Source: a virus (Duplodnaviria > Caudoviricetes). Taken from it: a DNA stretch of 43,883 nucleotides. Within the stretch, counting starts at the first letter, position 1. Each line of letters starts with the position of its first letter. The stretch lies in the IMG/VR virus record IMGVR_UViG_3300033076_000818, positions 1-43,883 of that record; one strand, written 5' to 3'. The notes beneath the pieces were generated by a model. The model was not told the origin of the DNA. It did not search any database and was given only the letters and a program-made list of their open reading frames with translations. The position numbers and the translations under genes are program-made. Below are positions 1 to 43,883 of this stretch, piece by piece.

Positions 1-76
1 TGCGCACCTGTCGACGATCGCCGATTGCGTCGTGTCCTTGGGTGCGCTTGTCGAGCGGCTGCGCGCCGAACTCGCC
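1..76. repeat. Terminal overlap, identical to 43744-43819 (probable circular junction)
   Basis: Exact 76-bp match; the reading frame opened at 43475 continues through the overlap into ORF 32..436. Confidence 0.9.
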
Positions 77-436
77 AAGATCCGTGGCCGTGACGCCAAG
101 CCGTTCGATTGGGACGGCGTGCCGACCGTGGAGGAGTGGATCGAGGAGAACCTGCGCGAGCGAGAGCCCCGCGCCGGCAGCGCCATGGTCGAGCTTCATC
201 CCGACGAGGTGGTGGCCGATCGCGGTGAGTCGCGGCGCGTGGCCGGATGGCTCAAGGACCTGCTGGCGGAGAGCGGGAAGCTGCGCGCCGAACTCGCCGC
301 GAAGCATCCGGCTGAGGCCGCGCAGCAGGGGCCGAGCGACGAGGAGATCGCCTACGCTTTGGGCAACGACATCCAAGGGCCGGTGCTTCGCAAGGTGCTC
401 CGTATGATCGCCCGGCGCGCGGGGGTGAAGCTGTGA
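2..436 (+). CDS. 3' part of a modular coiled-coil early protein whose 5' part is at 43475-43819
   Basis: Same peptide AHLSTIADCVVSLGALVERLRAELA at both window ends; stop overlaps next start (GTGA at 433). Confidence 0.7.
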   Translation, partial: AHLSTIADCVVSLGALVERLRAELAKIRGRDAKPFDWDGVPTVEEWIEENLREREPRAGSAMVELHPDEVVADRGESRRVAGWLKDLLAESGKLRAELAAKHPAEAAQQGPSDEEIAYALGNDIQGPVLRKVLRMIARRAGVKL

Positions 437-705
437 CGCGCCGCGAATGGAAGTGCTGGTTCGCCGACGAGAGCGAGGACGGCGCCGTTGACGTGCTCGG
501 TTGCTACACGGCCGAGCAAGCGTCGCGGGAGTTCGTCGACCAAGCGTTGAGCGGTGGCGACTACAGCGAGTGCGTAGACAACTACCCGCTGACCGTCATG
601 GTCAGGTCCGACAGCGGCTCGGTTGAGAAATACGAGGTGACCGTTGAGACGATTCGGCAGATAAGCGCCAACAGAGTGCCAGGGCCACACGAGGACACCG
701 AATGA
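433..705 (+). CDS. Hypothetical phage protein (90 aa)
   Basis: GTGA/ATGA coupling at both ends; GGGGGTG RBS. Confidence 0.7.
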   Translation: MTRREWKCWFADESEDGAVDVLGCYTAEQASREFVDQALSGGDYSECVDNYPLTVMVRSDSGSVEKYEVTVETIRQISANRVPGPHEDTE

Positions 706-851
706 CGCGCCGACCGAAGACGCCGAGGACGCGAGTCGCCCTTGCCGAGGCCGAGCTTGGGCGCGTGTTCGGCATGGCCCAACAATGGGGCTGCCGCCGT
801 CGCAAGAAGGGCCGCCGCGCGAAGTCGGGGCAGTGGTGGAGGAGGCCATGA
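702..851 (+). CDS. Arg-rich 49-aa peptide ending SGQWWRRP; paralog of 35987..36184
   Basis: ATG 702 overlaps previous stop, TGA 849-851 overlaps next ATG; GAGGA RBS. Below the ORF-track length cutoff. Confidence 0.75.
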   Translation: MTRRPKTPRTRVALAEAELGRVFGMAQQWGCRRRKKGRRAKSGQWWRRP

Positions 852-1024
852 GGATGATCTATCCGGCCTGCCTTGGGCTCGTTTCCGCGCTCTTCCTTGC
901 CCGGTGCGTGTGCGCGGCCATTGAAGGCGACAAGACGAAGGCTGCAACGAGCTTTCTGGTGGCAACCGTCCTCGCCAGCCACATCCCGGCCAACATCGAG
1001 AGAGCGAAAAGGACCAAAGCATGA
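848..1024 (+). CDS. Small membrane protein (58 aa)
   Basis: GGAGG RBS, ATGA overlaps, two hydrophobic segments. Confidence 0.65.
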   Translation: MRMIYPACLGLVSALFLARCVCAAIEGDKTKAATSFLVATVLASHIPANIERAKRTKA

Positions 1025-1263
1025 CGACCGACCAACTGACCGGCCGCGCGCCAGCCGAACGCAAGCCGATGGGCATGATGGCGTGGCTGGCTACCGACGG
1101 TGGGCGACGCTGCCCGCAGTGCGGCAAGTTCGCCAAGCCTGACGAACTCGGTTCGATCGGCGAACGCTACGTCAGACCCGATGGAGCTGCCGTGATCGTT
1201 TCGATGTATGGGCACCTGCCGGGGCGCGGGTGCCACAAGACGGAGGCGACCCATGACCAATGA
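1021..1263 (+). CDS. Hypothetical Zn-finger protein
   Basis: CPQC motif with distal H/C; ATGA coupling. Confidence 0.65.
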   Translation: MTTDQLTGRAPAERKPMGMMAWLATDGGRRCPQCGKFAKPDELGSIGERYVRPDGAAVIVSMYGHLPGRGCHKTEATHDQ

Positions 1264-1361
1264 CCTGACCGGCCGCGCGCTCGACGAGGCTGCGGCGCGG
1301 GCGATGGGGTGGACAGCCCCGGCTCGTCGTGGCCGTGGCGGCGAGGGAGGCGAAGGCATGA
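1253..1361 (+). pseudogene. Internally deleted NinX/DUF2591-like gene remnant
   Basis: N-terminus MTNDLTGRALDEAAARAMGW resembles this family; a C-terminal-type tail LVVAVAAREAKA* lies in another frame and ends in the ATGA overlap at 1358-1361. Confidence 0.5.
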
Positions 1362-1510
1362 GGACCGACGAGAGGCGGTTCCTTGCCTTCGTGGCATGGG
1401 CGTGCACCATCGTGCTCGGCTGCTACATCATGTTCAGGTGGGCGAAGGTCGAGCTGGACTACTACGAGTGGCAGACGAAGAGGAAGTGCGAGGCGACCGA
1501 TGGCAAGTAA
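1358..1510 (+). CDS. Small single-TM protein (50 aa)
   Basis: GGAGG RBS; hydrophobic FLAFVAWACTIVLGCYIMF. Confidence 0.6.
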   Translation: MRTDERRFLAFVAWACTIVLGCYIMFRWAKVELDYYEWQTKRKCEATDGK

Positions 1511-1739
1511 CCTGACGCCCGAACGAAGGAAGAAGCTGCGCGCCCTTGTCGACGAAGGGCACCACCTCATCACGGTGAGCCGGGCCGACGCCTACGCGCT
1601 GCTGGACATGGCCGAACGCTGCGCCAAGGCCGAGGCGAAGGCTGCAGCCTACGACAAGCTGTGCGAGGGCCAGCGCGAGCAGTGGTCGAGCATCACCCGC
1701 GACATCGTGAAGGCACAGAACAAGCAAGGAGACGCATGA
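1500..1739 (+). CDS. Hypothetical coiled-coil early protein
   Basis: GAGG RBS, start MASNLTPERRKKLRAL, coupled to next gene. Confidence 0.65.
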   Translation: MASNLTPERRKKLRALVDEGHHLITVSRADAYALLDMAERCAKAEAKAAAYDKLCEGQREQWSSITRDIVKAQNKQGDA

Positions 1740-1942
1740 AGATCACCAAGCAAGGCGAGCCACCGGACACGGTCTACGAAGGCCGATGCGAGGAGTGCGG
1801 CTGCGAGTTCGAGTGCGCCCGCGAGGAGACGGTCGTTGGCGCGTGGCGATACGCCGATTGCCCGAACAAGTGCGGGCATCTGGTCCAGGTCTACAGGCTG
1901 ACCGATCTGCGCAAGATGGCGCGCGAGCAGGAGAAAGCATGA
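1736..1942 (+). CDS. Phage Zn-ribbon protein
   Basis: MKITKQG...CEECGCEFE...CPNKC; AAGGAG RBS. Confidence 0.7.
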   Translation: MKITKQGEPPDTVYEGRCEECGCEFECAREETVVGAWRYADCPNKCGHLVQVYRLTDLRKMAREQEKA

Positions 1943-2250
1943 GCACGATCGACGATCTGCAGCGGCTGCACGATGTCGCTGGCCCAGCGGGCGAGATGCG
2001 AACCATCCCGAAGCGTGATTTCCAGGTGGCCCTGCACAACGCATGGCCGGCCATCCACCGCGTGCTCGTGGCGGCGCGGAAGATCGTCGTCGAGAACCTC
2101 ATTGACCTTCAGCACGAGGACAACGATTACTTCGTGTGCGGCACCTTTGCGGGGAAGCCTTGCGATTGCTGCGAGCGCCACGACTCTGAGGCGATCGGCG
2201 GCCTCACTGAGGCGCTGCGGGCGCTGGACGACAAGGAGCAGCGGACGTGA
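1939..2250 (+). CDS. Ead/Ea22-like protein
   Basis: IDDLQRLHDVA...VALHNAWPAI pattern; AGGAG RBS. Confidence 0.55.
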   Translation: MSTIDDLQRLHDVAGPAGEMRTIPKRDFQVALHNAWPAIHRVLVAARKIVVENLIDLQHEDNDYFVCGTFAGKPCDCCERHDSEAIGGLTEALRALDDKEQRT

Positions 2251-2531
2251 GCAAGAAGAACCCGATCGCAACCAGGATCGCCAGAGCCTACTTCCCTGGC
2301 ATCACCTACGCCGAGCTGTTTGACGCTGTGTTTCCTGAAGCTGAATACCCGGAGGCAAGGCGCTACCAATCGAACGGCGGCCCACCAGGAGCCTGCATGG
2401 CGTTCGGGGCCGCGCTTCGACGCATGCGCGCGTCTTGGCGTCGTCCAGGCGATCGCGTGATCATCGACTTGGCTGTTCGAGACAAGGCCATGATGATCAG
2501 CCGCGAACAAGGCCGGGATTCGTATGCCTGA
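2247..2531 (+). CDS. Hypothetical protein (94 aa)
   Basis: AAGGAG RBS, GTGA overlap. Confidence 0.65.
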   Translation: MSKKNPIATRIARAYFPGITYAELFDAVFPEAEYPEARRYQSNGGPPGACMAFGAALRRMRASWRRPGDRVIIDLAVRDKAMMISREQGRDSYA

Positions 2532-3090
2532 TTGGTTGGGAGGAACAGAAGCGATGACGACCGACGACGACATGCGCGAGATCGAGGCGGCGCTGGACGA
2601 GTTGATTGCTCTACTGGAGCAAGCGGCCGACCGCTGGCCTGATGTGTGGGAGCCGAGGCGCGAACGGGTGCTGGCCCTGATCCGCCAGAAGCTGCCGAAG
2701 CACATCGGAGACCAGGGCGACCACCGCATCGACATCCAGACCGACGGCTCTGGCAAGGCCGAGGGATGCACCGTCTACATGACCGACAAGGACGGCAAGA
2801 CGACGAAGTTCCTGCCGGTGACGGACGACGCCGAGCACGAGCGGGCGGCCGAGGCGTGGCACTTGCGATTCCGCGAACACACGCGCCACTGGAACAGCGA
2901 GGACGGGCACTCGAACTGGAGCGGAGTCGGCTACGAGGCCCTGCGCCTGATGCGCGCGAGGCCGGCAATCGACAAGGCGGCGGGGGAGCTGCTGCGGGCG
3001 GCGAAGGGTGTCGTTGACCAGCTGGCCGAGAAGCAGGATCGCGACGACCTGCAAGAGGCCATCGAGGCGGCCGAGCGCGCTGGCATCTGA
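2524..3090 (+). CDS. Hypothetical protein (start may be 2554)
   Basis: Long ORF with GC-rich third positions; last gene before a promoter-bearing gap. Confidence 0.65.
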   Translation: MPDWLGGTEAMTTDDDMREIEAALDELIALLEQAADRWPDVWEPRRERVLALIRQKLPKHIGDQGDHRIDIQTDGSGKAEGCTVYMTDKDGKTTKFLPVTDDAEHERAAEAWHLRFREHTRHWNSEDGHSNWSGVGYEALRLMRARPAIDKAAGELLRAAKGVVDQLAEKQDRDDLQEAIEAAERAGI

Positions 3091-3163
3091 AAAAACTTGC
3101 CGACGTAACCCGATGCGCCTACGTGCGTTGGCGGTTCCCGATGCGGATTTGTAGGCGCAACGG

Positions 3164-3192
3164 TTGACAAAGTGGGCGCGGTGGCCGATAGT
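3164..3192 (+). promoter_or_regulatory. Sigma70-type promoter, probably leaderless for ATG 3199
   Basis: TTGACA (3164-3169), 17 bp, GATAGT (3187-3192), ATG 6 nt later; inverted repeat TGCGCCTAC/GTAGGCGCA at 3114-3122/3151-3159 just upstream. Confidence 0.7.
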
Positions 3193-3198
3193 TGGGGC

Positions 3199-3579
3199 AT
3201 GAACACGACCTCCGCCCTCCGCATCGTTGGCATCACGGACGAAGTCAGCACCTGCGACTGCTGCGGCAAGAACGACCTGAAGCGCGCCGTCGCCCTGGAA
3301 GGTGAGGAGGGCGAGGTTGTGTTCTTCGGCACGACTTGCACCGCGATCGCCCTCGGCCGCGACGCCAAGGAGGTCCGCAAGGAATCGAAGAAGGCGCAGG
3401 ACCGCCGCGACGAAGCCCGCCGCGCGGCCGAGCAGGCGAAGCGCGACGCGGAGTTCGTGTTGTGGGTGGAGTTCGCTCGCGCCAAGGCCGGGATGCCGAA
3501 TGCTGGCATGCCCGAGATCCTGGCCGCGATGGGCGGCCAGTGGGTCAACGAAACGCAACGGGAGTTCCGAAACCGATGA
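3199..3579 (+). CDS. Phage Zn-binding hypothetical protein
   Basis: GITDEVSTCDCCGKNDLKRAVAL...FGTTC; follows promoter. Confidence 0.75.
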   Translation: MNTTSALRIVGITDEVSTCDCCGKNDLKRAVALEGEEGEVVFFGTTCTAIALGRDAKEVRKESKKAQDRRDEARRAAEQAKRDAEFVLWVEFARAKAGMPNAGMPEILAAMGGQWVNETQREFRNR

Positions 3580-3953
3580 ATCAAAGAGACTTTCTGACGG
3601 ACGTGGTAGCGCAGGCCATCGACGAGGCCGTGGCAGCCGCGATGAGGGATGACGGCGACGCCGAAAGCGTCCGCGCCTCCTGCATCGCGAAGGTGGTCGG
3701 TCACGTCTACTGGTGCGACCTAGACCCTGCCGAGTTTCTGCGGGATGCTGGGTGGAGCGTCCACGCAAAACAGTTCAAGCGCGATGGCCAATGGGTTGTC
3801 GACGCCGATGCGTGGCCCCCTCGGTGGTTGGCGACCAACGCAGTCAGTAGCGGGCCGTGCAGCTCCTTCAACGAAGCCCTGCAGTCCGTGATGCGCGTCA
3901 TCAAGCAGAAGTTCGGCAGCGACGCCGCGAGGAAGAAACTTGAACCGCTCTGA
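3576..3953 (+). CDS. Hypothetical protein
   Basis: ATGA overlap with previous stop. Confidence 0.6.
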   Translation: MNQRDFLTDVVAQAIDEAVAAAMRDDGDAESVRASCIAKVVGHVYWCDLDPAEFLRDAGWSVHAKQFKRDGQWVVDADAWPPRWLATNAVSSGPCSSFNEALQSVMRVIKQKFGSDAARKKLEPL

Positions 3954-4173
3954 GTGGGCCGCCGCCTTCGGCCAACTGATCGCCGCCCGCCGCACCGCTC
4001 GCGGCCTCACCCTCTCCGAACTCGGCAGCATGCTCGGCTCGCACCGTCAGACCGTGTGGCGCTGGGAGCACGGAGAGCAGCTGCCGGACGCCTACGACCT
4101 ATGCCGCATCGCTGAGGCGCTGGGGTGCTCGGTCAAGTCGCTGTTGCCGGCCGAGCGCGCGGGGGTCAGGTGA
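3940..4173 (+). CDS. Cro/C1-type (XRE) HTH regulator
   Basis: RRTARGLTLSELGSMLGSHRQTVWRWEHGEQLP is a typical HTH_3 pattern; TTG start after GAGGA. Confidence 0.85.
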   Translation: MNRSEWAAAFGQLIAARRTARGLTLSELGSMLGSHRQTVWRWEHGEQLPDAYDLCRIAEALGCSVKSLLPAERAGVR

Positions 4174-4199
4174 TCCCGGCACCATCGCCGCTCCGGGTT

Positions 4200-4240
4200 G
4201 TGAATGAATGAGTGAATCAATCATTCATTGATTCATTCAC
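4200..4240. repeat. AT-rich 41-bp imperfect palindrome of TGAA/TTCA units (site A)
   Basis: GTGAATGAATGAGTGAATCA-A-TCATTCATTGATTCATTCAC; 17 of 20 arm positions complementary; intergenic. Confidence 0.85.
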
Positions 4241-4491
4241 CACAAGCCAGAAGGGGAGGGCGCTGTACCGAGTAGCGCGCAACGGTCCCGTCCGAATCGA
4301 CTTGTGACTATCGGGGGAAAGGGGCTGGCCCCGTGCTGGTGAGGGCGCGCGCTGCGCTGCGGCCGTATTCTGAGTACAGCACCCTCGCCGGTCTGGGGTC
4401 GACTCTACCTCACGGACGACGAACCGTCAAGACCCTCCGTTAGCCTGGTGGGGCTTCCGTTCGGGCGCGGCATGCAGTATAGTGCAGCGCC

Positions 4492-4713
4492 ATGGAGTTC
4501 TTGACCCCATGCCCTGAGCTGGTGTTGCGGCCCGTCACCGACGAGGAAGCCGACGCCATGCTGCTGGGAAACGAATGGCTGCGTCACGCCGTCTGGAAGC
4601 CCGTAGGCGGCCCAATCCCGGCATGGTCCCACCCGATGCGCCATGTGGACACCGACCGCGCTGCCGGCATCGCTGCGGCCCGGCAATGGGGTGAGGTGTA
4701 CGTGTGGGAGTGA
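4492..4713 (+). CDS. Hypothetical protein, first gene of packaging operon
   Basis: TATAGT -10 box at 4478-4483, 8 nt before ATG; GTGA overlap downstream. Confidence 0.55.
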   Translation: MEFLTPCPELVLRPVTDEEADAMLLGNEWLRHAVWKPVGGPIPAWSHPMRHVDTDRAAGIAAARQWGEVYVWE

Positions 4714-4943
4714 GGGGCTACACGCTGGAGGGGCTGCCCTGCGGCGAGACCCACCCGCGCGCCCACGTCCCCGACTGCATCGTTCACGAGATCCGAGACC
4801 GCGTGGAGAACCGCCGGGAGGCCATCGCCGCCATCCTGGCTGACCTCCAGGCACGCGAATACCGCGTCAGCCGGCGCCAGGTCTACCGGATCGCCAACTA
4901 CCAGACCCGCGCGGCGATCGCGGTTGAGTTTCGGAGGAACTGA
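4710..4943 (+). CDS. Small HTH-like protein (HNH-associated C-terminal-type domain)
   Basis: GETHPRAHVPDCIVHEIR...VSRRQVYRI pattern. Confidence 0.6.
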   Translation: MRGYTLEGLPCGETHPRAHVPDCIVHEIRDRVENRREAIAAILADLQAREYRVSRRQVYRIANYQTRAAIAVEFRRN

Positions 4944-4945
4944 GG

Positions 4946-5404
4946 ATGGGGCGCACGCCGACTCCGCACGCAACCAAGGAGGCCGTCATCAAGGAGTTGG
5001 CGGACTGGCTGTCTGAGGGCAAGACCCTGCGCGACTACTGCCGGCAGCCGGGGAAGCCAGCGCGCAGGACGGTGGACGATTGGAGGGAGGAAGACCCCGA
5101 GTTTGCCGCCCGCATCGCGCGTGCGCGTATCCGAGGAGCCGACGCCATCGCTGAGGAGGCGCTGGAGATCGCCGACACGCCGCTCCCCGGAACGATCACG
5201 ACCGAGGACAAGGATGGCACCAAGACCGTGACCGAGGACATGCTGGGCCATCGCCGGCTACAGGTCGAGGCGCGGTTGAAGCTGCTGGCGAAGTGGTTCC
5301 CGCAGGCGTACGGCGACCGGCAGCAAGTCGAGCACAGCGGCAAGGTGTCGCTCGAGCAGCTGCTTGCCGAGACCGCGCAGCAGGCACCGCCGCCCAAGTC
5401 GTGA
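4946..5404 (+). CDS. terS: Terminase small subunit (Sf6-like)
   Basis: LSEGKTLRDYC...PEFAARIARAR..GADAIAEEALEIAD...RRLQVEARLKLLAKWFPQAYGD; directly upstream of TerL. Confidence 0.9.
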   Translation: MGRTPTPHATKEAVIKELADWLSEGKTLRDYCRQPGKPARRTVDDWREEDPEFAARIARARIRGADAIAEEALEIADTPLPGTITTEDKDGTKTVTEDMLGHRRLQVEARLKLLAKWFPQAYGDRQQVEHSGKVSLEQLLAETAQQAPPPKS

Positions 5405-6846
5405 GCGCAGGCGTCGACATCCTGCGCCAGTGGAGGGCCGACCCAGTGGCGTTCGTGCGCGCCAACTTCAAGGTCGAGCCGGACGAGTGGCAGAAGGACG
5501 CGCTGATGGCCTTTGCCGCCCCGGACGTGCCGCGCATTTCCATGCAGGCGTGCGCAGGCCCCGGCAAGAGCGCCGTTCTCGCGTGGATGGGCTGGCACTT
5601 CCTGAGCTGCCAAGGCGAGCTTGGCGACCATCCCAAGGGTTTCGCCGTGGCCGTGACGGCAGACAACCTAAACGCCAACCTGTGGCCAGAGTTCAGCAAG
5701 TGGCAGCAGCGGTCGCCCTACCTCAAGGCGTGCTTCACGTGGGGCAGCGAGCGCATCTTCCAGAACGAGAACAAGAGCACTTGGTTTCTGGAGGCTCGGT
5801 CGTTCCCCAAGACTGCCAGCCCCGAGGAGCAGGGCAAGACGCTGTCGGGTTTGCACGGCGGCTACGTGCTGGCGCTGGTTGACGAGTCCGGTGCGATCCC
5901 GCCTCAGGTCAGCCGGGCCGCAGAGCAAGCGCTGTCGACCAAGCCGCGCTTCGGCAAGGTGTGCCAGGCCGGGAACCCCCTGACGCGCACCGGGATGCTC
6001 TACGAAGCGGCCACCAACGGCCGGTGGCACGTTATCCGCATCACGGGTGACCCTGACGACCCGAAGCGATCCCCGCGCGTCGACATCGATTGGGCGCGCG
6101 ATGCCATCAAGCAGCACGGTCGCAATGACCCGTGGGTGATGGCCTACATCCTCGGCCAGTTCCCACTCACCGCGTTCAACGCCCTTCTCGGCCCGGACGA
6201 CGTGCGCGCGGCGATGGAGCGGCACCCGAAGGAGATGCAGTGGGGCTCATCCGCCCGCATTCTGGGCGTGGACGTGGCGCGCGAGGGCGACGACCTGTCG
6301 GTGATCTTCCGCAGGCAGGGGATCTGCGCCTCGTGGATGCCCAAGACCATGCGTAACGCTTCGTCGCTGCACGGCGCCGGCTTGGTGTCGCAGGCATGGG
6401 ACGAAGCCAGCGCCGACGGCGTGTTCATCGACAACACGGGCGGCTTTGGCGGCGGCTGGATTGACCAGCTGCAGGCGCTTGGCCGGAAGCCGATCCCCGT
6501 TCACTTCGCCGAGGAAGCCAACGACCCACGGTTCGCCAACAAGCGTTCCGAGATGTGGCACCTGATGGCCGAGTGGATCAAGGGCGGCGGTTCGCTGCCC
6601 AACGTTCCCGAGCTTGTGGCTGAGCTGACCGTGCCGACCTACACGTTCAAGGGCGATCGGCTCATCATGGAGGACAAGAAGCAGATCAAGGCTCGCCTCC
6701 ACAGGTCGCCCGACTACGCCGATGCGCTGGCCCTGACGTTCGCGCAACCAGTCATCCGCCGCGACATCGACCCGCGCTACTCACGCAAGGCAATCCGGGC
6801 CATGGCCGAGACGATGGGTGAGTACGACCCAAACGCAGGTTTCTGA
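5401..6846 (+). CDS. terL: Terminase large subunit
   Basis: Walker A ACAGPGKS, Walker B LALVDES, nuclease motifs ILGVDVAREGDD and SPDYADALAL; GTG start overlapping TerS stop. Confidence 0.95.
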   Translation: MSAGVDILRQWRADPVAFVRANFKVEPDEWQKDALMAFAAPDVPRISMQACAGPGKSAVLAWMGWHFLSCQGELGDHPKGFAVAVTADNLNANLWPEFSKWQQRSPYLKACFTWGSERIFQNENKSTWFLEARSFPKTASPEEQGKTLSGLHGGYVLALVDESGAIPPQVSRAAEQALSTKPRFGKVCQAGNPLTRTGMLYEAATNGRWHVIRITGDPDDPKRSPRVDIDWARDAIKQHGRNDPWVMAYILGQFPLTAFNALLGPDDVRAAMERHPKEMQWGSSARILGVDVAREGDDLSVIFRRQGICASWMPKTMRNASSLHGAGLVSQAWDEASADGVFIDNTGGFGGGWIDQLQALGRKPIPVHFAEEANDPRFANKRSEMWHLMAEWIKGGGSLPNVPELVAELTVPTYTFKGDRLIMEDKKQIKARLHRSPDYADALALTFAQPVIRRDIDPRYSRKAIRAMAETMGEYDPNAGF

Positions 6847-6848
6847 CC

Positions 6849-6888
6849 GCGTGCCATAACCGTCCGTAGTCGGCCACAGCATCCCCGC
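6849..6888 (+). promoter_or_regulatory. Putative late promoter, copy 1 (GCGTGCCATAACC ... CAGCAT)
   Basis: 13-mer identical to 12058-12070, same spacing to a CANNNT hexamer, then GTG start. Confidence 0.6.
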
Positions 6889-7383
6889 GTGATCTGCTCG
6901 GCCGAACTGCGCCCGATGACCGTCGCGGAGATGGAGGCGAAAGCCGGCCATTTGATGGCGGCGCACTGGGCCGAGGTCGAGGGCGACCGCGCTCCGCTCT
7001 GCGTGAACTGGGATAGGTTCCGCGAGTTCGAGGACTTGGGCCTTGTGATGATCCAGGGCGCCTACGTGGACGACGAGCTAGTTGGCTACTGCGTGCTGAC
7101 GCTCAACGTGCATCTGTTTGAGGATGCCAAGCCGGCGCGCATCTCGGCCATCTACGTAGATCCTGGGCGCCGCAGCGGGTGCATCGGGACCAGCTTAGCG
7201 GCCTGCGGGAGCATTGGCGTCAGCCTTGCACGCTGGGCCATTAACGCCGCGAAGCAGGTTGGTGCCACGCAGATCGCAGGGCACGGCCGCAGCGGTGAGG
7301 CCGCGTGCAGGCTGTATGCGGCGCTCGGTTTCGACGAGCGCGAGACCGTCTACGTAAAGGAGATTGGCGATGTACGGGGCTGA
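6889..7383 (+). CDS. GNAT family N-acetyltransferase
   Basis: AIYVDPGRRSGCIG (motif A) and RLYAALGF (motif B). Confidence 0.85.
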   Translation: MICSAELRPMTVAEMEAKAGHLMAAHWAEVEGDRAPLCVNWDRFREFEDLGLVMIQGAYVDDELVGYCVLTLNVHLFEDAKPARISAIYVDPGRRSGCIGTSLAACGSIGVSLARWAINAAKQVGATQIAGHGRSGEAACRLYAALGFDERETVYVKEIGDVRG

Positions 7384-7690
7384 ATGGGTTCCGATTGCGT
7401 CTCTGGCTGTGGCCACTGCTGGGACTGGCTACGGCATCGCCAGCGGCATTGATTCAACCCGCAGGCAGCAGAACGCACAACGGAGGCAGGGCGCAGCACA
7501 AGACGCCGCCGAGGCCGCAGCCGCACGCCAGGAACGGCAGGCCATGGCCGAGCAACAGAAGGCGGCCAAGCAAGCCCCCGACGTCATGGGCATCTACGAC
7601 CGCGAGCAGCGACGCGGCACGGTCGGCCCGAACCTCGTGAACAACGCAGGGCCGCTGACCTTGGGCGGCAACAGCCTCCTCGGAGTCTGA
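7370..7690 (+). CDS. Small virion/tail-assembly protein preceding portal (T7 gp7.3-like position)
   Basis: Ala/Gln-rich, hydrophobic N-terminus, C-terminal LGGNSLLG; AAGGAG RBS. Confidence 0.65.
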   Translation: MYGAEWVPIASLAVATAGTGYGIASGIDSTRRQQNAQRRQGAAQDAAEAAAARQERQAMAEQQKAAKQAPDVMGIYDREQRRGTVGPNLVNNAGPLTLGGNSLLGV

Positions 7691-7694
7691 CGCG

Positions 7695-9353
7695 ATGGTG
7701 ACCGGCGAAACGATCATCGGTGAGCTTCGCCGCCGTCACGAGGAAGCGAAGCGCAACCGCGCCGACCTGTTGCCGACGTGGCGCAAGATCTCGCGCTACA
7801 TCCTGCCGGAGAACGGCAAGTTCCTGGCGACGACGCAGACCGATCGGCGCGTGTCGTACGGGGACATCCTCGACAACACGGCCAGCTGGGCGCACGGCGT
7901 CCTCGTGGCTGGTCTTGCTGCCGGTGCATTCCCGCAGGCTGTGCCGTGGGCTGGCATTCGGATGCGCGACCCGCAGCTTGAAGAGAGCGGCGTCGGCGGC
8001 GAGTTCACGGACCAGCTCAGTAAGGCCGTGCACAGCATCTGCGCCACGGCCAACGTCTACCCGGCCCTGCGGCACTGTGTTGCCGAGATGAGTGCATACG
8101 GCCCCGGCTGCCTCGTCATCGAGGAGCACGAAGAGCACGTCATCCACCTGCACAAGCTGACGGCCGGCACCTACTGCATCGAACGCGATTGGGATGGCTA
8201 CGTGGTGGCGCTCTACCGCGAGATCACGTCGACCGTCGCGGCCGTCGTCGAGCGGTTCGGGTTGGAACGCTGCACGCTGCAGACGCGCCAGCATTGGGAG
8301 CAGAGGCGATTCTCTGAGCCGGTCGAGCTACTGCACGTCATCGACGAGCGCAAGCAGCGCGACCCGTCCAAAATCGACAACCGCAACATGCCGTGGCGCT
8401 CGATCTACATCGAGGCCAACGCGACGCTGGAGGATCAGCCGCTCAGCGAGTCGGGCTACCCGTTCATGCCGGTTCTGTGCCCGCGTTGGAGCGTCCACGG
8501 CGACGACACCTACGGCACGTCCGCCGCGATGAGGGCCCTTGGCGACACCGCCGGCTTGCAGCGCAAGCACGTCCGCATGGGCGAGGCGATGGACAAGATG
8601 ACGCGCCCGGCGACGCAAGGCCCCGCCGAGATGGAGGAAGTGCAGGGCATGCCGGGAACGCACACGCGCACGACCGGCGCGGCCCGCATCGAACCCTTGG
8701 CGCCGCCGACGCTGCCGATTCAGTATCTCTGGCAGCAGATCCAAGAAGGCGACCACGCGCGCATCGCCCGCGCCTTCTTCGTCGACATCTTCCAAGCCTT
8801 CCTTGGCGACACGCGCAGCAACGTCACCGCGCGCGAGATCATCGCCCGGCAGCAGGAGAAGTTGCAGGGCATCGGCCCGGTGCTCAACAACATCGAGCAC
8901 GACCTGTTGCGCCCGCTGGTGCAAGCGATCCTGTGGTTCATGTCGCAGCGCGGCATGATGCCACCGGCGCCGGTCGAGATCGAAGGGCAGGAGCTAGACG
9001 TTGAGCTGATGGCGCCTCTCTACCGCGCGCTCAAGGCCGAGCAGAGCCGTGGAACGATGCAGCTGGTCGAGATGATCGCGCAGTTGGGCCTCGTGCCTGG
9101 CTGGGATCACGTCCGCGACCGCATCGACGTGGACGCGGCGGCCGACGAGCTGCGCGAGACGTTTGGCGCTCCCAATCGCGTCCTCAAGAGCGTGCGCGAG
9201 GTGCAGCCGATCCGCGATGCCCGGTCAAAGATGCTGGCGGCGCAACAGCAGGCCGCGATGGCCGAGCAGATGGCGGGCACGGCGAAGGATCTGGCGCAGT
9301 CGCCAATCGACGAAGGCAACGCACTCGGCCGCATGTCGGGGGCGCAACGGTGA
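7695..9353 (+). CDS. Portal / head-to-tail connector (T7 gp8/BPP-1-like)
   Basis: 552 aa; SESGY..MP..CPRW, YGTS, VTAREIIARQQEKLQGIGPVL motifs. Confidence 0.93.
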   Translation: MVTGETIIGELRRRHEEAKRNRADLLPTWRKISRYILPENGKFLATTQTDRRVSYGDILDNTASWAHGVLVAGLAAGAFPQAVPWAGIRMRDPQLEESGVGGEFTDQLSKAVHSICATANVYPALRHCVAEMSAYGPGCLVIEEHEEHVIHLHKLTAGTYCIERDWDGYVVALYREITSTVAAVVERFGLERCTLQTRQHWEQRRFSEPVELLHVIDERKQRDPSKIDNRNMPWRSIYIEANATLEDQPLSESGYPFMPVLCPRWSVHGDDTYGTSAAMRALGDTAGLQRKHVRMGEAMDKMTRPATQGPAEMEEVQGMPGTHTRTTGAARIEPLAPPTLPIQYLWQQIQEGDHARIARAFFVDIFQAFLGDTRSNVTAREIIARQQEKLQGIGPVLNNIEHDLLRPLVQAILWFMSQRGMMPPAPVEIEGQELDVELMAPLYRALKAEQSRGTMQLVEMIAQLGLVPGWDHVRDRIDVDAAADELRETFGAPNRVLKSVREVQPIRDARSKMLAAQQQAAMAEQMAGTAKDLAQSPIDEGNALGRMSGAQR

Positions 9354-9607
9354 GGCCGCCTCCAAAGCTGGAGCCGGGCCGCAACGGCATCGTGCGCGAC
9401 CTCGCCTATCGAGCTGGCCGCCTTGACGCGCTGCCGCCGCCGGTCGCCAACACATCGAACGCCGTCAACGCCGCCGCCGAGAAGGGGCAGCTTGAGGACG
9501 GCGACCGCATCGCCCTGGTGACTGCGGACGGGCAGATCAAGCCGCTATCCGTGGCGACGCTGAAATCCTGGCTTGAGTCAACCTACGTCCTCACCGCGCA
9601 ACCATGA
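9350..9607 (+). CDS. Hypothetical protein (85 aa)
   Basis: GTGA/ATGA coupling at both ends. Confidence 0.65.
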   Translation: MRPPPKLEPGRNGIVRDLAYRAGRLDALPPPVANTSNAVNAAAEKGQLEDGDRIALVTADGQIKPLSVATLKSWLESTYVLTAQP

Positions 9608-9858
9608 CCGACGGAATCGACCCCATGTCCCTGATCGAGCGCCTTGGCGGATGGGGCGCGTTCCTCCTGTTCCTTTGGGTCGGGGGCCGCCAGTTCATGG
9701 AGCTCGCGAAGGGCTTCTCTGCCGGCGTGCTGTCGAAGCTCGACGGGATCATTTCCGTCCTGCAAGGGCACGAGAAGCGGCTCGACCGCATCGACGACGC
9801 GCTGGAGGACTTGAAGCGCGAACAGACCGCACACCACAACCAACAGGCCCACCGATGA
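9604..9858 (+). CDS. Putative holin-like protein
   Basis: 84 aa, one N-terminal TM (LGGWGAFLLFLWVGG) followed by a coiled coil. Confidence 0.5.
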   Translation: MTDGIDPMSLIERLGGWGAFLLFLWVGGRQFMELAKGFSAGVLSKLDGIISVLQGHEKRLDRIDDALEDLKREQTAHHNQQAHR

Positions 9859-10160
9859 AGCATGCTCTACCTCTTGCCGCTCTGGCTCTCGCCGCTTGTG
9901 CCGGCGCTCCTCGCACTACCACTGCCCAAGAGCGCGCCGACCTCTTGGCGTTGCTCTCGACCATCGAGACGGGTCTGGGCGTCGCCCACGGCACCGGCAA
10001 GATCCCGGCGGACCACTACGCACTCGCGCTTGGACAGGTGGCGGATCTGCGGGCGACGGTCGCTGCATCGGAGACGACGCCAGTGAGCGCAGCCGAGCTG
10101 CTCAACCGCGTGCTGGGGCTGGCGGCTGCGTGGGCGATCACGGTGGAGGCGAAGAAGTGA
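9855..10160 (+). CDS. Lipoprotein, possibly lysis/spanin-related
   Basis: Signal peptide MKHALPLAALALAAC with LAAC lipobox; helical body. Confidence 0.7.
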   Translation: MKHALPLAALALAACAGAPRTTTAQERADLLALLSTIETGLGVAHGTGKIPADHYALALGQVADLRATVAASETTPVSAAELLNRVLGLAAAWAITVEAKK

Positions 10161-10219
10161 TCTACGTCCTCTCGGCCCTCTGGCTGCTCTACGTCTCTGA
10201 CCTGAGGAATTGGGCGTGA
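10157..10219 (+). CDS. 20-aa hydrophobic peptide MIYVLSALWLLYVSDLRNWA
   Basis: GGAGG RBS; GTGA overlaps at both start and stop. Confidence 0.5.
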   Translation: MIYVLSALWLLYVSDLRNWA

Positions 10220-11964
10220 TCCGCCTCGCCAACCTCACGCCGTTCCCGTTCTCTGGGTGGGTGCGCGCCGGCACGGATCTGGCGTTCCCGGCGCCCGCAA
10301 TGGTCGGCGCCGATGGCCTGCGAGTCGTCGTGGGCGAGCGCACGGGGCTGGATCAGACGGCGCTGCACGTCAAGTGCGAGCTGGCCCCGTGGGAGTCCAA
10401 GGAAGTTGACCCAGCGACGCTGACGCCGTCGGCCGTGGCCTACCCGTTCCCGCTGCCGGCCAACATCGGCGAGCACTTCGGCGGCGCGCTGACGTGCAAC
10501 GGCATCCCGATGGACGTGGACTTTGCGACCGACGGCCCCGCCTACAAGGTGACGGCATCGCGGCGCCTCGGCCAGTTCTTCGTCAATGTCTGGCTGCGCT
10601 GGGTGCCGGGCGAGTCGTGGGCGCAGGGCGAGGCGATGGTGACGTGCAGCCGCGCCGGGACGCCTGACCTGACCGCTGTGGCGCCTGAGGTGCTGATCCA
10701 GTTCGGCGACGGCATCACTTGCCCGCTCGGCCTGCCGCCTGGTTCCAGCATTACGAAGCGCGGCGAGGTGTGGGGCGATGGGCAGGCCGCCGTCGTGCCG
10801 CTGTCAATCCTGTGGCTGCGTCTGGCCTACGACAACCAGATGGCCAGCTTCGCCGCCGTCAAGGAGCTTGGCGTCAGCCTGCGGGCGATGCGCGAGACGT
10901 TCGTGGACGGCACGCCGACGTTCCCGCCGGGCTTCTCGGCTCGCGCGTGGGCGGCGCAGCATTGGGGCCGGTGCGTGGCGCTGCTGCACAGCTGGGATAG
11001 CCCGTCGCTTGGCGTCGCAGCCGACAGCGGGCAGGCGGGCAACCAGGAGGATCAGTGCTTCCGTGGCGTCGAGGCAATGCTTGCCGACGGCGCCGGTGCC
11101 GAGATCGTCAACTACTTGGCCGGCATCAAGTTCGCCAACCGCCCGTGCCACCACTTGGAGGAGAACGGGCAGATCGTGGACGCGCTTGCCCGCCCAGGTC
11201 TGCGCATGTTCTACAGCCGGCCGCACCGCAGCGGCTCGGATATGCTGGGCAAGCTGCGCGACCTGACGATCGCCGAGGCACGAGGGTGGAATGGTCCGGA
11301 TGCGCAACACTTGTTCTTCTCCCGGCTGGCCATGGCGTCGCGGTTCCGGGCCACGGACGCCTGCCAACGGCTGCTGGAGCATCAGGCCCGCAACTACCTC
11401 ATCCAGCTGACCGTTGAGGGCGTGACCTCCACCATCTGGAGCGCCCGCGAGCTGGGGTGGGAGGGCATCGCCGTTGTCCATCTGTGGCGTCAGCTGGCTG
11501 ACCGTGGCCTTGCCGACCGCATTCGCAACCACTGGAATGCTCGCGCCAACCACATCGCCAGCAAGCTGCCTGTCAACGGAGCGTGGGACGTGCGGGTGGA
11601 CGACAGCCGCCTCGGCACCGGCTCGTGGTGGATCCCGTGGCAACAGGCCATTGGGGCCTACGGCCTCGACTTGGCCTGCCGTGTCCTTGGCGACGGTGGA
11701 TCGCACCTTCCCCTGATCGCCCGCAACGGAGCCCGGCACGTCGTCATGCAGGCGTACCAACAGGACGGCGGCCAGTGGACGGAATACGAGCTGGCCGCGC
11801 TGGACGGGCGCCGCAACCGCTCGGGCATGTTCGCCACGTCCTGGATGCCGCTCGGCGTCTCGGTGTTCGTCCGCTACTGGCCCGAAGACCCGCACGGCCG
11901 CGCCGTCTGGCAGCAGATCCTCGACAAGTCGGGCGGGGACGGCCGCTGGCTTCCTCGTGTGTGA
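10216..11964 (+). CDS. Large hypothetical protein (582 aa), possible glycan-active enzyme
   Basis: Beta-rich N-terminus, Trp/His-rich helical C-half; tentative resemblance to PcRGLX/YetA-like lyases. Confidence 0.7.
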   Translation: MIRLANLTPFPFSGWVRAGTDLAFPAPAMVGADGLRVVVGERTGLDQTALHVKCELAPWESKEVDPATLTPSAVAYPFPLPANIGEHFGGALTCNGIPMDVDFATDGPAYKVTASRRLGQFFVNVWLRWVPGESWAQGEAMVTCSRAGTPDLTAVAPEVLIQFGDGITCPLGLPPGSSITKRGEVWGDGQAAVVPLSILWLRLAYDNQMASFAAVKELGVSLRAMRETFVDGTPTFPPGFSARAWAAQHWGRCVALLHSWDSPSLGVAADSGQAGNQEDQCFRGVEAMLADGAGAEIVNYLAGIKFANRPCHHLEENGQIVDALARPGLRMFYSRPHRSGSDMLGKLRDLTIAEARGWNGPDAQHLFFSRLAMASRFRATDACQRLLEHQARNYLIQLTVEGVTSTIWSARELGWEGIAVVHLWRQLADRGLADRIRNHWNARANHIASKLPVNGAWDVRVDDSRLGTGSWWIPWQQAIGAYGLDLACRVLGDGGSHLPLIARNGARHVVMQAYQQDGGQWTEYELAALDGRRNRSGMFATSWMPLGVSVFVRYWPEDPHGRAVWQQILDKSGGDGRWLPRV

Positions 11965-12000
11965 CATTCAGGCCGGCCGGGCACGCTAGCCCGAACGGTC

Positions 12001-12050
12001 GGCCCGTCCCGTCGTGTCAGTGGGAGAGCGGCGGGATGGGCCACTTCTCT
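12001..12050 (+). terminator. GC hairpin followed by ACTTCTCT (terminator or processing site)
   Basis: GGCCCGTCCCGTCG pairs with CGGCGGGATGGGCC (12001-12042), then a pyrimidine tract. Confidence 0.5.
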
Positions 12051-12057
12051 AAGCGGT

Positions 12058-12098
12058 GCGTGCCATAACCCTGGAGAGCCGCACCCATCGTTCCGCGC
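12058..12098 (+). promoter_or_regulatory. Putative late promoter, copy 2 (GCGTGCCATAACC ... CATCGT)
   Basis: Same 13-mer and spacing as 6849-6888. Confidence 0.6.
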
Positions 12099-12440
12099 GT
12101 GAGCGTGGACACGATCGACCACACAGAACGCGACCCCCTTGTGGCCGCGTATCAGGCTGAGGAGCGCAAGGCCGCCGAGGCGGATCTGTGCTGGGTCATG
12201 TCCACGATCGAAGGCCGGCGCTTCGTCGACATGTTGCGCCGCGACACCGGGCTCAAAGCGGCCTCTTACCAGTCGGACCCCTACGACACGGCATTCAACG
12301 AAGGCCGGCGAAGCGTGGGGATTGAGCTGGAAGCGCGGCTCATGGCCCCCGGTGTCTCCCACTTGCTGGACCTGATGGAGAAGGAACACCGTGACCGCAT
12401 CCGCGCCCGAAACGACTTCATCGCAAGCGGCAACCAGTAA
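12099..12440 (+). CDS. Bbp19-like protein
   Basis: DLCWVMSTIEGRRF...TAFNEGRRSVG motif; upstream of scaffold. Confidence 0.8.
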   Translation: MSVDTIDHTERDPLVAAYQAEERKAAEADLCWVMSTIEGRRFVDMLRRDTGLKAASYQSDPYDTAFNEGRRSVGIELEARLMAPGVSHLLDLMEKEHRDRIRARNDFIASGNQ

Positions 12441-13083
12441 CGCGGCCCCGGCCGCTGCGCCTGCACAGAATGCGGCCCCGGCCAAGCCGGTGGCTCCGGT
12501 CGCTGACGCCCCGAAGGCTGAGGCGCCCAAGTCGGCCGAGCCTGCGACGGAGCAGACCAAGCAGTCGTTCGCCGACATGCTGGAGGCTGCGACCAAGGAG
12601 GAGCCGGCCGAGGCTGCGGCGCCCGCCGAGTTCAACCTCAAGGTTCCCGAGGGCGCGGACGAGCACGTCGTCGGCTTTGTCAAGGACGCGGCCCGCATCG
12701 CCGGCATTGCGCCAGACAAGGCGCAGGCCGTGTTCGACCACGTCAACAAGACGCTGGCCGAGAAGCGTGAGGCTGCGGCCAAACAGGTCCGCGAGGACTT
12801 CGCTCGTCAGCTCTACGAGGACAAGGAATGGGGCGGTCCCAAGTTCAAGGAGACCGTCGCCGCCAGCGAGGCATTCCTTCGCCGGTTCGTGCCTGAGGCG
12901 GCGCAGAAGGAGCTGCAGGGCAAGGCAATCCCGGCCTTCCTGCGCATCGCCTTCGCCAAGGCCCACCAACAGATTTCTCCCGATCGTGTGTTCGTCGGCA
13001 AGCAGGGTTCCGCCAGTGCGGCGGTTAGCGAATCCGAGCAGGCCAAAGTCATCTTCCCTCGGTCACTCGGCCAGAAGGGGTGA
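12391..13083 (+). CDS. Capsid assembly scaffolding protein
   Basis: Ala/Pro-rich N-terminus, EFNLKVPEG, DKEWGG; directly before MCP. Confidence 0.8.
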   Translation: MTASAPETTSSQAATSNAAPAAAPAQNAAPAKPVAPVADAPKAEAPKSAEPATEQTKQSFADMLEAATKEEPAEAAAPAEFNLKVPEGADEHVVGFVKDAARIAGIAPDKAQAVFDHVNKTLAEKREAAAKQVREDFARQLYEDKEWGGPKFKETVAASEAFLRRFVPEAAQKELQGKAIPAFLRIAFAKAHQQISPDRVFVGKQGSASAAVSESEQAKVIFPRSLGQKG

Positions 13084-13094
13084 GGTACTAGGAA

Positions 13095-14114
13095 ATGGCC
13101 GTCAACGGCAACGGTTACCTGAACTTCGTCGACCAGTCGCAAAGCAAGGTCAAGGGCGAGTTCGTCAAGCCAGCTGAGTTGCTGGCGCAACGCAACGATT
13201 GGATGCGCTATGCGCGGTGGCAGGAGTCGAACCTCGACACCTGCGAGGAGTTTGTCGTCCGCACTTCGCTGCCCGACGCCTACTTCGTCACCGTCGGCCG
13301 TGGCGTCCCGATCAGCAAGGCCACCAGCTCCAAGATTCAGGAAGGCTGGGCGCTCATCGAGCAGTCCTGCGAGATCCCGCGCCACCTCGTTCGTGGCGGC
13401 GAACTCGCGAACATGCTGATGGACCAGCGCAACGCTGGCTTCGAGTCGGTTGCGCAGACGGCCGCTCGCGCCGTGGTCTACGCCAACGGTTCGCTAAATG
13501 ACGACCAGTTCAACGGCTGGGCCGTTCGTCTGGCCTCGCTGTCGGCGGCCAACGCAAAGCAGATCTTCTCCTGCGGCGGCGCCACTGCGAATGCGCAGAC
13601 CAGCGTCTACGCGGTGAAGTACATGGAGAAGGGCGCGTACTTCATCACGCCACCCGGAATGACGGCCGGCCTGTCCTCGGAAGACATGGGCCTGTGCCGA
13701 GTGCAGGACTCCAACGGCGTCCTCGACGTGTATCGCCAGGTCGTCAACATGGGCCTCGGCTTCGCGCTGCAGGATTGGCGCTGCCTCGGTCGCATCTGCA
13801 ACATCGACGTGGCGCACCTCAATGCGCTGTCGAACAACCAGGCTCCTGGCAGCTTCCTGAGCGTCATCCACGGGATGCTCTACATGATCGGCCGCATGAC
13901 GCGACTGGGCTCTGGCCCGATCGTGTTCCACGCGCCGCAGGTCGTGTTCTCGGCTCTCATCCGCATGGCGACGGAAAAGAGCATCAACGGCCTCGGGTTC
14001 ATCGAGGCATCGGGCGCGCAGTTCGGCAAGCCGGGCAGCACGGAACTCGCGTTCCACGGCAATCCGATCGTGCTGATGGACCAGATCTTGGAGACGGAGG
14101 CCGTCGTCAGCTGA
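13095..14114 (+). CDS. Major capsid protein (BPP-1 Bbp17-like)
   Basis: 339 aa; VRTSLP, QTSVYAV, LQDWRCLGRICNID, FHGNPI...DQILETEAVV motifs; GAGG RBS. Confidence 0.9.
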   Translation: MAVNGNGYLNFVDQSQSKVKGEFVKPAELLAQRNDWMRYARWQESNLDTCEEFVVRTSLPDAYFVTVGRGVPISKATSSKIQEGWALIEQSCEIPRHLVRGGELANMLMDQRNAGFESVAQTAARAVVYANGSLNDDQFNGWAVRLASLSAANAKQIFSCGGATANAQTSVYAVKYMEKGAYFITPPGMTAGLSSEDMGLCRVQDSNGVLDVYRQVVNMGLGFALQDWRCLGRICNIDVAHLNALSNNQAPGSFLSVIHGMLYMIGRMTRLGSGPIVFHAPQVVFSALIRMATEKSINGLGFIEASGAQFGKPGSTELAFHGNPIVLMDQILETEAVVS

Positions 14115-14132
14115 GGCTGACGGAGGGAACAC

Positions 14133-14678
14133 ATGGTCAAGCACCAAGGAAGCGTGGTCAGCACGGCCCAGGCGGTCACCGCCACGGCCGTGTCGACCGA
14201 CTCGATCGACCTCGCGGCCGGTCGCGATCTGGGCGGCGGCGATGGTGGCATCATTGCCAACTTCATCCCGCTCACGTCGGTCACGGCGGCTGGCGCGGCG
14301 ACTGTCACGTTCGAGATCATCTCGGCGGACGATGCAAACCTGACCAGCAACGTCACTGTGCTGGCGGCTTCGGGCGCCTACACGAAGGAAATGCTGGCGG
14401 TCGTCACGACCACCGGAAATTCCCGCACGCTACCGATCACGGTGTCGATCCCGGCCAACCTTGCCGCCCGCTGGGTCGGTCAGGTGATTCCGGGCGTTGG
14501 CACCGTCGCAGGCGGCGTCGCAACGGCCGGCCCCGGCCAGCACCAACCGCGCATGCGTCGCTACATCGGCGTGCGCTACACCGTCGCGACGGGTCCGCTC
14601 ACCGGCGGCACGTTCAACGCCTGGTTCGGCCCGAACCACGTCGGGGACAGCAACAAGCACTACCCAGTGGGGTGGTGA
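14133..14678 (+). CDS. Bbp16-like capsid cement protein 1
   Basis: AQAVTATAVSTDSIDL, RDLGGG, RRYIGVRYTVATGPLTGGTF. Confidence 0.85.
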   Translation: MVKHQGSVVSTAQAVTATAVSTDSIDLAAGRDLGGGDGGIIANFIPLTSVTAAGAATVTFEIISADDANLTSNVTVLAASGAYTKEMLAVVTTTGNSRTLPITVSIPANLAARWVGQVIPGVGTVAGGVATAGPGQHQPRMRRYIGVRYTVATGPLTGGTFNAWFGPNHVGDSNKHYPVGW

Positions 14679-14679
14679 C

Positions 14680-15246
14680 ATGGTCCAGAACCAGTCCACC
14701 CGCATCGCGACAAACCTCGCAATCACGTCGGGCACGATCCTGACGCCGGATCAGTACCAACTGACGGCGTCCAGGACGCAGCCCACGCGCATCGCGGGGG
14801 CGATCGTGAGCGTGTTCGAGGGCGTGCGCGACCTCGGGGCGTGCGCCGACCCGTTGTTCGCCCGCGTGCGCGTCACGCAGAACTTCGACCAGCTGGCGAC
14901 CATCCTGGAGGTGGTCCCGGTCTACTCGCCGACCACGAACCTCGCCGATGCGGACGCGATCGAGTGCTACCGAGCCCGACACCCTGGAGCAATCCTTCGG
15001 GTCGGCGCGACGTTCCACTACCCGCTTCGCCCGCTGTCGATCGCGGAGTGTTTGACGGCTGGCCTCGCGCCGATCTACCCGACGCAGTTCCAGTACGTCG
15101 GCGTCAAGTTCATCGTCACTGGCACCGCGTTCGCGGCTGGCCAAGTGCAAGTGGACATCACGCCGCACGTCGCCCCGGATGGCACAGGGACCACGACGGT
15201 CCTTGGTGCGACCCTGCCGGCCAAGATGCCGCTCACCTCGTGGTAG
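14680..15246 (+). CDS. Bbp16-like capsid cement protein 2 (divergent paralog)
   Basis: RDLGA..PLFARVRVTQNF and QYVGVKFIVTGTAFAAGQV parallel the preceding gene. Confidence 0.7.
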   Translation: MVQNQSTRIATNLAITSGTILTPDQYQLTASRTQPTRIAGAIVSVFEGVRDLGACADPLFARVRVTQNFDQLATILEVVPVYSPTTNLADADAIECYRARHPGAILRVGATFHYPLRPLSIAECLTAGLAPIYPTQFQYVGVKFIVTGTAFAAGQVQVDITPHVAPDGTGTTTVLGATLPAKMPLTSW

Positions 15247-15266
15247 CGGCTGCCTGACCTAATCCC

Positions 15267-15617
15267 ATGACCAGCACACCCAGCCCCACCCTCATCGTTA
15301 AGAAGTCCTCGGTATCCAACTCGGGAGCGATCCCGAAGCCGGAGCCGGTCAGGAAGGATGGCATGGTGATGCACGAGCCACGCAAGCGCGTGCTTCGTCC
15401 TCGCCGTGACGCCTTCATCGACAACCACCTCCGGCGTGGACCGACGGACGACATCCCGGTGGCGCCGACGTTCGTGCTGGAGGGGGAGCAGGAGGTGTCC
15501 ATCTACGACGAGAAGGCGGTCGAGCCGGTCAAGAAGGACGGGATGGTGTTCAGCATCAGCGGCGTGTTCGACCTCATCAGCGACACGCCGGCCGTCTGGC
15601 TCAAGCTCCCGTCCTGA
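15267..15617 (+). CDS. Hypothetical protein with internal EPV(R/K)KDGMV repeat
   Basis: 116-aa ORF with GC-rich third positions. Confidence 0.65.
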   Translation: MTSTPSPTLIVKKSSVSNSGAIPKPEPVRKDGMVMHEPRKRVLRPRRDAFIDNHLRRGPTDDIPVAPTFVLEGEQEVSIYDEKAVEPVKKDGMVFSISGVFDLISDTPAVWLKLPS

Positions 15618-15691
15618 TTGCAGCAGGCGGCGGCGGTGCTGGCCCGTCGCCGTCGCGCACGTAGCCGGCCAGCTTTCCGAGGTCGGCCCGA

Positions 15692-18034
15692 ATGGTTGTT
15701 ACCGTCTATCCTGGCCCTGGGACTTCGGCGCACCAGTCGAACCAGTACGCGGTCACGGTCAACGGGACACCGGCCTACGTCTACGGCTGGGCACGCACGG
15801 CGCCGTCCTGGAACACGCAGGGATGGTCAGCCGGCGAGTCGCCCTACCAGTCGTGGCTGACCTGGGCTGCTGACGAGACGGTCACGGTCGTTGTCACGCG
15901 CCTTGCTGGCGCGATCACCTCGGCGACGGTCTACCCGACCGAGGACGGTATTACGAAGTCGATCGCGGGCGGCGTGCTGACGCTGACGGTGCCAGCGAAC
16001 CGCCGGCTCCAGGTCGAGATCAACGGCAGCAAGCGCGATTGGCTGTGGCTGTTCTCGTCGCCGCCCATCACGATCCCCGGCGGGACGACGAGCTGGGCCA
16101 CCTACGGCCCGCGCACCGTATCGGCCGTCTCCGCTGCCGGAGACACGCTGACCGTTCCGTCTGGCCATGGCCTGGTCGCCAACGAGCGCGTTCGATTCTA
16201 CACGACCGGCACTTACCCGACGGCGGTTGGCGGCGACCTGACCGAGGCCGACTTCTACTACGTCACCAATCCGCTCGCGACGACGATTCAGCTGTCGCGC
16301 ACGTCGGGCGGCGCGGCAATCGACATCACAAGCGCGGGAAGCGGCACCATGCAGGTCTACCGCACCCGCGCTCCAGCTGCCCCGCTCTTCTTCCCGGCCG
16401 GATCGTGGCGCATCGGCCGGTTGTTCGAGATGCAAGACGGGTTCCCGGTCTACCTCGACGGGAGCGCACACGTCTACGGTTCGTTTGACTTGCGCGAGAC
16501 CTTGGCTGGCTCGGACCTCATCGGGCACGGCTCCATCAAGTCAAATGTGTCGACCTGGGAGGTGGTCGTCGCGCTCCCCGACTTTGATACGCAGCTCTCC
16601 TACTGCGCCTTCTTCGGCAAGAAGTCTGGAGTGTTCGCCCGCGACAACAAGGTTGAGGGGGTCACGGTCTACGGGGCTCCCTACTACACGTTTGCGGGCT
16701 ACGAGTTCTGCGAGGCCGTCAACGTCCAGGTCATCAACGGGTGGACGGAGAACACCGACGGTTTCGACCTTATCCAGCGCGACACGTCGACCAAGCTCGC
16801 CACCGTCCAAGACTGCTTGACGTGGTGCGGTGATGACTCGCTCAAGTCCGACAGTGACTACGGCGGCGTTGAGGTCAACAACGTCTACTGCGTTCAATCA
16901 GCTTCGAGCTCCATATTGGTCGACTACTTTGGGTTCCCTCGATTCGAGGGGACGCAGCGGACCTACACGAACATTTACGCCCGCAGCTTGCAGCTCGAGG
17001 GAGGCGAAGAGCAGTCGTTCTACCCGACGCACTGCATCGTCAAGGCGTGGGTCGACACGGACGACAGCGCGCAAGGGTCGTTCGACTTCTCCATCGACGG
17101 GCTGACCGTCGTCGGCGATCTGCGGCAGCCGTTGTTCTCGATGGAGGTGCGCAACTACCCATTCGACGACACGCGCGGCAGCCAAAAGGGGCAGGTGGCG
17201 TTTTTCACCGTGGCCAACGTCACGGCTCCAGCGACCCCGATGTTGTCGCGCATCCTCGGGACCGGATGGGCGGACGCTCCGCATGACATTGCATTCCAGA
17301 ATGTGGTCATCGACGGCGTGCGCCTAACCGCCGCCAACTGGACCGACCACTTCGAGCAGAACGCATACCCCTACAACATCACCGTCGAGGGCCAGCCCGT
17401 GGTTACCGCTGTCGAACTCTGCAACCGTGCGCTCGCCTACATCGGCGAGAGTCCTTACATCACGGCGATCGCCCCGCCGGACGACAGCAAGGCGGCCAAG
17501 CTGTGCGCGAAGTTCTTCCTTCCGGCCTTGCACGAGGTTGCTCAGGGGCACGAGTGGTCTTGGTCGACGCAGCGTTCCGAGCTGGTGGAGGTGGTGGACG
17601 GAGGGAATGAGTTCTACCGCTACTGCTACGAGATCCCGGCCGGCATGCTGCGGCTCATCGAGCTGCTGCCCGAGGGCGCTCCCGACGGCTACCGCGACCG
17701 CAACGGCGACCGGGTGAACTACAGGATCGAACGCGACGCCGACGGCGTGCAACGCATCTGGAGCAACCTGCCGAACGCTTGGGCTCGCTACTCGGTCTAC
17801 GTCACCGACCCCAACCTGCTTGACCCTTGGGGGCAGGAGGCAGTCGCAGCCAACCTGGCGGCAAAACTTTCGGCCGCGATCATGCAGGGGAAGGAGGGGC
17901 AGGCGACGATGGCCCAATACCTCCAGCTGGCACAGCAGCACATTGCCCGCGCGAAAGCCAACGACGGCAACCAGCGAGTGACCAAGACGCTGCCGGGTGA
18001 AGGGTGTCCGTGGCTCGGTGAGGGCCGCGAATGA
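15692..18034 (+). CDS. Fusion: beta-helix glycoside hydrolase (GH28/GH49-like) plus C-terminal tail tubular protein A (adaptor)
   Basis: aa 1-569 carry VYLDGSAHVYG, NTDGFD and GDD motifs; aa 570-780 start VVTAVELCNRALAYIG...HEWSWS...YCYEIPAGMLR, as in T7 gp11-like adaptors; precedes tubular B. Confidence 0.8.
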   Translation: MVVTVYPGPGTSAHQSNQYAVTVNGTPAYVYGWARTAPSWNTQGWSAGESPYQSWLTWAADETVTVVVTRLAGAITSATVYPTEDGITKSIAGGVLTLTVPANRRLQVEINGSKRDWLWLFSSPPITIPGGTTSWATYGPRTVSAVSAAGDTLTVPSGHGLVANERVRFYTTGTYPTAVGGDLTEADFYYVTNPLATTIQLSRTSGGAAIDITSAGSGTMQVYRTRAPAAPLFFPAGSWRIGRLFEMQDGFPVYLDGSAHVYGSFDLRETLAGSDLIGHGSIKSNVSTWEVVVALPDFDTQLSYCAFFGKKSGVFARDNKVEGVTVYGAPYYTFAGYEFCEAVNVQVINGWTENTDGFDLIQRDTSTKLATVQDCLTWCGDDSLKSDSDYGGVEVNNVYCVQSASSSILVDYFGFPRFEGTQRTYTNIYARSLQLEGGEEQSFYPTHCIVKAWVDTDDSAQGSFDFSIDGLTVVGDLRQPLFSMEVRNYPFDDTRGSQKGQVAFFTVANVTAPATPMLSRILGTGWADAPHDIAFQNVVIDGVRLTAANWTDHFEQNAYPYNITVEGQPVVTAVELCNRALAYIGESPYITAIAPPDDSKAAKLCAKFFLPALHEVAQGHEWSWSTQRSELVEVVDGGNEFYRYCYEIPAGMLRLIELLPEGAPDGYRDRNGDRVNYRIERDADGVQRIWSNLPNAWARYSVYVTDPNLLDPWGQEAVAANLAAKLSAAIMQGKEGQATMAQYLQLAQQHIARAKANDGNQRVTKTLPGEGCPWLGEGRE

Positions 18035-21003
18035 GGACGAGAACGATCCAGCAGAGCTTTGGCGGTGGCCGCATGTCGCCGGACATGTTCGGTCGCGCCG
18101 AGGACGTGCGAGGCCGGCAGGGTTTGGCCGAGGCGAAGAACTGCCGCACTACGACTACGGGCGCCATTGAGTCGAGGACCGGAACGCGCTTCTGTGTCGC
18201 CGCCAAGGACAGCGCACGGCAGACGATCGTGCGGCCTTTCATCACCGACAGCGACGACGGCGTCGTCTTGGTGCTCAACGGCTGGGACGGAAACCCGAGC
18301 AACTACGGCACGATTCGCTTCTTGGTCAACGGGTCGCCGCTGCTCTACGTCGCCGGCACCTACCCGCTCTACCGCGAGTCGTCGACGGTCACACTCACCA
18401 ATGCGGGCTTGGGCGAAATCCAGGTCAACTGGACGCTTCAGCCGTTCACGGCCGACGGCCAGCCGGTGGTTTTTACGACCACCAACACACTCGGTTTCGG
18501 CCTTGTCCCCGGTCAGGTCTACTACGTGCGCAACCGGGCCGCGAACTCGTTCCAAATCGCCGCGACTCCGGGCGGCCCATCGCTGGTCTTGGGCTCCGGC
18601 CTTCCATCTGGCACACAGACGGGCCACGCCTACTACCAGCCCGGCGACATCGTCCAGAACTCCACCAACTACTTCTACTGCCGGGAGTGGACGCCGGACG
18701 TAGAGCCGGGCATCGATCCGGGGTGGCAGACCTACTGGTATCAGCTGCCGGCGACGCGCGAGCTGGAGATCCCGCACCAGTACCTCGACGCCGACCTCGC
18801 GGACCTCGACATGAGGACGCAGACGGCGAACGTCCTGACGATCGTTCACCAGAACTACCAGCCGCGCGAGCTGATCCGCCTTGGCCCGCTGGTGTGGTCG
18901 TTCCGCCGCTTGACCTTTGGCGCGTCCGTGCCGCCTCCAGCGTGGGCGAACCCGGCGATCGTGCCCTATGCTGGCCAAGTCGCCAACGCGAGCGGTGTGG
19001 TCCTCGGCGGCACGCCAAATCGACTCCAGATCCAGTTCGCCAGCGAGCACACGTTCCGCACTGGCGACACGTTCTACGCGCTTGGGTTCACCGGGATCGC
19101 CGACGGCTTCTACTCGGTCGGCGCCTACAACGCGACGCAGTTCGACGTGCGCACCGTCACTGGCGAATCGCTGGTGACCACGCTGCCATCCGCGCTTGGT
19201 AGCTGCCGCCTCGCTACGCCAACCTCAAGGGTCACCGAGTTCTACCGCATCACGTCTCTTGACAGCGACGGGCGCGAGAGCGACGGCGGCCCGGCGTCTG
19301 GCGCGACGAACATCCTGACCGTCCCCGGCAGCTACAACACGCTTACCTGGCTTCCGGTCGTTGGCGCCGCGCTCTACCGCGTCTACCGCAGCGAGAACGA
19401 TCGGTACGTGCTGATCGGCGAAACCAGCGGCACGACCTTCCGCGACGCCGACGAGAAGCCGGACTTCTCCTACACCCTGCCGCTCACCGACAGCACGATC
19501 GGGGGCACGGCGCTGGACTACCCGGCGGCCTGCGGCAGCTTCGAGGGCCGCCAGTTCCTCGGTGGCACCATCAACCGGCCGCAGACCCTTTGGGGCACGC
19601 GCAGCGGCACGTCGTCGGACCTAAGCTACCACATCCCGCTGCAGCCCGACGACCGGCTCAGCTTGACGCTCAAGTCGAATCGGCCGTGCACCATCCGCCA
19701 CATGGTCGGCATGTCGCAGACGTTGGTGGTGTTGACCAGCGCCGAGGAGTTCCGCATCGCCTCGCCGGACGGTGTGGCGCTGACCGCCGATGTCACGCCG
19801 CCGGCCCGCTCGGTAACCACGGTTGGGTCGAGTCGCCGCTGGCCCGTCGTGGTCGGCAACTCGCTGGTGTTCGAGGCCGAGCGGCGCGGGCAGATCCGCG
19901 AGCTTGGGTTTCGCTCCGACGCCGGCTGGCAAGTCGGCAACGTCTCGACGCGCTGCGCCGACTGGTTCGACGGCTACACGATGGTGGACGGCATCGCGCA
20001 CCAGCAGGCGCCCGTACCCACGCTCTGGATGGTCCGCAGCGACGGCACGCTGCTGGGATTCACCTACGCCCCGGAGGAGCAGGTTGGCGGCTGGCACCAG
20101 CACACGACCGACGGCGCGTTCGAGTCGGTGTGCGTCGTCCCCGAGGGCGGCGAGGACATCGTCTACGTAGTCGTCCGCCGGACGATCGGTGGCACGCCGC
20201 TGCGCTACATCGAGCGGATGGCCGAGCGCCGCGCGGCAACGCTTTCGGACCGCCGCTACGTGGACTGCCACCTGACCTACGACGGCACCAACACGACGGC
20301 GACGACGCTGACGCTGACCGGCGGCACGACCTACGCGGCGGGCCAGACGATCACGCTGACGGCGAGCGCGGCCACGTTCGCATTCCCGGCCACGACTGAC
20401 GTAGGCGACCGCATCAAGTGGCTTGGCCTCTACCGGGTCCGCATCACGGCGACCAGCTCGACGACGGTTGCAACGGGCGTCATCGAGGACAGCTTCCCGA
20501 GCGCCCCGGCTGGCCCGTCTACCGTCTGGACGTGGGGACGGGACACGCTGTCGGGCTTGGCGCACCTCGAGGGCAAGAAGGTGCAGGTGGTCGCTGACGG
20601 CGTGGTGATGCAGGCGCAGACCGTCACCAGTGGGGCCATCAGCATCCGCACGAAGGCCGGCGCCACGGCCGTCGGATACAAGATCCATGTCGGGCTTGGC
20701 TACACGGCCGAGGCTGTGACGATGTCGCCAGCCATCCCGGTTGACGGTCTCGGCCACGGGCGAACGGGGTCGGTGACTCACGCGCACTTGCGCCTACGTG
20801 GCTCGGCCCCGTTCCGTGTTGGTCCGCTTGGCGGCCAAGACGTCACTTTGAACGCGACCAGCCAAGCCGACGACTTCACCGGACCTTCCCGCGAGCTGGT
20901 CGAAGGAACTTGGAGCCTGGACAAGCAGATCCGCATGGTTCAGACGGAGCCGCTGCCTATGAGCATCACGGGCGCGGTCTACACGATCGTATGGGGTGAC
21001 TGA
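18031..21003 (+). CDS. Tail tubular protein B (nozzle) with inserted domains
   Basis: QQSFGGGRMSP..FGR N-terminus, TQTANVLTIVH, GWHQHTTDG, SGLAHLEGKKV motifs. Confidence 0.9.
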   Translation: MRTRTIQQSFGGGRMSPDMFGRAEDVRGRQGLAEAKNCRTTTTGAIESRTGTRFCVAAKDSARQTIVRPFITDSDDGVVLVLNGWDGNPSNYGTIRFLVNGSPLLYVAGTYPLYRESSTVTLTNAGLGEIQVNWTLQPFTADGQPVVFTTTNTLGFGLVPGQVYYVRNRAANSFQIAATPGGPSLVLGSGLPSGTQTGHAYYQPGDIVQNSTNYFYCREWTPDVEPGIDPGWQTYWYQLPATRELEIPHQYLDADLADLDMRTQTANVLTIVHQNYQPRELIRLGPLVWSFRRLTFGASVPPPAWANPAIVPYAGQVANASGVVLGGTPNRLQIQFASEHTFRTGDTFYALGFTGIADGFYSVGAYNATQFDVRTVTGESLVTTLPSALGSCRLATPTSRVTEFYRITSLDSDGRESDGGPASGATNILTVPGSYNTLTWLPVVGAALYRVYRSENDRYVLIGETSGTTFRDADEKPDFSYTLPLTDSTIGGTALDYPAACGSFEGRQFLGGTINRPQTLWGTRSGTSSDLSYHIPLQPDDRLSLTLKSNRPCTIRHMVGMSQTLVVLTSAEEFRIASPDGVALTADVTPPARSVTTVGSSRRWPVVVGNSLVFEAERRGQIRELGFRSDAGWQVGNVSTRCADWFDGYTMVDGIAHQQAPVPTLWMVRSDGTLLGFTYAPEEQVGGWHQHTTDGAFESVCVVPEGGEDIVYVVVRRTIGGTPLRYIERMAERRAATLSDRRYVDCHLTYDGTNTTATTLTLTGGTTYAAGQTITLTASAATFAFPATTDVGDRIKWLGLYRVRITATSSTTVATGVIEDSFPSAPAGPSTVWTWGRDTLSGLAHLEGKKVQVVADGVVMQAQTVTSGAISIRTKAGATAVGYKIHVGLGYTAEAVTMSPAIPVDGLGHGRTGSVTHAHLRLRGSAPFRVGPLGGQDVTLNATSQADDFTGPSRELVEGTWSLDKQIRMVQTEPLPMSITGAVYTIVWGD

Positions 21004-21683
21004 TGAGCGCAACCGACCTCCCTCCGCTAGGCAATCCTTCCGGCCTGTTCGGTAGCTACGCCCTGTTCGGCAGCATGGCGCAGACGCCGCCGGCCGCCCC
21101 GGCTGCTGCTGGCGCGACCGCTCCGGGCACCAACCCGTGGCTCGGCATCGGCGCCGTGGCGTCGGTTGCCGGCGCCGCGATGGGCACGGCGGGCGCCTAC
21201 TTCGCCGCCAAGAACAGCAAGATGGCGGCCCGCTCGCAGGCCATGGCGGCGGACTTCCAAGCGTCCATGGCGGCCAGGAACGCGCGCTTGGCCGAGATGG
21301 ATGCCCAGATCGCCCGCGACGCTGGCAAGGCCGAGCTGCGCACGCTGGGATGGCAATACGGGCAGGCTGCGGGCCAACAGCGGGCAGCACAGGCGGCGTC
21401 GGGCGTCGACATGGGCAGCGGCAACGCCTTGGAGCAGCGGGTGTCGCTGCGCCTCGCCCAACGCCTCGACGCGCTCACCATCAATCGCAACACGGCCACG
21501 GCGGTCTCGTCCCGGCTGACCAACGCGGTCAACTTCCGCAACCAGGCGGCAATGGGTCGAGTCACCGCCGGCAACCTGCGTGCGACGGCTGGCAGCATCA
21601 GCCCCGGCCTTTCGACGTTCGCCGGGCTGCTGGACGGTGCCGCTCGCGCCGCCGGCCCCGTCTACTCCTGGAGCCGCAACTGA
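21003..21683 (+). CDS. Internal virion (ejection) protein, T7 gp14-like
   Basis: Gly/Ala-rich; GQQRAAQAASGVDMGSG; position after nozzle. Confidence 0.75.
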   Translation: MSATDLPPLGNPSGLFGSYALFGSMAQTPPAAPAAAGATAPGTNPWLGIGAVASVAGAAMGTAGAYFAAKNSKMAARSQAMAADFQASMAARNARLAEMDAQIARDAGKAELRTLGWQYGQAAGQQRAAQAASGVDMGSGNALEQRVSLRLAQRLDALTINRNTATAVSSRLTNAVNFRNQAAMGRVTAGNLRATAGSISPGLSTFAGLLDGAARAAGPVYSWSRN

Positions 21684-23689
21684 TGCGCATTCCCGCCCCG
21701 ACCGTCCCGGTAAGCACGCAGAGCGTTGGCCAGTTTGCCGCCCCGACCGCCGCGCCAATGCAGGACTTCACGGCGCAGCAGCTACAGCAGACCGGCCAGT
21801 CGCTGTTGCAGGCCGGTGCATCCGCAAATCACATCGGCGCCGACCTGCAACGGCGGGCCAACGAAGGGTTCTTGATGGAGGTCGATGCGATCGCCTCCGA
21901 GTTAAGGCGCAACACGGTAGGCCAGTACACGCAGATGGCAGGGCTCCCCGCCATCGAGCAGTTCAAGGACATGCACGAGGGCCTGCGGACGCAGTTGCGC
22001 AACCTCGGCGATACGGCCCGATCGCCCGAGCAACGGCAGGCGGTGGAACGTCTGCTGGCTGGCCAGATGCAGCACGCATCGAACCTGATGGTGGCGCACC
22101 GCGACCGGGAGATTACTAGTCGGGCCATCGGCGGCGCGTCGGCCGGCATCGCGTCGGCAATCGAGGACTACCGGGCGTCGCTGGGCAACCCCGAGGACAT
22201 GGAGGTGGCCCGTCGGATGGTCGTTCACCTCCAAGGCAAGCTGTCGCAGTTGAAGGGCGAGGACGGCGACATGGCGAAGCTAGCCATGCTGGACACCACG
22301 ACGAAGCTGCACCTTGTTGCTGTGGACGCTCTGTTGGCCGCTGGGCGGGCTTCGGAGGCGGGGGCCTACCTGGAGTCCTACAAGGGCGAAATCGAGCCGC
22401 AGGAGGCCGCCAAGGCCGGCCGGGTGGTCAAGCGGGCCGGCATCGACGACAAGGCGCAGCGGCTGACCATGCTGCTGGACGACGGCCGCGACATCCAATC
22501 CAAGGTCAACGACGCCGACCGGATGTTCGCCAAGGGCGAGTTGACGGTCGAGGAGCGCGACGCGACGGTCTCCCGGCTCCGGGCGGCCGATGACGACCGC
22601 TACCAGCAGCGCAACCGGACGGCCAACAAGGCACTCGCCGACGCGACCGACTTCGCCCGCGCGAACCGCATCCAGTCGATCGACCAGCTTCCGGCGCAGC
22701 TTCGCACGCAGTTGGAGGAGGTCGGCGAGCTGGACAAGGTGCAGCTCTTCCTGGACCAAGGCGGCCAGTTCGTCACAACCCGACTCGGCCTGCGCGCCAT
22801 GAACTCAGTGACGCCGGCGCAGCTTCTCAAGGTCAGGAGCTACGACGACCTGGAGGCGATGTTCCAAGGCAACCTGAGCACCGACGACATGGCCGAGATG
22901 GCGGCCCGTTGGCGCAAGACGCACGCCATGGCAGCCGAGCCGGGTGACGAGGACAAGATCGAACGCGGACTCATCCTGCGCAACGCAGCACGGGAAGCCG
23001 GGCTTCTGCCGTCCGATCGAGACCCGACCGACGCCGAGAAGGCAAGGCACGACCGCTTTATCGAGGCGGCCATGCGCGAGGCCAACAGCCGGTTCGGTGG
23101 CAAGGCGACCAACGAGCAGTTCCGGACGGTGGCCCGCGAGCTGGCGTTCGACACGCTGACCATGCCGTCCGGCGGTGTCAAGGTTCCGTTCTCTGCGGCG
23201 ACCAAGGAGGAGTTGCAAAACGGCTACTTCACGGTTGAAGGCCGGCAGGTGTTCAACAAGAACGTCAGCGAGGAGACGAAGAACCAGCTTCTGCAGGCGA
23301 TCGATGTCTACAACGCGGAGGCCGCACGGCGCGGGATGCCGCAGAAGCCTCGCACCATGGCCCAGGTGTTCACCGAGTGGGAGAAGCGCAACGTGGTGGA
23401 CCGCGCCGAGCTGGTGAAGAGCAAGCAGGCGGTGCAGGCCGAGGTGTTCAAGGACACTGACGTCCTCCGCGCCTACCACAAGGTGTGGCGCAGCCAGTTC
23501 GACGGCGGCCGCGACAGCCAAAAGACCTACGAGACGCTGAACGGCTGGCAGAGTCAGCAGATGCGCTGGATGGGCGAGAACATGACTAAGGCCGAATGGT
23601 TCATGCGCACCGAAGGGCTCACCGCCAGCCAGTACGCTGAACTCCTGCGCGTTGCGCAATCCGACGCTCGCACCCGAGAAGCACGATGA
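21683..23689 (+). CDS. Internal virion (ejection) protein, T7 gp15-like
   Basis: 668-aa helical protein, ATG 21683 overlapping previous TGA; synteny. Confidence 0.7.
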   Translation: MRIPAPTVPVSTQSVGQFAAPTAAPMQDFTAQQLQQTGQSLLQAGASANHIGADLQRRANEGFLMEVDAIASELRRNTVGQYTQMAGLPAIEQFKDMHEGLRTQLRNLGDTARSPEQRQAVERLLAGQMQHASNLMVAHRDREITSRAIGGASAGIASAIEDYRASLGNPEDMEVARRMVVHLQGKLSQLKGEDGDMAKLAMLDTTTKLHLVAVDALLAAGRASEAGAYLESYKGEIEPQEAAKAGRVVKRAGIDDKAQRLTMLLDDGRDIQSKVNDADRMFAKGELTVEERDATVSRLRAADDDRYQQRNRTANKALADATDFARANRIQSIDQLPAQLRTQLEEVGELDKVQLFLDQGGQFVTTRLGLRAMNSVTPAQLLKVRSYDDLEAMFQGNLSTDDMAEMAARWRKTHAMAAEPGDEDKIERGLILRNAAREAGLLPSDRDPTDAEKARHDRFIEAAMREANSRFGGKATNEQFRTVARELAFDTLTMPSGGVKVPFSAATKEELQNGYFTVEGRQVFNKNVSEETKNQLLQAIDVYNAEAARRGMPQKPRTMAQVFTEWEKRNVVDRAELVKSKQAVQAEVFKDTDVLRAYHKVWRSQFDGGRDSQKTYETLNGWQSQQMRWMGENMTKAEWFMRTEGLTASQYAELLRVAQSDARTREAR

Positions 23690-26600
23690 CCGACCCGACC
23701 CTCTCCCCGCTCCCGCCGCTTTCGCAGGAGCCGACGAACCCCTACGTCGCGCCCATGCTGTCGGAGCTTGCGGTGGCGCAGCAGCAGGGTCCGGGCAGCG
23801 CGCAGAACCCATACGTCGGCTCGATGCTGTCGGAGTTGGATACGGCCGCCAAGGAGCGCGACCAGCGGTTCGCCGCGTCCTACCGCGCCGCCATGCGTAC
23901 CGATCCGGCGATGTTCGCCGAGGCCAAGGCGATCGCCAAGCAGATGGGCGAGGACGTGTCACCCGACGCCGTGCTCGGGAACCTCAAAGTTGCCCGCGAG
24001 GTCGTGAAGGCCCGCGCCGTCCGTTACGAGGACTTGCGCCAGCGGTCGCCGATCTTGGCCGAGCAGCTGTCTAAGACGGACTTTGTGCGGATTGCGCGCG
24101 ACGACCTCGACAACCTGGAAACCACGGAGTCGACGTTCGGGTGGCTCAAGCGCAACGTGCAGGCGGGGCAGGCAGCGAACATGCGCGGCTACATCGGCAC
24201 CCGCAAGGCGCTGGGGATCGCCACGCCGCAGGAGGAGGAGGCTTTGATCGCGCTGGAGCAGCTGCAGCGCGAGGCCAACATGGACCCCGGCGTCTCCGGC
24301 AACGTGGCGCAGACGCTCGGCCAGATGGCTGACACGGTGCCGACAGCTGCCGCGATCGGTGCCGCCGCCGCCACGCCGATGTTGGCTCTTGGCCCGGCCG
24401 CCCCTGTGTCCGCCAGCACCACGTTCACCGTGGCGAGTGGCGCGGCCCTGTTCACGCAGTCGGCCATGATCGAGGGCGGCAACGCCTACCTCGACATGAT
24501 CGACAACGGCTACGACCACCAGACGGCTGCGTCGGTGGCGCTTGGCGTTGGCCTCGTCAACGGCTCGCTGGAGCTGGTGGGCACGAAGGCCGTGGCGAAG
24601 CCGTTCCAAGCCGTGTTCGCGCGGGAGGCTGTGTCGGCGCTGTCCAAGGCCATGACGCGGGAAACGGCCGCGCGCGCGTTCGGGACGTTCGTGCGCGACT
24701 ACGCCAAGAGCCTTGGCGCGGAGGTGTTCACCGAGACGGCGCAGGAGGCCGTCAACATCGCCGCCGAGGACTTCGCGCGGCGCATCAGTCGACCCGACAA
24801 GCCTGAGCAGACGCCCGGCCAAGTCATGGACCGGCTCGGCGAGATTTTCACCAAGACGGCCATGAGCATGGGCGTGCTGTCGGTGCCGGGGCCGGCGCTC
24901 AAGTATGCGGCCGACGCCATCCGCGCCGGGCAGGCCACGCAACAGGCCCGAGCGTTCGACGAGATGGCGAAGCTTGCCGGCGAGTCGCAGGCCCGCAAGC
25001 TGGACGGCGAGAGCTATGGCAGCACCGTCAAGGCGATGGCCGAGGCCAACGGGGCGCCGCTGATCTACGTGGACGCCAAGGCGTTGGGCGACGTCCTTCG
25101 CCAGCAAGACAAGGCGGCGGTGGAGGCGGGCAACGGCCGCACCAAGTCGGCAGCGTCGCAGCTGGACGAGAAGCTTCCCGGCCTGTCCGAGCAGATCGCC
25201 GAGGCCGAGCGCGACGGCGGCGACGTGGTGATCCGCACCGACGACTGGGCGAGCAAGCTGGCCGGCACCGAACTGGACGCAATCCTTCGGCCGCACATGC
25301 GGTTCGACCCGGAGGGCGTTTCGCTGGCGCAGGCCGAAGAGTATCGCAAGTCGCTGGCCGACATGCAGGCCGGCATGCAAGGCGAGAAGGGCGTCGGCAC
25401 CGAAGCCGAGCGCGCGTTCGCCGAGTCGGCCGCCAAGGTCGAAGCCGGCTACCTCGAACAGATCGAGGCCACCAAGACGGTCGACGCCAAGACGGCCCGC
25501 GCGCAATCGCGGTTGCTGGGCGCGTTCGTCGAAACGCAGTCGCAGCGGCTTGGCATCACGCCCGAGGAGTTCGCCAAGAAGTACCCGTTGAGCATCGGCG
25601 TCGGCGTGCTGACTCCGGACGCGCAGACGGCGCTTCGGCAGGAGGGCGACAAGGAGCCGCGCGCCGCCTACAACCCCAAGGACTGGACGCTGATGCTGTT
25701 CGGGGGGCTCAAGGCCGACCCGACCAGCTTCATGCACGAGTCCGGGCACTTCTTCATGCACGCCATGGAGGAGATGGCGGCAAGCAACGAGGTGACGCGG
25801 ACCGAGTGGGCGAAGGCGCTTGAGGCCATGGGCACCACGCAAGAGAAGTGGGCCGCCGCCGACCAGGCGCAGCGCCGCAAGATCAGCGAGACGTTCGCAT
25901 ACTCGTTCGAGGACTACTTGGCGCAGGGCGAGGCCCCGTCGGCCGAGCTGCGCAGCCTGTTCAGCCAGTTCCGCGTCTGGATGCTGCGCGTCTACGGCAC
26001 CGTGCGTGATGCGCTCAACGTGCTGTTCCGCAAGGAGTCGGGTGGCGCAGACCTCCCCGCCCTGTCTTCCGAGCTTCGCGGCGTGTTCGACCGCATGCTC
26101 GCCAGCCAGCAGGCCATCGACCTCGCGCAAGCCGAGCGCGGCATGGCGTCGCTGTTCCTCGACGAGAAGGCCCGCAAGGCCGCTGGCATCACGGAGGAGC
26201 AGTGGGCCGACATGCAAGACGGCGACCGCATGGCCCGCGAGGAGGCTGTCGCCAAGCTGACGGCAATGTCCCTGCGCGGGCTGGAGTACTTCGAGAACTC
26301 CCGCAACAAGGCGCTCCGCGAGCTGGGGTCGCAGGCCCGCAAGAAGCGGCAAGAGTTCCGCGCCGAGGCCGAGAAGGAGGTTGCCGCTCGCCCGGTCTAC
26401 CGCGCAATCAGGCTGCTGCGCGACGGCGTCTACGTAGCGCAGGACGGCAGCACCGAGACTGTGCCGGACGGCGAGCGCGTGCGTCTGGACGCGAAGGCTG
26501 TGCGCCGCATCCTGGGCGTGGAGGAGCAGGCGCCCAAGTTCCAGACGTTGGTTGCGCGCATCGTCGAGATGGGCGGCATCAACCCCAAGGGCTACCCCGG

Positions 26601-29600
26601 CGAGAAGAGCGCCGACTACCGGCGCCTCATGCCGGGTCTGTTCAGCAAGAAGGGGATGAACTGGGAGGAGTTGGCGCAGGCGCTGGAGGCCGACGGATTC
26701 GGCCCGGAGCGTCCGGGGCGCCGCGACGCCGACTCTGTGCAGAGCGCCGATTACTCGTGGCTCTACGAGGCGGTGGACGACGCTGCCGGCGGGCTCAACA
26801 CCTACCGGCGCGAGGACGCCGCGAAGATGCAGGCCGAGGGGCCGCAGTCGGATGAGTTGACGCAGGCGAGGGAGGAGGCGCGGAAGGCATACCGTCGGCT
26901 GGTGGCGATCCGCGTCGTCCAGGCCGAGGGCGGTGTATCCCCCGACGTTGTCGGCGAGATGTTCGACATGAGCGGCGAAGCCATGGTGCGCGAGATGGCT
27001 TCGGCGCGTTCGCTGGCTGACGAGATCAAGGCGGTGGTCGACGACCGCATGGATAGGGAGGTGGGATTGACCGACCCGAAGCGGCTGCGGGCGGCGCTGG
27101 CCGAGGCGCTGCATGGGCGGGCGCAGGCGAAGATGATCGCCACCGAACTGCGCCACCTCCTCAAGACTACGCAGAGCACCGCGTCGATGATCGCGGCGGC
27201 CAAGGAAGCGGCACGGCGCAAGCTGCTGACGATGGAGGTAGGCCGGATCAGCCCGCGCCAGTTCGTGCAGGCCGAAGCCCGTGCGGCCAAGCAGGCGCGC
27301 GAGGCGCTGGCGTCCGGTGACGTGCAGGAGGCCATCGAGGCGCAGCGCCGCTACCTGTTGCAGCACGAGCTGACGCGGCAGGCGCTCGACATCGAGAAGG
27401 AGGTCGACAAGTTCGTCGAGGCCGTCGACGATCGCTACTTCGCCGACGACGAGAAAGTCATCAAGGGCCGGAACCTCGACATCGTGCAGGCGGCGCGGTC
27501 GATCCTTGGCGAGCACGGGCTTGCGTCGGGTCGACGCTACGAGAAGGCGCTGGCGTACCTCACCGTCCTCAAGGAGCAGAACCCCGAGCTGCACGCCGAG
27601 CTTGAGGGATTGGTCGCCGCTGCCACGATCGACGCCAAGGACTACCGCAGCACGACGCTGGAGCAGTGGCGCGTCATGGTGAACGCTGTCGAGTCGCTGT
27701 GGGACCGCGCCAAGCGTGCGCAGGAGATCGAGGTCAACGGCCAGCGCATCAGCAAGGAGATCGCGGTGCAGGAGTTGGTGGCCGCTGCACAGAAGCGGTA
27801 CGGCGAGGCCAAGCCGCCGAGCCCGACGACTGACGCTGCGCGCAAGGCCGCCAAGTGGTCGACGGGTGCCGCCATGCTGAAGCGGGTCGAGCACTTCACC
27901 GAATGGCTGGACGGCGGAACCGAAGGGCCGTGGACGCGCTACGTGTTCCGTCCGATGCGCAAGCGGTTCGACGCCTACATGGCGAGCCGGGAGAAGCGCA
28001 TCAAGGCGCTCCGGGACATCATCAAGGGCCTCGACCTCCCAGCCGAGAAGATCGCGGCCCCTGAGCTGGGCACGGTCGAGTTCAAGAACACGGCCGAGCT
28101 GTTGGGCGCCATGCTGCACATGGGCAACGCCAGCAACCTGCAGAAGCTGCTGGGCGGCTACGGGTGGGGCGCGCGGCTGGCCGACGGTTCGGTTGATACG
28201 TCCGGCTGGTGGCGCTTCATGGCCCGCGAGATGGGGCCGAACGGGCGCATCAAGAAGGAGCACGTCGACGCGCTGCAGGCCATGTGGGATCTGATGGAGG
28301 ACCTCAAGGGCGAGGCCCAACAGGTCAACCGCGCGCTCTACGGCACCTACTTCGAGGAGATCGAGGCGCAGAGCTTTGCGACGCCGTGGGGCCGCTACAA
28401 GGGCGGATACGCGCCCGCGAAGCCCGACCCGACGCTCAACCCCGACCTCGGCGTGCGCGAGGGCTTGGAGGCGATCCAGGACGCCGAACGCAACTTCCGC
28501 GAGTCGATGCCGTCGGCCGGCCGTGGCTTCGCCAAGACGCGCAACCAGTCGACGCGCCCGCTGCTGCTGGACGTCCGGCTTGTGGGCGGGCATGTCGACG
28601 AGGTGCTGCGGTTCGTCCATCTGCAGCCGTCGCTTCGGGACGTGGCGAGCCTCCTGCGCAACCGCGAGCTGGCCGGCTACCTGAACAGCGTCGACAAGAC
28701 GGCGATCCAGGACGTGCTTGTGCCGTGGCTGGAGCGCACGGCCGCGAACCGCACGACGAAGCGGGGCGCGTGGTCGGGCACCGACACGTTGCTCAACTGG
28801 CTCAAGACCACGTCGGGCCTTGCCGCCATGTTCGGCAGCATCACGAACTCGCTCCAGCAGGTGACCGGCCTGAGCAACGCCGCTGTCTACGTGCCGTGGC
28901 GCCACCTCCGCGCGGCGATGTGGGACGGCTGGACCAACAGCACGGCCGAGCGCGTGGCGTCGCTGTCGACGTTCATGGACAGCCGGCTGAACAGCCAGGT
29001 CGGCCAGCTGCAGGACGACATCGACTTGGCGCTGCAGCCGTCGCGGTGGGCTCAGGTCCGCGACTGGACGAACCGCAACGGCTACTTCCTGCAGCGCATG
29101 GTGCAGAACCGCGTCGATCCCATAGTGTGGATGGCCGCGTTCAACCACAGCCTGGAGCAGTCCGGCGCCAACGAGACGGATGCCGCAGCGGTGGCCAAGG
29201 CCGTCGACCACGCCGACAGCGTCGTGCGCAAGTCGCAGGGCAGCCAGTCCGCCATCGACGTGGCCAAGTACGAGGTGGGGACGCCGCTGGTACGCGTGCT
29301 GACGCAGTTCTCAGGCTACTTCAACACCGTGCTCAACCAGATCGCCAGCCGGCAGGGTGTCGGCGCCAAGACGGTCGCGGCGGCGCATGCGCTCATCCTG
29401 CCGACCATCGTGGCGGGCGCGATCGCGGCGTCGCTGAACGGGCGCGAGGACATCGAGGACAAGGACGGCGACGGCTACACCGACGAGTACTTGGCTTGGT
29501 TCTTCGGCCAGCAGGCGCGCGCTGGTGCTTCGCTGGTGCCGGTGCTGGGGCCGAACGCGATGCGCTTCCTCGGTTCGACTGGCGTGATCCCAGGCGTCGA

Positions 29601-29805
29601 GAACCCCGGCAACCGCATCGCGCAGGCGCCGGCCTTCTCCATGCTGGAATCGGTCCTGCGCACGGCTGCGGCGCTGCCGAAGCTGGCATCGGGCGATGCG
29701 ACGCCGCGTCAGGTGCGCGAGTTCTGGCGGGCACTGACGCTGTCGGGCGTGCCGGTGGCGCCGATCGGGACCGTGCTCACGATCGGGGCAGACGAGCGGA
29801 GGTAG
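23686..29805 (+). CDS. Large internal virion/DNA-transfer protein (gp16-like) with HExxH motif
   Basis: 2039 aa; hydrophobic Gly/Ala segment near N-terminus; ADPTSFMHESGHFF with downstream SETFAYSFEDY. Confidence 0.85.
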   Translation: MTDPTLSPLPPLSQEPTNPYVAPMLSELAVAQQQGPGSAQNPYVGSMLSELDTAAKERDQRFAASYRAAMRTDPAMFAEAKAIAKQMGEDVSPDAVLGNLKVAREVVKARAVRYEDLRQRSPILAEQLSKTDFVRIARDDLDNLETTESTFGWLKRNVQAGQAANMRGYIGTRKALGIATPQEEEALIALEQLQREANMDPGVSGNVAQTLGQMADTVPTAAAIGAAAATPMLALGPAAPVSASTTFTVASGAALFTQSAMIEGGNAYLDMIDNGYDHQTAASVALGVGLVNGSLELVGTKAVAKPFQAVFAREAVSALSKAMTRETAARAFGTFVRDYAKSLGAEVFTETAQEAVNIAAEDFARRISRPDKPEQTPGQVMDRLGEIFTKTAMSMGVLSVPGPALKYAADAIRAGQATQQARAFDEMAKLAGESQARKLDGESYGSTVKAMAEANGAPLIYVDAKALGDVLRQQDKAAVEAGNGRTKSAASQLDEKLPGLSEQIAEAERDGGDVVIRTDDWASKLAGTELDAILRPHMRFDPEGVSLAQAEEYRKSLADMQAGMQGEKGVGTEAERAFAESAAKVEAGYLEQIEATKTVDAKTARAQSRLLGAFVETQSQRLGITPEEFAKKYPLSIGVGVLTPDAQTALRQEGDKEPRAAYNPKDWTLMLFGGLKADPTSFMHESGHFFMHAMEEMAASNEVTRTEWAKALEAMGTTQEKWAAADQAQRRKISETFAYSFEDYLAQGEAPSAELRSLFSQFRVWMLRVYGTVRDALNVLFRKESGGADLPALSSELRGVFDRMLASQQAIDLAQAERGMASLFLDEKARKAAGITEEQWADMQDGDRMAREEAVAKLTAMSLRGLEYFENSRNKALRELGSQARKKRQEFRAEAEKEVAARPVYRAIRLLRDGVYVAQDGSTETVPDGERVRLDAKAVRRILGVEEQAPKFQTLVARIVEMGGINPKGYPGEKSADYRRLMPGLFSKKGMNWEELAQALEADGFGPERPGRRDADSVQSADYSWLYEAVDDAAGGLNTYRREDAAKMQAEGPQSDELTQAREEARKAYRRLVAIRVVQAEGGVSPDVVGEMFDMSGEAMVREMASARSLADEIKAVVDDRMDREVGLTDPKRLRAALAEALHGRAQAKMIATELRHLLKTTQSTASMIAAAKEAARRKLLTMEVGRISPRQFVQAEARAAKQAREALASGDVQEAIEAQRRYLLQHELTRQALDIEKEVDKFVEAVDDRYFADDEKVIKGRNLDIVQAARSILGEHGLASGRRYEKALAYLTVLKEQNPELHAELEGLVAAATIDAKDYRSTTLEQWRVMVNAVESLWDRAKRAQEIEVNGQRISKEIAVQELVAAAQKRYGEAKPPSPTTDAARKAAKWSTGAAMLKRVEHFTEWLDGGTEGPWTRYVFRPMRKRFDAYMASREKRIKALRDIIKGLDLPAEKIAAPELGTVEFKNTAELLGAMLHMGNASNLQKLLGGYGWGARLADGSVDTSGWWRFMAREMGPNGRIKKEHVDALQAMWDLMEDLKGEAQQVNRALYGTYFEEIEAQSFATPWGRYKGGYAPAKPDPTLNPDLGVREGLEAIQDAERNFRESMPSAGRGFAKTRNQSTRPLLLDVRLVGGHVDEVLRFVHLQPSLRDVASLLRNRELAGYLNSVDKTAIQDVLVPWLERTAANRTTKRGAWSGTDTLLNWLKTTSGLAAMFGSITNSLQQVTGLSNAAVYVPWRHLRAAMWDGWTNSTAERVASLSTFMDSRLNSQVGQLQDDIDLALQPSRWAQVRDWTNRNGYFLQRMVQNRVDPIVWMAAFNHSLEQSGANETDAAAVAKAVDHADSVVRKSQGSQSAIDVAKYEVGTPLVRVLTQFSGYFNTVLNQIASRQGVGAKTVAAAHALILPTIVAGAIAASLNGREDIEDKDGDGYTDEYLAWFFGQQARAGASLVPVLGPNAMRFLGSTGVIPGVENPGNRIAQAPAFSMLESVLRTAAALPKLASGDATPRQVREFWRALTLSGVPVAPIGTVLTIGADERR

Positions 29806-30190
29806 CCGCTCCAATCGGGATCACCAGCGAATCCGGCAAGCGGTACATGGCGCCAGTCAGGGGGTCTACCAGCAGCATCCCCACGAGTCCGGGGAAAAGC
29901 AGGTTGCCCCAGTACCAGCCGTTCAGCTGGCCGCCGATCTCGGTCTCGCTAATCTGTCCCGTGTCGCTGGTGGCTCTGACGCGGTAGCGCGCGGCGGCGA
30001 ACCAGCCGTCGCCCGACTGCAGGTTGACGACGAACGGCGTGCGCTGGCGATGGACGCAGACGCCGTTGTCGTCGAACACCTCGACGCTTGCGTTCGACGG
30101 GTGCGCCGAGATGGACACGGGCCATTCGCTCCTGCTGACGATGCTGGCGCAGGAGGGGAGGATGGCGAGAAGTGGGAGGATCGCTTTCAT
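29777..30190 (-). CDS. PEGA-like domain lipoprotein
   Basis: Lipobox LPSC, CASIVS, NGWYWGNLLF...VDPLTGAMYRL family pattern. Confidence 0.8.
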   Translation of the reverse strand: MKAILPLLAILPSCASIVSRSEWPVSISAHPSNASVEVFDDNGVCVHRQRTPFVVNLQSGDGWFAAARYRVRATSDTGQISETEIGGQLNGWYWGNLLFPGLVGMLLVDPLTGAMYRLPDSLVIPIGAATSARLPRS

Positions 30191-30456
30191 GGGTACACCT
30201 GCGCCGACTTGTCCTGGCTCTGCCCGCTAGCGTCGACAACATCAACGGATGACGCGTCAGCTGGCACGTACACTGGTACGCACGGGTCATCCTTGGTCAC
30301 CTCGGTCTTGTAACTGTCGTCAGTGCCACCGAAGGAGATTTCCAGGACCGCCGGTGAGGTCGCCCCCGTGCTCTCGAAGTCGTAGCAAACGGTCACCCAA
30401 CACGGCACGGAGTGGATCGGGTTCGGCGAGATGGTGATAAGTTGCAGTAGAGTCAT
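30187..30456 (-). CDS. Small acidic beta-rich protein
   Basis: 89 aa, coordinates overlap both neighbours by 4 bp. Confidence 0.6.
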   Translation of the reverse strand: MTLLQLITISPNPIHSVPCWVTVCYDFESTGATSPAVLEISFGGTDDSYKTEVTKDDPCVPVYVPADASSVDVVDASGQSQDKSAQVYP

Positions 30457-30737
30457 CTAGTTGCTTTGTGAATGGCTTCGATAGCAATGGCCCCATCTGG
30501 CCCAGCATCGCGAAGGGCTTGGATGGCTTCGATGATGCGAACCCGCAGGGAAGCACAGGCCATGCTTGGGTCGGTGTGCTTCTGCCTTGCCAACCGCAGC
30601 GCCTCCTCGAACGTGTACTGGCTGACGCGGTGGCCGCCGTAGGCGCCGTGGCAAGTCCAAGCGATGCCGACGATGCACACGCACAGCACTGCGAGGCGGC
30701 GAGCGGTCAGGAATTGAGAGGTCCGGCTGACTTCCAT
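30453..30737 (-). CDS. Single-TM membrane protein
   Basis: TM LAVLCVCIVGIAWTC; starts 8 bp after repressor stop. Confidence 0.65.
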   Translation of the reverse strand: MEVSRTSQFLTARRLAVLCVCIVGIAWTCHGAYGGHRVSQYTFEEALRLARQKHTDPSMACASLRVRIIEAIQALRDAGPDGAIAIEAIHKATR

Positions 30738-30745
30738 CGGGGGGT

Positions 30746-31165
30746 CTACTCCTTCTTGCGACGCCAGCGTTCGGGCAGCGTCCTGTCGATCTCAGCATAC
30801 TGCTGCGGCGTGCAGAGCAAGTGCCGCTCAGGAACGACAGCGTACCACGCCTGCCCCTTCCCGATCTTCTTGCCGCTACGGATCTGTTCCACTGTGTCGA
30901 GGTCGACGAGGAACATTCCAGAAATCGGACGGTTCTCGACGGCCGGGTCGCCGCACAGGTGGCCCACGGTCGTCCCGAGTGCAGCGGCCAGACGGCGCAG
31001 GCGCTCGATGGTGTCGTCAAGCGAACCCGACTCCCAGTCGCTCAGCGTGCGCTGCGGGATCTTGGCGGGCTCAGCGACTTGCTGCTGACTCCAGCGGAGA
31101 GCCTCGCGGTGGGCGCGGATCGACTCGGACAGTGGTGGGCGTGCTTGTTCGAAAGAATCTTGCAT
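30746..31165 (-). CDS. CI-like XRE HTH repressor (139 aa, no S24 peptidase domain evident)
   Basis: IRAHREALRWSQQQVAEPAKIPQRTLSDWESG; AGGAG RBS before ATG 31165; divergent from early operon. Confidence 0.85.
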   Translation of the reverse strand: MQDSFEQARPPLSESIRAHREALRWSQQQVAEPAKIPQRTLSDWESGSLDDTIERLRRLAAALGTTVGHLCGDPAVENRPISGMFLVDLDTVEQIRSGKKIGKGQAWYAVVPERHLLCTPQQYAEIDRTLPERWRRKKE

Positions 31166-31234
31166 GGGCTCCTGCGTCGCGCTAGAACCCGCCCAGCCAC
31201 ACCTTGAGGACCGCATGCAGAACTCAACCGGAAA

Positions 31235-31257
31235 CCGTCTTGACGGGTCACTCCGTC
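31235..31257. promoter_or_regulatory. Operator-like CCGTC/GACGG half-sites overlapping a TTGACG box
   Basis: CCGTC-TT-GACGG-GTCACT-CCGTC in the divergent intergenic region; no well-spaced -10 found. Confidence 0.4.
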
Positions 31258-31479
31258 GGGACACTCAGCGCAGCGAACCTCGCGATGCCTTGGGCAGGAT
31301 CGCGACGCATCGGCACCCTCGGTGTGGCAATCGAGACGTCGCCGCGCTGATTCGCCGCCCCGTCACCCAGGCACGGGGCGGCACCTTTCTCTTCCCCTCG
31401 GGAACATTCGCGATCCACGGCGCGATTTCCCTGCCCGTCGCCCGCTCTGACCAGCACGAAGGCGACGGGAACCTATTCC

Positions 31480-31554
31480 GTTCGGGTAGCTCAACGGTAG
31501 AGCGTCGGTTTCCAAAACCGGAAGATGTGGGTTCGACTCCCACCCCGTTCGCCA
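31480..31554 (+). tRNA. trnW: tRNA-Trp (CCA) with two U-U mismatches in acceptor stem
   Basis: D arm GCTC-AACGGTA-GAGC, anticodon arm TCGGT-TTCCAAA-ACCGG, T arm GTGGG-TTCGACT-CCCAC, 3' GCCA. Confidence 0.85.
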
Positions 31555-31718
31555 AGTCCGATTGGGCACCCGTTACGGACTCCAAGTGGAACGCGGTGTC
31601 GGTGAGCGAGGGGCGCGCGGCCGTGACGGCGGGCCCCAACTTCTACGGCCCGTCCATCGCGTGGGATCGTTCGTCCAAGCCGGGCGGTCTATGGGGCGGT
31701 GGGCGGGCCAACTTCTTC

Positions 31719-31794
31719 GCCCTGGTAGCTCAAGCAGAGCGACCGGCCAGACGTGGCCGGGGTGATGCTGGTGCAAGTCCAGCACGGGGCGCCA
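31719..31794 (+). tRNA. Aberrant tRNA-like RNA, anticodon undefined
   Basis: 76 nt; TAGCTC-AAGCA-GAGC D arm, CCGGCCA-GACG-TGGCCGG arm, GCTGG-TGCAAGT-CCAGC T arm, 3' GCCA. Confidence 0.65.
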
Positions 31795-31892
31795 CCTTCT
31801 TCGACAGCCGCGCGTCGCATGGTGTGCAGGGAGATCCTGCGCCGGGCTATGGACTTCGGCCTCATGAAACACGGCGCGCGGCCGTCGTTCTC

Positions 31893-31968
31893 CTCGGTGT
31901 AGCTCAACTGGTAGAGCGCCCGCCTTTGAAGCGGACCGTTGCAGGTTCGAGCCCTGCCACCGACACCA
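31893..31968 (+). tRNA. trnQ: tRNA-Gln (TTG)
   Basis: GCTC-AACTGGTA-GAGC, CCCGC-CTTTGAA-GCGGA, GCAGG-TTCGAGC-CCTGC, 3' ACCA; C1-C72 unpaired. Confidence 0.88.
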
Positions 31969-32221
31969 TCTTCGCCCGGCGCGTGTCCGGGCACCCGATG
32001 CGCGCAGCTGGGAACGTCCGCAGGATGCCTCAGGGGCTGCGTGTCGGCGCCGACGTGAACGCGAACGAGGTGGGCGCGTCGGCTTCTTACACCGCGACCG
32101 CCTCGCCCTTGAATGGCGAAGGCTGCATCAGCTCCCGGAATCCCCTGAGTGCGAGAAGGCCGCGCGAGACGAGACGCGCAGGCCGGGGGTGGGGCGGTCG
32201 CATCTTCTTCGCGGGGTGCGC

Positions 32222-32546
32222 GTGAGCCTCCCCGAGTTCATCCGCGTCACGATGGCCGCGCGCCTGTCGCGCCTGTCGCTTGATCGACTGCGCACGCTCG
32301 CCGATCGCGGGCATTTCGCGCGCCGCTACATCCTCGGCGGCCTCGACTACTTCAAGGTCGACGAGTTCCTCGACGCTGTCGTGAAGCTGCCGGGTGATCC
32401 GAAGCGGCTGCGCGACGAGCGCGACTTCCTCGACTGGCAGGCGGCCGGTCGCCCAGTGCATCGGCGGCGTCCTGCAAGTCAGGGCTCGCGGCGCGGTCCA
32501 ACATCGCGAGAACTGCCGTCGCGCGCGCAAGGCGGTGTCGGCATGA
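32222..32546 (+). CDS. Excisionase/MerR-like HTH protein with apparent 1-nt frameshift near 32447
   Basis: IRVTMAARLSRLSLDRLRTLADRG; after 32447 GC-rich third positions move to the frame ending at TGA 32544-32546. Confidence 0.55.
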
Positions 32547-32674
32547 CCCGCAAGCCGAAGCCCATGGAGGCCGACCCGCTCTGCGCCACCGGCTGCACCA
32601 CCCCGCCGGCCTACGTCGTCGCGGGTGAGGCCATGTGCTGGGACTGCGCCGACGAGATGGGGGTGGCGTCGTGA
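32543..32674 (+). CDS. Small Zn-finger protein (43 aa)
   Basis: CATGC...CWDC; ATGA/GTGA coupling. Confidence 0.55.
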   Translation: MTRKPKPMEADPLCATGCTTPPAYVVAGEAMCWDCADEMGVAS

Positions 32675-33378
32675 TCCCCGAGCAACGCCTGCGCGAGATC
32701 GCAAGGATTGTCAGCCAAGGCCACACGGCGAGCCACGACTACAGCGAGTTCGTGTCCGCGTGCGCCGAGCTGCTGGCCGCCCGCGAGACCATCGAACGGC
32801 TGACCGAGGAGCGCGACAGCGAGGCGCGCGAGGCGGCTGGATACCAGAAGATCGCCAGGGAGGTGGTCAACGCAGAGGAGCCCGGCCTCTTGGTCCTGCT
32901 CGTCGATCAGCAAGGGGCGGAGGTTCGCATCTTCGGCCCTGACCGAGACGCCGAGGAGCGATTCGGCGAGGCGGTGGCTCGCTGGTGGAAGCTGCTGCAG
33001 GCGACCTCGGAGGGTCTGGAGCTGGAGGAGCGGACCAAGGAGCGCGACGCCGCCCGCGCCGAGGCCGAGAGGGTGACCGAGCAGCGCGACACGCTCCTCG
33101 CCGCCGTGATGGACGGCACCGCCGAGTTCCGCGAGTGGCAGGAGTGCGAAGCCGACGCGATCGAAGGGCAGGAAGCCGAGGTCGAGCGCGACCACAACCG
33201 GATGCTGGCGGCGCTGCACGCGCTTCGTCGCAAGGCCAAGCACGTCCAGAACGGGACGCGCTTCGTCGTCGAGGCGGGGTCTCTGCCGGCGCACCTGCAG
33301 CGTGCCGAGCAGCCGAAGCCGGTTGCGTGGCCGCATCTGCCGGAAGTGGGTCGTCCAGATTCCGAGGTGCAGCCGTGA
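32671..33378 (+). CDS. Coiled-coil early protein
   Basis: MIPEQRLREIA...ELLAARETIERLTEERD; GTGA start. Confidence 0.7.
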   Translation: MIPEQRLREIARIVSQGHTASHDYSEFVSACAELLAARETIERLTEERDSEAREAAGYQKIAREVVNAEEPGLLVLLVDQQGAEVRIFGPDRDAEERFGEAVARWWKLLQATSEGLELEERTKERDAARAEAERVTEQRDTLLAAVMDGTAEFREWQECEADAIEGQEAEVERDHNRMLAALHALRRKAKHVQNGTRFVVEAGSLPAHLQRAEQPKPVAWPHLPEVGRPDSEVQP

Positions 33379-33833
33379 TGGACGCCATCAAGGAGCGCAT
33401 CACCGAGTGGGCGAATCACGTCCGCGGCTACGACCAGATCGGCGCCGTGGCCAACGTCATCGAGAACGGCATCGAGAAGCACCACGCCAAGGGCCTGGAG
33501 TGCGAGGCGGCGTGGCGTGCGATCGAGGAAGCCGTAGTCGCCGAGATCGCCAAGGAGCTGCACCGCATGCGCGTCGTGTTGAGCGGCGAATGCCGCGGAT
33601 CGCGCGACTACGTGTTCCGTCGCGTCGCCGAGCTGCGCGGCAACTGCAGGCGGTGCGGCTACAGCAAGCGCGAGCACCACGCGCCGGACGGCGGGGGCTG
33701 CGCGGGTGACTTCGCCGAGCAACTACCGAAGGGGCCGGCGCACGGTCGCTTCACGGACGCTGAGCGCGTGGAGCTGGACGCATTGAAGCGCAAAGCGTTC
33801 GAAGACGCGAAGCCGGCCGGGGGTGGAGCATGA
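33378..33833 (+). CDS. Hypothetical protein
   Basis: GAGGTG RBS; CRRCGYSKREHH motif. Confidence 0.7.
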   Translation: MDAIKERITEWANHVRGYDQIGAVANVIENGIEKHHAKGLECEAAWRAIEEAVVAEIAKELHRMRVVLSGECRGSRDYVFRRVAELRGNCRRCGYSKREHHAPDGGGCAGDFAEQLPKGPAHGRFTDAERVELDALKRKAFEDAKPAGGGA

Positions 33834-33950
33834 CGCTGATCCACCATGCCGAGCTGACCGCGCGCAAGGTCCACCGCTGCGAGTGGTGCGAGACCGACCA
33901 TCGCCGAGAAACTAAAGAAGCTAGGGCACGACCTAGGAGGTGACGCATGA
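33830..33950 (+). pseudogene. Deletion remnant: ARKVHRCEWC N-terminus joined out of frame to a C-terminal tail
   Basis: Frame from ATG 33830 stops at 33943; another frame (TIAEKLKKLGHDLGGDA*) carries the ATGA coupling to 33947. Confidence 0.45.
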
Positions 33951-34165
33951 ACGAGAAGCACGACAAGGCCTGGAAGGACCTCGCGAAGCGAGCCCGCGCA
34001 GGCGAGCGTCACGTAGTTGGCGGCAAGGATGCAGAGCGCCTACTGCGCGCACTGCCAGACGAAGGCATGAGCGAAACCGAGGTGGACGCCATCGTGCGAG
34101 GGGTGGTCGCCGGGCGCGCCATGCGGGAGAAGCCCAAGGCTGAGGATGTCGGGGGTGGCGCATGA
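33947..34165 (+). CDS. Hypothetical protein
   Basis: AGGAGGTG RBS, ATGA coupling. Confidence 0.65.
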   Translation: MNEKHDKAWKDLAKRARAGERHVVGGKDAERLLRALPDEGMSETEVDAIVRGVVAGRAMREKPKAEDVGGGA

Positions 34166-34371
34166 CCCGCTACACCTTCGACCCGCGCCCCGACTGGAAG
34201 CCGCGCAAGTCTCAGCGCGACATGCAAATCGGCATCGTCGACACGATGGGCCAGTTCATGCAGCTTCGCGCGGCCAAGATCATTGGGCCGGTGGAGCACG
34301 CGGAGGCCGTTCGGGCGGCGGCGAAAGCCTACTGCGACACGCTGAACCAAACGCATGGGGCGAAGCCATGA
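34162..34371 (+). CDS. Hypothetical protein
   Basis: Coupled at both ends. Confidence 0.65.
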   Translation: MTRYTFDPRPDWKPRKSQRDMQIGIVDTMGQFMQLRAAKIIGPVEHAEAVRAAAKAYCDTLNQTHGAKP

Positions 34372-34619
34372 GCTGCTTCGACCTCCCGCCGCCAACGCAC
34401 TGGCTGGTTGACGGCGCCGTCGCGTGCGGTGCCGCGCTGACCCCGCGTCAACACGAACTGCGCACGACCGAGGACGGCTCCGACGGCCGCTTGGTGACGT
34501 GCCGCAAGTGCATCGTGGCCATCCGTAAGCGCATTGGAGTGATGGCCGACCCGGCTACCGAGGCCGAGGAGGACTACGTGCGCAAGCTGGAGAACCTTTA
34601 CTGGGTGAGGGGCCAATGA
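34368..34619 (+). CDS. Hypothetical Zn-binding protein
   Basis: H...ACG...VTCRKC; coupled at both ends. Confidence 0.65.
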   Translation: MSCFDLPPPTHWLVDGAVACGAALTPRQHELRTTEDGSDGRLVTCRKCIVAIRKRIGVMADPATEAEEDYVRKLENLYWVRGQ

Positions 34620-34780
34620 CCTTCTGGCGTCGCCAAGAACGGCGCAGGTTGAGCGATCTACAGGGCGAGGTATCGCCGGTAGCCCCCTACCGAGATCGTG
34701 CCGCATTCGGGCCGGGAGCGGCCTTTATCGCGGTCCTGCTGTTGCTGCTGTGGGCTTTCTGTGTGGGAGGTGGCAAGTGA
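34616..34780 (+). CDS. Small membrane protein (54 aa)
   Basis: ATGA start overlap, C-terminal AFIAVLLLLWAFCV, GTGA end overlap; not in ORF track. Confidence 0.55.
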   Translation: MTFWRRQERRRLSDLQGEVSPVAPYRDRAAFGPGAAFIAVLLLLLWAFCVGGGK

Positions 34781-35520
34781 CGAGTATTCCACAGGCTGTG
34801 GAGTCTAAGGGGGTAGGGGGATTCTGTACTCTCTCTCCTTCTGTAGTGAGTGAGAGAGTGAATCATTCACTCATTCACAACCAGAGTGAAGAGGGTGTAG
34901 GTACGGTACTGCTGGCGCTGGGAGTGTTCTCGCTGTCGACGCCGCGACGCGAGGCCCTTGCCTCCGAGATCGCATCGGCCGGCATCACTGGCCAGCAGCT
35001 GCGCGGCCTTGAGTCCTACATCCACGAGGGGGAGCCCGACGCCGGCAAGGCCCGCCGGTTCCTCACCGCGATCGTCTGCGACATGCAGAAGCTACGGGAC
35101 GCCGTGGATGGCCTAGCCAAGTTCCGAGCCATGAACCAGCACTCCGCCCAAGAGAAGAAGGACGACGGCCCCGAGCACATCTTCAACATGCCCATCGGCA
35201 CGCCGTCGTGCCCTTGCCATACGTGCCGGGACCATCGGCAGGCGTTGGCGCAGGAGCCGTGGGACCACGACAGCAAGTGCGACCTTGCGGCCTGCCTTGC
35301 CGGCGGCGATCGCTGGTCCATCGAGCGGATCGCGAAGCACTTCGACGTGACCGAGACGACGGCGCGGGCGATGGTCGATCGCGGGAACGTGCTCAAGGGC
35401 GCGCGGCAGGACAAGCCCAAGAAGAAGGCGAAAGAGGACACGACGCACGAGGACCGCTGCAAGCAGTTCCGCGAGGCTCCGAGGTCCGAGCGGCTACGGC
35501 TACTCAAGGGGGGTGCGTGA
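34777..35520 (+). CDS. Putative replication-related protein containing an origin-like AT-rich segment
   Basis: GGAGGTG RBS; low-complexity AT-rich DNA in first ~45 codons; C-terminal CxCxxC and HTH-like WSIERIAKHFDVTETTARAMVDRG. Confidence 0.5.
   Translation: MTSIPQAVESKGVGGFCTLSPSVVSERVNHSLIHNQSEEGVGTVLLALGVFSLSTPRREALASEIASAGITGQQLRGLESYIHEGEPDAGKARRFLTAIVCDMQKLRDAVDGLAKFRAMNQHSAQEKKDDGPEHIFNMPIGTPSCPCHTCRDHRQALAQEPWDHDSKCDLAACLAGGDRWSIERIAKHFDVTETTARAMVDRGNVLKGARQDKPKKKAKEDTTHEDRCKQFREAPRSERLRLLKGGA
34789..34886. repeat. Palindromes TCCACAG-G-CTGTGGA and GAGTGAAT-C-ATTCACTC (site B), candidate origin
   Basis: Perfect 8-bp arms at 34856-34872; related to site A at 4200-4240. Confidence 0.6.
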
Positions 35521-35990
35521 TGGACAGTCTACCTTCGGATCTCCTGACGCTTCGTGAGGCAGTTTTTGTAAGCCCGGGCTTATCCGTGGGCACGCTTCGC
35601 CAGTGGATCTACACCGGCAAGGGCGGCGTCTACCTGCGCACTTACCGAGCGCCGGGAGAGCCCCACATTGTTAGGGTCTCTCGCGCCGATGTTGAGAATT
35701 GGGCGAACCGGTCACGGTCAAACGGCCTTCGAGTTCACGCGACGACTCCTGCAGAGCAGCGCGTCCGATCCGATCGGGGTCGGTCTGAGCGCGCGGCGCT
35801 CACTATCGGCGGCACTGCCTACGGAGAGTTGAAGCTGGTGGCCCAAGCAATTGCCAGGCGGCTCGGCATGTCCAGCATAAACCTGACTGATGCTGTTCGC
35901 ATCGCGATCAGTGAGCAGCTTCGGCGCGAATCGACTCGGCCGAAATCGCTTAAGGACAACGAAGCGGATGTCGGCGAGGGTGACGCATGA
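35520..35990 (+). CDS. DNA-binding protein (excisionase-like HTH plus RHH-like C-terminus)
   Basis: DLLTLREA...LSVGTLRQWI...RVSRADVENW; C-terminal NLTDAVRIAI. Confidence 0.65.
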   Translation: MDSLPSDLLTLREAVFVSPGLSVGTLRQWIYTGKGGVYLRTYRAPGEPHIVRVSRADVENWANRSRSNGLRVHATTPAEQRVRSDRGRSERAALTIGGTAYGELKLVAQAIARRLGMSSINLTDAVRIAISEQLRRESTRPKSLKDNEADVGEGDA

Positions 35991-36184
35991 CCTGTAGAGC
36001 CGCAAAAACGCCACGGACGGCGTTCCAGTGGTTGCAGTCCCGCCTGTTTGGCGACATCGGATACCGGCGTCAGCCCAAGGGCTCCCGTGCGAGGTCTGGC
36101 CAATGGTGGCGGCGCCCTCACAAGGTCCGGCTCTGCAAGATCCAGCGGACCAAATACCCGTGGCATGCGCGAGGTGACGCATGA
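35987..36184 (+). CDS. Arg-rich peptide with SGQWWRRP; paralog of 702..851
   Basis: Flanked by two GGTGACGCATGA junctions. Confidence 0.75.
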   Translation: MTCRAAKTPRTAFQWLQSRLFGDIGYRRQPKGSRARSGQWWRRPHKVRLCKIQRTKYPWHARGDA

Positions 36185-36393
36185 AGCTCGCCACCCACCC
36201 GTGCAAGAACTGCGGCGCCCCCGTCGCGCCGATCACCGCCGAGGATAGCAACGGCGCCGTCTACACGATCCACGTCGACCCGTCGGTGCCCATCTTCTAC
36301 CGGCAGCCGGACGGCGAGGGCTCGATCTTCTGGAGTCAAGACCGCAGCGGCGAGGCTGTGGCGCGGCATCTGTGCCTGAGGAGGGGGCAATGA
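36181..36393 (+). CDS. Small Zn-ribbon protein
   Basis: CKNC...HLC; coupled. Confidence 0.65.
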   Translation: MKLATHPCKNCGAPVAPITAEDSNGAVYTIHVDPSVPIFYRQPDGEGSIFWSQDRSGEAVARHLCLRRGQ

Positions 36394-36893
36394 AGAACTA
36401 CGGACCCATCGGAGTTGCGGAGCGCGCATCCAACGACCGCAAGCGCAATCGCGATGTCTGCAAGCGCGGCCACGATTTGACCTTGCCGGGCGCGGTGACC
36501 ATCCGCATCGGCGGCAACGGCCGGCCGTTTCGGCGCTGTTCCGTCTGCCGCGACGCCGAGATCGCCCGCTTCCGTGACGCCACGCGAGCCAACGCAACAC
36601 ACTGCGTCAAGGGTCACGACCTGACCGCTCCGAATGGCAAGACGGCGAGGGGATCGTGCAGCGTGTGCGCGGCGGCGACGAAGCGGGCTTTCGCGGTCAA
36701 CACCGAGCGCCAGCGCAGCCGTCAGCGGCCGAACATGAGCCGATGGTTGAACTCCATCGACGCGCGGCTGCTGGAGATGGTCGGCAAGCGAGAGCTGTGC
36801 GGCAGCGCCATGGAGCGCGCCGAGTTCGACGCCGAGTGGGATCAGCTGATGTGCTGGAAGAAGCAGGCGAGCAAGGGGGCGAGCGAAGCATGA
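36390..36893 (+). CDS. Tandem C-x2-GH...CxxC Zn-finger protein (HNH-associated type, no nuclease core seen)
   Basis: CKRGHDLT...RRCSVC and THCVKGHDLT...SCSVC. Confidence 0.7.
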   Translation: MKNYGPIGVAERASNDRKRNRDVCKRGHDLTLPGAVTIRIGGNGRPFRRCSVCRDAEIARFRDATRANATHCVKGHDLTAPNGKTARGSCSVCAAATKRAFAVNTERQRSRQRPNMSRWLNSIDARLLEMVGKRELCGSAMERAEFDAEWDQLMCWKKQASKGASEA

Positions 36894-37114
36894 GAGACAA
36901 CGCGAAGTGCGCCGGCAACGGCTGCCCGGTTCGGGAGACGTGCGACCGCTTCGTGCGGCCGGCGGTCGACGGGCAGGAGTGGGGCGAGCCAAGCGTGCTG
37001 TTCCGCCGCACGCAGGGCTTGTGGCCGTCGAGGGCTGAGATGATTTGTCTTGACCACGTCCCGCTGCCTGTGCAGCCGCACGGCGGGGCGAGCGAGGAGG
37101 GCGACGCATGCTGA
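36890..37114 (+). CDS. Cys-rich phage protein
   Basis: MRDNAKCAGNGCPVRETCDRF pattern. Confidence 0.65.
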   Translation: MRDNAKCAGNGCPVRETCDRFVRPAVDGQEWGEPSVLFRRTQGLWPSRAEMICLDHVPLPVQPHGGASEEGDAC

Positions 37115-37314
37115 TCCTCATCGCCGTGTTTGTGGTCTTCTGTGGGATGCTTGGCGCCTCGCACGAAGGAAGCCAAGGGCGAAGCGCATGGGCTGGCTTC
37201 TGGGAGGGCGCGATGGGCGGAGCCATTTTGCTCGCCTGGGGGGCCTGCGCTGGCGGCGCGATAGTAGCGAGCGTCTGGGCCATGGAGTACCTATTCGGAG
37301 GTGGCGCATGCTGA
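37108..37314 (+). CDS. Small two-TM membrane protein
   Basis: GAGGAGG RBS; two hydrophobic helices. Confidence 0.65.
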   Translation: MLILIAVFVVFCGMLGASHEGSQGRSAWAGFWEGAMGGAILLAWGACAGGAIVASVWAMEYLFGGGAC

Positions 37315-37787
37315 TCCTCGGCATTGACCCAGGTAGCACGACCGGCTGGTGCCTCTACGACTCCGAGGCGAAGCGCGTCGAGGACTGCGGCACGTTCAAA
37401 GAGACCAACGCTCCTCAAGGACTCGTTGACGATTCGCGGCACGACTACTGCGTCATTGAGCGCCCTGTCGCGTACGGCCCAACGCGCCCGCAGGTAGTCG
37501 ACTGTGCGTGGTACGCAGGCCAGTTGGCCATCGTCATGCAGGCGATCCCGATGACGCGGCGCGAGGTCAAGCAGCTGCTGACCGAGGCGACGAACCGTGA
37601 CGTGCGCGTGGTCGACGACGCCAGCGCATGGGCGGCCTTGGTGCTGCTGCACGGCGAAGGCTCCGACGTGAAGCCGACGAAGAAGCGCGAGGGCGGATGC
37701 ATCGGCCGCGTTACCGGAGACGAGCGCGCGGCGTTGGCGTTGGTGGTGGCGTGGGCGATTGCCAACGGGCACTGGAACGCGAAGTAA
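37308..37787 (+). CDS. RuvC-like Holliday junction resolvase
   Basis: MLILGIDPGSTTGW, VIERP, DERAALALV; GGAGGTG RBS. Confidence 0.85.
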   Translation: MLILGIDPGSTTGWCLYDSEAKRVEDCGTFKETNAPQGLVDDSRHDYCVIERPVAYGPTRPQVVDCAWYAGQLAIVMQAIPMTRREVKQLLTEATNRDVRVVDDASAWAALVLLHGEGSDVKPTKKREGGCIGRVTGDERAALALVVAWAIANGHWNAK

Positions 37788-37851
37788 GCGAAACAACCGC
37801 CGCGCAGTGGCCCGAGCGCGGTGGGCAACCAAGGGGCCGCAGGCAAGAACA

Positions 37852-38358
37852 ATGATCCTAGAACACGGCAAGCCGTACGGAGAGGGCGCTACGGTCAACG
37901 TCGACGACGCTCTCCTTGATCGTATCGAATCCATCGCCAAGAAGGCCACGCCTGGCCCATGGCGCAACCTCTGCAACGAGTGGAATCAAGCTCAACAGGA
38001 CTACTACAAGCGCCACGGGATGCACTACCACGGGCACGTTCGCGGGGCGAGGCGTCAAAGCGCCAAGCACTGCGCCACCCTGATCGTTCGCGACAGCTTC
38101 CAAGGGCAGCCAATCCAGATGAAGGACTGGAAAGGTTACCCCGACTACTACGACCTCAAGCGCATCATTGCCGAGCCTGCGGACGCGATGTTCCACACTC
38201 GGCGTACGCACGTCATGGCCGAGGGAACCACGTGGGATGACTTGCCTGAAGGCCGCGCCAACGCCGACCTGATCGCGCTGTGTAATCCGGCGACGATGCT
38301 CGCTCTTGTCAAGGCGCTGCGCGATGCGCGCAGAGGAGGTGGAGATGCCAAGGCGTGA
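37852..38358 (+). CDS. Ead/Ea22-like protein
   Basis: IAKKATPGPW...ANADLIALCNPATMLALV. Confidence 0.75.
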   Translation: MILEHGKPYGEGATVNVDDALLDRIESIAKKATPGPWRNLCNEWNQAQQDYYKRHGMHYHGHVRGARRQSAKHCATLIVRDSFQGQPIQMKDWKGYPDYYDLKRIIAEPADAMFHTRRTHVMAEGTTWDDLPEGRANADLIALCNPATMLALVKALRDARRGGGDAKA

Positions 38359-38629
38359 GCGGGAGTGCGTCTTGTGCGGCGAGAAGCCAACGGCGAAGCC
38401 TCTACAGGTCCGCTCCGTGGTGGATCTGGCGAAGGAGCCGCTCCCATCGCGGGCAGAGGAGGCAATTGGGTTGCTTTGCCAGGCGATCCGCTGCCTGCAA
38501 CGGAACTACGAGGGGGCAGCGTGGCGGATCGCTGACGCCCTGTTCTTGGTGGGCCAAAAGTGGCCGCATGCGCACGGCATCGCAGAGCCGACTGGGCGCG
38601 GTGCGATGCTGAAGGTGGCGGATAAGTGA
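38345..38629 (+). CDS. Hypothetical protein
   Basis: GGAGGTG RBS; CVLC motif. Confidence 0.6.
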   Translation: MPRRERECVLCGEKPTAKPLQVRSVVDLAKEPLPSRAEEAIGLLCQAIRCLQRNYEGAAWRIADALFLVGQKWPHAHGIAEPTGRGAMLKVADK

Positions 38630-38709
38630 CCGCCTGCCCCCACTGCCGCCGCCCGCGCCAGGAGTGCGCCGCCCCGGATGCGTGCGCGGTGTGCGGGTGC
38701 GGGGCGTGC

Positions 38710-38916
38710 CTAGCGTTTCGGGAGCGAGGCGCGCAGCACCTTGACGCTGACCCGCAGGGCCTTGGCCAGCTTGTTGGCGGTGGTGACCCGGACCGAGGCG
38801 ACCTCTCCGCGCCGGATCTTGCGCAGGCCAAGCGGGGTGATGCCAGCCAGCTTACAGAGCTCGCGGAGGCTAAGTCCACGATCGTCGATGAGTTGTTGCA
38901 GGGTCTTGGCGACCAT
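38710..38916 (-). CDS. Cro/C1-type HTH regulator (68 aa)
   Basis: LQQLIDDRGLSLRELCKLAGITPLGLRKIRRG; TACCCT -10-like box 7 nt before ATG. Confidence 0.85.
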   Translation of the reverse strand: MVAKTLQQLIDDRGLSLRELCKLAGITPLGLRKIRRGEVASVRVTTANKLAKALRVSVKVLRASLPKR

Positions 38917-38956
38917 GGCGCGCAGGGTAGCAAAAGGAAACTTGAGAAACCAGTGA

Positions 38957-38993
38957 ATCGGCGTTTGACTCCTGCCGATGTATCCTTTAGTAA
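38957..38993 (+). promoter_or_regulatory. Rightward promoter with operator-like inverted repeat
   Basis: TTGACT (38965-38970), 17 bp, TAGTAA; ATCGGC/GCCGAT (38957-38962/38974-38979) brackets the -35; AT-rich divergent region. Confidence 0.5.
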
Positions 38994-39087
38994 CCCACAA
39001 GTCGAACAAGAAAGCCCCGGCCGCTGCCTCACTTTCCACGGCGTAGCAGCAACCGGGGCAAGCCCTCAACCGGAAGGAAGAGAACCG

Positions 39088-39540
39088 ATGCCCACACTAC
39101 TACCCGCGCCCGTCTCGGCGCAACTCCTGATTGACCTGACCACGCTGACCCTGCCGCAGCTGGTCGAGTCCGCCGACGAAGTTCTCGGCCACCCCGACGA
39201 GCCAGGCCAGATCGCATGGGCCGAAGACTGCGGCATCGCCTGGACGATGCACGGCGTCGCGGTCGTGGACGTTCCCGGCTTCGTCGAGATGTGGGGCCTG
39301 CCGGTGACGCACGCCCGCGCGGCCGAGATCAAGCGCGCGGCTCGCAAGGGCCAAGCTGTCCCGCTGCTGGCGACGATGACGGCGAAGGACTGCCGAGACG
39401 AAGTCTACCGCGCCCAGGACCGCGCCGAGTTGATCGCCGAACACGGCGGCTCCTGCGACTGCCGCGACTGCTACGACATGCGCCCGCTGGCGGACGTGGG
39501 CGACCTCAAGTTCATCGCGGCGGTGGGAGGTGCCTCGTGA
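39088..39540 (+). CDS. Hypothetical protein, first gene of second early operon
   Basis: GGAAGGAAG purine tract before ATG; CDCRDC motif. Confidence 0.7.
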   Translation: MPTLLPAPVSAQLLIDLTTLTLPQLVESADEVLGHPDEPGQIAWAEDCGIAWTMHGVAVVDVPGFVEMWGLPVTHARAAEIKRAARKGQAVPLLATMTAKDCRDEVYRAQDRAELIAEHGGSCDCRDCYDMRPLADVGDLKFIAAVGGAS

Positions 39541-39770
39541 CTCCCGCCCAACTGCGCGCCGAGCTTGGGTTGTTGGCCCACCGAACTGCGTCTTTGCACA
39601 TGCAACTTGCATCCGACCAAACGAGCGCTTTGGCGATCTGCGTTGCCTCCAACTTGGAGGATGCGCTGGTCTCGCTTCGGCTGGCGTGTCAAGCAGCTGG
39701 CGTGCAGCTGGTCGCGCAACTGACCGACGCCGACCGAGCGCAGGCCGACGAGGCCGGGAGGCGCGCGTGA
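39537..39770 (+). CDS. Hypothetical protein
   Basis: GGAGGTG RBS, GTGA coupling. Confidence 0.6.
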   Translation: MTPAQLRAELGLLAHRTASLHMQLASDQTSALAICVASNLEDALVSLRLACQAAGVQLVAQLTDADRAQADEAGRRA

Positions 39771-40057
39771 GCGACCAGCAATGGACGCCGTGGCCCGAGG
39801 TGTTCAACGCCGGCACGGTCGACGAAAACGAGGCGTGGGTGGCTTTGTCTGCAGCCGAGGACTTCATCGAAACCGTGTCGGCGTTCTCGGCCTACTTCCG
39901 GCGCGAGTTCGTCACCGGCTACCGGCGGTGCGGCGACAGCTTCGAGTTTTTGATGCCGGAATCGTGCGGGGGGCCACGAAAGCTCGTCATGCGGGCTTGG
40001 TTCGACGGCGACGAGGACTCGGTGCGTTGCACGCGAGTGGAGGTGCGCCGTGGGTGA
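39767..40057 (+). CDS. Hypothetical protein
   Basis: GGAGG RBS, GTGA coupling. Confidence 0.6.
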   Translation: MSDQQWTPWPEVFNAGTVDENEAWVALSAAEDFIETVSAFSAYFRREFVTGYRRCGDSFEFLMPESCGGPRKLVMRAWFDGDEDSVRCTRVEVRRG

Positions 40058-40658
40058 CATCTGCATGAACTGCTTCAGGTCGCCTGAGCGCTGCCAGTGC
40101 GAGTGCGGCTTCGTCGAGTTTGCTGATCGAGTCGAGAGGGGCGGCCCGAGCGAAGACTGGATTATCGCCGACCTTCGCGAGCAGCTTGCGACGACCAGGG
40201 CCGAACTGGAGCAGCAGCGCACGCGCGCGGAGGCGGCGGAGCAGGAGTTGCGCATGGTCTCCGAGGCGTTCAAACGCCACATGGCGGAAGGGCGCAGCAA
40301 GCCCGAGGTCCGCGTTGCCGAGGCGAACGCCCTGAGCGCGTTGTTCGATGATGTCACGGCGCGCAACAAGCTCGCCGCCATCCGCGCGCACCTCGCGGGC
40401 GTGGACGTGAAGCGTATTGCTGAGACCGTGGCCGCTGCCGCTCCTGGTGAGTGGAAGCGTTGCACGGCCAGCGACGGCGCGTGCGTGTGTGGGCTCGTCT
40501 GGAACTTGGGCGGCGACTACGTGGTGGCCGCATTCCACGGCAACGACGAGAACGCCAACGCCGACGCGCACGACCACCGCAACGCAGACGCAGCGGTCGC
40601 CTTGCACAACGCAGCCTCGGCCCTACTCGCCGCCGCGCGGGAGGCGCTGGAGCCATGA
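40050..40658 (+). CDS. Coiled-coil plus Ead/Ea22-like protein
   Basis: AAAAPGEW...NADAAVALHNAASALL. Confidence 0.7.
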   Translation: MGDICMNCFRSPERCQCECGFVEFADRVERGGPSEDWIIADLREQLATTRAELEQQRTRAEAAEQELRMVSEAFKRHMAEGRSKPEVRVAEANALSALFDDVTARNKLAAIRAHLAGVDVKRIAETVAAAAPGEWKRCTASDGACVCGLVWNLGGDYVVAAFHGNDENANADAHDHRNADAAVALHNAASALLAAAREALEP

Positions 40659-40822
40659 GCCGACTACTTCTCTGCGCGGTGCTGGTGGCCATGCTCGCCA
40701 ACGTCGGCGTTTGCGTGTGGGCGATCATCATGAACGACCCGCGCTCGTTCGCGACAAGCGGCTGCATCGCGGTCGTTCTTGGCTTCCAAGCGGTTTCCGA
40801 GATGGAGCGGAGGAAGCCATGA
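40655..40822 (+). CDS. Small two-TM protein
   Basis: ATGA coupling; hydrophobic. Confidence 0.6.
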   Translation: MSRLLLCAVLVAMLANVGVCVWAIIMNDPRSFATSGCIAVVLGFQAVSEMERRKP

Positions 40823-40935
40823 GCCGCCGCAACCGACCCCCCGTGGCCCTGACCATCATCGCCATCGCCCTAGTCGTCGGCGCGTTCCTGCTCGACGGCT
40901 GGGTCAACTTCCAGCTCTACGGAGGCCAGCAGTGA
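40819..40935 (+). CDS. Small single-TM peptide (38 aa)
   Basis: GGAGG RBS; coupled at both ends. Confidence 0.55.
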   Translation: MSRRNRPPVALTIIAIALVVGAFLLDGWVNFQLYGGQQ

Positions 40936-41195
40936 CCAAGCAGAAAGAACCGTGGCGCGGCCTGACCCTTGGATGGGGACAGTCGCATCTCCTCATGCTC
41001 GTCGAAGGGTTCGCTGCCTCGTGCAACGTCACGCTGGAGCCGTGGCCGTTCGTCAAGATTTGGGAGTTGGCCAAGCTTTACGAGGTCAAGCCCAGTGGCA
41101 AGCCCGAGGACGTTGCACGCTTCCTTGCCAGGTTCGACGAGCACTTCGCGCCGAGTGGCTACGGCAAGAAAGGGAACTGCGAGGTGAGCAAGTGA
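40932..41195 (+). CDS. Hypothetical protein
   Basis: GGAGG RBS, GTGA coupling. Confidence 0.6.
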   Translation: MTKQKEPWRGLTLGWGQSHLLMLVEGFAASCNVTLEPWPFVKIWELAKLYEVKPSGKPEDVARFLARFDEHFAPSGYGKKGNCEVSK

Positions 41196-42043
41196 CCGCC
41201 CGCATCGTCGACATCCCGTTTGCCGAGTATCTGGCGCACCCCGCGTTCGGCTCGTCCGACCTCCGCGCGTTCCGCATCGGGCCGCCTGCCCGCGTTACGT
41301 GGGGCAAGGCGAACCGCACCGAGTCGACGCACGCCATGAAGTTCGGCACCGGCACGCATTGCCGCATGCTGACGCGGGCGCTGTTCGAGCGCGAACTGTT
41401 CGACCGCACCTACATCGTCCGTCCGCAGGATGACCGTGGCAACTTCCGCACGAAGGTCGGCAAGGCGTGGCGTGACGAGCAGCTTGCAGCCGGCCGTGTG
41501 ATCCTGACCGCCGAGGAACTGGATGGCCTGCGCGGCGCCAGCGACTCGGCTGCGGCCAAGGTCGGCGAGTGCTTGGACCTGAGCAACGCCGAGAAGTCCA
41601 TCTTCTGGGAGGCTGACGGCATCCAGTGCAAGTGCCGTCCGGACTGGTTCCGCGACGGCGAGGCGGTCTACGACCTCAAGGTCACGCACATGGCCGACAA
41701 GCCGTTCCGTGCGCTGATGTTCGGTGCCTACAACGCCGGCTGGACGCACCAGCTCGCGCACAACCGCGCCGGGCTCGCTGCTGCCGGCGTCACCGTGAAG
41801 GTGGGGCGGCTCGTCGTCGTGTCGCCGAACGCGCCGCACTTCGCGCATCTGCTTGAGGTGTCCGAGAACGACTTGGACTTCCTCGAGCTGGACAACGCCA
41901 ACACGCGCAAGGGCATGGCCGCTTGCGTTCGTGCCAACCACTGGCCGGGGACTCCCGACAAGTGGCAACAACTGGAGCTGCCGGCGTCGGCAGCATTCAC
42001 CGAGACCGACTTGGAAGGCGCAGAGGAGGCGCTACCGCTGTGA
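41192..42043 (+). CDS. RecE-like PD-(D/E)XK exonuclease (DUF3799 type)
   Basis: EYLAHPAFGSSDL, MKFGTGTH, AEKSIFW, CKCRPDW, VYDLKVT. Confidence 0.88.
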   Translation: MTARIVDIPFAEYLAHPAFGSSDLRAFRIGPPARVTWGKANRTESTHAMKFGTGTHCRMLTRALFERELFDRTYIVRPQDDRGNFRTKVGKAWRDEQLAAGRVILTAEELDGLRGASDSAAAKVGECLDLSNAEKSIFWEADGIQCKCRPDWFRDGEAVYDLKVTHMADKPFRALMFGAYNAGWTHQLAHNRAGLAAAGVTVKVGRLVVVSPNAPHFAHLLEVSENDLDFLELDNANTRKGMAACVRANHWPGTPDKWQQLELPASAAFTETDLEGAEEALPL

Positions 42044-42516
42044 TGGATCTACCGGAACCGACTGCTTACAAGGGTGTTCACCGAATCGCCAGCGACTCAC
42101 CTTGGCTGGCCGCTGACGACTTGCCCGACGACAAGGACACCATCGTCACCATTGAGGCGGTGAACCTGCGCCGCGACGTGACCATGGATGCTGGCCGCAA
42201 GAAGGACGTGGCCTTGTCGCTTCGCTTCGTTGGCAAGAAGCGCGAGTTGATGCTCAACGCCACGAACCGCAAGACCCTGACGTTGCTGTCGGGGTCAGCG
42301 AAGTGCGAGGCGTGGTACGGGATGACCATTGCTCTGTTCAAGGCGCAGGGCGTTCGCCGCCCCGACAAGACCAAGGGGCCAGCCATCCGCATCCGGCCGA
42401 GGCACGTCAAGAACGGTGCGTTGGTCGAGGACCAGCCATCCGAGCCGCAGCAACCGCAAGTCGAGCCCGAGTTCCGTGGCGACGCCGAGAGCACGGGCGG
42501 GGACGGTGGAGCATGA
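42043..42516 (+). CDS. Conserved phage protein, putative ssDNA-binding partner of the exonuclease
   Basis: WLAADDL...VTIEAV...LRFVGKKRELMLNATN...W.G..I.LF pattern; acidic tail. Confidence 0.6.
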   Translation: MDLPEPTAYKGVHRIASDSPWLAADDLPDDKDTIVTIEAVNLRRDVTMDAGRKKDVALSLRFVGKKRELMLNATNRKTLTLLSGSAKCEAWYGMTIALFKAQGVRRPDKTKGPAIRIRPRHVKNGALVEDQPSEPQQPQVEPEFRGDAESTGGDGGA

Positions 42517-42848
42517 CGAACGAACTGACGAACGAAAGGCTGCGCGAGATGCCCAAGATCGCCAATGCCACCGGCAACTTCCTTGTGCGTGACCTTTCCG
42601 CCGAGCTGCTGGTCAAGCGGCAGGAGGTCGCCCGCCTCGCGTCCAGCCTCGCCGCCGTGGAGCGGCAGCGGGACGAGTTGGCCCAGCGCCTGCACGATCT
42701 GGCGAAGTGGGCGCGCGTGCATGCGAAGGACGGCGAGCGTTGGCAGTTCGATCAACTGTCGGTGTGGCGTTGCGTGGCAACCGAGCTGCGTAGTGCCGCG
42801 TCGCTGGCCGCCCAGCCGCAGGCCGAGCCGGCCGAAGGGGGTGCGTGA
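42513..42848 (+). CDS. Coiled-coil early protein
   Basis: MTNELTNERLRE...ELLVKRQEVARL; coupled. Confidence 0.65.
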   Translation: MTNELTNERLREMPKIANATGNFLVRDLSAELLVKRQEVARLASSLAAVERQRDELAQRLHDLAKWARVHAKDGERWQFDQLSVWRCVATELRSAASLAAQPQAEPAEGGA

Positions 42849-43054
42849 TGGCCACGAAGAAGCAGGCGCCGCAGATCGGCAAGAGCGCGTACGTCGTCAT
42901 CGACACGGACGGCAGCGTGATTTGGTCGTTCTCGAACGCTGACAGGCGCGTTGCGTCAGTGTGGGCCGAGCATCGTCCAGGCCGCAAGATCGCGCGCGTC
43001 GAGGCGGTAGAGATCGTCAGGAAGTCGAGGAAGCCAAAGGAGTCGAAGCGATGA
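42848..43054 (+). CDS. Small basic protein
   Basis: Coupled; similar to next gene. Confidence 0.6.
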   Translation: MATKKQAPQIGKSAYVVIDTDGSVIWSFSNADRRVASVWAEHRPGRKIARVEAVEIVRKSRKPKESKR

Positions 43055-43248
43055 GCAAGCAAGCGAAGAAGCGGCCGAAGCCGTTGATGGCGTGGGCCGT
43101 TGCATCCGACGGGGTGCTCAACGGCAATTACGTGTTCAAGAGCCGGGGAGAGGCCCGCGACTGGGGGGGCTACGCCGGTCAAGAAGTCATCCGCGTCCGC
43201 ATCGTCCCCGTCGTCGCCAAGGCCAAGCGGCGGAAGGGGGCGAAGTGA
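43051..43248 (+). CDS. Small basic protein
   Basis: AAGGAG RBS; coupled. Confidence 0.6.
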   Translation: MSKQAKKRPKPLMAWAVASDGVLNGNYVFKSRGEARDWGGYAGQEVIRVRIVPVVAKAKRRKGAK

Positions 43249-43478
43249 ACAAGCGCAAAGCCATGATCGGCCGGGTCTGCCTGGAGTGCGTGCATTGCCA
43301 CGTCGACCCCGGCAGCGAGGGCTACAGCGAATACACGCCTGGCTCGCCGTTCGAGTTCCACTGCGGTAAGGGCAAGGTGTTCCAGTTCGGCGTCTACCAC
43401 GGATCGAAGGCAACGCTGCTTGCCGACATCCGCCAAGCTGAGACGTGCGACGAGTTCAAGCTTGAGGTGAAGCCGTGA
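43245..43478 (+). CDS. Cys-rich hypothetical protein
   Basis: CLECVHC...C.KG...AETCDEF. Confidence 0.65.
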   Translation: MNKRKAMIGRVCLECVHCHVDPGSEGYSEYTPGSPFEFHCGKGKVFQFGVYHGSKATLLADIRQAETCDEFKLEVKP

Positions 43479-43883
43479 CCGACCAACCTACGACGTGGAC
43501 GCCGGAGCGGGCGCTGGCGATGTTGCGCGACTGGCGAGACGCGAAAAGCTACAGCAGCTTCTCCAGCAAGTGGGGCAATCCTGACCGTGGCCGGGTGGCG
43601 TTCGAAGCCCTCGAATCCGCCGCCGCAGAGATCGAGCGGCAGAAGGCGCGGGCGGATGCGGCCGAACGCGAGCGCGATGGCTGGCGACGCGAGGAGTCGA
43701 AGTGCGTCAGGGTGGCGCGCGATACTCTCGGCTCCGATGCGCCTGCGCACCTGTCGACGATCGCCGATTGCGTCGTGTCCTTGGGTGCGCTTGTCGAGCG
43801 GCTGCGCGCCGAACTCGCCGCGAAGCATCCGGCTGCTGGCGACGAGCCGTTGCTTGGCTTGGCCACAACGCGGCAGATGCTGG
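43475..43883 (+). CDS. Modular coiled-coil early protein, open to window end
   Basis: GAGGTG RBS, GTG start, no stop to 43883; shares sequence with 1-76 and 280-314. Confidence 0.7.
   Translation, partial: MTDQPTTWTPERALAMLRDWRDAKSYSSFSSKWGNPDRGRVAFEALESAAAEIERQKARADAAERERDGWRREESKCVRVARDTLGSDAPAHLSTIADCVVSLGALVERLRAELAAKHPAAGDEPLLGLATTRQML

Follow-up and report, generated by a model that had tools for sequence, protein, structure and literature searches.

The window analysed here is a 43,883-nt stretch of DNA, a 43.9-kb virus record with terminase, portal, head and tail genes (PHROG). Its best isolated relatives, among them Limnohabitans phage DC33 and Bordetella phage BPP-1, are ~25-36% identical, and isolated phages match the locus described below through its tRNAs only. 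Divergent from an XRE/CI-like repressor gene lies about a kilobase tiled with folded RNA units, which is spanned by one long open reading frame (hereafter the carrier ORF), and an operon of small genes starts at 32222 and runs right (Table 1). The original prediction had the RNA array standing where cro would normally be; the array does diverge from the repressor, but an HTH-like gene follows it at 32222. The product of this gene belongs to Atlas clusters (0.93) in which HTH_17 is found on 11-12% of members, had no Pfam or PDB match and gave a model with a pLDDT of 54.6; a Xis/Cox-like identity is a lead only. The candidate promoter was not reported by a consensus promoter scan, and the sister phage introduced below (G001) retains its TTG, its TAGAAC and the 17-nt distance between the two elements, although the spacer sequence has diverged. 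It overlaps the repressor start codon. TTGACG at 31240 was dropped as a promoter, as it is not kept in G001. Since no tyrosine integrase match was obtained in the window or in G001 (2/2 genomes), a temperate life cycle is not established.

Table 1 Features of the repressor-array-early gene region (positions in the window)
Feature	Position	Strand	Observations
Divergently oriented XRE/CI-like HTH repressor gene (139 aa)	30746..31165	-	Pfam HTH_31/HTH_3 E 8e-10, 1e-9; PHROG repressor families; 5 homologues
Possible sigma-70-type promoter, TTGCAT, 17 nt, TAGAAC	31160..31188	+	Read from sequence; weak match, 7/12
Shine-Dalgarno (SD) GAGGA and ATG of the carrier ORF	31206..31217	+	Both conserved in G001; homologous Met is the start of P0165 and P0166
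Carrier ORF, 336 codons, spans the whole array	31215..32225	+	TGA overlaps GTG of the gene at 32222
Small hairpin ahead of unit 1, additional to the original prediction	31239..31260	+	9 pairs, -11.6 kcal/mol; change in G001 compatible with G-U
Unit 1, multi-helix RNA	31265..31350	+	z -1.4 alone; 2 two-sided and 1 one-sided change vs G001
Unit 2, hairpin	31354..31382	+	z -3.9; G001 copy identical
Pyrimidine linkers, joints of module exchange	31383, 31470, 31638, 31710, 31794, 31887, 31968, 32084, 32202 (31383..32210)	+	Enrichment; predicted unpaired 0.50-0.97; exchange points
Units 3a and 3b, a pair of hairpins with a single base between them	31400..31469	+	z -3.4
tRNA-Trp(CCA), encoded CCA, two U-U acceptor-stem mismatches	31480..31554	+	Rfam 60.3 bits
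Unit 5, least supported	31562..31639	+	z -0.07; one 38-nt match in X6 with 6 differences
Unit 6, long G-U-rich hairpin	31647..31709	+	z -5.4; 3 two-sided and 3 one-sided changes vs G001
Unit 7, tRNA-shaped RNA with D arm, T arm and CCA	31719..31794	+	ARAGORN tRNA-???; cloverleaf is the MFE, z -2.5
Unit 8, three-way-junction RNA	31803..31886	+	z -2.9; model R1 72 bits; covariation
tRNA-Gln(UUG), C-C mismatch at 1:72, encoded CCA	31893..31968	+	Rfam 59.3 bits
Unit 10, three hairpins	31974..32083	+	z -2.6; absent from G001
Unit 11, long closing stem, variable interior	32094..32201	+	z -3.3
First early gene, small HTH-like protein	32222..32674	+	4 homologues at 85-94%; GTG overlaps carrier ORF stop

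The array of folded RNA units is real. On reading the sequence, the units and linkers that had been predicted were found in their places, and twelve folded units cover 840/937 nt (90%) of 31265-32201. When folded locally, the whole array reached z -4.9 on the plus strand, where 0/60 shuffles were as stable, and -2.5 on the minus strand; the corresponding values for the G001 array were -3.7 and -0.7, and 35 other 946-nt windows had a mean z of -0.6 and a minimum of -4.0. The argument that G-U pairs favour an RNA structure read from the plus strand also held, with 33/290 such pairs there versus 11/264 on the minus strand. Tested unit by unit against 300 shuffles, seven of the nine units other than tRNA-Trp and tRNA-Gln gave z -2.45 to -5.4, but the units at 31265 (z -1.4) and 31562 (z -0.07) folded no better than shuffles, and fixed 100-nt windows did not single the region out (0/10 starting at 31201-32101 below z -2). 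Contrary to the proposal that the ends of each unit base-pair, 31974-32083 consists of three hairpins, and the ends of the units at 31480, 31562 and 31974 are not paired together in the local ensemble. The linkers are pyrimidine at 79/102 nt and G at 5, with TCTTC occurring six times (0.56 expected) and CTTCTT four times (0.16 expected), motifs that were picked after seeing them. Several units end in stem-ACC or CCA, resembling tRNA precursors. CsrA-type ANGGA is not enriched in the array (3 vs 3.5 expected).

ARAGORN finds the two tRNAs and the one tRNA-like unit of the original prediction, and Rfam finds the two tRNAs, the only matches above gathering score (29) over 29000-34000; over 31555-31900 Rfam gave nothing below E 2.4. 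Both tRNAs have the cloverleaf, a 7-nt anticodon loop, the T-loop and CCA, and codon usage offers no clear reason for carrying them. In unit 7, a GACG tetraloop replaces the anticodon loop, and this unit has no RF00005 (tRNA) match. Three suggested likenesses were rejected: unit 7 as twister-sister, where the Rfam match (E 2.4) spans the T arm only, and unit 5 as RNase P RNA and unit 8 as a double T-loop RNA, neither of which has Rfam support.

To find related arrays we used several queries. The repressor retrieved no related locus in IMG/VR, GTDB or JGI, the window's large virion protein retrieved none either, a profile search of 1.84 billion proteins gave matches dominated by generic HTH proteins, and a conserved early gene retrieved G001 and one weak match only. 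Searches with DNA patterns of units 7 and 10 gave 0 IMG/VR matches. The unit 3b pattern had nine matches in IMG/VR, of which one was true, namely the sister phage G001 (L002), and none of its 45 matches in metagenomes was true. The window and G001 are the only two complete DNA arrays; the other evidence comes from contig pieces at depth 2-7 from eight sequencing runs (X2, X4-X8, X11 and X16), of which X2 is nearly identical to the window, X5 is uninformative on length and X16 was flagged as probably DNA.

The G001 array has the same upstream region and units 1, 2, 3a, 3b, 6 and 8, followed by three different modules. It lacks the tRNA-Trp together with unit 5 (168 nt) and unit 7 (84 nt), and the junctions fall in linkers. 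One of its own modules, module X, is an irregular cloverleaf that folds 8/5 without a long arm; G001 has no Rfam tRNA, module X included. The contigs of six runs show compensatory changes as well as modules gained, lost or replaced, among the matches listed. The X11 and X6 contigs join 31474 to 31791, so that the tRNA-Trp is absent there too and is gained or lost as a pair with unit 5, while the X8 contig joins 31888 to 32088 at linkers and lacks the tRNA-Gln and unit 10. The slot of the tRNA-Gln holds other modules in relatives, and the X4, X5, X6 and X7 matches begin only at 31964-31967. Meanwhile, all of the arrays seen retain units 1-3b at the 5' end, with unit 1 standing first. Judged from these alignments, modules are gained, lost and replaced at the linkers between related phages, and the tRNAs are the dispensable part of the array.

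The units themselves change in a way that preserves their pairing. In a joint fold of the six units shared with G001, 94 pairs are unchanged, 10 have one-sided and 8 two-sided changes; its 0 broken pairs are no test, the fold being derived from the same two rows. In unit 3a, two-sided changes occur at 31403/31428 and 31404/31427 in X8, X16 and G001, whereas unit 3b is identical in G001 and X6. Among the matches listed, unit 10 is nearly invariant, with no difference in X4, X5, X6, X7 and X8, and the differences of unit 11 in X4, X7, X8 and X16 are confined to 32112-32156. Compensatory changes of this kind support the view that the array units are selected RNA structures. Hence the expectation that homologous arrays would show covariation and unit gain or loss was borne out by G001 and the contigs.

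Unit 8 is found far beyond these arrays. An 18-nt pattern retrieved 89 IMG/VR loci; in 88 of them the pattern is followed by a variable hairpin, GAAACA and a closing helix, and they represent 29 distinct contexts, G001 among them. A looser pattern retrieved 27 GTDB loci, each of which (27/27) shows these features, and 25 of them were distinct after L145, L165 and one L164 copy were removed as duplicates. The family comprises 54 other distinct contexts. Its helices pair in 85.7% / 88.6% of cells, compared with 66.8% / 62.9% in shuffled and 39-48% with slid partners, and in the second set two-sided changes occur in all three helices; the invariance of the core is partly by construction, and GAAACA and the outer helices lie outside the search patterns. 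Model R1 gave 59 matches in 70 sources, three tandem second copies included, and no match in 14 chance-hit loci or L067. Unit 8 has no Rfam match, and its core sequence is not in the main text of any article searched, although unit 8 may be among the 10,006 candidates of Fremin et al. (PMC10690425). A hammerhead or other Rfam ribozyme was rejected, as the would-be core positions covary as a stem. We conclude that unit 8 represents a widespread family of three-way-junction RNAs that Rfam does not contain, an assignment that the covariation supports well, so that at least one of the RNAs that had been called unidentified belongs to a real uncatalogued family. Its carriers are viral contigs and genomes labelled Acidobacteria, Actinobacteria, Verrucomicrobia, Planctomycetota, Myxococcota and Nitrospira, and since some of them are cultured strains, the family is open to direct testing.

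The wide distribution of unit 8 raises the question of whether selfish or hitch-hiking structured elements, with unit 8 possibly self-cleaving or mobile, have piled up in a tolerant spot where they must keep the frame open. Unit 8 does lie between unrelated phage genes, occurs in tandem (L132, L144 and L160) and in one case sits within a 955-codon frame (L115). We nevertheless consider this explanation very improbable. The five of five records searched have one copy per genome, no target-site pattern was seen and no Rfam ribozyme matched; furthermore, the ordered slots and the conserved 5' units argue for function, and real tRNAs take part in the array.

The original prediction missed that the RNA units are enclosed by an ORF whose frame is conserved and which has a ribosome-binding site. 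The carrier frame has no stop, compared with 11 and 5 in the other plus-strand frames, and was open in 22/5000 shuffles (any plus-strand frame, 92/5000). The pairing energy of its SD sequence is -5.9, that of other phage genes being -3.0 to -12.2. In G001 the same frame is open for 231 codons through the shared units (299/5000 shuffles). A protein search retrieved the G001 ORF and that of a third array, P0166, which is 39% identical, shares the Met start and the C-terminal motif and carries different modules in its interior; having been found by a protein search it is necessarily open, and therefore shows that this is possible rather than how often it occurs. Between relatives, the eight non-zero length changes that could be measured are all divisible by three (168, 84, 3, 3, 195, +3, -3 and -3), which has a chance of 1.5e-4 with random lengths; one further change is net zero, the 255 of X11 equals that of G001 and was excluded, and four joints are of unknown length. 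All 12 segments stand in an open phase (chance 0.004), the tRNA-Trp and unit 7 having one open phase each.

The encoded amino acids behave differently. Substitutions relative to G001 fall on the three codon positions as 23/27/30, with no bias, and variant sites in the contigs as 14/14/15; 11/28 single changes are synonymous, slightly above the 27% (7.5) expected. The codon score of the carrier ORF is -0.14, in comparison with +0.25 to +0.60 for eight in-frame phage genes, and its product has no predicted fold (pLDDT 35.5, shallow alignment) and no family. Across the arrays compared, it is the frame that is conserved and not the protein, and the amino acids of the carrier ORF are evidently not selected. 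The original prediction had taken conservation of the ORF as protein to count against it; the frame is open in relatives but the amino acids are not conserved, and because the conservation concerns the frame only, the model was changed rather than refuted. Its interpretation is partly supported: selected RNA structure and modularity at the linkers hold, whereas cleavage at the linkers, repressor control and a decoy or inhibitor function are putative. As regards repressor control, G001 keeps its array with a repressor gene of 8 codons, and neither genome has an integrase match.

These data bear on two further explanations. First, the ORF could encode a functional disordered protein or polyprotein, with linkers that are translated as N/T/I-Phe-Phe and RNA folds of lesser importance. 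The open frame has start and stop signals, five of the six linker motifs in the window are in frame 0, and gene callers report the ORF in relatives; the missing codon-position bias, fold and family, the inclusion of whole tRNAs and the last linker of G001, which is read in another phase, leave this proposal a very slight chance. Second, the locus could be a shrunken phage tRNA/ncRNA operon whose open frame merely results from GC-rich stems and linker recombination, with no purposeful translation. High GC content leaves few stops (4.8 per frame on average in shuffles), long stop-free shadow frames are common outside genes in this GC-rich genome, the codon score is below that of real genes, and unit 8 elsewhere is under no frame constraint outside these arrays (core length mod 3, 26/18/10 of 54). 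We still regard a chance frame as improbable, given that the 8/8 multiples of three include small within-unit indels that linker recombination does not explain, that SD and ATG are conserved, that stop and start overlap and that the third array is open from the same Met.

The position of the array at the head of the early operon invites a different account, namely that of an unprocessed cis-acting leader in which translation of the ORF reshapes the RNA folds and sets termination or antitermination of the operon, as a uORF attenuator or a put-like element, with an occasional tRNA cut out. The SD and ATG, the stop-start overlap and the constancy of units 1-3b would suit such a leader, as would the SD of the downstream gene, which is predicted to be mostly paired (0.19 unpaired), and uORF control of Rho is established according to the accessible part of PMC12360218. 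However, the units are self-contained and exchangeable rather than alternative folds, unit 8 lies elsewhere beside unrelated genes and tRNAs, no intrinsic terminator was found, and CCA-ending tRNAs imply cutting; we therefore judge this account rather unlikely. Since the array sits in the immunity region, we also considered C4- or CI-like immunity RNAs that are processed by RNase P and act antisense to the phage's own early transcripts, the hairpin RNAs of P1/P7 and P4 being RNase P substrates in the text available of PMC5499578. This is hardly probable, as no Rfam C4 match was obtained at E up to 10 or 5, and 12-mer complementarity to the genome was not in excess (15 and 15 vs control means of 11 and 23; longest 13-14 nt, with 7-8-nt targets below detection).

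The explanation that we prefer, to which we give somewhat less than an even chance as a whole, is a modular RNA array in a probably translated carrier ORF that would keep the early operon expressed, while its RNAs would be released by host tRNA-processing enzymes and would aid or protect translation. Its parts differ in strength. The architecture is very probably right; translation of the carrier ORF is likely; release of the units as separate RNAs is somewhat more likely than not; and an anti-defence role is less likely than not. In a first step, ribosomes would start at 31215, cover the kilobase and prevent Rho polarity, and the stop-start overlap would hand them over, or couple them, to the 32222 gene. 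Second, transcripts without ribosomes would fold and be cut at the linkers, presumably by RNase P at 5' ends and by RNase E or exonucleases at 3' ends. Third, and weakest, the tRNAs, tRNA mimics and other RNAs might act against host defences directed at tRNA or translation. Excision of the two tRNAs is required because CCA is encoded at their ends, and because translation competes with folding, a stall of translation could promote release. Precedents are available for each step in the parts accessible of three papers: ribosomes shield nascent RNA from Rho (PMC12360218), bacterial RNase P cleaves phage hairpin RNAs (PMC5499578) and phage tRNAs can counter tRNA-attacking defences (PMC11555353). 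The need for Rho shielding is not evident here, because the linkers are far below the 60-90 nt of optimal Rho sites given in the available text of PMC12360218 and are flanked by structure.

Several observations run against the carrier model. Translation competes with folding of the array, and cutting the RNAs out would leave a stop-less mRNA. Long stop-free frames are frequent in this genome outside genes, and in the G001 array a minus-strand frame is open too. The G001 ORF has its last linker in another phase and a stop that does not overlap the next start, and in P0013 the last linker shares the frame of the gene downstream. In addition, G001 lacks the HTH-like gene, with no homologue of the 32222 gene in 20.6 kb around its array, and an intact repressor: its repressor gene is shortened to 8 codons and fused to the far half of the next gene, while the array is kept.

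A bolder version, which we think unlikely, is that of a translation-gated RNA arsenal, in which exchangeable tRNAs, tRNA mimics and new RNA classes are held in a dummy ORF and defence-stalled translation leads to their folding and release. Running ribosomes would keep the modules unfolded and the early operon expressed, and counter-defence RNAs would appear exactly when translation is attacked. The linkers, like CRISPR repeats, would serve both as cutting sites and as recombination joints, with a keep-the-frame rule.

What is new here, as far as the compared sequences tell, is an RNA array inside a frame-conserved ORF; no such arrangement was found in the literature searched, which was mostly without subscription papers. 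If translation gates or shields the RNAs, this would be categorically new and a new route for phages to express non-coding RNA. Annotation treats RNA genes and protein genes as mutually exclusive, and here tRNAs and further RNA genes sit in frame within an ORF. As the frame survives module swaps, gene callers conceal the array under the label of a hypothetical protein (P0165 and P0166), and RNA screens confined to non-coding regions would overlook such arrays.

Compared with known systems, the locus shares with the lambdoid cI-cro switch a divergent XRE repressor and an early operon; a tyrosine integrase match was obtained in 0/2 genomes. The C4 RNA of P1/P7 and the CI RNA of P4 are single RNAs with antisense targets. 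Like the array they are small structured RNAs of the immunity or early region, and RNase P excision is described for them in the accessible part of PMC5499578, whereas the array has about 12 units, no C4 match and no target found. In uORF control of Rho (tnaC, mgtL and speFL), as covered by the text available of PMC12360218, translation with a dispensable product likewise protects or exposes a transcript, but those are short metabolite-sensing leader peptides and the carrier ORF consists of 231-336 codons of exchangeable RNA genes. Anti-defence phage tRNAs are phage-borne and expressed early according to the accessible portions of PMC11555353 and PMC11464382, and G001 has an RNA ligase gene two genes downstream of its array; here, by contrast, most of the cargo is non-tRNA, and no RNA ligase match was obtained in the window. 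The prophage sRNA-17 of E. coli K1, an expressed 193-nt single RNA without an Rfam family, is likened by description and not by sequence, and no ORF is reported for it in the part available of PMC7719688. The polycistrons of irregular tRNAs and allo-tRNAs of Mukai et al. (PMC5389517), some of them probably unused in translation and linked to toxin-antitoxin loci, are likewise clusters of irregular tRNA-like RNAs in the sections accessible; allo-tRNAs have an 8/4 or 9/3 acceptor branch and a long variable arm, in contrast to 7/5 and a short variable region in the window, most window units are not tRNA-like, and those sections do not mention an enclosing ORF for the Mukai clusters. GOLLD and ROOL, each a single RNA of several hundred nt, have no match to their Rfam models in the window or G001.

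The closest parallel lies in phage tRNA operons with interspersed non-tRNA RNAs, such as T4 with its RNA C and D, or GOLLD in tRNA arrays. The array has the layout of such a tRNA/ncRNA polycistron, at least as read from the DNA: tRNAs and folded RNAs on one strand, separated by short single-stranded spacers, and relatives of unit 8 flank tRNAs in 5/54 contexts (L056, L119, L148, L159 and L169), 12 loci having been scanned with Rfam. Here, however, the non-tRNA units dominate and the tRNAs are optional, with none in G001, and these non-tRNA units, which have no Rfam family, run inside a conserved ORF that heads the early operon.

Three modules of the RNA array in G001, the sister phage of the window, have no counterpart in the window (all on the minus strand; Table). 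The long C/U loop of the three-way unit among them is similar to an anti-Shine-Dalgarno tract. Two genes downstream of its array, G001 also encodes an RNA ligase, for which a search of the window returned no match. The repressor gene adjoining the G001 array (L002 2334-2530) has been cut to 8 codons resembling the start of P0004, and this remnant is fused to what is left of its neighbour, the distal half. G001 may be a virulent derivative that has retained the RNA array.

The HTH-like product of the first early gene after the array (window 32222-32674) is 150 aa long, in contrast to 99-108 aa in four relatives. The additional C-terminal stretch corresponds to the last part of a short Cys-rich ORF that lies downstream in G001, which suggests a frameshift fusion. 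Two further small ORFs of the window read like HTH regulators. Across the whole genome, the two strongest-folding 100-nt segments were 14101-14200 (z −6.0) and 14701-14800 (z −5.5), with 30 shuffles, which sit directly past the major capsid gene.

Members of the unit 8 family, the three-way-junction RNA, occur in varied settings at other loci. Long stop-free frames enclose the members of L151, L155, L069 and L168, as at L115, and L164 carries two identical copies in inverted orientation with 1.3 kb between them. Three loci hold diverged tandem pairs. The remaining spacers of the Xylanimicrobium tRNA array matched no Rfam family at gathering score; the spacers of this array are long and structured-looking, and unit 8 is one of them.

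Table. Coordinates of features in the window, in G001 (L002) and at loci with unit 8 family members
Locus	Position	Strand	Feature	Remark
L002	1734-1808	-	Irregular cloverleaf, 8-bp acceptor and T arm	G001 module
L002	1661-1723	-	Hairpin, purine-rich loop	G001 module
L002	1559-1651	-	Three-way unit, long C/U loop	G001 module
L002	774-1325	-	RNA ligase gene (PF09414)	G001
Window	38710-38916	-	Small HTH-regulator-like ORF	Counterpart in G001
Window	3940-4173	+	Small HTH-regulator-like ORF	
L115	1943-2026	-	Unit 8 family member	Enclosed by 955-codon open frame
L132	1949-2118		Tandem pair, unit 8 family	
L144	1465-1625		Tandem pair, unit 8 family	
L160	1406-1564		Tandem pair, unit 8 family	
L148	700-2800		tRNA array, 7 tRNAs	Xylanimicrobium contig
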